In this document: piece after piece, positions 1 to 64,000 of the stretch
How the letters are laid out: each line of letters starts with the position of its first letter
Numbering within the stretch: position 1 is the first letter of the stretch
Virus record (IMG/VR): IMGVR_UViG_3300032030_002802
Coordinates: 64,001-128,000 of that record
Source of the DNA: a virus
Lineage: Duplodnaviria > Caudoviricetes
DNA: 64,000 nucleotides
Strand: one strand, 5' to 3'
Made by a program: the position numbers and the translations under genes
Notes under the pieces: generated by a model
Seen by the model: only the letters and a program-made list of their open reading frames with translations
Told to the model about the DNA's origin: nothing
The model's database searches: none

Positions 1-652
1 GGTACCCGCCGCACTCCTCGTCAGTTCCGGGATCCGTCTCCCAGTCGCAGCCTTCCTCGGTGCCGCCGTCGTCGTACGTCTTCGTCCAGTGCCTGCCGTG
101 GCGCTCCGACCACCCGTAGCAGCTTCCCTGCTCGATGAGGTTCATCTCGTCGACCTCCTGCTGTGCCAGCGGAAGCAGGGTGAGCAGCCTGAACTCGCCC
201 TCGTCGGCCGCGGGCCGCCACGGGGCGCCCCAGTCGTCCGGGTCCGTCGGCACGTGCATCCAGCGCTCGTCCCCGTGGAACGAGCAGAACCGCCTCTTGT
301 CCACGTACAGGTAGGCGGCGCCGTACGTCGTGTCGTACGTGCCGGGCCTGGGCTTCTCGTTCAGCTCGCGGGCGAGCGAGAACACAAGCCCGCTGTGGTC
401 GTAGAGGTTGACCGCGAACACGAACAGCCCTTTCCTCGGCACCAGGTGCCCGTTCGTGTCGCGCTCCAGCAGGAACGGCCTCTTGGCCCCCGGGTCGCTG
501 AAGTCGTAGCGCGCGTGGTTGCCGAAGCGGACGAACACGTGGTCGCCCTGGTTCAGCCGGCCTCCGACGTACCTGTCGCGCCACACCACGACGCACGTGT
601 CCGACCCGCAGCCGTCACGCTCTCTTATCGGACGCATTTTCCTGATCAGCAT
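1..652 (-). CDS. Hypothetical phage protein, 3'-truncated by window edge
   Basis: Frame not in ORF track. ATG at 652 after GGAGAG RBS reads MLIRKMRPIRERDGCGSDTCVVVWRDRYVGG... and stays open to position 1. Confidence 0.7.
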   Translation of the reverse strand, partial: MLIRKMRPIRERDGCGSDTCVVVWRDRYVGGRLNQGDHVFVRFGNHARYDFSDPGAKRPFLLERDTNGHLVPRKGLFVFAVNLYDHSGLVFSLARELNEKPRPGTYDTTYGAAYLYVDKRRFCSFHGDERWMHVPTDPDDWGAPWRPAADEGEFRLLTLLPLAQQEVDEMNLIEQGSCYGWSERHGRHWTKTYDDGGTEEGCDWETDPGTDEECGGY

Positions 653-1319
653 GTGTCTCTCCTTGTATTGTCTCGACTGTCGCCCGCGTCCCGGCGCACG
701 CCTCACGTATCCGCCTCTCGGCCGAGTCGAAGAACACCGGCTCGGTCTCGCACCCGACGTAGTCCGCCTCGACGTCGAGGCAGGCCAGCGCGCACGACCC
801 GCTGCCCATGAACGGGTCGAGCACCGGCAGGTCGAAGACGGGGCCGACGTACTCGCGCAGCAGCCAGCGGTACAGGGCCACCGGCTTCTGGTGCGGGTGG
901 ATCTTCTTGTGGCCGGTCTCCTCGCCCATGCGGTAGCCGTCCCACCCCAGGCTCACGAGGTTGCACGGCACGCGGTACGAGGTTCCGGCTATCTCGCACT
1001 TGGAGTACCTGATCACCTGGTTCTGGTTCGACATCTTGTCCCACACGACGAGGTAGTTCGTCGGCGGCAGTACGTCGGTGAAGTAGTTCCAGCCCCAGAC
1101 CACCCAGTCGCGCGACACCCGCATCATCTCGGAGAAGAACTCCGCCGGCGGCCGCCTGTTCATGTACGCGCACCCCCGGTACTTCATCCTGTGCCGCCAG
1201 TCCCGCTTCTCCCAGTCGCGGCCGATGCCGTACGGCGGGTCCGCGATCGTGACGACGGACCTGTCGGGGAGCCGCCTCATGTAGTCGAGGCAGTCCCCGC
1301 GATATAACGTCAGCTTCAT
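615..1319 (-). CDS. DNA amino-methyltransferase (N6-adenine/N4-cytosine, beta-type motif order)
   Basis: LYRGDCL start, catalytic ADPPYG, HPHQKPV, SAM-binding VLDPFMGSGS. Confidence 0.93.
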   Translation of the reverse strand: MKLTLYRGDCLDYMRRLPDRSVVTIADPPYGIGRDWEKRDWRHRMKYRGCAYMNRRPPAEFFSEMMRVSRDWVVWGWNYFTDVLPPTNYLVVWDKMSNQNQVIRYSKCEIAGTSYRVPCNLVSLGWDGYRMGEETGHKKIHPHQKPVALYRWLLREYVGPVFDLPVLDPFMGSGSCALACLDVEADYVGCETEPVFFDSAERRIREACAGTRATVETIQGETHADQENASDKRA

Positions 1320-1320
1320 C

Positions 1321-1686
1321 CTAGTACCAGTCGATCATGATGTAGTCGTACTTGTGCTCCAGCGCGGCGTTCAGCCCCTGCTCTAGCACGTCCGCCGCCG
1401 CCTCGCCGTGCGGGGAGCCGTCGTCGGTGGCGACGCGTCCTGGGTTCTTCCGCAGGTCTGCGATGAGCTTACGGATCTTGTCGTAGTTGTGCGGCTGGTT
1501 CCCGTCCTTGTCCGGCTTCTTCCGCCCGTCGTACGGTATCTCGATCTCCCAGTGGTCCGCGTCCTCGGTGTTGACGAACTCGTCACCGCTGGACGAGACT
1601 TCAAGCCCGTGCCTGGTCAGGTAGTCGTAGAAGGCGTCCTGCACCCAGTCGGATATGCAGGTGCCGTATTCCGGCTGCCTTGTCAT
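1321..1686 (-). CDS. Hypothetical protein
   Basis: Tightly packed ORF (MTRQPEYG...) with phage-like codon use. Confidence 0.7.
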   Translation of the reverse strand: MTRQPEYGTCISDWVQDAFYDYLTRHGLEVSSSGDEFVNTEDADHWEIEIPYDGRKKPDKDGNQPHNYDKIRKLIADLRKNPGRVATDDGSPHGEAAADVLEQGLNAALEHKYDYIMIDWY

Positions 1687-1729
1687 CACGTGTCCTCTTC
1701 TTCCCATTTGGCTCTCCCTGTTTTAGCTG

Positions 1730-2842
1730 TCACGAGAGCACCACGTCGTAGTGCTCGCGCATGTCCTCGCGCGACTCGTATACGGACAGCCTGCCACCGT
1801 CAAGCACGACGTACCCGCCCACGCGCACGCCTCCGAGGCCGGGTATGTTCAGCATCCCGCTCCGTGGGCATGTCGACCACTCCTCGCACGGGACATTCGC
1901 CAGCTCCAGTATGCGCGCCACCTCGGCTAGGTTGTCGAACGTCCAGATGGCCGGCGCGAGGTGGCGCCCCCGGATCTCGCATGCGAGGCACACCGCGTCC
2001 TTCCGGCACAGGCGGAGCAGCCCGTCACCCCGCATACTCCGCCTCCCGCACCGCGACGGTGACCCTGTCGACCGGCGTGACCCCGTCCTCCTGCATCCTG
2101 ATGGCAAGCTCGAACATCCCGTGACGCCGGATCCGCCGCAGCACGCCGAGGCGGTCCAGCCTGCGCCTGACGCGCCTGCCGCCTGGCCCGGCGACCGTCC
2201 TCGTCAGGTCTAGCACCGGTACGTCCAGGAACTTCGCACGCTCGAAGACGACGTCGGCGAGGTACTCCTCGCACTCGCGCCTTACCGGGAAGGCGCGGTA
2301 GCACCCGAAGTCCTCGTCGTAGTTGTCAAGCCACGCGGCGACGTACACCTTTTCCGGGGGCGGGTACCCTGGCGATGTCGTCGAGGCACATCCGGACGTC
2401 GTGCGTCCCGATCTCCTGCGCTTCGCCCCTGACGTAGGCTTCCCTGCCCCTTGCGATGATTTCGTCATACTTCAGCTCCTTGTCCGACTCAACCGTGACC
2501 CGGGACTCGACCGTCTCCGTCACGTGCACGGTGTACCTGTACTTCCGCCTGCTATTCCCGCGTCTTGCCATCGCCGCCCCCCTTCCTGCCCACCGCGGCC
2601 CAGACTGGGCCGTCGATGAGCCTGAGCACCGCCTCCAGCCGGTCGCGGTCGAGGACGGCCACCAGCGACTTCTCGTCGAGCGTCGAGTAGTGCAGCCCTC
2701 CCCGGAGCTCGCACTTGTGCAGGCACAGGCACGGCATCCCGTCGACCTCGTTGACCGACAGCGAGTATCTCCCGTCGTACGTCGCCCCGGCGGTCGTCAC
2801 GGTGCTGCTCGTGATCCTGCACCGGCGCTCCCCGTCAGCCAC
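1730..2842 (-). CDS. Cluster of about 4 small hypothetical genes (1730-2035, 2025-~2400, 2326-2571, 2552-2842)
   Basis: Overlapping stop/start junctions. Start of the second gene is uncertain. Confidence 0.55.
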
Positions 2843-3506
2843 GGCGTCCCGCTTTCCCGTCGATGCGCGCCCAGTGCGTGCATTCCTTGGCGCACTTCGG
2901 GCAGTGCAGCAGGTTCTCGTACACGTCGAACCGGCACCCCTCCCTCTCGTACTTGTGTATCTCCTGTCCGCACCGGTCGCAGTAGTACGCGTCCTTACCG
3001 TGGAAGCGCGCCTCGCGAGAGTGGCACTTGCCGTCCCACTCCTCGAGGATGTGGCTCACGACGGCCCACACCTCGTCGAGGTTGAGGATAGCCGGACCGA
3101 CCTTCATGCGCGTGATGTCGAGCCACTCGCGGTCTAGGTAGATCCAGTAGCCGTCAGCCGACCCGCTTCCGAGGATCGTCTCCGGGTTGCAGCACATGTC
3201 GTTGTAGATGTACCCGACCGTGCACTTCGCGAAGTTCGTGCGCACCTTCTCGTGCCAGTCGGCCACCGGGATCTTCGCGACGAGGTCGTTCGGGCCGTAG
3301 AACCCCCTGGAGTACAGGATGTCGCAGTACCCGAAGTACGTCCCGAACAGATTCAGGTAGGCGTCGTCCTTGCAGAGCCACCCGACGAGCGCCTTCTGCT
3401 CCGCCTTCTCCTGCTTGGAGTAGACGCGCTTTCCGCCACGCCACTGCGGGACAGACACGCCGAACTTCTCCTTGACCTGCGCGGCCAGCTCCCTCTCACT
3501 CGCCAT
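2835..3506 (-). CDS. Hypothetical protein with C-terminal Zn-ribbon
   Basis: CDRC...CPKC pairs; GGAGG RBS. Confidence 0.7.
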   Translation of the reverse strand: MASERELAAQVKEKFGVSVPQWRGGKRVYSKQEKAEQKALVGWLCKDDAYLNLFGTYFGYCDILYSRGFYGPNDLVAKIPVADWHEKVRTNFAKCTVGYIYNDMCCNPETILGSGSADGYWIYLDREWLDITRMKVGPAILNLDEVWAVVSHILEEWDGKCHSREARFHGKDAYYCDRCGQEIHKYEREGCRFDVYENLLHCPKCAKECTHWARIDGKAGRRG

Positions 3507-3774
3507 CGGACTGCCCTCCTCCCGTCAGGTGGCCCTGCACTGCGTCCACGAGCTTGCCGAACGTGTCGATTGACTCGGCCTCGTCCAGCTCGACCGAGAT
3601 GCCGTACTGCTCCTCCATCGCCATGACCAGCTCCACGCGGTCAAGCTCGTCCGCGCCGAGGTCCACCGTGAGCGACGCCTCGTCCGTCACCTGGTCCCGG
3701 CTCACGCCGAGCTGCTCGCATACTATCGCGCGCATCTCGTGCGCGAGTTCCTCTCTTGTCTTCTGCTTTGCCAT
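3496..3774 (-). CDS. acpP: Acyl carrier protein homologue; attachment Ser replaced by Glu
   Basis: IVCEQLGVSRDQVTDEASLTVDLGADELDRVELVMAMEEQYGI matches the ACP pattern (DLGADSLDxVELVMALEEEFGI) except S->E. Confidence 0.9.
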   Translation of the reverse strand: MAKQKTREELAHEMRAIVCEQLGVSRDQVTDEASLTVDLGADELDRVELVMAMEEQYGISVELDEAESIDTFGKLVDAVQGHLTGGGQSDGE

Positions 3775-3823
3775 TTCTTTTCCTTCTCTGCTGTTGTTGT
3801 CATGTTGTTGCCATAGCCTGCCG

Positions 3824-4680
3824 TCATTCCGGCCTCCCCCTTACAGGGTTGCTCCATTCGGACTCCCGCACGTGCATCCCGCGGAGCACCTTGCGGCCGA
3901 AGTCCACCACGCTCATGCGCGCGGCCCATGTCGGCGCTTCGCCGCCAGCCCATCTGGCCGCCCAGACGTCTCCGTCGAGCGGGCACCACCTGCCGCGGTG
4001 CTTGAGCAGCACGTCGAACCCGTCGGGGTCGTCGTCCAGTATGAACCTGCCGATGTCGCGCGGCAGGGAGACCGGCACCAGGTCGGGGTGCCTCTGCCCG
4101 AGCTTGCGGTACGGGGCCACGAAGTACAGTCTCTCAGAGCTTGCCGGCATTGCGCGCCTCCGCCCATTCCTCGTCGCGTATCGGGTCGCGGCCCCGCAGC
4201 TCGTTGTCCAGGTATTGCGCGAACGTGAGCAGCGCGCGCTCCTCGTTTACCGCCATCACCGGCATTTCGGCGAAGTGCGCGTAGGCGTCGCGGCCGTCTT
4301 TGTCCCGCACGACCAGCGCCGGCATGAACGTGTGCAGCCCGTCCGCGTCAGGCGGGCACGACCGCAGGTGCTCCATCTGCACCAGCAGGGCCGGCAGTTC
4401 GTCCGGGTCGTTCCGGCGTTTCGGGGCCTTCGGCCATGCCGGCTGTTGGATCTTCCTCTTTGCCATTTGCGTTCTCCGTTTGTTGCATCGTCTCTGGGGG
4501 GACCATGAGCGTCTTGCCCCTGGTCTGCTCGGCGAACAGGTACTGCAGCATCGCGTCGGCCTCGGCCGCGTTCTTCGCGCGGAACAGCAGGTCCAGCGGC
4601 TTCCTGTTCATGTGCGCCCGGTACAGCCCCCGCCCGTTGACGACGGGGGCCTTCTCCGGCCTGAACACTATCTCGGTCAT
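3824..4680 (-). CDS. Three small hypothetical genes (3824-4150, 4134-4466, 4348-4680)
   Basis: Coupled ORFs in the same operon. Confidence 0.55.
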
Positions 4681-5888
4681 CAGTCTGCCCAGAATCGGGT
4701 TGCGGAGCTGCTGCGCGTGTACGAGAGGAACTCCTGCTCCGTAACGCGGCGCTCGAGGTCCTGCACGATCCGGCGCATGTCGCCGGAGTTCTGCGCGCTC
4801 TCTTGCGCGAGGTCGACTCCGACGTACGTCGAGACCTGCGTGCCGGCGCCGTCCACCAGGCTCCCGCGGGTCACGCCGAGCTCCTTCTCGAGCTTCTCGA
4901 GCGTGAGGTCGTCGGTATCGGTCTTCCAGTCGCAGATGTAGTACAGCTTGCGGCTGTTCTTGATCAGGCCGAACAGGATCGGGTCGCGGCGCTTCTCTCG
5001 CTCTTTCTTCTCGGCCTCCGCGCTGACGGTCTCGGCGACGGCGGCGGCCTTCTGGATCATGTCGCTGTAGTGCGCGACGACGTAGTTGTCGAACACCATG
5101 AGCTTGTCGGCCGCCAGCTTCTTCTCGACGACCTCCTGCGGGATCTCGTCCTCGTAGTACCGGAGGAAGTCTACGACCGTCCCGCGCTCGGACTTGCGCA
5201 GGAAGTCTACCATCGTCTCCTCGGTGACGTACTCCGTGAACCCGGCCGCGCACACCGCCGCCTCCTCGACGAGGATGGTGCGGAGGGCCTTGACCGAGTC
5301 GGCCCGCTTGTACTGGCCGGCCGCGCGCATCCCCTCCTCGATCGACAGGATGTGGGCGAGGCGGACCTCCAGCTCGGGAGTGGACGTCAGCTCGATGTGC
5401 TGGAGCAGGTCGCCCATCGCCACGTGCACCGGCAGGATCTTCCGCTTCCTGCGGCTCAGCGCGTTCTTGAGCCTGTCCATCCACGTGAGTTCGCGGACGT
5501 ATTTGGCCTGCTTCAGCACGGCCTCGTTCACCTCGCGCTCGTGCTTCCCGCGGATGTCCCAGCGGTCGTCCTTGACCGCCTTGTCCATCGCCATGAGGGC
5601 CTTGGCCCTGGTGAACTCCTCCTCGTGCTCGGCGTCGGTCCTGTCCGGCATCTCGCGCCTGATGCGCTCCCGCAGCTCGTCGTCGGAGTAGTCGTTCCTG
5701 GAGATGTGCAGGTCGTTCTTGACGGCCTCCCACTCCTCCTTGAAGCGCTTCCACTTGGGGAGCTCGGTCTCGATGTTGAAGTCCTCGAGGACCCGCAGGC
5801 GGATCTTCCCGCCCACCTCTATCAGCGAGGGGTGGTCCTTGTCGGTCACCACCGTCTTCGCTTTCTTCTCCTTGGCCTGTTTCGCCAT
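4680..5888 (-). CDS. Uncharacterised phage protein, paralogue of 21446-22678
   Basis: 402 aa; AAGGAG RBS; shared FLRYY / FDNYVV / RRDPILFG / LYYxxDW / DDLTLE motifs. Confidence 0.85.
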   Translation of the reverse strand: MAKQAKEKKAKTVVTDKDHPSLIEVGGKIRLRVLEDFNIETELPKWKRFKEEWEAVKNDLHISRNDYSDDELRERIRREMPDRTDAEHEEEFTRAKALMAMDKAVKDDRWDIRGKHEREVNEAVLKQAKYVRELTWMDRLKNALSRRKRKILPVHVAMGDLLQHIELTSTPELEVRLAHILSIEEGMRAAGQYKRADSVKALRTILVEEAAVCAAGFTEYVTEETMVDFLRKSERGTVVDFLRYYEDEIPQEVVEKKLAADKLMVFDNYVVAHYSDMIQKAAAVAETVSAEAEKKEREKRRDPILFGLIKNSRKLYYICDWKTDTDDLTLEKLEKELGVTRGSLVDGAGTQVSTYVGVDLAQESAQNSGDMRRIVQDLERRVTEQEFLSYTRSSSATRFWAD

Positions 5889-5953
5889 TTCAGTCTCCTT
5901 GTCTCATTGCACTGCCTGTCCCGCGTCCGGCGTCAGGCGTCAGGCGTCAGGCG

Positions 5954-6505
5954 CTACCATCGCGTCACCCGCACCTCGGAGTAGTTTCGGAAGCGCAGCC
6001 TGACGATGGCCTTCGCGCACTCCACCGCGTTCCGCTCGCTGTCCCAGCGGTGCGTCATGGAGCCGACGCGGTAGCCCTCCCAGTCGGTCCGAGTGTCTAG
6101 CAGGTCGGCCGGCGTCACGCGGCGCCTGACGTCCATGCGGACGAGGCCGAACAGCGCGCCCGTGTCCGGTCCGCCCATCGTGACGGCCCCGTCCTCCAGG
6201 CGCAGCGACAGGCCGGTGAACCGTATCTCGCAGTACCAGTGGCGGGCGCCGACCGACACGCCCCTGAACGAGCTGGTCGATATCCTGACGGCGCGCGAGC
6301 CCGTGACCACCTCGTACCCGCCCGGGTGCCGCAGCCCGGCGAGCTCGTCGAAGTCGATGATCCGCGGCAGGTGGTCCATGCCGCACGTCACCAGCTCGGC
6401 CGGGTCGTGGAGGTCCGGGTTGTACCCGCTCATGCGGCACGCCTCGTCCAGGTCGATAGACCTCGGGTCGACCGTCCCGTCCTTGCGGAGCCTGTACTCG
6501 CTCAT
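5954..6505 (-). CDS. Hypothetical protein
   Basis: MSEYRLRKDG..., start overlaps the MTase stop (ATGA). Confidence 0.7.
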   Translation of the reverse strand: MSEYRLRKDGTVDPRSIDLDEACRMSGYNPDLHDPAELVTCGMDHLPRIIDFDELAGLRHPGGYEVVTGSRAVRISTSSFRGVSVGARHWYCEIRFTGLSLRLEDGAVTMGGPDTGALFGLVRMDVRRRVTPADLLDTRTDWEGYRVGSMTHRWDSERNAVECAKAIVRLRFRNYSEVRVTRW

Positions 6506-8031
6506 GCGGTCCCCCCTCCGGCCTTCCCCGTCAGCAGCCCGAGCGTGGACAGGCACAGCGCCTTGGCCGTCATGGCCGGCACGCTGTTCCCGACCTGCTT
6601 GGTCTGCTCGGTCTTGGTCCCGCACAGCACGAACCCGTCCGGCAGTGAGTGCGCGCGGGCCAGCTCCTTCGGCTTCAGCATCCGCATGTAGATGTCGATG
6701 CGCCGCCCGTCCTCCAGGACGGGCAGGGCCATCATGTGCTGGTCCTTCAGCGTCACCGTGTTCAGCGGCTGCCCCGCCCCGCGTATGATCCCGCCGTTCG
6801 CGTTGTCCACCACGATCGGCCGGAACATACGCATGCACGTCCTCACGCACGCCGTCGGTATCGGCCTGCTCGCGGGCCGGCACGTCGACCCGCCGTGCTG
6901 CCCGAGGACGAGCGTCGCGAGCGAGAAGTGGTCGTGCGTCGACACGGTCCTCATCGGCCTGTCCGGCGCGTACGCCTTCCCGTGGTTCTGGTGGTCGCAC
7001 ACGAGCGAGCAGACGGCGTGGTGCCCCCCGCCTGCGGATATCGTGGTGAGCGGGTCGTCCGCCGGCGCCACGGTGGCGTTGTGCCGCAGCTTCGCGATGA
7101 ACGGCCTGGCCTGCACCAGCGCGTGGTGGTTGCCGCCCGCCGTCACGGTCGTGAGCGGGTCGTCAACGTCCTCGGTCGTCGCGCCGCGGTTGAGCTTGAC
7201 GATGAACGGCTTGAGCGGCCGCTCCTTCCCGCACGCCCTCACGAGCATGTCGGTCGTGATGTCCAGCCCCCAGTACTTCCGGGCCCCTGCGGCGAGCCGC
7301 GCGAGCGTCTTCTCCTTGAGCGGGCGGTCGCGGCCGAAGATCGACTTGCCGAGGTCCGACAGGTCGAGGCACTCTCCGGCGCCTCGCCACTGCTTCCTGC
7401 CCGGCACGTGGTCGCCGTACGTCGGCTCCGGGAAACGCGGCGGCGGGAGGCCCACCTTCGTCGCGATGAGGAAGAACCTCCTCCGCGTGGTCGGGTCCCC
7501 GTAGTCCGCGCAGTTGAGGATGCGCCACTCGACCTGGTAGCCGAGCGACTCGATCATCTTCACCCACGCGCGGAACGCCTCTCCCTTGCGCTCCTTTATC
7601 GGCTTGCCCTCCTCGTCCAGCGGGCCCCACTCCGTGAACTCCGGGACGTTCTCGACGACAAGCGTCAGCACGTTGCAGTCGGAGAGCCACGTGGTCACGT
7701 AGGCGGGCTGCGAGCGGAGCTGGTCGTTCCTCGGTCGCCCGCCCGCCGCCCGGCTGTGGTGCGTGCAGCTCGGGCTCGCCCACAGCATGTGCACGGTGCC
7801 GTGCACGAGCTGGCCCGGCACGGCCTCCTCTATCTTGCAGTCGAGGGTGGTCACGTCCGGGAAGTTCGTCCGCATGGTCTTCACCGCGATCGCCCAGTGG
7901 TTGATCGCGAGGCCCGTGTATGTCAGGCGCAGCTCCTTCACCGCGTCGTGCATCCCGCTCATGTTCCCGCCGCACCCGCAGAACAGGTCGACGAAGTTGA
8001 CCTCGTCCCCCGGCAACAGCAGCGGCATCAT
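6502..8031 (-). CDS. dcm: DNA (cytosine-5) methyltransferase with repeated variable region
   Basis: Motif I FVDLFCGCGG, IV WASPSCT, VI ENVPEF, VIII TRRRFFL, X QVGNSV. Confidence 0.93.
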   Translation of the reverse strand: MMPLLLPGDEVNFVDLFCGCGGNMSGMHDAVKELRLTYTGLAINHWAIAVKTMRTNFPDVTTLDCKIEEAVPGQLVHGTVHMLWASPSCTHHSRAAGGRPRNDQLRSQPAYVTTWLSDCNVLTLVVENVPEFTEWGPLDEEGKPIKERKGEAFRAWVKMIESLGYQVEWRILNCADYGDPTTRRRFFLIATKVGLPPPRFPEPTYGDHVPGRKQWRGAGECLDLSDLGKSIFGRDRPLKEKTLARLAAGARKYWGLDITTDMLVRACGKERPLKPFIVKLNRGATTEDVDDPLTTVTAGGNHHALVQARPFIAKLRHNATVAPADDPLTTISAGGGHHAVCSLVCDHQNHGKAYAPDRPMRTVSTHDHFSLATLVLGQHGGSTCRPASRPIPTACVRTCMRMFRPIVVDNANGGIIRGAGQPLNTVTLKDQHMMALPVLEDGRRIDIYMRMLKPKELARAHSLPDGFVLCGTKTEQTKQVGNSVPAMTAKALCLSTLGLLTGKAGGGTA

Positions 8032-8183
8032 CGTCCGTCCCCCTGGCCGGCGTCCGGGTCGGCGTCCGGGTCCGGCGGCTCGGAGTATGCGCACGTGTCG
8101 CAGAACACCCTGTCGGGGTACTGGACGTCGACGCACAGGCGGCCGCCGCAGACCGGGCACGGCCGCGTCAGGTAGTCGGTCAT
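8028..8183 (-). CDS. Small Zn-ribbon protein
   Basis: MTDYLTRPCPVCG...CDTC. Confidence 0.55.
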   Translation of the reverse strand: MTDYLTRPCPVCGGRLCVDVQYPDRVFCDTCAYSEPPDPDADPDAGQGDGR

Positions 8184-8587
8184 TTCGCACCGTCTCCCAG
8201 CAGGCGCTTTGCCGTCTCGCCCAGTCGTCCGGCCTTGGCCTCGGCCAGTATCCATTCGCCCCTCGCCTCGTCGACGAATTTCTGCAGCCCGGCCCACGTC
8301 CTGACCAGCCGCGCGCCGCGGTCGCGTCCAGTGATGGCCGGGACCACAACGAACATGAGCGAATGCTCGGCGTGGCGGAACGGCGGCGTGCGCATGGTCT
8401 TCACCCACGGCGGGCTGAAGTCGCCGACACGGCGGAACGACGGCCTGCCACGCTCGTCGGCCGACCCGACGCACCAGCGCGCCGCATCGCCGTGCACGTA
8501 GCACGCCTCGACCTTCCAGCCGTACCGCTGCAGCTCCTCCAGCAGCAGCCTGTGGCGCTTGTGGCGGCTATTGCGCTTCATCGCCAC
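8180..8587 (-). CDS. Hypothetical protein
   Basis: Coupled ORF with GGAGG RBS. Confidence 0.6.
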   Translation of the reverse strand: MAMKRNSRHKRHRLLLEELQRYGWKVEACYVHGDAARWCVGSADERGRPSFRRVGDFSPPWVKTMRTPPFRHAEHSLMFVVVPAITGRDRGARLVRTWAGLQKFVDEARGEWILAEAKAGRLGETAKRLLGDGAK

Positions 8588-9209
8588 CTCCTTTCACCAG
8601 CCCCCTCGCGACCCACTCGCGACCCTTCTCCGTCAGCCGGCAGACCTTGATGACCATGAACCCGGACTGTATCAGGCGCACCGGCTGCGGGTCGATTATC
8701 CCGGCCTCGGCCAGCGTCCTTAGGCTCCCCTCGCTCTCGGCGTAGTCCTTGACGGCGATCGTGGAGTCCGGCAGCCGCCGGCCGGGGTCGGCCGTCAGGT
8801 ACGCCCAGAGCCTGCCATTCTCCAGAGGCCTGGCGGACGCTGATACTGACGCCCCGGTGCATATCGCCTGGATCGCGACGTTGTTGCCCTCCGCGTACCG
8901 TCTCACGGCGAGGCGGCAGTTGGAGCAGAGAACATGGCCGTACGGGTCAAGGACGTCCACCAGTTCCGGTATCCCATCGTCAGGCTTCGCCGGCACGCCG
9001 CCGCACTCGAGCCCGTACTTGTCCGCGTAGTCCTGGAGCAGCTCGCGGATCCGCGACACCGCCGCCTGGCTCTGCACTGGGTCCGGCGTCCCGTGTAGCT
9101 GTTCCGCGTCGTCGACCGCGTCGATGATGCCGATCACCCGCTTCAGCATGTCGAGGCATTCCGACACGGCCGCCGAGTGCCCGCAGTCGGTGCATTTCCT
9201 GTCTGCCAT
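8568..9209 (-). CDS. Hypothetical protein
   Basis: MADRKCTDCG...; AAGGAG RBS. Confidence 0.65.
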   Translation of the reverse strand: MADRKCTDCGHSAAVSECLDMLKRVIGIIDAVDDAEQLHGTPDPVQSQAAVSRIRELLQDYADKYGLECGGVPAKPDDGIPELVDVLDPYGHVLCSNCRLAVRRYAEGNNVAIQAICTGASVSASARPLENGRLWAYLTADPGRRLPDSTIAVKDYAESEGSLRTLAEAGIIDPQPVRLIQSGFMVIKVCRLTEKGREWVARGLVKGGGDEAQ

Positions 9210-9220
9210 TTCGCTCTCCT

Positions 9221-10212
9221 TTAGATTCCGCCAACGATTTCCCGGATCTCGTCGATGCACGCCGAGGGCTCGAAGCCCTCGTCGTATTCCGGGTTGGGGT
9301 TGCCGTCGTCGTCAGCCTCGAAGTAGCGGCGCAGCACGGCCTTGATCCTGTTCTTGAGCCCGTTGTAGTCCAGCTCCTCGGTGTAGTCGGTGGTTTCAGG
9401 CATCTTTCGCCTCCTTTTTGTCCGCCTCCGCCGTTATTGACTCGGGCGCGACGGCGTTGTTCAGTATCTCCGCGAGCTTGTCGGAGGGGAACCCGGACGG
9501 TATCTGGCGAAGCTTGTGCCCGCAGTGCGCGCAGTACACGGGGTCTTCCGCGACGCCGCGCACCTCTATTTTCCTGATCTCCGTCCCGCAGTGCGAGCAT
9601 GCCCGTATCATTCCGACCCCGGAGCCCTGCGCGATCTTTATCCCCGTGTACGTCATTGTTCTCTCTCCTGGGCGGCCCAGTCGGACGTACCGGCGAGCTC
9701 GCGCTTCGGGTTGTCGATGTCGTAGCAGGTCGCGATCGCCTCCTCGGCGTTAGGCGCCTCCACCGTCGCGGAGCAGTCGTATCGCTCCGTCCACGTCACT
9801 TTGAATTTTGCCATTTTCGTTATCCTTCATGGTAGACTGTGAAGTCCCCGATGTCCCGCTCGAACTCGTCCATCGGTATCAGCGCCCCGCTCTCGTCTGT
9901 CACGTAGTCGATCTCCACGTGGCCGTCGCTGTCGTTGCCCCAGCCGAGCGCCGGCCATTTCCGGCACTCGTCTGGAAGGCACGTCTGTATGTCGCCCCAG
10001 TGCTCCGGGCAGGCTAGGTCCACCGGGATGCGCCTTCCGTCGACCAGGTGCAGGACGCACGCGTACGGCGCCCTGGCCTGCCTGAACGTGACGCTCATCG
10101 ACTGGGACGGGTAGGCCACGATCTCTGCCGTGTGGCTCCCCAGCCTCCTGGCGACACGCACGAGGGCGTCGTCCCAGAGGACCAGGGTGTGCTCGTCGCT
10201 TATGTGGTCCAT
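9221..10212 (-). CDS. Four small hypothetical genes (9221-9403, 9396-9656, 9653-9814, 9820-10212)
   Basis: Coupled ORFs. 9653-9814 (MAKFKVTWTERYDCSATVEAPNAEEAI...) is not in the ORF track. Confidence 0.6.
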
Positions 10213-10214
10213 GG

Positions 10215-18766: not shown

Positions 18767-19367
18767 GTTCGTCCTGCTCGTCAGGCGGCCGCCTGTGCCA
18801 CAGGCGTATCACGCCCAGACGGTACAGCCTCGCGAGCTCCTCAACGAAGAGGTGCCGCCTGTACGGGGCGGCCCGGTCGTTCTTCCGCACCACTGCGAGC
18901 ATCTCGTCCGTGATGTACGTGGACGTGCGGAAGCGCTCCTCGACGTCGTATGCCTGCCTGAACCCGCCAAGCGAGTAGAACGACGCCTGGGCCATCTGGC
19001 ACTGGTCCCCGCCCTCCGTGTAGAACATGAAGTCGAACTCTCGCTCGAACTTCTCGTAGTTGTCCGCGCAGAACTTCTTGAGCCGGTCGTCCGCGAACGA
19101 CTCCGGGAGCACGAACGTGAGCCTGTGTATCCGCACGTCGTCGTGGAAGTGCGACTTCTTGAAGTCCGCTCGGAAGTCGCCCCATGAGCGCTTGATCTCG
19201 AACTCGTGCAGGTACCCCGAGCCGGACACCTGGATCAGGTCGCACTCGATGTTCCGGAAAAAGCCGAACGCCACGTTCGGGATCGATGTGTCGATCCTCG
19301 TGTGGCGGACGATCGCGTCCTGGATGTCCGCCACGCTCCACCTAGTCTCCAGTGCCTTACCGGCCAT
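18708..19367 (-). CDS. Putative PD-(D/E)xK nuclease (MmcB-like)
   Basis: ECDLIQVSGSGYLHEFEIKRSWGDFRADFKK. Confidence 0.7.
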   Translation of the reverse strand: MAGKALETRWSVADIQDAIVRHTRIDTSIPNVAFGFFRNIECDLIQVSGSGYLHEFEIKRSWGDFRADFKKSHFHDDVRIHRLTFVLPESFADDRLKKFCADNYEKFEREFDFMFYTEGGDQCQMAQASFYSLGGFRQAYDVEERFRTSTYITDEMLAVVRKNDRAAPYRRHLFVEELARLYRLGVIRLWHRRPPDEQDEHDERAGDREPQKEEQSGRV

Positions 19368-21449
19368 CGTCGCCTCCCCTGCCTGCGCGGAGCCTCGCGA
19401 GCTCTCCCCTTAGCATCTCGCACCTGTCGCGGAGGTCGGCGATCGCGATCTTCGCGAAGATCACCCGCAGCATCACGAGGGTCACGAGCGACCACATCAC
19501 GGTGGCGGCGACGTTGTCGGCGCAGCCCGAGACGAGCATTCCGAGCGAGGCTATGAGCGCGGCCGCGGCGAGGGCGATCCAGTCCAGCATGTTGGCGATG
19601 GCTCGTATCGTATCCATGTCAGTCCTCCCCCCGCGGCGGGTGTTTGAGGCAGCCGGGCGTCTCGCAGCGCTCGCACCACTTCCGCCTCGGCTCTGCCGGG
19701 TCCGGGCGCAGGTCCACTCCGTACTTCGCCTTGAAGCCGAGTGCGATGACCTCCTTGATCGTGTCGTTGTTGAGCCGACTGCACAGCTCCTTCTCGTCGT
19801 ACTCGTACTCCGGGTCCATCAGCTCGTAGACCTCGTCGTCCTGGTTCTCCGCCGCGTCCACCAGCGCGGCGAACAGTATGCGCGCGAACTCGATTTCGAC
19901 CTGCCTGGTCAGTTTCTTTGCCATTGCCTCTTCTCCTCTAGTTTCTCCTCTCGACTATCCGCCACGCGCGGATCCCGTCCGGGCCGGCCACGTTCCGCAG
20001 CTCGTGCGTCCGCATGAACTCGTCGAACCGCATGAGGCAGCTCTTCATGTCGTTCCCGGCAGCGCACCCCCGGTCGGCGTCCCACCTGGGGCAGTGGGCC
20101 GGGCAGTAGAGCTCGCTCATGACCGTCGTCACCGCGTCGCGGAACGTGTAAGTGTCCATCCCGCCGTCGTCGGGGTCGACGTAGCGCCAGAGGGCGGCCG
20201 ACAGCCTCCCGCAGTGCTCGTGCGCCTTCCAGGTGTACACCCGCCCGTCGAACTTGTTGCTCGCCCGCACGTACCTGTCCCCGCGGTGTATGACGTGCCC
20301 GCAGTAGTCGCATACGTGCGGCTTGCGGGCACGCAGGGTCGACGACCGGATCGTCTCGACCATCACTTCCTCCCGCGCGAGAGGACCTCGTTCGCGTCCC
20401 TGAGCCACTCGTCGCAGTGCTCGACGAGCGTCCCGGGCGCGCTTATTCCGTCCTTCTGCGCAGCGAGATTGGCCATCACGGTGCGCAGCGTCGAGATCAT
20501 CGGCTGCGCCTTCCACACCAGGTCAATTGCCTTCACCGGTTTCATTTTCCGCGGCTCCCTTCCTTTGCGGCTTTCGCGGCCTTGGGCTTTACTGGTTTGT
20601 AGATCTTCCGCAGTTTGTATTTCTTGAGCAAGTACTGTAGCCTGCGACACGCCAGGCCCATCCACCACGCGACGGAATCGTCGCACTGGCAGAGCAAGTT
20701 CGTATTCGCCTCCTCCAGCATTCCGTAGACCTCGAACAGGTCAGCCCGCATGTCCACGCCATCGTATGCCACGTCCTTGTCCGGCGTGGAGCAGACGGTC
20801 AGGGCCAGCATCACGCATAGATCGAGTCCTTCGTCAATTGCTTGCCACCACGAGCTCCGCTTGCTATCATCGTATTTGAGGGTCTTTTCAGTCCCAGTGA
20901 TGCCGTTCCGCTGCATTACTTCGTTCAGCGTCATCAGCACGTTGGCCGGGGCGTAGAACCTGCCCTCGCGCAGCACCCGCTTGGCACGGTTTCTAGTGGA
21001 GATGCCGATCTTCATCCTCTGTTCCTCCTTCTGGCCTTCTTGGCCGCCTTGTTGCGTCTGTTCCGGCGTTCCTGCGTCTTGCGCTTGTGCATGTCCCGGT
21101 TTCTCTGCCCGTGCTTCCAGGGCGAGTCCATCCCGAAGGCGTCCGCCACCATCTCCATCGGCGTGCCGCGCCAGTCGGGCGGTGCGGATGCCTGCGAGAC
21201 CGGCATGTCCTGGAACTGGCTGATGTCCAGCGACGGGCAGGGGCCGGGGTCGCATGGCTCCATCGCTATGGTCGGCTCTGTGTGCATGGCCTACCTCCTG
21301 TTGCGTTTGCGGGCTTCCTTGGCCGCGTCGCGCCTTGCTTTCGCTCGTGCGCGGCGTCCGCGCTCCAGGCGTGCGGTTTCCGGGTCAACGTACGGCTGCG
21401 GCGTTCTGTGCACCAGGCCAGTGCGCCCGTCGACGTAGAAGTCGGTCAT
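19357..21449 (-). CDS. Seven small hypothetical genes (19357-19617 two-TM; 19619-19924; 19938-20363 Zn-finger; 20363-20545; 20542-21015; 21012-21287; 21291-21449)
   Basis: Chain of overlapping stop/start junctions. Confidence 0.6.
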
Positions 21450-22678
21450 GCCTGCGCCTCTGCCCGACCCGCCGCGTCCGCCGCGTCCGCCGCGTCCGCC
21501 GGCGTCTGCGCGCCACTGTCGGACGTCCCGGTCTGCACGGCCTGCGCGGCCTGTTCGGCCGCCACCATCGTGGCTGTGTCCGGTTCCAGGCTGAGCAGCC
21601 GGCCGGTGTCGCGGGCCTCCGCGATCTCTCGGTCCACTGACTCCTTCACCTCGTGGAGAAGCTCGGACAGCTTGAACTGGCTGTCCTCTATCCGTTCGTC
21701 CTCGAGCGTCGGGATCGTGCCGATGGCCTTCTCCACCGTCTCCAGCGTCAGGTCGTCGTCCTTGTAGATCCAGTCGGCGACGTAGTAGAGCTCCCTGCTC
21801 CCGCGCAGCGTCCCGAAGAGGATCGGGTCGCGGCGCCGGTGGCGCTCGCGCTCGTCGACCTCCTCCTCCAGCAGGCGCACCGGATCCACGTTTGTGGAGT
21901 AGTACATCACGACGTAGTTGTCGAACAGGAGCGCCAGGTTGCACTCCGCGATCTTCGCGCCGACGTCGGCCGGGATCACCTCCGGGTAGTACCGCAGGAA
22001 CTCGACCTGCACCCCGCGCTCGGCCTTCGTCATGAACTCGATGGCCTGGTCCTCCGTCAGGTAGCGGCACATGCCGCGCTGGGCGAGCGCCAGTTTTGCG
22101 GCCAGCACGTCGAGATGGTCCCTGACCTTCTTGGCCATTGCGAATTGGCACGTCTCCTCGAAGCGCCTTATGAGGGCGCCAGCGATCGCACGGCTCCTGA
22201 GCAGCTCCTCGGTTGTGACGACGATCTCCCTGTCCTTGGCGAGGCCGAACGCGTCCTCCACCGAGATCGGCATTTCCTTCCGGGACACCAGGCGCTTTAG
22301 CCAGGCGGCGGTCGACCTGACTGCGGACATGAACGGGCTGTTTCCGCCCTTCTCGCCGCTGGTTATGTGCCCGGCCTTGAGGGCTACGTACCGGTTGCGG
22401 TTCCACTTCGCGGCTTTCGCGGCCTGCAGGTCCGTCTCGCGCAGGGCCACGCCCTCGCCCGTGTGCCATCCGGGCACGATCGCAGACGCAGAGCTTTCGA
22501 GGGCCATGATGTCCTCGGCGGCGGCCTTCGAGTCGTCCCCGCCTCCCGGCTTGGCGAGCAGCCTCTTGAACTTCGGGAGGTCCTCCTCGACGAAGTACTC
22601 CTCGAAGATCTTCAATTTCGGCTTTCCGTTCACCAGCGTGATGGACGGATGCCGGTCCCACTTGATTCTTTTTGCCAT
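21446..22678 (-). CDS. Uncharacterised phage protein, paralogue of 4680-5888
   Basis: 410 aa with shared motifs. Confidence 0.85.
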   Translation of the reverse strand: MAKRIKWDRHPSITLVNGKPKLKIFEEYFVEEDLPKFKRLLAKPGGGDDSKAAAEDIMALESSASAIVPGWHTGEGVALRETDLQAAKAAKWNRNRYVALKAGHITSGEKGGNSPFMSAVRSTAAWLKRLVSRKEMPISVEDAFGLAKDREIVVTTEELLRSRAIAGALIRRFEETCQFAMAKKVRDHLDVLAAKLALAQRGMCRYLTEDQAIEFMTKAERGVQVEFLRYYPEVIPADVGAKIAECNLALLFDNYVVMYYSTNVDPVRLLEEEVDERERHRRRDPILFGTLRGSRELYYVADWIYKDDDLTLETVEKAIGTIPTLEDERIEDSQFKLSELLHEVKESVDREIAEARDTGRLLSLEPDTATMVAAEQAAQAVQTGTSDSGAQTPADAADAADAAGRAEAQA

Positions 22679-23052
22679 GTTAATCCTTGTTGTTTAGAGT
22701 TCTTGTTCGGACATTCTGTCGATGTCGTCCTGCGACATGACCTGCAAGCTCGCGCGCTCGATCTGGACCGTCGGCCGCAGCCGGTCCGCGGTGTCGTCCG
22801 GCTCGTCCTGCGCCTCAGCGGTTTTCTCCAACGGGCTCATTCTGGATCCTTTCGGTTTTGTTCGTCTCGGGGTGGACTAATTTGGACGAATCTTTGCTGG
22901 ATTCGTCCACTTGCTCGTTTTCCCCTTTGTTTTCAAGGTTTTCGCCTGGACTAATCTGCATGACTTCGACGCGGATTAGTCCACGCGCCTCGTCGGCCAT
23001 GCCAACCGCCAGCCATTGTTCGTCATCCGTAGTCATTTTCTGTCATCCATAG

Positions 23053-23724
23053 TCATTTCCTTCCGTCGTTCGCGACGCCTTTGCACGGGTCTCTCCACCC
23101 GCCTGTCTTTGTAACCACGCGCGCAATCTGCTGTATGAACTCGTCCTCCCAGAGCGGGCAGTCGTCCGCCCCGATCACGTTGTACGCCGTGCAGCCCTGC
23201 TTGTACAGGGCGCACTTCGCGCAGTACCGCCCGACGACCACCGGCCGGTCTGGGGTGAACACGGCCGCCATCTGGTACAGGCTGTCGCACCCGAACCACG
23301 TGGCGAGCTGGAGCGGCGTGAGCGGGCTGAGCGTCCGCAGCGCCCGGTGCATGTAGTCGGAGCACGGCTCCGGCATCGACGTGCGGGCGTACAGCGCCCG
23401 CATCATCTTCAGGAGCGGGGCCGCCACGCCGTCGTTGTCCGCCGAGAAGCGCCACCACGCCATCGACGCGAGGTGCAGCCGCATCGGCTCGTCCGGGACC
23501 CTGCGCAGGAACGCCACGCACCGCGCGACCGAGCACTCGTCGGACTTCCGGGCGCGGCGCAGCTTACGCCCGGCTATTCGGCTCATGGACGCCTCGACCG
23601 CCTTGCGGCAGTTCATGCAGCGCGTCAGGGTTCCCGGACATACCGGACTGTCCGACGCGTCCGCCACTGTCTGATCTAGTTTCTCTGGCATTGCCTGTCT
23701 GTTCTCCTGCATGTTATTTTGCAC
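23053..23724 (-). CDS. Cys-rich hypothetical protein
   Basis: Several CxxC pairs; promoter directly upstream; start uncertain. Confidence 0.65.
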   Translation of the reverse strand: MQNNMQENRQAMPEKLDQTVADASDSPVCPGTLTRCMNCRKAVEASMSRIAGRKLRRARKSDECSVARCVAFLRRVPDEPMRLHLASMAWWRFSADNDGVAAPLLKMMRALYARTSMPEPCSDYMHRALRTLSPLTPLQLATWFGCDSLYQMAAVFTPDRPVVVGRYCAKCALYKQGCTAYNVIGADDCPLWEDEFIQQIARVVTKTGGWRDPCKGVANDGRK

Positions 23725-23735
23725 GACCGGGGGTT

Positions 23736-23750
23736 AGTATATCATAAATC
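23736..23750 (-). promoter_or_regulatory. Extended -10 promoter
   Basis: GATTTATGATATACT in an AT-rich intergenic gap. Confidence 0.6.
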
Positions 23751-23762
23751 CGCGTACATGTG

Positions 23763-24791
23763 CTAGATTTTGAGCGTAAATGTTGCCGGATCAAGCCCGG
23801 CGGCCGTGCACGCGTCCAGGATCTGCGACCACAGCTCCGTGCGCGGGGTCTCGCCGGCGTCCTTGTACCCGCGCAACGCCACCGCGACCACGTCCACCGT
23901 CGGGGCGAACATCGCCTTGGTGCGCTCGATGTCCTTCTTCGCGTCAGGGTCCAGGAGCAGTATCACGTGTCTCCAGTACTGCTGCAGCAGCCCGACCTGC
24001 GTCTCGCTGACGGCCTTGCCGAACGTGGCCACGCCGCACCTCCCCACGCGCACGGCGTCGAACACGCCCTCCGTCACCACCACCGTGTCCGACCCGCGGG
24101 CCCCGTCGAAGTTCCACAGCAGCTCGCGCTTGTCCATCCCCGGCATTGTGAAGTACTTCGGCGGCCGCACGTACTTCCCCTTCTCCGCGTCCCACTTGAA
24201 CCCCATCATGGCGCACCTGGAGTCGTCGACCTTGTCGGGGTCGTACAGGAGGCGCGCCTGCCATCCGATGAGCCTGCCGTCCACGGTGACGGGCGCCACG
24301 ATCGTGTTCGTGGTGCTGAACACGCCCTTCGCGAACTTCCTCCCGGAGCCGCAGTAGCACAGGCCGAAGTCGCGCCCGGCCTCGCGGTGGTCGAACCCGC
24401 GCGCGGCGAGGTACACCGCGGCGGGGTTGTCCGGCCCCACCGCGGCGAGCGGCACTAGCGCGCCGGGGTCTATGTAGCCCATGTCGCGCCTGACCTTCTT
24501 CGCGGGGGCCGTCGTCATCGGCAGCTTCTTGCCCAGGAGCTTCCTGACGGTCCCGGAGCAGCACCCGCGCCAGCACTTGTATATGCCGCTCACGGCGTTC
24601 ACGGAGAGCTTGTGCTCGCCGCACACGTAGCAGTCGCAGATGAGCTCGAGGCCGTTGTGGCCCTGCGAGCGGGTGACGTGGCCGAACCGCCTCTCGAGCT
24701 CGGCCTCAAGCTGGTCGGGGTCGGCTATGCGCCACTTCCTGCGGTTCTCGTCCAGCCCCAGCATCTGCGCCACCATCGCGTTGAGGTCCAT
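23763..24791 (-). CDS. dnaG: DNA primase (Zn-finger + TOPRIM)
   Basis: CYVC...CWRGC, GWQAR, PKY, VVTEGVFDA, LLLDPD, GYKDAGE. Confidence 0.88.
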   Translation of the reverse strand: MDLNAMVAQMLGLDENRRKWRIADPDQLEAELERRFGHVTRSQGHNGLELICDCYVCGEHKLSVNAVSGIYKCWRGCCSGTVRKLLGKKLPMTTAPAKKVRRDMGYIDPGALVPLAAVGPDNPAAVYLAARGFDHREAGRDFGLCYCGSGRKFAKGVFSTTNTIVAPVTVDGRLIGWQARLLYDPDKVDDSRCAMMGFKWDAEKGKYVRPPKYFTMPGMDKRELLWNFDGARGSDTVVVTEGVFDAVRVGRCGVATFGKAVSETQVGLLQQYWRHVILLLDPDAKKDIERTKAMFAPTVDVVAVALRGYKDAGETPRTELWSQILDACTAAGLDPATFTLKI

Positions 24792-26263
24792 TACACGGAC
24801 CCCCCTCGGCAGTAGTGCTCGGCCGGGTCCTCGCGCTCGATGCGGGCCATCGTCCGGAGGCACTGCTCCTTCGACGACCACAGCCGCAGCGACGGGTTCT
24901 GGTAGATCATCTCGCGGTTGCCGGCGAGCGACGACTCGCGGGCCTTGAAGCAGCTCACGACGATCTGCCTGTCGGTCTCGGACACCTTGGCGGACGCGGA
25001 GCCGTCCATCGTCACCGCCTGCTTCTGCACGTCCAGCGCGGGCCGCGCGAACGCGATGCCGAGGTCCAGGTAGTTCTGGATCGCGGTGGAGTCGGCGATG
25101 TCCTCCGGGCCGAGCACCTCCTTGGTCTGGGCCTTGCGGTTCACCTGCTGGGCCGTCCACACGATGACCCGGTGCTTCTTGGCCAGCTTGCCGAGCGCCT
25201 GTATGGCGAGCGCGATCGGCTCGTCCGAGCGGCTGTTCTTCGTGACGCCCGGGACGGAGGCCATGTCGATGTACTTCAGCCAGTCTATGCAGACCAGCGC
25301 GAGCTTGTCCTCGGGTATCCCGCGCTCCGTGGCCTGGCGCTTCCACGAGGCTATCGCGCGGTCGATCTTCTCGATCGTCATCAGCTCCTTGTCGGACTTG
25401 TCCAGGATCGAGAACCTGTCCCAGTAGATGCACTCGCGGCTCGTGAGCGCCCTGAACCGGTCGGCTGCGCTCTTCGGCCACATGGACAGCGGCCTCTCGT
25501 ACAGCCCTATCGGGTAGTAGCCCATGATCGACTGCCAGCGCTTGCGGATCATCTGCTTCGGGTTCTCCAGCGTCATGAACAGGCTGTGCAGGCCGACCGC
25601 GTTAGCGTTAGCCGCGAAGTTGATCATGCCCACGGTCTTCCCGAGCCCCGACACGGCCACTAGCAGCGCGACGTTGCCGCGCACGAGGCCGCCGCCCATG
25701 TTCGTGTCCAGCCACTGGATGCCCGTCGCGACGCGCGGCTCCGGGTTCTCCATGCTGGCGAGGTCGACCTCGCAGCCGCTCGATATCTCGTCGGACGCGT
25801 CGACGCCGCACACGGACTTGGCGTCCTCGTTGGCGACGTTCATCGCCTCGACGGTCTGGCTCGGGGTCCAGCCGTTCTCCTGCGCGAGCCTCGCCACCTG
25901 GCGGATGCGGACTGTGGACAGGAAGTCCGGCAGCATCGCGCCTATCCGGACTATCTCCGACGCGGGCAGCCCGCGCCCGACGCGCTCGACCAGGTCGGCC
26001 ACGGCCGGGAACACGGCCATCTCCGGCTTCGTCGTGTACGTGAACTGCGAGTCCCCGCTGCACGCGAGCTCTATCTCCTTGGCGATCGTGTCCATCGTCG
26101 GGAGCATCCCGTGCCGCTCGCTGAACTTGCTCACCACGTCGAACACGAACCGGGTCGCGGGGGCCGAGAAGTCGGACACCCGCAGCTTCCACCCGGCGTG
26201 GCACTGGGCGTTCGTCGCCCACGCAATGAGGATGCGCTCCTCGTCGTCGCGGCTATATGCCAT
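24791..26263 (-). CDS. dnaB: Replicative helicase (DnaB/SF4)
   Basis: TGIQWLD..MGGGL, Walker A AVSGLGKT, TLEN, VCIDW, WTAQQVNR. Confidence 0.88.
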   Translation of the reverse strand: MAYSRDDEERILIAWATNAQCHAGWKLRVSDFSAPATRFVFDVVSKFSERHGMLPTMDTIAKEIELACSGDSQFTYTTKPEMAVFPAVADLVERVGRGLPASEIVRIGAMLPDFLSTVRIRQVARLAQENGWTPSQTVEAMNVANEDAKSVCGVDASDEISSGCEVDLASMENPEPRVATGIQWLDTNMGGGLVRGNVALLVAVSGLGKTVGMINFAANANAVGLHSLFMTLENPKQMIRKRWQSIMGYYPIGLYERPLSMWPKSAADRFRALTSRECIYWDRFSILDKSDKELMTIEKIDRAIASWKRQATERGIPEDKLALVCIDWLKYIDMASVPGVTKNSRSDEPIALAIQALGKLAKKHRVIVWTAQQVNRKAQTKEVLGPEDIADSTAIQNYLDLGIAFARPALDVQKQAVTMDGSASAKVSETDRQIVVSCFKARESSLAGNREMIYQNPSLRLWSSKEQCLRTMARIEREDPAEHYCRGGSV

Positions 26264-26834
26264 CGATCACCCCCATCTTCCGCTCGAAGGCCTCCATCTT
26301 CGACGCCATGGCGGCGCGCAGGAACCTGACGAGGTCGCGATCGGCCCGCAGGTCCTCCAGCGCCTCCTCGCCCCACTTGGCGACGATCTCGTCCGGCATC
26401 TGCTCGGGGTACAGCACCCGGAACCACGCCGGGAACTGCGCGTTCAGGGCTGTCGCTAGTATGGCGTCGTCCGACTGCCCGGTCGCCCCCTGTATCCCGA
26501 TCACCAGCCGCACGAAGTACCCCCACTTCCCGGCCGCGTCGACCTTCTTGTCGCGCCTGTGTTCGTTCCAGATCTGCTGCGCGCGGGCGGTCAGCAGGTC
26601 GTGCGGGGTCAGCGCGTCGCTGTTCTTCGGGAACCTCTCGACGACTGTCGCCACGAACCGCTCCACGTCGCATCCGGCCTTCGCGCACTTGTCCGCGACC
26701 TTCAGGAACACCTTCCACGACCGGTGCTCCGCATATCTCTTCCTAGGCCAGTCGACGCCGTGGGCCGTCCTCCGCGTGCCGTAGTACGCGTCGAACGCCC
26801 TCATGGCGTCGGCATACTGTTGTTGCCCATCCAT
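26253..26834 (-). CDS. Hypothetical protein in the replication module
   Basis: MDGQQQYADAM...; AAGGAG RBS. Confidence 0.65.
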   Translation of the reverse strand: MDGQQQYADAMRAFDAYYGTRRTAHGVDWPRKRYAEHRSWKVFLKVADKCAKAGCDVERFVATVVERFPKNSDALTPHDLLTARAQQIWNEHRRDKKVDAAGKWGYFVRLVIGIQGATGQSDDAILATALNAQFPAWFRVLYPEQMPDEIVAKWGEEALEDLRADRDLVRFLRAAMASKMEAFERKMGVIDGI

Positions 26835-28360
26835 GGCAGCTCCTTTTCGCTCTCTAACTGTATCTGCTCGAACCCGAGCTCTGTGTATATCCTGGCGCGC
26901 GCCGCGTCGTCCCTCGCGATGGGGCCCATGGTCGGGCGGCCGGTCTTGGGCGACTTCACCGTGTCCCAGTCGTGCCGGAACTCGACGATGTACGACCCGT
27001 CCTTTCCGTCGACCTTGCGGCTGGCGCGTCCGGGGACCTGCTTCGCCACGATCTCGCTGCCCCCGCCGCCGAGGTTGACCACTATGCGGAGGTCGGCGAA
27101 GTTGACGCCCTGCTTCCACACGTGCGTCGAGACGGCCTTGCGTATCGCGCCTGTCTTCATGCGCTCGTATATGTCGCGGCGCTCCTTCGGCGACACGGCG
27201 TGGACGTGCCAGAACGAGGTCGGCGGGAGCTTGGCCGGGTCGGTCTCCGCGTGGCACTGCTCGAGCGTCACGCCGGCGTTCGCGCAGCCACGCAGCACCT
27301 GCTCCATGTGCTTCACGAACTGGAGCATCCCGAGCGCCTGCAGGCCGTCCGGGATCCCGGCGAATATGCGGCCGACCATGTCGTTGAGCGCCCGGTTGTT
27401 GTAGACGCCCCACCTGTACCGCTGGTCCCGCGTCTTGTAGCGGGCGTAGTTGTCGAGGCCGATGTTCGGCTCCGGGCACCTGACCCACAGCACCTTCGTC
27501 GGGACGAGGCAGCCGGCCTTCACGCCGTCCTGGTACGAGAACGTCGCCACGATCGGGCCGAATATGCCCTCGGCCACGATGTCCTTGCCGTCGAACCTGC
27601 CGTCCGGGGTCGCCGACACGCCCCACCTCCGCGCCTTCGTGAACCTGCGCAGCTCGTCAGCCCGCGTGTCGGACGCGGCCGTGTGCATCTCGTCGACTAT
27701 CAGCACGCCGACGTCGTCCGCGTCCAGCTTGTGCAGGGAGTCCAGCGTTATGACCTGGATGTCGTCCGACACCTTGCTCCGGCCGGACATTATCAGCCCC
27801 ACGTCGCGGTCCGGCAGGAGCTCGGTCAGGTCGTCGAAGTTCTTCTGCGTGATGTCCTTGTCCGGGACGGCCACGACGATCGTCGGCGTCCCGCGCATCA
27901 TCAGGGCCTCGTGCGAGTAGGCGTTGCAGAGCGCCTTTATGACGTGGGTCTTGCCCAGCCCGGTCGCGCCGCTGAGTATCCCGCCGCCGCTCATCAGCAT
28001 CCTGTACACCAGTTCGTACTGGTACTCGCGCAGCCCGGTCATCGCCTTCGCGATGTCGGGCGGCGGCATCGGCGTCCGCTTGTCTACGACCTCGACCTCG
28101 TAGCCGCACTGCTGCAGGTGGTCCTTGCACCGCTTGGCGAACCCCGGGTCGGTTACGCACGACTGGACGACCCTGCCATCCGGGCCGGCCGCGGTCTGCA
28201 GCCGGTACAGGAGCGTGTTCGTGTACTTGAGCTCGCGCTTGTGCGTGCGCTCGTTGGTCTCGAACCGCTTCTTCCAGTAGTGCAGCTTCGCCAGCAGCGT
28301 CTCGGGAAACGGCGTGACCATCACGAAGCCGTCTCCCAGAAGTATGGTAGATTTCTCCAT
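26801..28360 (-). CDS. Superfamily 2 DNA helicase (DExH, UvsW-like)
   Basis: LREYQ, GATGLGKT, IVDEMH, SATP, QVPGRASR. Confidence 0.9.
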   Translation of the reverse strand: MEKSTILLGDGFVMVTPFPETLLAKLHYWKKRFETNERTHKRELKYTNTLLYRLQTAAGPDGRVVQSCVTDPGFAKRCKDHLQQCGYEVEVVDKRTPMPPPDIAKAMTGLREYQYELVYRMLMSGGGILSGATGLGKTHVIKALCNAYSHEALMMRGTPTIVVAVPDKDITQKNFDDLTELLPDRDVGLIMSGRSKVSDDIQVITLDSLHKLDADDVGVLIVDEMHTAASDTRADELRRFTKARRWGVSATPDGRFDGKDIVAEGIFGPIVATFSYQDGVKAGCLVPTKVLWVRCPEPNIGLDNYARYKTRDQRYRWGVYNNRALNDMVGRIFAGIPDGLQALGMLQFVKHMEQVLRGCANAGVTLEQCHAETDPAKLPPTSFWHVHAVSPKERRDIYERMKTGAIRKAVSTHVWKQGVNFADLRIVVNLGGGGSEIVAKQVPGRASRKVDGKDGSYIVEFRHDWDTVKSPKTGRPTMGPIARDDAARARIYTELGFEQIQLESEKELPWMGNNSMPTP

Positions 28361-28381
28361 AGTGCCTTTCGATGGGGGTGT

Positions 28382-28397
28382 AGTATAGCAAAAAACT
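28382..28397 (-). promoter_or_regulatory. Extended -10 promoter
   Basis: TTTTTTGCTATACT upstream of the helicase. Confidence 0.55.
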
Positions 28398-28426
28398 CCC
28401 GCCGTGTCATCCGGCTTTCCCGGGTC

Positions 28427-28684
28427 TTACGGCTCCTCCACGCCCTCCTCCTCCCGCGCCTCGGCCTCCAGCTGGCTCAGCTCCTCGTGTATGCTGTCCA
28501 GCCAGCGGTTGACGTTGCCCCTGCGCGTGGCCCGGCTGCGCTCGTACCCGTTCAGCGCGTTCAGCCTTTTCCTCCGCATGTCAGGCGGCAGCTTGTAGTT
28601 GTCGCGCAGCCTCTCGCAGAATTTCATCTCGTCGTCGATGTCCCGCAGCACGGAGTCAACATTGCACCTCTCAAACGTCCTCAT
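28427..28684 (-). CDS. Hypothetical protein
   Basis: AAGGAG RBS, MRTFERC... Confidence 0.6.
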   Translation of the reverse strand: MRTFERCNVDSVLRDIDDEMKFCERLRDNYKLPPDMRRKRLNALNGYERSRATRRGNVNRWLDSIHEELSQLEAEAREEEGVEEP

Positions 28685-28704
28685 CTCGTCTCTCCTTGAA
28701 GAAG

Positions 28705-28747
28705 GCGCCACCCGCCCGGCGTTTCCTAGGCCGCCGGGCGGGGGCGC
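28705..28747. terminator. GC-rich hairpin downstream of sbcC
   Basis: CCCGCCCGGCG...CGCCGGGCGGG inverted repeat; no strong U-tract. Confidence 0.4.
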
Positions 28748-28750
28748 ACG

Positions 28751-30934
28751 CTAGTTGAGGTCGATCACCGAGTCCATGTGCGGGATAACCGCACGCTCGT
28801 GCGTCGCCATCACGACCTGCGCGTTCATGTTGCGCGCGAGGTCCTTCGTCTTGGTCAGCAGCACGCCGAACCGGTCGACGTTGCTGTCGTCCAGGTACGC
28901 GGTCGGCTCGTCCAGTGACAGCAGCCCCAGCTTGCCGGCGAACATCGTGTAGATCGCGAGGCGGAACGCCACGGCCAGCTGCACCCGCTCGCCTCCGGAC
29001 AGCACGTCCGTTCCGGGCGGGTCCTCCGGCCTGTCGCGGCCGTCGGTGAACTGGACCCTGAATCCGAGCTGCTCCGTATCCGGTATCACTATGAACGGCG
29101 CCGTGAAGTTCCCGAGGAAGCGGTTGACGTCGTCCGTCAGCGCCTCCAGGGTCTGCGTCACGAGCACGCGCGGCCCGTTCGTGTAGTGGAACCAGTCCTT
29201 CACGTGCTCGACGACCTGCAGCCGCTTCGCGAGCTCGTCCTGCTCGGCCTGCGCCTTCCGCAGCGACTCGACGGTCTGCGCCATCGCGGCGATCGTGTTC
29301 GCCACCTCGTCGCGCGTGGCCGTGCTGCGCGTCACCGCCATCCGGAGCTCGGTGTGGCGGGCGCGGCGCCTGTCGGCCTCGGCCACGACCATCTCCATGG
29401 CGGAGCGGGCCTGTGACCAGTCCGCCGCGGCTTCCCTGCCGCAGAGCTTGACCGCCTCGGCCTCAGCCTCGTCGCGCCTTGCCTGCGCGGCCAGCAGGGC
29501 CTTGTCGGCCACCTGCGACCTTAGTTCCGCGTCGTGCACGGCCTGCTTGTGGCCGGTCGCCGCCGCGTCGTACGCGGCCTGGGCGGCCAGCTGCGCCTGC
29601 ACTTCCCCGAGGACACGCTCGACGGTCGCCTTGTCGACCTTCGGCGCCTCCAGGTTGGCCAGCGCGGCACGCTCCGCCTCGACGCGGGCGTTCAGCCTCG
29701 CGGACTCGCGGCCCCAGTTGTCGAGCGCCATGCGCCTGGCCGCCAGCTGCGAGCTGAGCGCGCTGGCCTTGCCGGCGAGGCCGGTCTCGCGGAGCCTCAG
29801 CGACGCGAGCTCGTCGCGCAGGCGCCGGGCCATGCCGGCGTCGAGCACCTTGCCGCACACGGGGCAGACGGACTCGTCGCCGTTGAGCACGCCGACGGAC
29901 TTGGCGCGGATGGCTATCTCCGAGCGCACCGTCGCAAGCTCGGCCGTGGCCGCGTCCAGCTCGGCGGACGCCCTGTCGACGTCCTCCTGCGTGCACGGCG
30001 GCTGTGGCAGCGCGGACAGGTTCCGCTGCGCGTCGGCCAGCCTGGACTGCCCGAGCTCGAGGGCGTGGATCTTGCGGAGCTCGTCCCTGAGGACGGCCTC
30101 CTGGCCAGTCAGCATCGCGCGGTCGTGGCCGGGGTCCGGGCCGAGGGCCGCCGCGGCTTGCCTGGCCTGCGCCTCGCCCTCCGCCGCCGCCCTGACGGCC
30201 TGCTCGCAGCTGACCACGGCCTCGCGCGCCTGCAGCACGGCGGACACCGCCGCTATCGCCCGCGACAGGTTGGCCGTGCGGGAGTCGTCGACCTCGCCGA
30301 ACTCGGCCAGGTCCCGCTCCGCCGCGCGCACCGCGTCGTCCAGCTCCGCCTTCCGGGCCTCCAGCTCGCCGAGCTTCTTCACGGCGTCGGTCAGCTGGAT
30401 GTCGTAGTTGAGCGGCTTGGTCGCGCCGTACAGCCAGTCGGTGAGGTTCTTGTGGATCTTGGCCGCGTCGATCCCGCGCAGCTTCTGGAACGCGACCTCG
30501 CGGTCCCGCTTGTCGGTCTTCGCCGAGATGATGGCGTCCACCTCCGTCTGCCGGACGAAGACCGACTGCTTGAGCAGGTCCCTGTCGACGTGCAGGCGGG
30601 TCTCCAGCTCCTTCGCCACGTTCGTTATGCCGGACGTGGTGACGCCGTCGTACTCGAGCGTCACCTTGTTGGAGGACACGGAGCGCTCGATGCGCCCGGG
30701 CTTCCCGTCCTGCTCGAACTCCAGCGTGACATGGCCCTCCTTCGCGCCCCAGTGGAGGAGTTCGGCCTTGTTCTTGCCGGGCTGCTCGCCGGTCAGGACG
30801 AACTGGAGGGCGCCGAGGAAGTTCGACTTCCCGACGCCGTTGTGCCCCACCACCGCGATGAGGTTTCCGACTACCGTGATCTCCCTGTGCTCGTGCTGGC
30901 AGTAGTTCACCAGCTCGATTTTCTTCAGGATCAT
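28751..30934 (-). CDS. sbcC: SbcC/Rad50-like ATPase
   Basis: GHNGVGKS, coiled coil with Zn-hook CPVC, LSGGE, LDEPT, ATH. Confidence 0.92.
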   Translation of the reverse strand: MILKKIELVNYCQHEHREITVVGNLIAVVGHNGVGKSNFLGALQFVLTGEQPGKNKAELLHWGAKEGHVTLEFEQDGKPGRIERSVSSNKVTLEYDGVTTSGITNVAKELETRLHVDRDLLKQSVFVRQTEVDAIISAKTDKRDREVAFQKLRGIDAAKIHKNLTDWLYGATKPLNYDIQLTDAVKKLGELEARKAELDDAVRAAERDLAEFGEVDDSRTANLSRAIAAVSAVLQAREAVVSCEQAVRAAAEGEAQARQAAAALGPDPGHDRAMLTGQEAVLRDELRKIHALELGQSRLADAQRNLSALPQPPCTQEDVDRASAELDAATAELATVRSEIAIRAKSVGVLNGDESVCPVCGKVLDAGMARRLRDELASLRLRETGLAGKASALSSQLAARRMALDNWGRESARLNARVEAERAALANLEAPKVDKATVERVLGEVQAQLAAQAAYDAAATGHKQAVHDAELRSQVADKALLAAQARRDEAEAEAVKLCGREAAADWSQARSAMEMVVAEADRRRARHTELRMAVTRSTATRDEVANTIAAMAQTVESLRKAQAEQDELAKRLQVVEHVKDWFHYTNGPRVLVTQTLEALTDDVNRFLGNFTAPFIVIPDTEQLGFRVQFTDGRDRPEDPPGTDVLSGGERVQLAVAFRLAIYTMFAGKLGLLSLDEPTAYLDDSNVDRFGVLLTKTKDLARNMNAQVVMATHERAVIPHMDSVIDLN

Positions 30935-31506
30935 TCCTGGTCTCCCCTGTTCCTCGACAGGACGCCGGTGCCCCAGGCGTCGCACTTCTTGTCTTCGCCG
31001 ATGACGGCGATGGTCACGGAGACGGTCCAGGGGGCGCGGGCGAACTTGGGGTCGGCGCGCTTCACGACCTTCGCGCCCTCGACGCGGGGCTGGACCTGGT
31101 AGCGGCGCGGGTCGGGGAACTGCGTCGCGCGGTACCAGAAGACCGACGGGTTGTTCAGGAAGTCCTTCGCGTCCGCCTCGGCCAGCGCCTTCACCGGGAA
31201 CGACCCCAGGTTGAGCGTGATCTCGTGCGGGGTCAGGCGCACGGAAGCGGGGGTGCGGTGGCGCGTGACGGCCGGGGCCTCGGCTGGCTTCTCGGGCGCT
31301 GCGGGCTTCTCGGCCTTCGCCGGCTTGGCCGGGGCCTTGGGCTTGGGGGCCTTCTTCGCTGGCGCGGGCGCGTCTGCGGCCTCGAGGCGCATGGCGTAGG
31401 CGTGCGCCAGCCCCTTGAGCAGCGTGGTGGCCTGCTTGAATTCCTCGAGCGCCCGCTCCAGGTGTTCCTGCGCGAGCTGCGCGGTGTTGGGTTTATTCTT
31501 GCTCAT
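30931..31506 (-). CDS. Hypothetical protein with Pro/Ala/Lys linker
   Basis: Coupled between sbcD and sbcC. Confidence 0.65.
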   Translation of the reverse strand: MSKNKPNTAQLAQEHLERALEEFKQATTLLKGLAHAYAMRLEAADAPAPAKKAPKPKAPAKPAKAEKPAAPEKPAEAPAVTRHRTPASVRLTPHEITLNLGSFPVKALAEADAKDFLNNPSVFWYRATQFPDPRRYQVQPRVEGAKVVKRADPKFARAPWTVSVTIAVIGEDKKCDAWGTGVLSRNRGDQE

Positions 31507-32582
31507 TTCTGCTTCTCCTTTACGTACTTGTCCATTATTTCCTTTGCCCGTTCCGGGTTGTCAATGACCTGGGCTATGAGCGCGGCCTCGTCCGTGTCCG
31601 GCGGGAAGAACCTGCCGATCGCGTCCTTCAGCCCGATCATCACCCGCGCCTTGCCGGACTGCTCCTCCAGCGCCTTGCTGCCGTACGGGAGGATCCGGTA
31701 TAGCCTGTCCTTGAGGAGCTCCTCGACGCGCGTTATCGGCTTGCCTGGGGCCGACAGGTTGACCTTCACGAGCCAGAACGTGTCCGGGTCGTTGAGGACC
31801 GGGGCCAGCTTCGCGTCTATCGCCTCCGCGGAGTCGACGTCGACGACCTCGAACCTGCGGGTGTCCAGCGCCAGGGAGTCGCGCATGTACGGCTGTCCGT
31901 GCGCGGAGTGTTCGGCGGCGTGGACGACGTCCACGTACTTCGGGCCGAGCTCTGAGATGTCGTTCATCTCCGTGCTGCCGGGATACCGGTATATCCGCCC
32001 CGCCCCGGTGCTCGTGCCCACGGCGTTGTGGATGTGGCCGAGCGCGACGTACCCGACGTTCAGCGCGTCGAGGTACGGCTCCAGGTCGCGCAGGCTCAGG
32101 GCCGTTGAGTACGCCGTCATCTCGGCGATCTCCATGTGGAGGGCGAGCACGCCGCCCTTCAGGTCCAGCTTGCGCTCCTGCATCGCCTTCAGCTTCTCGA
32201 CGAGCTGCTGCGTGTGGCAGAAGTCGATTCCCGCGAACATCACGCCGTCGACGTTGACCCCGTTCGGCACGTCCTGCTCGAGCGGGATGAACCCGCATAG
32301 CCGCGCCCACCGCCCGTTGGCCATGTCGTGGTTCCCGTCGATCGCCAGCACTATTATGTTGGCGTCCGCCATCTTGCGCCCGAACTCGCGGGCGGCCTGG
32401 ACGGCGCTCGCCGGCGGCCGGTAGTTGTCGAACATGTCGCCGGCCACCACTACTGCGCTCACCTGCTCCCGCACCGCGATGTCCGCGATCTGGTTGAGGG
32501 GCCTGAGGAAGTCCTCCTCTCGAACCCGCATGCCGTACTGCCTGTAGCCCAGGTGCCAGTCGGCCGTATGTAGGAATTTCAT
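31503..32582 (-). CDS. sbcD: SbcD/Mre11-like nuclease
   Basis: HTADWHLG, AGDMFD, GNHD, LGHIH, YPGS. Confidence 0.93.
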   Translation of the reverse strand: MKFLHTADWHLGYRQYGMRVREEDFLRPLNQIADIAVREQVSAVVVAGDMFDNYRPPASAVQAAREFGRKMADANIIVLAIDGNHDMANGRWARLCGFIPLEQDVPNGVNVDGVMFAGIDFCHTQQLVEKLKAMQERKLDLKGGVLALHMEIAEMTAYSTALSLRDLEPYLDALNVGYVALGHIHNAVGTSTGAGRIYRYPGSTEMNDISELGPKYVDVVHAAEHSAHGQPYMRDSLALDTRRFEVVDVDSAEAIDAKLAPVLNDPDTFWLVKVNLSAPGKPITRVEELLKDRLYRILPYGSKALEEQSGKARVMIGLKDAIGRFFPPDTDEAALIAQVIDNPERAKEIMDKYVKEKQK

Positions 32583-33599
32583 GTTTCGTCTATTGCCTCT
32601 TGTTGGGTCGTTTGTTCCAGTTCCGGCGTCGTTTCCCGCGCCTGCTGGCCGGACAGGCCTAGCTGCCCGAGCAGCGCGATGAATGCGAGCGCCCTGGGCG
32701 TCGACGCGCACATCGCCTTCTCGACGGCGTCCAGCGCCTCCACCGAGTCCAGCTGCAGGTAGTACTCGCAGGCCACGCGCACGTCGAGGTCCCCGAGCGA
32801 CCCGACGGCGGCGTCGTTGCGGTACGACCTGCGCGTGCGGTAGATCGTCACGGACGCGACCGGCTGGCAGTAAGGGCCGAACTCGGCGCGCAGCACCACT
32901 TTCGGGTAGTCGCGGTGCCCGTCGCGGCTGAATCCGACGAACTTCTCGACCTCGAACGAGCGCCGGCCCGCGGCGCCGGCCTTCTCGATCTCGGCGACCA
33001 GCTCCGCCACCCCCGGCGTCGTCGGGGCGTATTCGGACGGTACGATGGCCAGCGCGCTCATCTGGCCTCCTTCGACAGTGCGCCTGTTGGCGGCTCCTTG
33101 GACGAGTTCATGAGCTCGAGCGCGTCGGCGATCCGCGTGAGCTGCGTCGCGATGTTCCGCAGCTGCGCCTGGACCACGGCCCAGAACTGCAGCTCTCCGC
33201 TGCACGGCACCCCCATCACTGCACCTCCTGCGGCTGCGCCTCTTCCGGCTGTTCGGATGCCTCACCCTGCTCGGAGTCCTGCTCGGAGTCCTGCTCGCCC
33301 TGTTCGCCCTGTTCGCCATGCGCGTGTTTGTTCTGCACGTCCTTCCTGGCCGCTTCCTCCTCTTCGGCCCTGCGCTTCTCATCGGCCTCACAGGCGAGTC
33401 GCAGCACGGCGTCGTACAGCGCGGGGACCATGTTCTCCGCTATTATGCGGATCAGCCCCTCGGTCTGCGTGAGGAAGTCCTGCTTCGCCACTCCGGCGTC
33501 CGAGCCGTATACGGACGCGTCGAGGGTGACCTTCCCGGTCGTCGACTTCGAGATCTTCCCGTCGTCGCTCGTCACTGTTGCTTGGATTGACAGTTCCAT
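32579..33599 (-). CDS. Hypothetical genes (32579-33061, a short ORF near 33058-33216, 33216-33599)
   Basis: Coupled ORFs. Confidence 0.55.
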
Positions 33600-33610
33600 G
33601 TTTCCTCTCC

Positions 33611-34282
33611 TTATGCTGGCAGCCCTTCCACGTTCCAGTCGCAGCCGGCCCCGTCCCCGAGGTCCGCCGACCAGTCGTCCCTGTCCAGCCTGGCGTCCGG
33701 GTGCTTGGCCGCGTAGGCCTCCATGTCGGCCTCAAGCGCGGAGATGGCGCGGGTGCGGCTCCCGTAGACGCCCATCACGCGGGCCTTCCCGTCGCAGGTG
33801 TCCCCCCGGTCGACGTAGGTCACGATCCAGCGCCGGGCCGCGTCGTGCTGGTCCGGGCCGACCGTCATGAGGTGCACGCCCCACGCGTCGGCCGTTTCCG
33901 GCGGCAGCGGCTCGAACTCGCGGCCCATCTTGGCCACCACGGCCGGCGGCACGTAGTGGATGTTGCCGTAGTCGCCGTGGCACTCCACGACCGTCACGTC
34001 GTAGCCAAGCCCCTTCCCGGTCTCGACGTAGCGTCGGACCTGCTCCAGCCTTGCGTTAGTCGCGGTGACGGCCACGCACTGTATGTCGAGCACGCTCATC
34101 GCGTACCCCAGCAGCCAGTCTGTCTTCTGGTAGACTTCGTCGTTCTTCGACGAGTCGAAGACGTATTTCCTGTCAGCGTCGTAGCGGAACATGTCCGGCT
34201 CGACGACCAGCGCGGCCAGCTTGTTGGCAAGCGTAGACTTGCCGCTCCCGGGGAGGCCCCGGAAGACGTATAGTTTCTTCAT
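33611..34282 (-). CDS. P-loop kinase (polynucleotide-kinase/AAA_33-like) with C-terminal extension
   Basis: VFRGLPGSGKSTLA; NIHYVP. Confidence 0.8.
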   Translation of the reverse strand: MKKLYVFRGLPGSGKSTLANKLAALVVEPDMFRYDADRKYVFDSSKNDEVYQKTDWLLGYAMSVLDIQCVAVTATNARLEQVRRYVETGKGLGYDVTVVECHGDYGNIHYVPPAVVAKMGREFEPLPPETADAWGVHLMTVGPDQHDAARRWIVTYVDRGDTCDGKARVMGVYGSRTRAISALEADMEAYAAKHPDARLDRDDWSADLGDGAGCDWNVEGLPA

Positions 34283-34583
34283 CTATTGTCCTTTCTACCG
34301 TCAGACGTACGGCGCCCAGTCCTTGAGGGTCTGGGACGTCCGGCGCGTCGACAGCGTTGTTTTGAGCCCGTAGCGGGGGACGTACGTCATGGCGTACAGC
34401 CTTGCAGGCTTGTGCTCGCCGCGGCGCAGGCGTCCCCAGCCACCGAGCTCCCTGACACGCATGAACAACCTGGGTGACTTGCTTCTCATAGGCTTATCGC
34501 GGGCCGGACGCGGACGACGCGGCCGGACGGGGCCACCGCCTCGACCGTGTCTTCCAGCTCCAGATCCGCTATCCGTTCCATGT

Positions 34584-34598
34584 GATTTGTGGTATAAT
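34584..34598 (+). promoter_or_regulatory. Extended -10 promoter for the terminase
   Basis: GATTTGTGGTATAAT. Confidence 0.6.
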
Positions 34599-34658
34599 AG
34601 TTTTCCGTGGGCCCCGACCTGGTGCCCTCCGACTCGAATAATTGTACCAAAGATCGCC

Positions 34659-36485
34659 ATGACTGAGAAGCCTGTTCCAGCAACAATCCAGCCACCGGAT
34701 TTCTCCGGGGGTCATACGCCGTCAGTATCATCGCGAGGAGTTTCTCCATCGTTCTCTTCCGATGATCTCGCCTGTATTGGTGACTACCTATCTTCCGAGA
34801 TAGGCAAAAAGGAGTGCAAGGCGATCCGGCGCGGGGACCTGCTCCCGTACCTGTTCAAGCTGCGCGGCGAGCCGATGTCCCTGAAGGACCACATCCAGTT
34901 CCACGCGATGTACGCCAACGAGTACGTGGCCGACACCATCTTCATGTGCGGCCGGCAAGTCGGGAAAAGCCTTAACCTCTCCCGCATAGAGACCCTGGAC
35001 GGCCTGTCGCAGCCGGAGCTCCAGATCCTGTACGTGGCCCCGCTCCAGTCGCAGGCGTACAGGTACTCGAACCTGTACCTCACAGAGGCGATCAAGTCGT
35101 GCGAGCTCGCCCGCATAAACCAGATGAAGGCGCTCGAGGGGGTGTGGTCGAACTCGAAGATCCTCACGTCGATAGGCCACCAGACGTTCGCGAACGGCTC
35201 GGGCATACAGCTGACGTACGCCAAGACCTCCCCGGACCGCGCCCGCGGCATCTACGCCGACGTGATCGACTTCGACGAGGTGCAGGACCAGCTCACCGAC
35301 AACATCCCGATCATCTCGCAGTCCACGAAGGCCTCCAAGTGGGGCATACGCCGGTTCACCGGCACGGCCAAGACGTCCGACAACACGATCGAGGCCCTCT
35401 GGCAGAACTCGTCGAAGTGCGAATGGGCGATGAAGTGCCCGCACTGCAACTCGTGGAACATCCCCACGATGGAATACCGCGTCCTGGACATGATCCAGGC
35501 CGACGGGATGCACTGCGTCGAGTGCGGCGGCAAGCTGGACGTCCGGCGCGGCGAGTGGGTGCCCGAGGAGAAGACGCGCATGCGCACGTTCCGTGGCTAC
35601 CACATCCCGCAGGTCATACTGCCGTTCCACGCCGAGAACATGGACAACTGGGGCAAGATCATCCGCGACGTGATGTCGCTGCCGATACCGGTGATCCTGC
35701 AGGAGATCCTCGGGATAAGCTGCTCCCAGGGCCAGCGTATCATCGACCAGCGCATCATCGACCGCCAGTCCGTGCTCCCGGACGTGCATACGCTGCAGGG
35801 CGAGCTGCACCGCTACCTGTTCACGGTTGGCGGCCTCGACTGGGGCGGCGCCGAGCAGGTGTCGTTCACGGTCCACACCGTCCTCGGCGTGTGCCCGGAC
35901 GGCACGCTCGATGTCATATGGGCCAAGCGCTACCAGGGATTCGACCCCGACGAGATGCTCTCGGACATCGCGAAGGTGCACGCCTTCTACGGCTGCAGGG
36001 CGCTCGCGGCCGACTACGGCATGGGCTTCGACAAGAACGTCATGCTGGAGACCCGGTTCGGGCTCCCGGTCATCCAGATCCAGCTCTGCCGCCAGAACTC
36101 GCTCCTGAACTACAGCCCGGCGCTCGGGCACCCGCGCTGGATGGTCGACAAGACCACCGCGCTGGACCTCATGTTCATGGGAATCAAGTACGGGCGGATG
36201 CGTTTCCCGCCGAAAGAGCTGTTCGAGAGCTTCACGCGCGACCTCCTGTCGCCCTATGAAGAGGTGGTCGACACCGGCGAGTTCGCCCACAGGCGCTTCG
36301 TCCGCGACCCGTCGCGCCCCGACGACTTCGCCATGGCCCTCTGCTTCGGCACGATGCTCGCCATGAAGCTCCAGCACTCCGGAATCACGGACATCATACC
36401 GCGGAACGCCATGCCGGTGAAGCCTGGACGTCCCGAGTTCACGATCCTGGACCCGACGGAGATCGTGAAGGCCCTAAGTGGCTGA
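34659..36485 (+). CDS. terL: Terminase large subunit (GpA-like); start uncertain
   Basis: Walker A GRQVGKS, Walker B DFDEVQD, GTAK, CPHC/CVEC Zn motif, nuclease GLDWG and DDFAMA. Confidence 0.9.
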   Translation: MTEKPVPATIQPPDFSGGHTPSVSSRGVSPSFSSDDLACIGDYLSSEIGKKECKAIRRGDLLPYLFKLRGEPMSLKDHIQFHAMYANEYVADTIFMCGRQVGKSLNLSRIETLDGLSQPELQILYVAPLQSQAYRYSNLYLTEAIKSCELARINQMKALEGVWSNSKILTSIGHQTFANGSGIQLTYAKTSPDRARGIYADVIDFDEVQDQLTDNIPIISQSTKASKWGIRRFTGTAKTSDNTIEALWQNSSKCEWAMKCPHCNSWNIPTMEYRVLDMIQADGMHCVECGGKLDVRRGEWVPEEKTRMRTFRGYHIPQVILPFHAENMDNWGKIIRDVMSLPIPVILQEILGISCSQGQRIIDQRIIDRQSVLPDVHTLQGELHRYLFTVGGLDWGGAEQVSFTVHTVLGVCPDGTLDVIWAKRYQGFDPDEMLSDIAKVHAFYGCRALAADYGMGFDKNVMLETRFGLPVIQIQLCRQNSLLNYSPALGHPRWMVDKTTALDLMFMGIKYGRMRFPPKELFESFTRDLLSPYEEVVDTGEFAHRRFVRDPSRPDDFAMALCFGTMLAMKLQHSGITDIIPRNAMPVKPGRPEFTILDPTEIVKALSG

Positions 36486-36689
36486 CGGATAGGCCGGCTG
36501 TTCGCCCTCGAAAGGCATCTCCAGCACCACCTCGTTCTCGCAGCCGAACGGTTCCGCCTGCAGCGAGATGGACTCGAGCCGCCCGTTCTTCCCGAACCCG
36601 ACGCCGAGGACGACTTCGATGTCCCCGCCCTCGCCCGGATTCCTGTTTTTTATGTCCTGCAGTGCGCCTAGGCACTCGTCTATGGTCAT
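36474..36689 (-). CDS. Small hypothetical protein
   Basis: AAGGAGG RBS, MTIDECL... Confidence 0.6.
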   Translation of the reverse strand: MTIDECLGALQDIKNRNPGEGGDIEVVLGVGFGKNGRLESISLQAEPFGCENEVVLEMPFEGEQPAYPSAT

Positions 36690-36743
36690 TTCAGCCCTCC
36701 TTTTCGGCTGTATGCTAAGGAAAAGTTCACGAACCAGCGGAAA

Positions 36744-36860
36744 CCGGTTGCCGGATCGCCACACCACAAGTACCTGCGTACCCGTAGTGTGGCGATCTTT
36801 GCGCCTCTACATGCCCTTTCGGACACGTAATTGCGCTCCAACGACGTTTATAACGCCGTT
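36744..36860 (-). ncRNA. Candidate structured RNA (cis-regulatory or small RNA)
   Basis: Consecutive hairpins whose G-U pairs work only on the minus strand; one is capped by GAAA. Confidence 0.45.
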
Positions 36861-37174
36861 TTTGGCTCTTTTTCAGCCATTTCGACGTGCTGACGCCTGT
36901 CTGGTTCGTCCGAGTCGAGCCGAATCTTCGCAATTTCGGCCCGAACCCGCCAGAGCTCGACGAGGTGCGGCGCCGACCTGGTTATACGCCAGAATCTGGC
37001 GTTCTCCGCCGGTGGCAGATCGTCGATCGCCACCATCATTCGGCGACATTCGATTACCGTCTTCCGGTCGATGAACGCTTTTGGCGTCATCAGCACGACG
37101 CCAACGGCGAATCCGGCGATCAGCCCGGCAATCAGGCCAGTGCAGGCGAGCCAGATTTTGTCCTTCTTTTCCAT
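36848..37174 (-). CDS. Single-TM membrane protein in a low-GC island
   Basis: MEKKDKIWLACTGLIAGLIAGFAVGVVLM; AAGGAG RBS; TATAAT at 37271-37266. Confidence 0.6.
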   Translation of the reverse strand: MEKKDKIWLACTGLIAGLIAGFAVGVVLMTPKAFIDRKTVIECRRMMVAIDDLPPAENARFWRITRSAPHLVELWRVRAEIAKIRLDSDEPDRRQHVEMAEKEPKTAL

Positions 37175-37276
37175 TGTTTGCTCCTTTTTTGGCTGTTTTG
37201 GTGGAAATTTCACCGCGGACACGCCTTTTTTGCGCATCCGCGGCCGGTAATTCATCCCGTTATTCATTATAACGGC

Positions 37277-37299
37277 AAAAAAGGCGTTTTTCACCGCCC
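37277..37299 (-). terminator. Putative intrinsic terminator
   Basis: GGCG-GTGAAAAA-CGCC-TTTTTT right after the stop at 37299. Confidence 0.45.
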
Positions 37300-38912
37300 T
37301 ATGGGAGCTTCGAGGGCACGCTGATGGCCCTGAACGTGCGGTTCGTGAGGGGTGTTATGCTGTTGATTATCGCATTGACCTTGTTGCGGAGCGTCGCAAT
37401 ATCGCTGTCTTTGTGGACTTTCCACGTGTCCGTCGCGCTGTCCCACGCCTGCAGTGCGAGTATTGCGTCGTGAAACCCGTCCGCACGCCCCTCGAGGTCG
37501 GAAATGTCCCCTTGCATGCCGCTTATGTCTCTGCGAATCGCGGTATCCGCGCTGGTGAGGTCGCGCAGGCTCACCTCATGCTCCGCGTGGCGGGCTTCGA
37601 GGAGGGTAATGCGGTTCGTGGCGCCGTCGATCCTGCCGGAGAGGTTCGATTCGCGTGCAAGCGCGGCCTCGTTGGCCCGCGCCACGGCCGTGCCGATCAC
37701 GTCGTTCGTAGTCGCCCCGAGCCGCTCGTCCACGACGTCGCCGGCCTGTGCACGGGCTACCCCCGGAACGCTGTCCCGCAGTTCGCCAAGGCCGTTCGCG
37801 AACTCCCCGCGCAGCGTATCGCGGAGCGTCGTGTCCGCCGTCGCGTAGCCGGTACGCACCCCGGCCACCGACGCGGTGAGCGTCGCCACGTCGCCCGTGT
37901 GCCGCGTGTCGAGGTTTCCCAGCGCGGTCTCCAGTCCGGAGACGCTTGCCATGACGAGGCGCAGCTGCGTGTCCCAGTTCGAGTCCACGGCGTTGATGTC
38001 CTCGGACAACCCCGCCACGGCCCGCGCGAAGTTGTTGGAGAGCGCGTTGTCGGCCGTGGTCCTGGCCGTGCGTTCGGCGTCCACGAGGCCGACTATGTCT
38101 GCGTCGGCCGTCTCGAGGGCCGCCATTGCGGCGTATACCGCGTTCGTCGCGTCCGCAACGTCGGACAGGTGCGCGATCGTGTTCGTGGCCGCGCCGTCCA
38201 CGACCACGCCCCGTGCCCCGGACATGACGATCTTGCGGCCGCCGTCGCCAACGAGGGCCGTCGCCTCGGGCGCCGTCGGGTAGCCGGCGTACCGGTCGAC
38301 GTGGGTGAGCGTGGACGCGCCGATGCGGGACGCCATGTCCATGCGCGTCACGGTGGCGGCGGACGCGGACCCGGCGAGGGCGTCTATGGCCGTCGCGTAG
38401 AGGCGGATGTTCACGCGTCCGCCGTTGACGGTGAGCGTGCCGACCCGCAGCCCGTGCAGGTCGAGCGTCGTGTCAGCCGACGAACCGGCGGCCGTGACCG
38501 TAAGGCTGGTGATCCGGACCTGCCAGCCCGTGCCGAAAAGCGTCAGGATGCGCCCCGACGCGACCGTGCCGGTGCCGGAGTAGCTGCCGGGGGCCATCAG
38601 GAGCGCCGAGTCGGCGGCCATGTGCCCCAGCGCGTGCGCCAGCGTGCTGAACGGGTACTGCGGGGACCCGTTCCCCTGCGTCGGCGCCCCGGCCGCGGCG
38701 TAGTACAGCCTCGCGATGGGCTGCGAGGCCCAGTCCGCGACAGGCGGGAGGAGCGTGGCGGACAGCAGGCCGTTCGTGCCGGTGCGCGGGAGCATCCGGG
38801 CGTATCTCGGGCTGCCGCCGGTCTCCGTGACGCCGTCGGCGTCGATCCTGTCCAGGCCTGCATGGGCCGCCATTGCGGCCAGCAATGCCGCTATCGTCAT
38901 GAGTTTGTGCAT
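37299..38912 (-). CDS. Putative fibre/adhesin-like protein (signal-peptide-like N-terminus, beta-helix start, coiled coil)
   Basis: MHKLMTIAALLAAMAAHA; GNGSPQYPFSTLAHAL...APGSY; heptad-rich C-half. Confidence 0.6.
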   Translation of the reverse strand: MHKLMTIAALLAAMAAHAGLDRIDADGVTETGGSPRYARMLPRTGTNGLLSATLLPPVADWASQPIARLYYAAAGAPTQGNGSPQYPFSTLAHALGHMAADSALLMAPGSYSGTGTVASGRILTLFGTGWQVRITSLTVTAAGSSADTTLDLHGLRVGTLTVNGGRVNIRLYATAIDALAGSASAATVTRMDMASRIGASTLTHVDRYAGYPTAPEATALVGDGGRKIVMSGARGVVVDGAATNTIAHLSDVADATNAVYAAMAALETADADIVGLVDAERTARTTADNALSNNFARAVAGLSEDINAVDSNWDTQLRLVMASVSGLETALGNLDTRHTGDVATLTASVAGVRTGYATADTTLRDTLRGEFANGLGELRDSVPGVARAQAGDVVDERLGATTNDVIGTAVARANEAALARESNLSGRIDGATNRITLLEARHAEHEVSLRDLTSADTAIRRDISGMQGDISDLEGRADGFHDAILALQAWDSATDTWKVHKDSDIATLRNKVNAIINSITPLTNRTFRAISVPSKLP

Positions 38913-38913
38913 G

Positions 38914-39303
38914 TCAGTCCTCCGTAACCGCCACGATGTCGCCAGGCACTATGCCGTGCGACCTGATGAACCCGAGAGGGGTCTCCACGGCGTGCGCCGC
39001 CTTCGTCGCGTTCTCACACGACGGCGAGTAGTGGAACACCCCGCTCCTGTCGACCGGCATCTCCAGGGTTTCGAGCACCTCGCCCTCCTTCGACAGGAAC
39101 GTGAGGTCGAGCGGGAAGTTAACGTCCTTCATCCAGAACGCCCCCGCGCGGTCGAAGAACATCCCCCGGCCGTCGGCGAGCGACGCCCGCTTCGACAGGC
39201 CTCGCGCCCTCGTCTCGTCCGTGTCGGCGATCTCCAGGACCGCCGACGCCTTCACGGCGCCGTCCGCGCCGGTGAACACGACTTTCACCTCGTCCATTGC
39301 CAT
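38914..39303 (-). CDS. DUF192 family protein
   Basis: LEIADTDETRARGL...GMFF...FWMKDVNFPLDLTF...AVE...G..PGD. Confidence 0.85.
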   Translation of the reverse strand: MAMDEVKVVFTGADGAVKASAVLEIADTDETRARGLSKRASLADGRGMFFDRAGAFWMKDVNFPLDLTFLSKEGEVLETLEMPVDRSGVFHYSPSCENATKAAHAVETPLGFIRSHGIVPGDIVAVTED

Positions 39304-39311
39304 TGCCTCCG

Positions 39312-39605
39312 TTACATTATGCAGTCCCGCTCGATGCGCTCGTACTGGAGCGCGTCGTAGTGTTTCCTGAACTCGCGCCACGGGACGTAGTTGTGCCGCC
39401 CGCCGGAGTCGTCCACCACGCCGGTCCAGTCGTACCGGACGCCGTCGATCTCGACGACGAAGTGCCCGTCGGTCGTGTCGTACATGATACGCCCCCACGG
39501 GAACCTGTCGTGCAGGATCAGCGCGAAGTAGTAGCAGTTCCCGGTCAGCCAGTTGCAGTCTGCCGGGAACCGCCGTCGTATGAACCCTATCACCTGTTCG
39601 TCCAT
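39312..39605 (-). CDS. Hypothetical protein
   Basis: GNCYYFALIL...GHFV...YDWTG. Confidence 0.65.
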   Translation of the reverse strand: MDEQVIGFIRRRFPADCNWLTGNCYYFALILHDRFPWGRIMYDTTDGHFVVEIDGVRYDWTGVVDDSGGRHNYVPWREFRKHYDALQYERIERDCIM

Positions 39606-39736
39606 GAAAGTAAGGCGGCTTTCGGGGCTCCGCGCGCCGGGCCTTCTCGGCCCGGGGCCGCCGTGCGCGTCAATCAGGTATTTGCGAAGCTGTCTCCAGC
39701 CGCGCTCAGGTAATCACCCGCCCCGGAGTTAATCGG

Positions 39737-40366
39737 TTACTTGGTCACGGGTTCGCTGCAGGCCCCGCCGGGGCCGCAGGCGCCGGTGGTGCATCCGCCG
39801 CCGAACGAGCACTGGCCGTCCTTGCAGTCGACCGTGGTCTTCGTGCCGTCCTTCTTCTCGACCTCCACCGTGCCGGTGAGCTTGCCGGTTATCATCTTGA
39901 GAACCGCCTGCGCCCCCTCGTCGGTGAGCTGGCCGAGGACGTCCTTCGACGCGTCGGTCATGTTCTTGACCGCGTCGTTGTAGTGGACGTCGATGTCCGG
40001 TTTGACGTCGGTGGTCGGCGTCTGGGTCGTGGTCTGGGTAGTCGTCTCGGTGCCGTTGTTCTCGAGGCCGAGGGCCTGTGTGAACAGCTCGATCGCCGGC
40101 ATGTCGGTCGTGCCCTCCGCGACCACAACGCGGTTCGACACCGAGGTCTTCGGGGCTACGACGATGATGCAGTCCTCGAACTTGTTTTCCATGATGTTGG
40201 CCCGGGCGGGCTGGGTGCTGTCGGACGTGGCGCACCCCGTGACGAGCGTCGCGAGGCAGAGCGCCGCCGCGATAACGGCGAGCCTACCCTTGCACTTGCG
40301 TGCGACCTTCTTCTTGGCCTTGGCCGCCTTTGCGGCGACCTTCTTCTTGGCTGTAGTGATTTTCAT
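39737..40366 (-). CDS. Putative lipoprotein (possible spanin component)
   Basis: Lys/Ala-rich N-terminus, hydrophobic stretch, VTG-C lipobox, Cys-rich tail. Confidence 0.6.
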   Translation of the reverse strand: MKITTAKKKVAAKAAKAKKKVARKCKGRLAVIAAALCLATLVTGCATSDSTQPARANIMENKFEDCIIVVAPKTSVSNRVVVAEGTTDMPAIELFTQALGLENNGTETTTQTTTQTPTTDVKPDIDVHYNDAVKNMTDASKDVLGQLTDEGAQAVLKMITGKLTGTVEVEKKDGTKTTVDCKDGQCSFGGGCTTGACGPGGACSEPVTK

Positions 40367-40425
40367 CTTTTTTCCTTTTGCTGTTTTCCCTGTTTCCGGG
40401 CCCGGCACGCGCCTGGCCCGACATC

Positions 40426-40770
40426 TTAGAGGCCCGCGGCCTGGGCTAGTGCCGACACCTCGTCCTCGACGGATACGGCGGACTGCGCTGTCGCCCCGGG
40501 CTTTGCCCGCTGCATCTCGGCGCGCTGCATGGCCGCCGCGCACATCGCCCTGAACACCTCGACCTTGGCCGCGTGCTGCGTGCCCACGAACTTGAAGGCC
40601 GAGAGGAGCGCCATGAGCGCGCCGATTATGTTCGGCACGTACTGCCCCACGTCCTTCGCCTGGTCCGGCGTGATTATGCCGAACGCCAGGAGCAGGCCGG
40701 CCACGCTCGTCACGAGCGTGGTCCAGAACTCCGGTTTCGCGGCTACCGCTGTCGTTTTGCTCTTCTTCAT
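40426..40770 (-). CDS. Putative holin (2 TM)
   Basis: EFWTTLVTSVAGLLLAFGII...IIGALMALLSAF. Confidence 0.55.
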   Translation of the reverse strand: MKKSKTTAVAAKPEFWTTLVTSVAGLLLAFGIITPDQAKDVGQYVPNIIGALMALLSAFKFVGTQHAAKVEVFRAMCAAAMQRAEMQRAKPGATAQSAVSVEDEVSALAQAAGL

Positions 40771-41465
40771 CTTGTTGCCTCCATTACTGCTGTGTTCGGC
40801 GCATCTACGGCGTCTCCGACGTCCTTGCCCTCCTCGAGCAGGTCGTCGACGCGCTTCAAATCCGGTATCCTGTTGAACTGCACCTCCATGTCCATCATCT
40901 GCTCCATGAGGTACTTCTCGATGTTCTGCGCGTTGGAGGACGCCACGGTCCCGTCACCGGCGATCTCGGCGCGTATGCGGCGTTCGTCCGGCCTGCGCTC
41001 GAACACCTCGGCGAACACTGCCGGCAGGTCGCCCGCGTCCGGGTCGAACCCGTCGGCCCGAAGCTGCTGGCGCAGGTAGCCGCGTATCGAGTGCGAGAAC
41101 GGAAGGATGTCGCGGTTCATCGACACCTCGGCGATCGCCCACGCGGCCTCCTCGGACGTGACCGGGTCGAACATCTCGAACGCCGGAGCCCCGGACGCGA
41201 GCGTGTTGCAGACGTTCATGAACACGTCGAGCCTCTTGAAGAACGCGTCCGAGCCCATCACGGCCTGCATCGCGCACCAGCGGTCCATCGCAGGCGTGCA
41301 GATCTCGGCCTTGAAGTCGGCCGACACCTCCATCGCGCAGGTGACCGGGTCCCAGTCGTACACGGCCTCGCCGTACTGGTCCAGCATGATGGCGTGCACC
41401 ACGGTCGCCAGCGTCTGCGGCGACTCGAGCGCGAGCTTCCTCGGATATGTCATCTTCTCGTTCAT
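40767..41465 (-). CDS. Hypothetical protein
   Basis: Acidic 232-aa ORF; TGGTATAAT 8 nt upstream of ATG. Confidence 0.7.
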   Translation of the reverse strand: MNEKMTYPRKLALESPQTLATVVHAIMLDQYGEAVYDWDPVTCAMEVSADFKAEICTPAMDRWCAMQAVMGSDAFFKRLDVFMNVCNTLASGAPAFEMFDPVTSEEAAWAIAEVSMNRDILPFSHSIRGYLRQQLRADGFDPDAGDLPAVFAEVFERRPDERRIRAEIAGDGTVASSNAQNIEKYLMEQMMDMEVQFNRIPDLKRVDDLLEEGKDVGDAVDAPNTAVMEATR

Positions 41466-41494
41466 GGCGCACTATTATACCATATACTCGGCCG

Positions 41495-42610
41495 TCATGT
41501 CACCATGTCCTTGTAGGTCGGGCGCAGCTGCTCGTAGTGGGTCCTGTTGTCCACGCCGAACAGCCTCCGCGACTTCCTGTCGGACCTGGCCTTGTCGGCC
41601 GCGCACATGCGGTTCCAGTTCACCCACACGCGGATCGCCTCCTTCAGATCGGGCTCCTTGTGCACCAGCTCTATGCCGGTGCGGGCGCGCCATCTGTGCA
41701 CTGGATCGCGCATGAGCTTGTCGACCAGGTCCCGGCTGTACCCGGCGGCGAGCATCTGCTCCGCGGTATAGGGGCGTTCGTAGCCGGACTGCGCGACTGC
41801 CTCGTCCTCCGACGTCTTCACGGCCTGCCACACGCCGTTGACCGCCCGCAGCCTGTTCTTCATGAACGCGTTGTGCCGCTGCGTCGCCCTGCTGATCGCG
41901 TCCGCGCTGTACGCCTTGTTGCCCGGTATGGTGTGCGCCGGGGTGAACACCCTGCGGTGCAGCCAGTCGGCGTACTGCTCGCGCGTGAACTTCGCCCCCG
42001 GGGCCGTGTACTTCCTGTACCCGGCCCTCGACGGCATGTACTTGTCCACGAAATAGTCGACCTGGCTGTTTGCCGAATCCTGCCGCCTGCCGGCCGCGAG
42101 CCACCCCTTGTATGCGGTGAGCGACGGACCGGTGTACTGCGGGAGGCCGTATCCGCCGCCACCGCCGCGCTGCTTCGTCGCGTAGTCGAACCTCCCGCCG
42201 GTCTCCCGGTCGAAGTTCGCCAGGATCGCGGCCTCCAGGTTGGGGTTGTTGAGCTTCGAGTGGAGCCTCGCAGACACCTGGTTGATGCGCGACGACGGGG
42301 TGGACGGCGCGGCCGCAGCGGCCGGGCGTACCGGCCGTACAGTCCGCTGCGGCATGTTGAGCTTCTGCCCGACCCGCAGCTGGTCGGGGTTCCTCAGCCC
42401 GTTCAGCCGCGCGAGCTCCTGCCACGTCGTGCTGTTGCGGGAGGCGATGCCGGACAGCGTGTCGCCCGCGGCGACGCTGTACGGTACGGCGGCCGTGGTC
42501 GTCGCGGCCACCGCAGTCGCGGCCCGCTTGAGGAGGGTGCGCCACCGTGACGGCTCCACGGTTTTGGCGGCCGCCATTAGTCTCACGCGCGTTGGCATTA
42601 CGGTGCTCAT
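41495..42610 (-). CDS. LysM domain + phage tail lysozyme-like domain + C-terminal domain
   Basis: YSVAAGDTLSGIA...LARLNGLRNPDQLRVGQKL (LysM); AAILANFDRETGG...GYGLPQYTG...QVDY. Confidence 0.85.
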   Translation of the reverse strand: MSTVMPTRVRLMAAAKTVEPSRWRTLLKRAATAVAATTTAAVPYSVAAGDTLSGIASRNSTTWQELARLNGLRNPDQLRVGQKLNMPQRTVRPVRPAAAAAPSTPSSRINQVSARLHSKLNNPNLEAAILANFDRETGGRFDYATKQRGGGGGYGLPQYTGPSLTAYKGWLAAGRRQDSANSQVDYFVDKYMPSRAGYRKYTAPGAKFTREQYADWLHRRVFTPAHTIPGNKAYSADAISRATQRHNAFMKNRLRAVNGVWQAVKTSEDEAVAQSGYERPYTAEQMLAAGYSRDLVDKLMRDPVHRWRARTGIELVHKEPDLKEAIRVWVNWNRMCAADKARSDRKSRRLFGVDNRTHYEQLRPTYKDMVT

Positions 42611-42640
42611 TGACGTACCTTTCCGCCTTGTGCCATGGAA

Positions 42641-43387
42641 TCACCCGCGCCGCCGTGCCACCACGCCGTAGTGGTACATGAAGTTCAGCCCGTCGTCGAC
42701 CGGAACGCCGTCTTTGTATATCATGCACTGCATCACTGCCTGGTCGCCGCCGTTATGGCGCCAGCCCGGCATCTCGCCCCTGCGGTCACGGAACCCGCCC
42801 CTGATGCGGCTCTCGTAGTTGTCGAGGAAGAAAGCGTACCACCTGTCGAAGAACGACAGGGTGTCGTAGTTGTTCCGGGCGAGAATCAGCCCTGCCTGCC
42901 AGTGCGGGAACTTGAAGAGGAACGTCTTGTCGTCCTGGAGGCCGAACGCCTCGGCTATGCTGCGCCTGACTATGTACCCGTCCGGCACGTGCCGCAGTTT
43001 CGTGCCGCACGTGGTCAGTGTCAGCAGCGAACCCGAGGTGTGCGCCCTGCCGACGACCGTGCGCAGCTCCCCGAGGAACGCGTCAAGGCGGCCCATGGGA
43101 AGGACGCAACCCGCGTCCAGGTACAGCAGCCACTCGTCCGGGTCCAGCGCCCGTAGCGTCTGGGCTATGGCATACGGCTTCCACGACCAGTAGGCGTAGC
43201 CGTGGTCGCCGGCGTACCGGGAGAACCGGTCCAGGTACCCCGCCCCGAGGTCGCGCTCGTCCAGCACGAACTCCCTGTCGAAGAAACCGAACTTGTCGCG
43301 TATGACACGCAGGTCGCGCTTGAACCGCGCCGGGGCAGCCGTCCAGTTTGACGACGCAAACGTCATGAATGAGATTTTGCTGTCCAT
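42641..43387 (-). CDS. Putative glycosyltransferase
   Basis: YWSWKPY, LLYLDAGC, WQAG, GDQAV pattern. Confidence 0.6.
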   Translation of the reverse strand: MDSKISFMTFASSNWTAAPARFKRDLRVIRDKFGFFDREFVLDERDLGAGYLDRFSRYAGDHGYAYWSWKPYAIAQTLRALDPDEWLLYLDAGCVLPMGRLDAFLGELRTVVGRAHTSGSLLTLTTCGTKLRHVPDGYIVRRSIAEAFGLQDDKTFLFKFPHWQAGLILARNNYDTLSFFDRWYAFFLDNYESRIRGGFRDRRGEMPGWRHNGGDQAVMQCMIYKDGVPVDDGLNFMYHYGVVARRRG

Positions 43388-43412
43388 GGCTCTGTCGACC
43401 TCGTTAAATACG

Positions 43413-44279
43413 TCATAGTGCGTGGCCACGCTCGTTGGGGTCCTCGGGCATGCGGGCCGCAAGGGCCTCGCCGGGCTTCTTCTTCGGGCCGATCGCGTCG
43501 GTCCCCAGGTAGAAATCCCGCGCGGTGAAGTCCTCGGACTCGTTGCGGTTAAACACACGCCAGCATTTGTCGAAACACGCCCGCTGCCGGCGGTCGTCGG
43601 ACCGCCACTCGATCCGGCCTCTTCCGATCTTGATGCGCTCGAACTCGTAACGCGTTTTGCAGATATAGTGGTTTAGCCATGCCGGACAGTCACGTACGCC
43701 CGAGTTGAACGGACCAGGCACGATGGTCGCCCCGTCTGCGGATCTTACGTGATGCCAGCCCTTCGGCACGCTCAGGCAGTGCGGGTTGTCCCGGAACAAT
43801 GTGCGCCGGCTTACGTGGCGCATATTGACTATTGTCTTGATGTGCCTGTCGAAGCCAGACTGGCATCTGGTGAAGCGCCCGACGACCGAGTAGTTGCCGT
43901 CGGTCGGGGCGGACAGGCCGGAGTCCCCGAAGCACTTCCAGTTGAGCGCCACTCCCATGTCGTCCGAAAAGCCGGACAGGAATCCGTCAAGCGAAAGCCC
44001 GGGTCTCAGGCACATGAACTCATCGACGTCGAAGAATGCCGTGAAGTCCACGCCGGCTGAGATATCCGTGTGGAGGTAGTCGTTGTAGGCGCGGAGCTGG
44101 CAGTTGCGTCCCGGCATCTCGAGCAGCTTGACGCGTGCATCCCCGCCCAACGACCCTTTGTATTGCCAGTCGTTCTGGTATATGTATATCTCGCTAAACC
44201 CGAGCTTGAAGTGGTACAGCATCCACTCGTCGATGTAATGGTCCTCGTCCCTGGCTATGCACACGAGAGCATTCCGCAT
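43413..44279 (-). CDS. Glycosyltransferase (GT92/GT2-like)
   Basis: CIARDEDHYIDEWMLYHFKLGF, DxD motif FDVDEF, LNHY..KT. Confidence 0.85.
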   Translation of the reverse strand: MRNALVCIARDEDHYIDEWMLYHFKLGFSEIYIYQNDWQYKGSLGGDARVKLLEMPGRNCQLRAYNDYLHTDISAGVDFTAFFDVDEFMCLRPGLSLDGFLSGFSDDMGVALNWKCFGDSGLSAPTDGNYSVVGRFTRCQSGFDRHIKTIVNMRHVSRRTLFRDNPHCLSVPKGWHHVRSADGATIVPGPFNSGVRDCPAWLNHYICKTRYEFERIKIGRGRIEWRSDDRRQRACFDKCWRVFNRNESEDFTARDFYLGTDAIGPKKKPGEALAARMPEDPNERGHAL

Positions 44280-44390
44280 GGCGTGTTCTCCACGTCCGGT
44301 TAAAGCCGCCACAGGGCGTGGCCCAGCTCAGTCAGGTCCTCGGGCGTGCGGGCCGCGAGGGCCTCGCCGAGCTTCTTCGGGTCGATCGCG
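43415..44390. repeat. Diverged ~80-bp direct repeat (about 43415-43497 and 44311-44390) flanking the GT92 gene
   Basis: Both copies encode ...PKK.GEALAAR.PED..E.GHAL. Confidence 0.8.
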
Positions 44391-45310
44391 CCCGCCTCCT
44401 TCACCGACTCGGCGAACCCGTCGCCGAGCACGTCGTCGAACACCTCGTCCGGGAGCTCCGCGAGCTTCGAGAGGCTCAGGGCGTCGCCGTTGATCTCGAT
44501 GACGTCGTTCACGATGGCCTCGGCCTGCTTCACGTCCATGTCGAACAGGAAGTCCTCCGGCGCCATTAGGTCCTTGCCGTACCTGCCGCGCCAGTTCTCG
44601 ATGATGTCGGTGTCCTCGACGAGCTCCGCGATCTTCTCGGTCGCGCCCGCGAGCGCCTCCTCGCCGCCCTCGGCCAGGTGCTCCGCCATCTTGGAGAGCG
44701 CGAGTCCGGTGTCCACGTCTGAGCACAGCTCGGCGCGGATCAGGAGCTCGTTCACAACGTTGTCGCGCCTCGCCACGCCGTGGCCCGCCGTCTTGCGGAT
44801 GCCGTCAGGCACCTCCACGCCGAACTCGGCGGCCTTGCGCAGTATGTTCTTCGCGATCTCGTTGCGCATGGGGAACGGGTACTTGAACTTGTTGTCCTCG
44901 AAGTACGCGGCCGCCAGCTTCACGCCCGACGCGTCGAACATGGGGTACTTGCGCTCCCCGTCCCGGACCCAGCCGTAGTCGTCGTCCGACGCGGTCTTGA
45001 CCTCCTCCGTGTGCGTCAGGACCTTGGCGACGTCGTCCGCGATGCCGAACATGTGCGCCGCCTTCTGCAGGTTGTACTCGACGTCCGCCCTGATGGCGCG
45101 GTACGCCTCGTCCGACGCGTGCTTCATGAAGTACTTCGCGGACGTCCACGTCTGCGCGGGGCTGTTGCAGGGAAGCTCCCGGGCCACCGCGTCCGCGTAG
45201 AAGGCATGACGGCCCGCCGGGGGCTCCGCCTCCGGGAAACCGGCCGTCTTCACGTACGCCGGAGCGGCCTCGTCCTGCGCGCACGACTTCCATTCACTGT
45301 AGTCAACCAT
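44300..45310 (-). CDS. Probable head/virion protein rich in K-x-A motifs
   Basis: GGAGG RBS; acidic; 12 of 22 Lys in KxA. Confidence 0.6.
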   Translation of the reverse strand: MVDYSEWKSCAQDEAAPAYVKTAGFPEAEPPAGRHAFYADAVARELPCNSPAQTWTSAKYFMKHASDEAYRAIRADVEYNLQKAAHMFGIADDVAKVLTHTEEVKTASDDDYGWVRDGERKYPMFDASGVKLAAAYFEDNKFKYPFPMRNEIAKNILRKAAEFGVEVPDGIRKTAGHGVARRDNVVNELLIRAELCSDVDTGLALSKMAEHLAEGGEEALAGATEKIAELVEDTDIIENWRGRYGKDLMAPEDFLFDMDVKQAEAIVNDVIEINGDALSLSKLAELPDEVFDDVLGDGFAESVKEAGAIDPKKLGEALAARTPEDLTELGHALWRL

Positions 45311-45329
45311 GATTTCCTCCCTGTACGGG

Positions 45330-45358
45330 TTTACAATCTGACCGAACAGGAGTATAAT
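45330..45358. promoter_or_regulatory. Divergent promoter region
   Basis: + strand TTTACA-17-TATAAT overlaps a - strand TATACT between divergent genes. Confidence 0.65.
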
Positions 45359-45390
45359 ATCACGGTTTCGGAAAAACTGCAAGTGGTGAC

Positions 45391-48126
45391 ATGAGATTTC
45401 TTTGGAGAGAGACCCTCCGCCGGATGACGGGCGGGGAGACCAGGTGCCCCGCGTGCCGGGCGGACGGGCTGTCCGTGTCGGAGCGGGACGAGCGCGACGT
45501 GCTGCCGGACCTGCGGGGCGTGCCGCACTGCGAGTGCCCGGCCTGCGGAAGGCGCGGGGACTTCGCAGTGCTGGTCGCGGCCGCGTCCGACCAGGCCGTC
45601 GCGGACACGGTCCGCGAGCTGCTGCGCATAGGCGAGCTCGAGGCGTCCGTCCGCGACGCCGAGGCGTACATAGCCCGCAAGGAGGCGCAGGCGGACGTCG
45701 ACGCCCACTTCGCCAAGTGCGTCGCGAAGCTCCGGGCGGCCCCGCACATGGGCAACATCCGGGCCGGCCTGTCCGCGTCCACCCTGCGCCAGCTGCCGCC
45801 CGACACCGGGATGCACGTCGCCGACGACGCGCCGAGGGCGTTCGCGCTCCTGTCGGGGCCGAGGTACGCGCGCGTGCCGATGACCCTCTACCGCTACCGG
45901 TTCGACGGGGAGACCTCCTGCATCGACGCCCAGAACCCCAAGACGCTCCAGCGCGAGCACAGGCTGCGGGTTACCGGCGACGTCGGCGTGTACCTGGGCG
46001 ACTTCCGCGAGGGGGAGGTGCCGCAGGTGCTGCTCGCCACCCCCAACCCGAGGACGGCCGGCCAGATCTACGGCGCGATGCGGGCCGAGAGCTCGCTCGT
46101 CCCGCCGGTCGTCGGCCTCGCCGGCTTCCCGCTGCCGCACAGGTTCTCGGCCGTGCGGACGCTCTACCTGCTCGACGCCCCCGACGCCCCGCTTCCCCTG
46201 TCGTTCGCCGTGCAGGCGCTGCGGAAGCCCGCGGTGTACGGGTCGGACGCCGAGCCGGCCGTGCGCGTGCTGTCCCCGCACTGCCCCGCGTCGTCGATCG
46301 TGGCTGAGGACGTGCGCCGCCTCGCGGGCGCGTCCCAGCACGGCTCCGCGCTCCGGACGTGGATCGCAGGGCGCATCATGCAGTCCGCCGACCGGCGCGA
46401 GGAGGTGGCGAACGCCCTCCTCCAGGCCGGGGCGTCCGAGAACGTCCGCGCCGAGATAGCCGAGCTCCTCGGCCCTTCCGCCCCGCAGTCGCTGCTCAAC
46501 ACCGTGCTTCTCCCGACCACTGAGCCCGACGACGTCCTGACGCTCGCCAACGGGAGGCTCGTCAGGAGCACCCCAGTCGGCATATACGCCGCGCGGCGCG
46601 ACCGGAAGACCGGCGAGATCTCTGCCGGGGCGCTCCTCTGCAACGTCGGCGTGTCCGTCGAGTCCCGGATCGTCGACAGGGGGAGCGAGACCGCCATATG
46701 CACGGTCACGCACCCGGACAGCGACGTCCCGTCCACGCAGGTGCGCCTCCCACGCGCGCACTGGAACAACCCCGACGCGCTCGCCGAGGACGTCCGCTCG
46801 GCCTACGCGGAGGGCGGGCGCACGCCGTACGTGGCCTTCTACCGCGCGTCGGGCTACGCGTGGGGCGACATCCTGCAGCTCCTGGGCGCGCACTGCCCGG
46901 TGCAGAGCGGGCTGAAGGCCCTCGGGGCGGCGCCTGACGGATCCGTCAATTTCCCGAACACGGCCGTCGCGAAGGGGGCCACGTCCCGGCAGACCAAGGC
47001 TGGCCTCATCAGGCCGGACGCGCTGGCCGCATACTCGGCCCTGCCCGCCGACGCGGAGCCGGCGGACGCTGGGAGGCTGGCGTCGTTCCTCGCCTCCGCC
47101 ACGTCGCTGTGCCGCACCGGCGTCGCCGCCGGCGTCCTGCACGCGCTGTTCTGCGCGGCCGGCAAGATGTTCGAGTCGAGCGGGGTGCGCAGGCCGCCCG
47201 CCCACATGGTGTTCGTCGAGACGGAGCCCGGCGTCTGGGACGAGACTCTCAGGACGCTCGCCTACCTCTTCTCCGGCTCCGAGTACGTCCCGCTCATGGA
47301 CTACTCCGACCGGCCGGGCTTCCTGCGTGGGTGGGCCGACCTCGGGACGCTCCCGCTCGTGACCCGCCTCCCCGCCGCCGAGGACGTCGCCACGGTGCTC
47401 GCGGCGTCGCCGGTGGGCGTGATGGCCGTGGCGGACCCGCTGACGGCCATGACCTGCAGCGGGCGCGGGACCGTGTCGTTCGTCCTCCCGAACGTTGAGG
47501 CCCCGGGCCCCGAGATCTCGCAGGAGGAGGTGGACGGGCTGAGGAGGGCTTTCGTCGCCGTGACGGCCGCCAAGGCCGGGACCGGATGGCTGGACATCGC
47601 CGCCGGCGGCCCCGCGGCCCTCTCGACCCCGTGCCTCTCCGCCCTGGGGTCGCTGTCGCCCGTGCGCGACGCGGCCACAGTGGCTGGCGGGCTCTACCGC
47701 TCGGTGAAGGGCAGGTACCCGGGGGTGGGGGTCACGGGCGCCAAGGCGTTCTTCTCAGTCCTGCACAGGGCGTACACCGCGGCGGCGAACGGCGACGGCG
47801 GCGGGATCAGGCTCACCACGGTGGCGGGGGCCCCGGCCGACGCGCTGAGGGCGAGCTTCAACGAGCGCGGCGAGCACGTGTTCGTCCTCCCGGACCAGGT
47901 GGTCGTCAGCCGGTCCGTGGTGCAGCTGATCGACCGCCAGCAGAATTTCCTGTTCGACGCAGAGCAGCTCTCGCACGAATTTGAGGAAAATGGTATAATA
48001 CTAGCCGACGCCCCCGGTCTGCTCGGCATCGACGACCGCCGCGTGTGGGTATTCCCGCGCGCCGTGTGGGACTCGGAAGTCGTCCGGGCCGCGGGGCAGG
48101 CAACAATAAAAAGGAAACAGCAATGA
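45391..48126 (+). CDS. 911-aa protein with N-terminal Zn-finger; possibly a degenerate primase/helicase-like protein
   Basis: CPAC...CPAC; strong coding bias; no intact Walker A seen. Confidence 0.6.
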   Translation: MRFLWRETLRRMTGGETRCPACRADGLSVSERDERDVLPDLRGVPHCECPACGRRGDFAVLVAAASDQAVADTVRELLRIGELEASVRDAEAYIARKEAQADVDAHFAKCVAKLRAAPHMGNIRAGLSASTLRQLPPDTGMHVADDAPRAFALLSGPRYARVPMTLYRYRFDGETSCIDAQNPKTLQREHRLRVTGDVGVYLGDFREGEVPQVLLATPNPRTAGQIYGAMRAESSLVPPVVGLAGFPLPHRFSAVRTLYLLDAPDAPLPLSFAVQALRKPAVYGSDAEPAVRVLSPHCPASSIVAEDVRRLAGASQHGSALRTWIAGRIMQSADRREEVANALLQAGASENVRAEIAELLGPSAPQSLLNTVLLPTTEPDDVLTLANGRLVRSTPVGIYAARRDRKTGEISAGALLCNVGVSVESRIVDRGSETAICTVTHPDSDVPSTQVRLPRAHWNNPDALAEDVRSAYAEGGRTPYVAFYRASGYAWGDILQLLGAHCPVQSGLKALGAAPDGSVNFPNTAVAKGATSRQTKAGLIRPDALAAYSALPADAEPADAGRLASFLASATSLCRTGVAAGVLHALFCAAGKMFESSGVRRPPAHMVFVETEPGVWDETLRTLAYLFSGSEYVPLMDYSDRPGFLRGWADLGTLPLVTRLPAAEDVATVLAASPVGVMAVADPLTAMTCSGRGTVSFVLPNVEAPGPEISQEEVDGLRRAFVAVTAAKAGTGWLDIAAGGPAALSTPCLSALGSLSPVRDAATVAGGLYRSVKGRYPGVGVTGAKAFFSVLHRAYTAAANGDGGGIRLTTVAGAPADALRASFNERGEHVFVLPDQVVVSRSVVQLIDRQQNFLFDAEQLSHEFEENGIILADAPGLLGIDDRRVWVFPRAVWDSEVVRAAGQATIKRKQQ
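47991..47999 (+). promoter_or_regulatory. Internal extended -10 promoter for the structural operon
   Basis: TGGTATAAT in a locally AT-rich patch within a GC-rich CDS. Confidence 0.5.
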
Positions 48127-48473
48127 GCGAAGAAGCACAGAAGGCCGGAGAGGCCCAGAAGGTGGTGAAGCTGCTCGCCGAGCGCGAGATCAAGGACAGC
48201 ATGGCGGACGCCCGTTTCTACGAGCAGATGCCTGAGTTCCTGCCACTCAGGAAGAAGATGCAGGCCGCGCACAACGACCTCATCACGCCGAAGGGCTGCA
48301 CGCAGTGCGCGAAGAACCGCGCGTACCGCACACACAGCGGCGACTACCTGGCGATAGTGGCCAGCCTCAAGGGCGACGCGGTCGAGCGCATGCGGAAGTA
48401 CTTCGGGGCGGACGAGCTCCGGGCGACCACGCTGGACCCCGTGACGCGCCAGCCCAAGACGATCAAGCTCTGA
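48123..48473 (+). CDS. Hypothetical protein
   Basis: MSEEAQK..., CTQC; ATGA overlap. Confidence 0.7.
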   Translation: MSEEAQKAGEAQKVVKLLAEREIKDSMADARFYEQMPEFLPLRKKMQAAHNDLITPKGCTQCAKNRAYRTHSGDYLAIVASLKGDAVERMRKYFGADELRATTLDPVTRQPKTIKL

Positions 48474-48523
48474 CGCGGGCCGCGCGGCCGGCGCCGGGTG
48501 CAACAGGAGACAAGGAGACGAAC

Positions 48524-49504
48524 ATGGACGATAACACGCGCATGCCGATGCTGGAGCCGTACGCCGTCAAGCTGGCGGTGACGGCCCTGTCGGAGACCGA
48601 GGACTACAACCACAGGCTGCTCAACATCCCGGAGATGTGGAAGAGGAGCAGGGGGGCCGGCGTCAGGGTCGCCGTGCTCGACACGGGCTGCCCCAGGCAC
48701 ATCGACCTCAAGGTCGCCGGCTGCAGGGACTTCTCCGGGTCGGACTCGCCGTACGACGCCGCGGGGCACTCGACGCACGTCTGCGGCATCATCGGGGCAC
48801 TCGTGAACGGGGTCGGCGTCAGGGGGATCGCCCCGGAGTGCGAACTGCACTGCGGGAAGGTCCTCGGCGACGACGGGTCCGGCACGCTGGCCGACATCGC
48901 CGCGGGCATCCGCTGGGCAGTAGACGAGGTGCACGCCGACGTCATCAACATGAGCCTCGGCTGCTCGCCGGCCGGCGCGGCCAGCAAGACCCTGCGCAGC
49001 GCCTGCGAGTACGCCCACGACAAGGGCGTGGTGCTGTGCTGCGCGGCCGGGAACGACGCGGGCAGGGTCAACGCCCCGGCCTGCCTCCCGACCACGATAG
49101 CCGTCGCGGCGGTCGACCGCAACAAGGAGAAGGCGTACTTCACCTGCCACGGCTCGGAGGTCGACTTCGCGGCCGGGGGCGTGGACGTGTTCTCCACCTG
49201 GCTCGACAACCAGTACGCCAAGCTGTCCGGGACCTCGATGGCCACGCCGGTCATCACCGGGGCCGCCGCGCTGGTCATCGGCGCGGCGCGGGCGAACGGC
49301 GAGAAGCTGACGCCGGAGGGCGTGTACGACCGCCTCATGGGCATCTCGATCGACGTCGAGGCGCCCGGCAAGGACGAGTTCACGGGCAACGGGATCCCCG
49401 TCTTCACCTCGTCCGCGCCGGTCGACCCGGAGCCCGCGGGAGACGACTGGTTCACGCAGCTCCTGCGCTGGGTCGCGGAGCTGTTCGCCAAGTTCAGGAA
49501 GTAG
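48524..49504 (+). CDS. Subtilisin-like S8 serine protease
   Basis: Triad VAVLDTG / GHSTHVCG / SGTSMATP; oxyanion AAGND. Confidence 0.95.
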   Translation: MDDNTRMPMLEPYAVKLAVTALSETEDYNHRLLNIPEMWKRSRGAGVRVAVLDTGCPRHIDLKVAGCRDFSGSDSPYDAAGHSTHVCGIIGALVNGVGVRGIAPECELHCGKVLGDDGSGTLADIAAGIRWAVDEVHADVINMSLGCSPAGAASKTLRSACEYAHDKGVVLCCAAGNDAGRVNAPACLPTTIAVAAVDRNKEKAYFTCHGSEVDFAAGGVDVFSTWLDNQYAKLSGTSMATPVITGAAALVIGAARANGEKLTPEGVYDRLMGISIDVEAPGKDEFTGNGIPVFTSSAPVDPEPAGDDWFTQLLRWVAELFAKFRK

Positions 49505-49519
49505 GCCCGGAGGCAGGCT

Positions 49520-50464
49520 ATGGCGGCAGTTGAAAACGTCGAGTGGCTCAACCAGAACCTGCTTAGGGCCTACCCGCTCAGGGAGGACGCGGACACGGTC
49601 CCGTCCCTCCCGAGCGGCGTCAGGGCCGAGGGCCTGCGCGTACCGACGTGCCTGGTGACGGACTTCTCGTTCACGCTCCCCTTCGACGACGTGGACGGGA
49701 CGGTCCCGTCGCTGACAGGCATATCGCACGCCGGCGGCGGGTTCACGCTGGAGATATCGCTCGGGGACGCCGTGCTCGCCACCGTGTCCGCCAAGACGGC
49801 GGACCACTACATGAACCGGGCGTACGGCCTGCGCGGCACCGGCGACAACGCCGACTGCGGCGGGTGGATCGTCCTCGGCGACCTGGAGCGCGCGGCTGAG
49901 GAGCTGCCAGAGGGCGTCTACCGGTTCGAGCCGGACCAGGTGCCGTTCGAGGTGTCGACCCTCCGCATGGCCCCGCGCGGCGTCCGGAGCATAACCGCCG
50001 TCGGCAAGTACGGGCTGCGCACCTACGAGCCCCTGTACGGCAACGTCAGGATCATCGCCGGCACGGACATGCGGGTGCGCAACGACGGGCCCGAGAACGC
50101 GATCTGGCTCCAGGCCGAGTCCAAGACGGGCTACGAGCGCACGGAGCCGTGCCCGTGCGGCGGGGCCGCGGCCCGCCGCGTCGGCAGCATAAACGGGATG
50201 AACGTCGACAACGTGGACATCGTCGGCGACGGCGTGTGCGTGTCCGTGAACCAGGCCGGGACGACCCTGCAGATACGGGACGAGTGCTCGAAGCCGTGCT
50301 GCGGGTGCGCCGAGCTCAACTTCGTGGAGGCGGCCCTCGCGACGGTCAACAAGTCCGTGTCCACGCTGCAGGAATACGCCGAGGCCCTGAGCGAGCGGAT
50401 CGCGGAGCTCCGGGGCAACGTGCAGGCGACAACGGCAACCGTAAACGCGTACCCGACGCCATGA
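49520..50464 (+). CDS. Virion protein, paralogue 1 of N..R.YP array
   Basis: EWLNQNLLRAYPL; SING; CSKPCCGC then coiled coil. Confidence 0.75.
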   Translation: MAAVENVEWLNQNLLRAYPLREDADTVPSLPSGVRAEGLRVPTCLVTDFSFTLPFDDVDGTVPSLTGISHAGGGFTLEISLGDAVLATVSAKTADHYMNRAYGLRGTGDNADCGGWIVLGDLERAAEELPEGVYRFEPDQVPFEVSTLRMAPRGVRSITAVGKYGLRTYEPLYGNVRIIAGTDMRVRNDGPENAIWLQAESKTGYERTEPCPCGGAAARRVGSINGMNVDNVDIVGDGVCVSVNQAGTTLQIRDECSKPCCGCAELNFVEAALATVNKSVSTLQEYAEALSERIAELRGNVQATTATVNAYPTP

Positions 50465-51852
50465 ACGAGTTCCTTACAGAGAACGCGAGGCGGGCCTACC
50501 CGCTCGAGCGCGCGATCCAGGACGGCGCCAGGCCGCTCTGGGCGCAGCTGCTCCTCGACGCGTGCGTGGCGACCGACGCGGAGCTCCCGAACGGGGAAAG
50601 GCTGTCGCTCCTGGCAGTCGCGCGCGCAACAGGGCGGCTGCTCCTCATGGTGGGGTCGCCCAGCACTGGCGAGATCGCCGTGCCCGTGCCGCGCGGACAG
50701 CCGGACTTCGCCGTCGTGTACGCCGCGCAGGCGACGTCCAAGGCCAGGCTGAAGGCGTTCCTGACCGTGGACGGCAGGGTCGCCGACAGGATAATGGACG
50801 CGACCGGATACGGCACGGCGAGAACCGCCGTGGGCGTCCCGTTCGCCCTGCGCTGCACGAGCAGCGGGCACAGGCGGGTGACGTCGGTGTCCGCCTACTC
50901 CGCCGGGCAGTGCGAGACGCCCGTCTTCGCCGGACACGCGTCCGAGACGCCGGTGAGGACCGTGTCGGGCGACGTCGTGGTGACAGCCGGAGAGGGCGTC
51001 GACGCGGAGGCCGTCGGGATGCTGCCGCTGGAGGGAAGGCTGCTGCGCCTGTCGGCTATCGCGGCGCCGGAGGAGACGTCTGCGGACGACACGGTCGTGG
51101 ACCTGATGGTGCGGGGCGACGAGTGCATCTCGGTCGAGGCCATGCCGGGGACGAAGGTAGAGGGGGACGCGGTAGTGCCGCGCACCGCGGACGACCCGGA
51201 CGGGCGCGGCGTGACGGGCGGGGGCGTGCTGCGGATCACGAACTCGTGCAAGGCCTGCTGCCAGTGCGGGGACTACAAGGCGGCGCTTGACGCGGTCCGC
51301 GACCCGGAGGAGCTCGCGATAGTGGTCAAGCAGATGCTGGACGAGGCCAAGGCCGCGTACGACGCGGCGGTCGTGGAGCTTGAGGGGCTCAAGGCGGCGG
51401 CGACGGACAGGGTGAACGACCTCGGCAACGTGCGCTGCGGCGCCGTTGCGGCCACGAGCCAGGCCATGTACGCCGACAGCGGGGCCAGCGGCACGCGCGC
51501 CCGCGTCGCGATAACGCTGAGCGTGGAGAACATGACCCAGCTCGACGTCACGGTCGAACTGCCTGCCGACGCGTTCAACCTGAACGACGCCGGCGCGGCC
51601 CCGGCGAACCGCTTCTCGCACGTCAGGACGGCGTGGACGCGCGTGAGCGGCGGCGAGACCGGCTCCGGCACGTGGACGCCCGGCGGGCAGCCGCTGACGG
51701 CCGTGCTGAAGCCGGGCGGGACGCTGCTCGTGTCCGCGACGTACGCCAGGACCGCGACCGCCAACGCGGCGGCGAAGCCCGCCGGGATGACCGTATCCGT
51801 GAGGCTCTCGTCGGCGTCCGGCACCAAGAACAGGACGGTGAGCGTGACATGA
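50461..51852 (+). CDS. Virion protein, paralogue 2
   Basis: EFLTENARRAYPL; CKACCQC then coiled coil. Confidence 0.75.
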   Translation: MNEFLTENARRAYPLERAIQDGARPLWAQLLLDACVATDAELPNGERLSLLAVARATGRLLLMVGSPSTGEIAVPVPRGQPDFAVVYAAQATSKARLKAFLTVDGRVADRIMDATGYGTARTAVGVPFALRCTSSGHRRVTSVSAYSAGQCETPVFAGHASETPVRTVSGDVVVTAGEGVDAEAVGMLPLEGRLLRLSAIAAPEETSADDTVVDLMVRGDECISVEAMPGTKVEGDAVVPRTADDPDGRGVTGGGVLRITNSCKACCQCGDYKAALDAVRDPEELAIVVKQMLDEAKAAYDAAVVELEGLKAAATDRVNDLGNVRCGAVAATSQAMYADSGASGTRARVAITLSVENMTQLDVTVELPADAFNLNDAGAAPANRFSHVRTAWTRVSGGETGSGTWTPGGQPLTAVLKPGGTLLVSATYARTATANAAAKPAGMTVSVRLSSASGTKNRTVSVT

Positions 51853-52538
51853 CATCCCCGACCAACACGACCGCCCCCGAGTGGCAGAACGAAAACTCCC
51901 TGAGGGCCTACCCGCTCGCGGACGACGCGCCGGCCACGGCCGTCATACCCGGATGGCTCCTGTCCGACCTGCGCGTGACGTGCTCGGACGAGTACGACCT
52001 CGTGTACGTGAGCAGCGTCTACGTGTCCCATGCGCTGCTGTCCGTCGCCGTGAGCGGGCGCAGGGGCGGCCAGACCGTCGGCCTCCTGGCGCGGACCGTC
52101 ACGCGGGACGAGCTCGAGCCGGACCGCGCGTACTCGATGGACCGCATCTCGGACACCGCGTCCGGGGCCGTCTCGTTCGGCGAACCGCCGTCCGACGCCA
52201 TGATGGTGAAGCTCGCGTTCGCGCCGGAGGAGGCGCCGCTCGCGGAGTCGGCCGTGACGCGCGTCAGGACGCCCGGGGTGAGGAAGGTCGTCGACCCGTT
52301 CCACGGCACGGAGGCGGCCGGGATAATCGACCTGTCTGGCAACAGCGAGTTCAGGACGTCGGTCGACCCGGACGACCCGCAGACGGTCGTGGTGACGCTG
52401 TCCGACCTCTACCGCGACCTCACCACGTCCGTGTGCGACGCGGTGCCCGGCTTCGACACGTGCGGGCGGACGCCGGTCAGGTCGATCAACGGCGTCACGC
52501 CGACGGACGACGGAACGATAACCATAGACTTCAGGTGA
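51849..52538 (+). CDS. Virion protein, paralogue 3
   Basis: EWQNENSLRAYPL; VRSINGVTP. Confidence 0.75.
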   Translation: MTSPTNTTAPEWQNENSLRAYPLADDAPATAVIPGWLLSDLRVTCSDEYDLVYVSSVYVSHALLSVAVSGRRGGQTVGLLARTVTRDELEPDRAYSMDRISDTASGAVSFGEPPSDAMMVKLAFAPEEAPLAESAVTRVRTPGVRKVVDPFHGTEAAGIIDLSGNSEFRTSVDPDDPQTVVVTLSDLYRDLTTSVCDAVPGFDTCGRTPVRSINGVTPTDDGTITIDFR

Positions 52539-52543
52539 CGGCA

Positions 52544-53914
52544 ATGCTGTTCAACGACCCAAGATCGACCGAGCGCGACAACCAGAACGCGCTGAGGAAA
52601 TACCCGTTCTCCGACGCGGCCTCCTGCACGGGGAGGCCTGGCGTGATACCGCCAGGCGCCATCGTCGACGCCCAGCTGTACGTCCCCGGCCGCGAACCGG
52701 GGCGCGCGTGGATGTCGGCCGTGGACACGGACGGGAGGCTGCACTTCTCGGACGGGGCCGGCGAGTTCGCGGTGCTGTCCGCGCGGGCCGAGCCGGACTC
52801 GGCCGTGCCCGTGACGTTCACCGGCGACGGGGGTCCCTGCCCCGGCGGCGTGGTGGTGTTCGGCGGCGAGGCGGCCGTGTCGGCCCTCCTCGCGCTGGGC
52901 GGCCAGGAGTTCACGGCGGACCAGGCGGAGCTCGCCCCCGCCGCCGTCTCGTGGCCCGGGCTCCCCGGCGTACTCGGATTCAGGCTGGACGACGGGCACG
53001 TGGTGTACGGCGACGTGAAGATCCGCGGCGAGAACGGCTGCGTCGTCTCCACCTACGTCGAGGGGACCGGCGCGGCCGCGAAGTCCGTGCTGCGCATCTC
53101 GGCCATGGGCCGGCCCGTCGGGTCCTCCGGCACGACCGGCTTCGTGACGAAGGTCGTGTTCACGAGCGACAACACCAGCTTCGTGGTGGCGCCGGACGAG
53201 CTGTCGCCGTGGGCCGTCGACGTGCTCGCGACGGGCGTGTCGACGCTGACCGGCATGACCCCGGCCCTCGACGTCCCGGTCAACGCCGACCAGGACGACC
53301 TGTGCGACGGCGTCAGGGCCAGGCTCGGGTCCGTCCCGTCGCGGCGCGCGACGCCCGGCGCGGCGTGCGGGGAGAAGGCCTGCGACACGTCGCTGCCGAA
53401 GACCTACTACGTAACGCTGTTCGACACGGAGGGGATCCAGGTGACGTGGGAGGCGGCCGAGGACGGCAACCGCATATCCGCCATGGACGGAGTCGAGCTC
53501 AAGCCCCTGCGGCCCGCGCAGATACCAGCCGTGCCGGCCGACAAGCGGTTCGCGGGCTACTACGACGAGGACGGCGCCATGTACTACCGGTACGACGGCA
53601 CGCCGGTCCGCAGGTTCACGGCCGGACGGAACGTGTCGCTGCGCGCGAAGGCGATAGCGCTGGCGTCCAGGGCCACGGTCACCTTCGAGGGGTACGGGAC
53701 GCTCCACATCGCGGCCCCGAGCACCCCCACCTACTCCAACCCGCTCCGCATATCCGGGCTCGAGAGCCCGGTGCCGGTCGTGCAGGAGCGGCAGGACCAG
53801 GCCATCGAGGCCGGCGGGGCCGACGCGCTCGCCGACATCCTTCTGCACCCGGCCGTCCCGGCGGGCGAGGTGCGCATCGGTCTCCGGGGAGCTGACAAGG
53901 CGTCGATGCTATGA
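52544..53914 (+). CDS. Virion protein, paralogue 4 (with B-repeat-like insert)
   Basis: RDNQNALRKYPF; P..P....FAGYY segment. Confidence 0.75.
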   Translation: MLFNDPRSTERDNQNALRKYPFSDAASCTGRPGVIPPGAIVDAQLYVPGREPGRAWMSAVDTDGRLHFSDGAGEFAVLSARAEPDSAVPVTFTGDGGPCPGGVVVFGGEAAVSALLALGGQEFTADQAELAPAAVSWPGLPGVLGFRLDDGHVVYGDVKIRGENGCVVSTYVEGTGAAAKSVLRISAMGRPVGSSGTTGFVTKVVFTSDNTSFVVAPDELSPWAVDVLATGVSTLTGMTPALDVPVNADQDDLCDGVRARLGSVPSRRATPGAACGEKACDTSLPKTYYVTLFDTEGIQVTWEAAEDGNRISAMDGVELKPLRPAQIPAVPADKRFAGYYDEDGAMYYRYDGTPVRRFTAGRNVSLRAKAIALASRATVTFEGYGTLHIAAPSTPTYSNPLRISGLESPVPVVQERQDQAIEAGGADALADILLHPAVPAGEVRIGLRGADKASML

Positions 53915-55323
53915 TAAGGACGATCGCAGACCAGTACCTCGCGCAGAACGCGGGGCGCAGATACCCGTTCAAGGACGACACGGATCTCCCGGACTGGCTT
54001 CCGGACTCGGGGGTGCTCGACTTCAGGTGCACTCTGTACGGGGTGGGGGCCGGCACGGCGCCGGAGGCCCGCCTCGTCAACGTGGCGCACGTGGGCGGCG
54101 GGAACGTGCGGTTCACGGTGGACCTGTCGGCCGGCGGCGTGGTGGTCGACACGATCCGGTTCCTCGTGCCGTCCGGCATGGCGGGGGCTCCGTACACCGC
54201 GTACGCGTCGGGCGACAGGTCGACAGGGGCCCTGGCCGTCACCGACGCGGCCATACCGCCAAACACTGGGGTTCTGCCCTACGACGCGGAGGTTGAGTAC
54301 CTGGAGTCCACGGAGACGCAGTACATTGACACGGGGGTTATTGCATTGGCTGATGACTCTTATGACTTAGATTTTTGGTTGAATAGCCTAAATGGTTCTC
54401 ATGTATTTTTCGGTGCAGCAAACGATGGCGCAAGACGTGCAACAGTGTGGGTGACACTTGGAGGTGCTATCAGATTTGGTGGCGGTGGTGTGGTTTCATT
54501 TGGTAAAAGCGTATGGAAAGTTGGAGATTGGAACTCGCTTCATTCATCCTACTCGACCACCATCCTAAACGGAGTTTCTGCGGTAAACTCATTTCCATAT
54601 CCGTTCGAGGACACATCTTCAACGCAAAATATATTACTGTTCAAAGCGAACGGGATGCCACAATCAACAATAAGGAAAAGGATTAGTAATCTACGTTGGT
54701 ATCGAAGCGGCGTCCTCGTCCGCGACCTCATCCCCGTGCGCTTCACGAACGAACGCGGCCAATCCGAGGGCGCGACGTACGACCGCGTCACGAAGCAGCT
54801 GTTCCGCAACGCCGGCACGGGCGCGTTCCTCTACGGGGGCGACGTCGCCCCAGCACCCGCTGCCGGCGAATACCCCGTCGACATCCCCTTCGCCGCCACG
54901 ACGGTCGTCTGCGACTCCCTGAAGGTCATGAGCCTGCAGTCCGCCCACGACGCGGCAGACGCGCGGGACGTGAGCGACCCAGACGGCCGAGACCCGGTCG
55001 CCATGCTGACGGGCGAGATCGTGCTCGCCGAGGGCCGCAACGCGGAACCGTACCTCGACGGCAGCCGGCTCAGGCTCGACATCCGGAAGGGCGCGGGGCT
55101 CGGGGAGAACTGCCAGGCGATGGCCTCCTCCCAGACCTGCGACAACGTCCTCTTCGCGATAAACGGCGAGCGCCCGGGCTCGGACGGGAACATCAGGATA
55201 GCCGGCGAGAACGGCGTATCCGTCACCGCGCGCCCCGGAGAGCACGCGATAACCATCAAACTGGACGACGTGGCCCGCGACAGGCTCGCGAAGGAGTGCG
55301 CGTCCGCATGCAACGGAGGCTGA
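53911..55323 (+). CDS. Virion protein, paralogue 5, with inserted lectin-like module
   Basis: YLAQNAGRRYPF; PYDAEVEYLEST..QYIDTG...LVRDLIPV module; AINGERP. Confidence 0.75.
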   Translation: MIRTIADQYLAQNAGRRYPFKDDTDLPDWLPDSGVLDFRCTLYGVGAGTAPEARLVNVAHVGGGNVRFTVDLSAGGVVVDTIRFLVPSGMAGAPYTAYASGDRSTGALAVTDAAIPPNTGVLPYDAEVEYLESTETQYIDTGVIALADDSYDLDFWLNSLNGSHVFFGAANDGARRATVWVTLGGAIRFGGGGVVSFGKSVWKVGDWNSLHSSYSTTILNGVSAVNSFPYPFEDTSSTQNILLFKANGMPQSTIRKRISNLRWYRSGVLVRDLIPVRFTNERGQSEGATYDRVTKQLFRNAGTGAFLYGGDVAPAPAAGEYPVDIPFAATTVVCDSLKVMSLQSAHDAADARDVSDPDGRDPVAMLTGEIVLAEGRNAEPYLDGSRLRLDIRKGAGLGENCQAMASSQTCDNVLFAINGERPGSDGNIRIAGENGVSVTARPGEHAITIKLDDVARDRLAKECASACNGG

Positions 55324-55324
55324 C

Positions 55325-58300
55325 ATGGCCGTGAGCGACAACCTGTTTTCATTCGCCGACTGGGCCGGGAGCGAGTCGGGCGGACTGACGAGCGACGCCG
55401 GCGGCGCGACGCTGGCGGTGGGCGGCGAGACCGGCACGGTGACGATAACGTCCGGATCCACGCAGCACGTCTACACCAGGTTCGGCGCGGCCGAGGGGTA
55501 CTACAACATGCCGGTCGACCCGAACGCGGCCTACCGCCTGGCGCTCACGATGGCCGGCACGTCCGCGCAGTCCCAGGTCTACTACGTCCCGCTCGGCGCG
55601 AACATGGAGCCGCTCAACTCCGGCAGGTGGCCGTACGTGGCGGCGACGCCCGCGCGCGGAGCCGGAGACGTGGTGGCCGACTTCACCACCCCCGACGACT
55701 GCCGGTACGTGCAGCTGTTCTTCGACGTCCACGACGCCAACAGGCGGATGGCGTTCAGCGGCATACGCCTGTACAGGATGCACGTCGCCGAAAGGGCAGA
55801 GGGGGCGGAGACGTACGGGAACCTCCCCGCACCGGAGCGCGCCGGATGCCTGTTCGGCGGATGGTACACGGCCGCGGACGGAGGCGGCATCCGCATAACC
55901 CGGTACTCCAGGGCGACGGCGGATCCGCTCGCCCTGTACGCGCACTGGGTGGAACCTGCCATGCAGTTCGGGCAGGCCGGCTGCTCCCCGATCGACGTGG
56001 GGCCGTTCGAGCCGATATGCACGCGCCCGGAGATAGGCGGGTCGAGCCCGCTGACACTGAACATACCCGTCCCGACGTACGCGCCGGTCGTCCCGCCGCA
56101 GGAGTGCGTGTGCTTCGAGTTCGAGAAGGGCACGTCCAACGGCACGGTGGGGGTGACCACCTGCGGCGTAGACGCGCAGAACGCGGTGTCTACGCTCACG
56201 GTGGAGATAACGCCGTCGGGCGACGACTGCTGCGGCGGGAAGTACCAGATCACGCCGCACCTGGACCTGACGATCCCATGCGTGCCGTTCGACCTGCCGA
56301 CGTACGAGGAGGGGGCCACGCTCGTAAACGTGACGAACCGCAGCAAAGACGAGTCCAAGGGCGTAGACGGGGGCGTGACTAACCTGGGGCTCATGAAGCA
56401 CTGCTGCGACGTGCGCCCAACTATCGACATCACCTTCCCAGACTGCGTGAAGTACTACGACCCCAAGGCCCTCCCCAAGACGCAGATCACGTACTGGGAC
56501 CTCAACGAGAAGCGCGACGCGCTCGTCAAGAAGACGTGGACGCTCATCGAGATGATTGCGGACGACGTGCACTGCAGCCTGTACCCCAAGGTGAACCCCC
56601 TGGAGCTCCCGGACTGCATCCTGCCCGACTTCAAGGAATCCAAGACGCAGAGCCTGGGGCATAAAGGGTCGATCACGGTGACCCTGGAACGCACGAACTG
56701 CGTCACGACACTGGACCTGTCGGTGACGCCGATCGAGGTCGACATCCCCCCGCCGGCACCGCCGTGCCTGGCGCCCAATACGGTCTCCGGGTCGAATACG
56801 ACAACAAGCACGGACAGCCCGGTGGCCGTGTACGTGCGGCACGAAAACAAGGACGGGACCCTGGACGCCGAAACGGCGCTGCAGGACGTGAGCAGCCAGA
56901 TAAAGCTGGACGTCGAAACCGAGACGGCAACCGGATGCCCGAAGTACAAACCGAGCATCGAGCTGCACCTCGGCGGCGTGTTCGGCGGCGGCGGAGTCGG
57001 ATACGGCGGGGTGGTGCTGCAGGACTACGGCGGGGGCGGCGCATCTGGCAAGGGACGCAGGAACCTCTTCATCGACGGCACGCTGGACGAGGCCAACTAC
57101 AAGACCTGGTACGGCGGTGGGCTCGGCAACACCACGAGCGACGCCAACCCGCCAAAGGTCTACCGGCGCGGCCCGCTGATGCGCGTCAACCAGGAAGGCG
57201 AGACCGGCAACCCGATGGCCGACCTCGCGGTCCCGTTCACGGAACTGTACGACACGCGCACGAACGCGCATGTGCCGTACAGGCTGACGACCGCGGACGG
57301 AACGCAATACGGGAATACATGGTACAGCAGCAGGTCCGGGACGGACGCGCACGGCAACCCGGTGCAGTCCAAGACCCCGCCCAGCGAAGACGGGGCGGGC
57401 GTAGGCGTATACGGCAACCTGGACATGGTGCTGCCGTCCGGGTTCCAGTGGCACAAGCGCGGCGTCGCGGCGACGCTGAGCGACTTCATATGGTCGCAGA
57501 GCGGGGTGCTCAGCACCGTCCACGAGACGCCGGCGTCGGTGCTGCTCTCGCCGGCGCACTCGGTGTGGGGGGACGAGACGGCCGTCACGATCGGCAGCAA
57601 GACATGGGACCTGGGGGGCCTGAACGCCAGCGGGCTCGCGCTCGACCTAGGGTCGGCCGCGACGGGCGTGTTAAGCGGGCTGCGGGTCGACTGGGGGGAC
57701 GGGCTGCGGATATTCGGCCGCGACTACCGCACGTCGGAGACCGAGGCGGAGACCGAGTTAAAGGCCGCGACCGGGGACCGCCAGCCCGACAGGTTCGGCA
57801 GGCTCGAGCTGTACGTGCACGACGGCGACTTCGCCTTCCAGCGGGGGCAGAACGACGGCAGGCTCGTGCTCAACGACACGCGGCCGGGCGAAGACGAAAC
57901 CGAGGCACCGGGGTTCGTAAAGGTGCCAGACGACGACGGGTATACCGATCCCTGGGCGTCATATATGGCGCCATACCGCAGAGGAGGCGACTACACACTG
58001 CCCATCGTGACGGCGGCGCATGACACGGACGCGGAGGAGTATGCGCTGGCGTGGGAGATGTTCAACTACGGAACAGAGGACAAGCCGGCATGGAACGGCC
58101 GCCCAATAAGCACCAGGACGCTAGGAGACGATGTGAATGGACTCGCCGGCCGTGCCAAAACTGCACTGAGTAATGCCAGTACCAGCTACAACAAGATCAA
58201 TGCGCAGGATAACAACACCACGGAAAAGAAGCTCGCCGCCACAATCGCCGCACTGGGAAAGACAAACGCGGCCGTGAGGGCGATCACGGACATCTTCGAC

Positions 58301-58519
58301 GGTGGGGAGTTTACAGTAAGTGGCGAGGACGGTGGAACGACCACTGTTACGTTACGCGGGCTAATCGACATGCTGTATACGGTAGGTGCCATCCTCACAT
58401 CGCTCCGCATGATAAACCTGCACGTCGGCAGGGCCGGGATCATAACCGGCGTCGACGACGCTGAAACCGGCGCGAACATCGTCCGCCGCACGGACCCCGA
58501 GCCGGCATCCGGGTCGTGA
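55325..58519 (+). CDS. Large Cys-rich tail fibre/spike-like protein (CBM-like N-domain, InlB B-repeat)
   Basis: 1064 aa; YGNLPAPERAGCLFGGWYT...LYAHW. Confidence 0.7.
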   Translation: MAVSDNLFSFADWAGSESGGLTSDAGGATLAVGGETGTVTITSGSTQHVYTRFGAAEGYYNMPVDPNAAYRLALTMAGTSAQSQVYYVPLGANMEPLNSGRWPYVAATPARGAGDVVADFTTPDDCRYVQLFFDVHDANRRMAFSGIRLYRMHVAERAEGAETYGNLPAPERAGCLFGGWYTAADGGGIRITRYSRATADPLALYAHWVEPAMQFGQAGCSPIDVGPFEPICTRPEIGGSSPLTLNIPVPTYAPVVPPQECVCFEFEKGTSNGTVGVTTCGVDAQNAVSTLTVEITPSGDDCCGGKYQITPHLDLTIPCVPFDLPTYEEGATLVNVTNRSKDESKGVDGGVTNLGLMKHCCDVRPTIDITFPDCVKYYDPKALPKTQITYWDLNEKRDALVKKTWTLIEMIADDVHCSLYPKVNPLELPDCILPDFKESKTQSLGHKGSITVTLERTNCVTTLDLSVTPIEVDIPPPAPPCLAPNTVSGSNTTTSTDSPVAVYVRHENKDGTLDAETALQDVSSQIKLDVETETATGCPKYKPSIELHLGGVFGGGGVGYGGVVLQDYGGGGASGKGRRNLFIDGTLDEANYKTWYGGGLGNTTSDANPPKVYRRGPLMRVNQEGETGNPMADLAVPFTELYDTRTNAHVPYRLTTADGTQYGNTWYSSRSGTDAHGNPVQSKTPPSEDGAGVGVYGNLDMVLPSGFQWHKRGVAATLSDFIWSQSGVLSTVHETPASVLLSPAHSVWGDETAVTIGSKTWDLGGLNASGLALDLGSAATGVLSGLRVDWGDGLRIFGRDYRTSETEAETELKAATGDRQPDRFGRLELYVHDGDFAFQRGQNDGRLVLNDTRPGEDETEAPGFVKVPDDDGYTDPWASYMAPYRRGGDYTLPIVTAAHDTDAEEYALAWEMFNYGTEDKPAWNGRPISTRTLGDDVNGLAGRAKTALSNASTSYNKINAQDNNTTEKKLAATIAALGKTNAAVRAITDIFDGGEFTVSGEDGGTTTVTLRGLIDMLYTVGAILTSLRMINLHVGRAGIITGVDDAETGANIVRRTDPEPASGS

Positions 58520-58535
58520 CGCGGGCGAAAGGGCG

Positions 58536-64000: not shown

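Follow-up and report, generated by a model that had tools for sequence, protein, structure and literature searches.

A gene of an uncultured ruminant-gut phage encodes a small protein with the predicted fold of an acyl carrier protein (ACP) in which the serine that accepts the phosphopantetheine group is replaced by glutamate. The same glutamate is found throughout a clade of related phage sequences. Because the loading serine is glutamate, the protein most likely cannot carry acyl groups, having no canonical loading serine, and, as far as its sequence allows a reading, would act by binding other proteins non-covalently. The gene and its product, the distribution of the glutamate form, the genomic setting and the possible roles of the protein are described below.

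The gene and its product

The window analyzed here is the whole stretch of 64,000 nucleotides, which corresponds to bases 64001-128000 of a 199,078-bp virus record that is complete according to CheckV and has 65% G+C. An intact open reading frame at 3496..3774 (-) begins with an ATG start and encodes 92 amino acids, and a Shine-Dalgarno-like GAAGGA was read 6 nt 5' of this ATG (3781..3786, -). The product matched the Pfam profile PF00550 (PP-binding) with E=1.6e-11 and 44.7 bits over profile positions 3-67 of 67, against a curated cut-off of 20.8 bits. Its best PHROG match was PHROG 5934, 'acyl carrier protein' (E=2.1e-18), and 64 sequences of solved ACPs matched it at E<=1e-5, the best of these being bacterial AcpPs. 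In a phmmer alignment to E. coli AcpP, DLGAD-E-LD lay on DLGAD-S-LD, which placed Glu43 at the phosphopantetheine serine, Ser36 of E. coli AcpP. The codon for Glu43 is GAG (3646..3648, -), read as CTC on the plus strand at 3646-3648. The initial annotation of this DNA, made from the sequence alone, had described DLGAD-E-LD in an unbroken frame with a ribosome-binding site, and the ORF, the GAAGGA and the AcpP alignment all bear this out. It had also stated that at least two base changes separate a serine codon from GAG, and the genetic code confirms it; for AGC, the serine codon of the sister phages described below, the number is three. The protein has a pI of 4.2 and contains 22 Asp and Glu residues versus 7 Lys and Arg residues, for which the earlier wording of a 'negatively charged mimic' is fair.

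The structure of the 92-aa protein was predicted with AlphaFold2 (21 sequences, mean pLDDT 87). The model contained helices at residues 7-22, 43-57, 63-68 and 72-84, forming the predicted four-helix bundle of an ACP, in which helix II starts with the attachment residue, here Glu43. Helix II, the acidic recognition helix (residues 43-57, ELDRVELVMAMEEQY; 3604..3648, -; assigned by DSSP on the model), was whole in both the alignment and the model, in agreement with the earlier statement that the rest of this helix is intact. The best Foldseek matches were E. coli AcpP structures, with an rmsd of 0.8-0.9 Å over 73 residues, 45% identity and a TM score of 0.9 when normalised to the target. Further fold matches included complexes in which ACP is a structural subunit, namely MukBEF (9gm6) and Nfs1-ISD11-ACP (5wkp/8tvt). 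The Gly-rich C-terminal tail was predicted to be disordered (pLDDT <50).

Profile and fold are those of an ACP, and the conserved serine of the D-S-L motif is not: Glu43 stands in its place, and Glu is found at this site in all members of the clade. Because Glu replaces Ser at the D-S-L site, the protein would be a homologue with the ACP fold and not a functional carrier, for which the name 'acyl carrier protein' appears unfit. The initial claim that it is non-loadable at the canonical site is sustained to the extent that Glu43 takes the place of Ser in a conserved ACP fold, loading itself being judged by analogy. Six-frame profile searches of the 199-kb genome, each with a positive control that responded, returned no PPTase (PF01648), ketosynthase (PF00109) or AMP-binding (PF00501) domain. 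The 92-aa protein is an orphan ACP homologue, with no loading or acyl enzymes encoded by the phage. The PHROG 5934 match and the stand-alone gene, which has no FAS or PKS partners, agree with membership in the phage orphan ACPs.

Glutamate, serine and threonine forms in related phages

Relatives of the protein were gathered by a word-indexed protein search and an exhaustive search, in which a score gap separated a small family from cellular ACPs (121-146 vs. <=99 bits). Glu occupied the site in seven further distinct sequences, about 57-94% identical over the aligned parts: P0001 (93%), P0002 (63%), P0013 (58-60%), P0178, P0021, the copy in locus L015 and the fragment P0003. These sequences were drawn from ENA, JGI and Logan assemblies of separate ruminant-gut studies. 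The Glu codon was GAG in the window and in L002, L003 and L009, and GAA in the L005-L008, L015 and L004 loci. Among contigs of public runs, an independent bovine-gut strain, ~96% identical, carried C>T at 3646, a synonymous change from GAG to GAA, and a sheep-gut DNA run contained an exact match to the stretch. An assembly or sequencing error is ruled out by the agreement of contigs from 4 runs in 3 studies and by the 8 distinct Glu sequences. The initial annotation had named two outcomes that would undo its proposal, reads with Ser at the site or close relatives that keep Ser beside a decaying allele. Neither was found, as reads and contigs of independent studies show Glu and the close relatives hold Glu under purifying selection.

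Across a wider set of 75 carrier-type proteins of <=230 aa (exhaustive search, motif scan), the residue at the site was nearly always Ser. The non-Ser motifs among them comprised a few Glu, one Gly, one Thr and the first domains of two tandem proteins. The exhaustive search also recovered P0063, a 161-aa tandem protein of two ACP domains with DLGADELD (Glu) in domain 1 and DLGADSLD (Ser) in domain 2, which is a separate, unrelated instance of Glu at the attachment site.

The ORF was intact in seven of the eight Glu sequences. In the remaining copy, on a 500-bp ENA contig (L009), the frame is interrupted by a stop near codon 14, upstream of position 194, where MAVNRNELASQMR is followed by the stop and then by IVCES...; this stop could be a sequencing error or mark a single-strain pseudogene. 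The fragment P0003 is a chimeric ORF on a 676-bp ENA contig (L004; 82-339, 414-674). Over the first ~54 codons it is 94% identical to the phage ACP, with Glu encoded as GAA, and the remainder is the C-terminus of an Oscillospiraceae-type acpP followed by rnc, joined at a shared ELVMAMEE-coding stretch. The 3' part of the contig matches an Oscillospiraceae-type plsX-acpP-rnc locus, with 74% identity in RNase III. The join may have arisen during assembly or by genuine recombination. We rejected the contig as a host identification; it is the sole host hint (Oscillospiraceae) and, being chimeric, speaks for co-occurrence at best.

Selection on the gene was estimated from pairwise dN/dS (Nei-Gojobori with a codon bootstrap). 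In well-diverged pairs of the Glu clade (dS 0.74-0.86), the ACP gene showed a dN/dS of 0.37-0.45 with upper 95% bounds of 0.67-0.81, matched by 0.35-0.39 in the adjoining gene for a 223-aa protein. Conserved non-Ser homologues and their dN/dS had been proposed as the check on the earlier claim, and the comparison returned just such a clade within this range. A cellular acpP is expected to be far more constrained than a dN/dS of ~0.4. Between the window and L005, the DLGADELD codons differed by four synonymous changes (Gly, Ala, Glu, Leu) and by no amino-acid differences, and the DLGADELD.VEL block was invariant throughout the Glu clade, with only synonymous changes. From these codon comparisons, the Glu-form protein is kept by purifying selection, the Glu included. 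The window (3496-3774) and L003 (286-561) gave a dN of 0.27 and a dS of 0.21, a ratio of 1.3 (CI 0.72-2.55). Differences in this pair clustered in helix I, the loop after helix II and the tail, and the central 28 codons were almost identical even at synonymous sites, a pattern of either fast-evolving termini or a recombination mosaic.

Other related phages encode a syntenic ACP with a different residue at the site. Ser (codon AGC) was found in P0034 of L010, P0068 of L011-13 and P0177 of L022, and Thr (codon ACG) in P0117 of L014. By analogy, the Thr form is probably dead as well, because the S36T variant of E. coli ACP cannot be phosphopantetheinylated (PMC3340395). Maximum-likelihood analysis of the 223-aa protein grouped the Glu-form loci without exception in one clade (88/93 support), and the Ser forms, the Thr forms and the lineages lacking the ACP sat in other clades. 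This topology is consistent with one switch from Ser to Glu at the base of the clade, kept since. No ACP was found at this position in the related phages L016, L021, L023 and L026/27, so its function is dispensable. Between L010 and L014, dS was 1.67 for the ACP gene vs. 0.33 for the 223-aa gene; because the ACP is the more diverged of the two, the ACP cassette seems to have been exchanged among these phages.

In every phage with the Ser or Thr form, an ORF of 97-131 aa lies between the ACP gene and the 223-aa gene (L010, 509-904; L014, 10366-10659; L022, 3631-4014; L011, 560-808), and it is N-terminally shorter in the Thr-form phage. No Glu-form locus has this ORF, nor does it occur anywhere else in the 199-kb genome. 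Its loss coincides with the switch from Ser to Glu, a correlation that, as one event, is only suggestive, and the ORF may be a former partner of a working ACP. We also considered it as a small PPTase and rejected this, as Pfam, PHROG, PDB and Atlas searches gave no support and no conserved acidic catalytic motif was evident.

Genomic setting and the adjoining 223-aa gene

The ACP gene lies inside a long co-directional block, between two DNA methyltransferase genes, and this block is the early/replication operon of a ~199-kb uncultured ruminant-gut phage. Encoded here are a DNA polymerase A with N-terminal uracil-DNA-glycosylase-superfamily and 3'-5' exonuclease domains (13456-15753, -), a C5 DNA methylase (6502-8031, -), a 402-aa protein with a match to the PHROG 'transposase' phrog_10081 (4680-5888; E=8.2e-12) and an N6/N4 DNA methylase (615-1319, -). 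Two small ORFs stand between the 402-aa protein and the ACP, and five between the 223-aa protein and the N6/N4 methylase. The bracketing of the ACP block by N6/N4 and C5 methyltransferases suggests an anti-restriction or early region. The gene order was repeated in a 78-kb ENA contig (L002), with looser synteny in 71-kb and 194-kb contigs of more distant phages (L022, L014).

A scan of 2400-6100 found no promoters or terminators. The window contains no tRNAs, and the genome contains one tRNA-Ser. A megablast search with 12 kb returned no close phage relatives. No polymerase in the phage collection shared more than 26% identity with the DNA polymerase, which marks an uncultured and distant lineage. 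In two metatranscriptome libraries from one sheep sample, contigs covered the 223-aa gene and the 3' part of the ACP gene up to the Glu codon, which is a weak hint that the ACP region is transcribed, DNA carry-over being possible. Their lack of coverage over the 5' half of the ACP gene carries no weight.

The gene for the 223-aa protein, a conserved phage protein, lies directly downstream (2835..3506, -) and is translationally coupled to the ACP gene. The ACP stop and the start of the 223-aa gene are joined by an 11-nt overlap that is kept in all Glu-form loci. The ACP tail GGGQSDGE (3496-3522, -) encodes both the Shine-Dalgarno site of the 223-aa gene, GGAGGAGGG, which falls in the codons for GGGQ (3514..3522, -), and its ATG. 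Because the tail carries these translation signals, it is conserved at the DNA level.

The 223-aa protein has 12 Cys residues and a C-terminal four-Cys (CxxC...CxxC) zinc ribbon, and its AlphaFold2 model had a pLDDT of 88. We identified 22 homologues (41-83% identity) from animal-gut metagenomes, all strictly viral. The protein matched no Pfam or PHROG family, and a PDB sequence profile gave nothing convincing. Searches with the fold were similarly empty: the best Foldseek match in the PDB had E=1.4, ESM Atlas scores were <=0.85, and the best hit of a wide VIA-align search (Z 5.7) was helical and non-specific. No relatives were found in IMG/VR viral contigs or in 185,579 prokaryote genomes, so there are no prophage copies and no host assignment by this route. 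The 223-aa gene is present without an adjoining ACP in L016, L021, L023 and L026/27. The linkage between the ACP and the 223-aa protein is positional, and a complex prediction for the pair (alignments A6, A5) scored 0.01 against a mark of 0.32, a result that weighs neither way. In L023 and L027, the 223-aa gene lies close to a gene with a listed match to Pfam Gad2 (PF26128), and a homologue of this Gad2-listed protein was located outside the window at G000:C1:53194-53877, ~13.6 kb from the ACP gene (34-36% identity, E ~1e-33 to 1e-38).

Possible roles and relation to known systems

The explanation that we favor is mimicry of host ACP, an idea close to the mimic that, in the initial annotation, would titrate ACP partners. 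During infection, the serine-less protein would be made as a competitive look-alike of host ACP and would occupy the basic ACP-docking surface of at least one host ACP-client protein, with an acyltransferase, a FAS enzyme, AcpS or another ACP-dependent factor as candidate clients. Docking would then block or redirect these clients. We give this reading slightly less than an even chance; within it, we infer the binding to host ACP clients and the choice of client. To compete with the very abundant holo-ACP of the host, the protein would have to be highly expressed or aim at a target present in small amounts. Among the targets put forward in the initial annotation, MukB stands in part: it is confined to a limited set of proteobacteria, and the host hint here points to Oscillospiraceae. 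In its favor, apo-AcpP is accepted by MukB, the ATPase of which is activated by apo-AcpP as well as by holo-AcpP (PMC8602292). SpoT, also proposed there, reportedly does not bind apo-ACP (PMC3896788), which makes a SpoT decoy unlikely. As a precedent for activity of an ACP without its cofactor, apo-ACP inhibits the glycerol-3-phosphate acyltransferase and stops the growth of E. coli (PMC3896788).

Instead of a host protein, the partner could be a protein of the phage itself, for which the ACP homologue would serve as an adaptor or subunit, a small acidic structural cofactor, with the 223-aa zinc-ribbon protein or another protein as the candidate. AcpP is a structural cofactor for MukB, and ACP plays the same part in the mitochondrial Nfs1-ISD11 complex. 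Solved complexes with ACP as a subunit (9gm6, 5wkp/8tvt) were among the fold matches, and apo-AcpP is enough for MukB (PMC8602292). The 11-nt overlap and the Shine-Dalgarno site in the ACP tail, kept in every Glu-form locus, and the shared dN/dS of the two genes would also fit such a pair. We nevertheless regard it as unlikely, given that the 223-aa protein occurs without an adjoining ACP in the loci named above, that another ORF parts the two genes in the Ser/Thr sister phages and that the dS values of L010 and L014 (1.67 for the ACP vs. 0.33 for the 223-aa gene) are not those of one travelling unit. The gene might also be a relic, a working phage ACP that lost its Ser together with the small ORF and now drifts to loss, kept open mainly for the RBS and start of the next gene. 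The overlap of the ACP tail with the translation signals of the 223-aa gene is in line with this, as are the loose constraint (dN/dS 0.4-1.3), the premature stop in one copy (L009), the absence of the ACP in related phages and the disappearance from the whole genome of the 97-131-aa ORF of all Ser/Thr forms. Coupling, however, constrains only the last ~10 codons and not the core, in which the helix II motif, including Glu, gained only synonymous changes at a dS of ~0.8. With upper bounds of dN/dS below 1 in well-diverged pairs, like those of the neighbor gene, an intact ORF in 7/8 sequences and the Ser-to-Glu state fixed also in an unrelated cultured phage family, decay is a distinctly improbable account.

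Two further readings concern the charge and the chemistry of the protein. As a general acidic mimic, with a polyanion-like role in anti-restriction or anti-defense, it would use the ACP fold merely as a convenient scaffold. The pI of 4.2 and the 22 acidic versus 7 basic residues, the position of the gene between C5 and N6/N4 DNA methyltransferase genes, and the Gad2-listed (PF26128) gene in the same region of distant relatives, with its homologue ~13.6 kb away here, would agree with this role. All ACPs are this acidic, however, which makes the charge an inherited one; conservation falls precisely on the docking motif of ACP helix II, and the protein does not resemble any known DNA mimic. We consider this reading very unlikely. 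We find it scarcely credible that the protein has remained a carrier through modification of a different residue or through another group on Glu43. Nothing direct speaks for it; most members do keep Ser34 (Thr in P0002), but cellular ACPs (P0042, E. coli AcpP) also have this 'AS' pair ahead of the motif, and there it is not a loading site. We know of no PPTase that modifies Glu, and the phage genome has no PPTase of its own. In E. coli, a substitution as mild as S36T is enough to prevent modification (PMC3340395).

Mimicry of host ACP, the favored explanation, can be set against the proteins that the phage homologue most resembles. The closest of these is AcpP (PF00550), above all in its apo or S36T form. 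The phage homologue shares with AcpP the four-helix fold, the DLGAD-x-LD..VELVMA.EE docking motif of helix II and the same acidity. It differs from AcpP in having Glu for the loading Ser, and would thus never become a holo form, and in having a family-specific helix IV motif (TFGKLVD), a disordered Gly-rich tail and a dN/dS of ~0.4. Like the phage orphan ACPs of PHROG 5934, it is small and stand-alone, lies in an early or accessory region and has no FAS or PKS genes beside it. Nine of the ten other phage ACP matches inspected keep Ser, unlike the present clade, which has Glu. A glutamate at the site was also found in the 'putative acyl carrier protein' AYP28353.1 of Serratia phage vB_SmaA_3M (Ackermannviridae, Miltonvirus), with the motif DLWFDELD (DLWFDELDRIELIMELEE) and a kept helix II. 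This protein is only 29% identical to the one described here; its phage belongs to an unrelated family and infects a proteobacterium, and its gene has other surroundings in the genome. On sequence grounds, the Glu of the Serratia phage protein looks like an independent, convergent loss of serine. Within the literature searched, no description of phage-encoded serine-less ACPs was found. The clade is a presumably cofactor-dead, Glu-fixed form of the already known phage orphan ACP.

A broader and more tentative proposal, which we hold to be rather unlikely as it stands, is that serine-less ACPs form a recurrent, convergent class of phage effectors, mimics of a cofactor protein that would dock through helix II on a host ACP-dependent protein and disable or commandeer it during infection. 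Their targets could be a lipid-synthesis enzyme, an SMC/MukB-like complex or a defense factor that requires ACP. The rumen-phage clade, with its Glu after a Ser ancestor, and the Ackermannviridae protein would then be two independent origins of the class.

Phage ACPs are routinely annotated as auxiliary metabolic genes. For the Glu clade, which selection has kept although the carrier function appears genetically impossible, this annotation is very probably wrong, and the annotation of phage ACP function in general is possibly wrong too. The syntenic Ser, Thr and Glu forms offer a natural experiment on the role of phage ACPs. If the Glu form binds host ACP clients, it would be a small tool, simple to express, with which to probe or inhibit processes that depend on ACP, and it would represent phage mimicry of a protein cofactor rather than of DNA.
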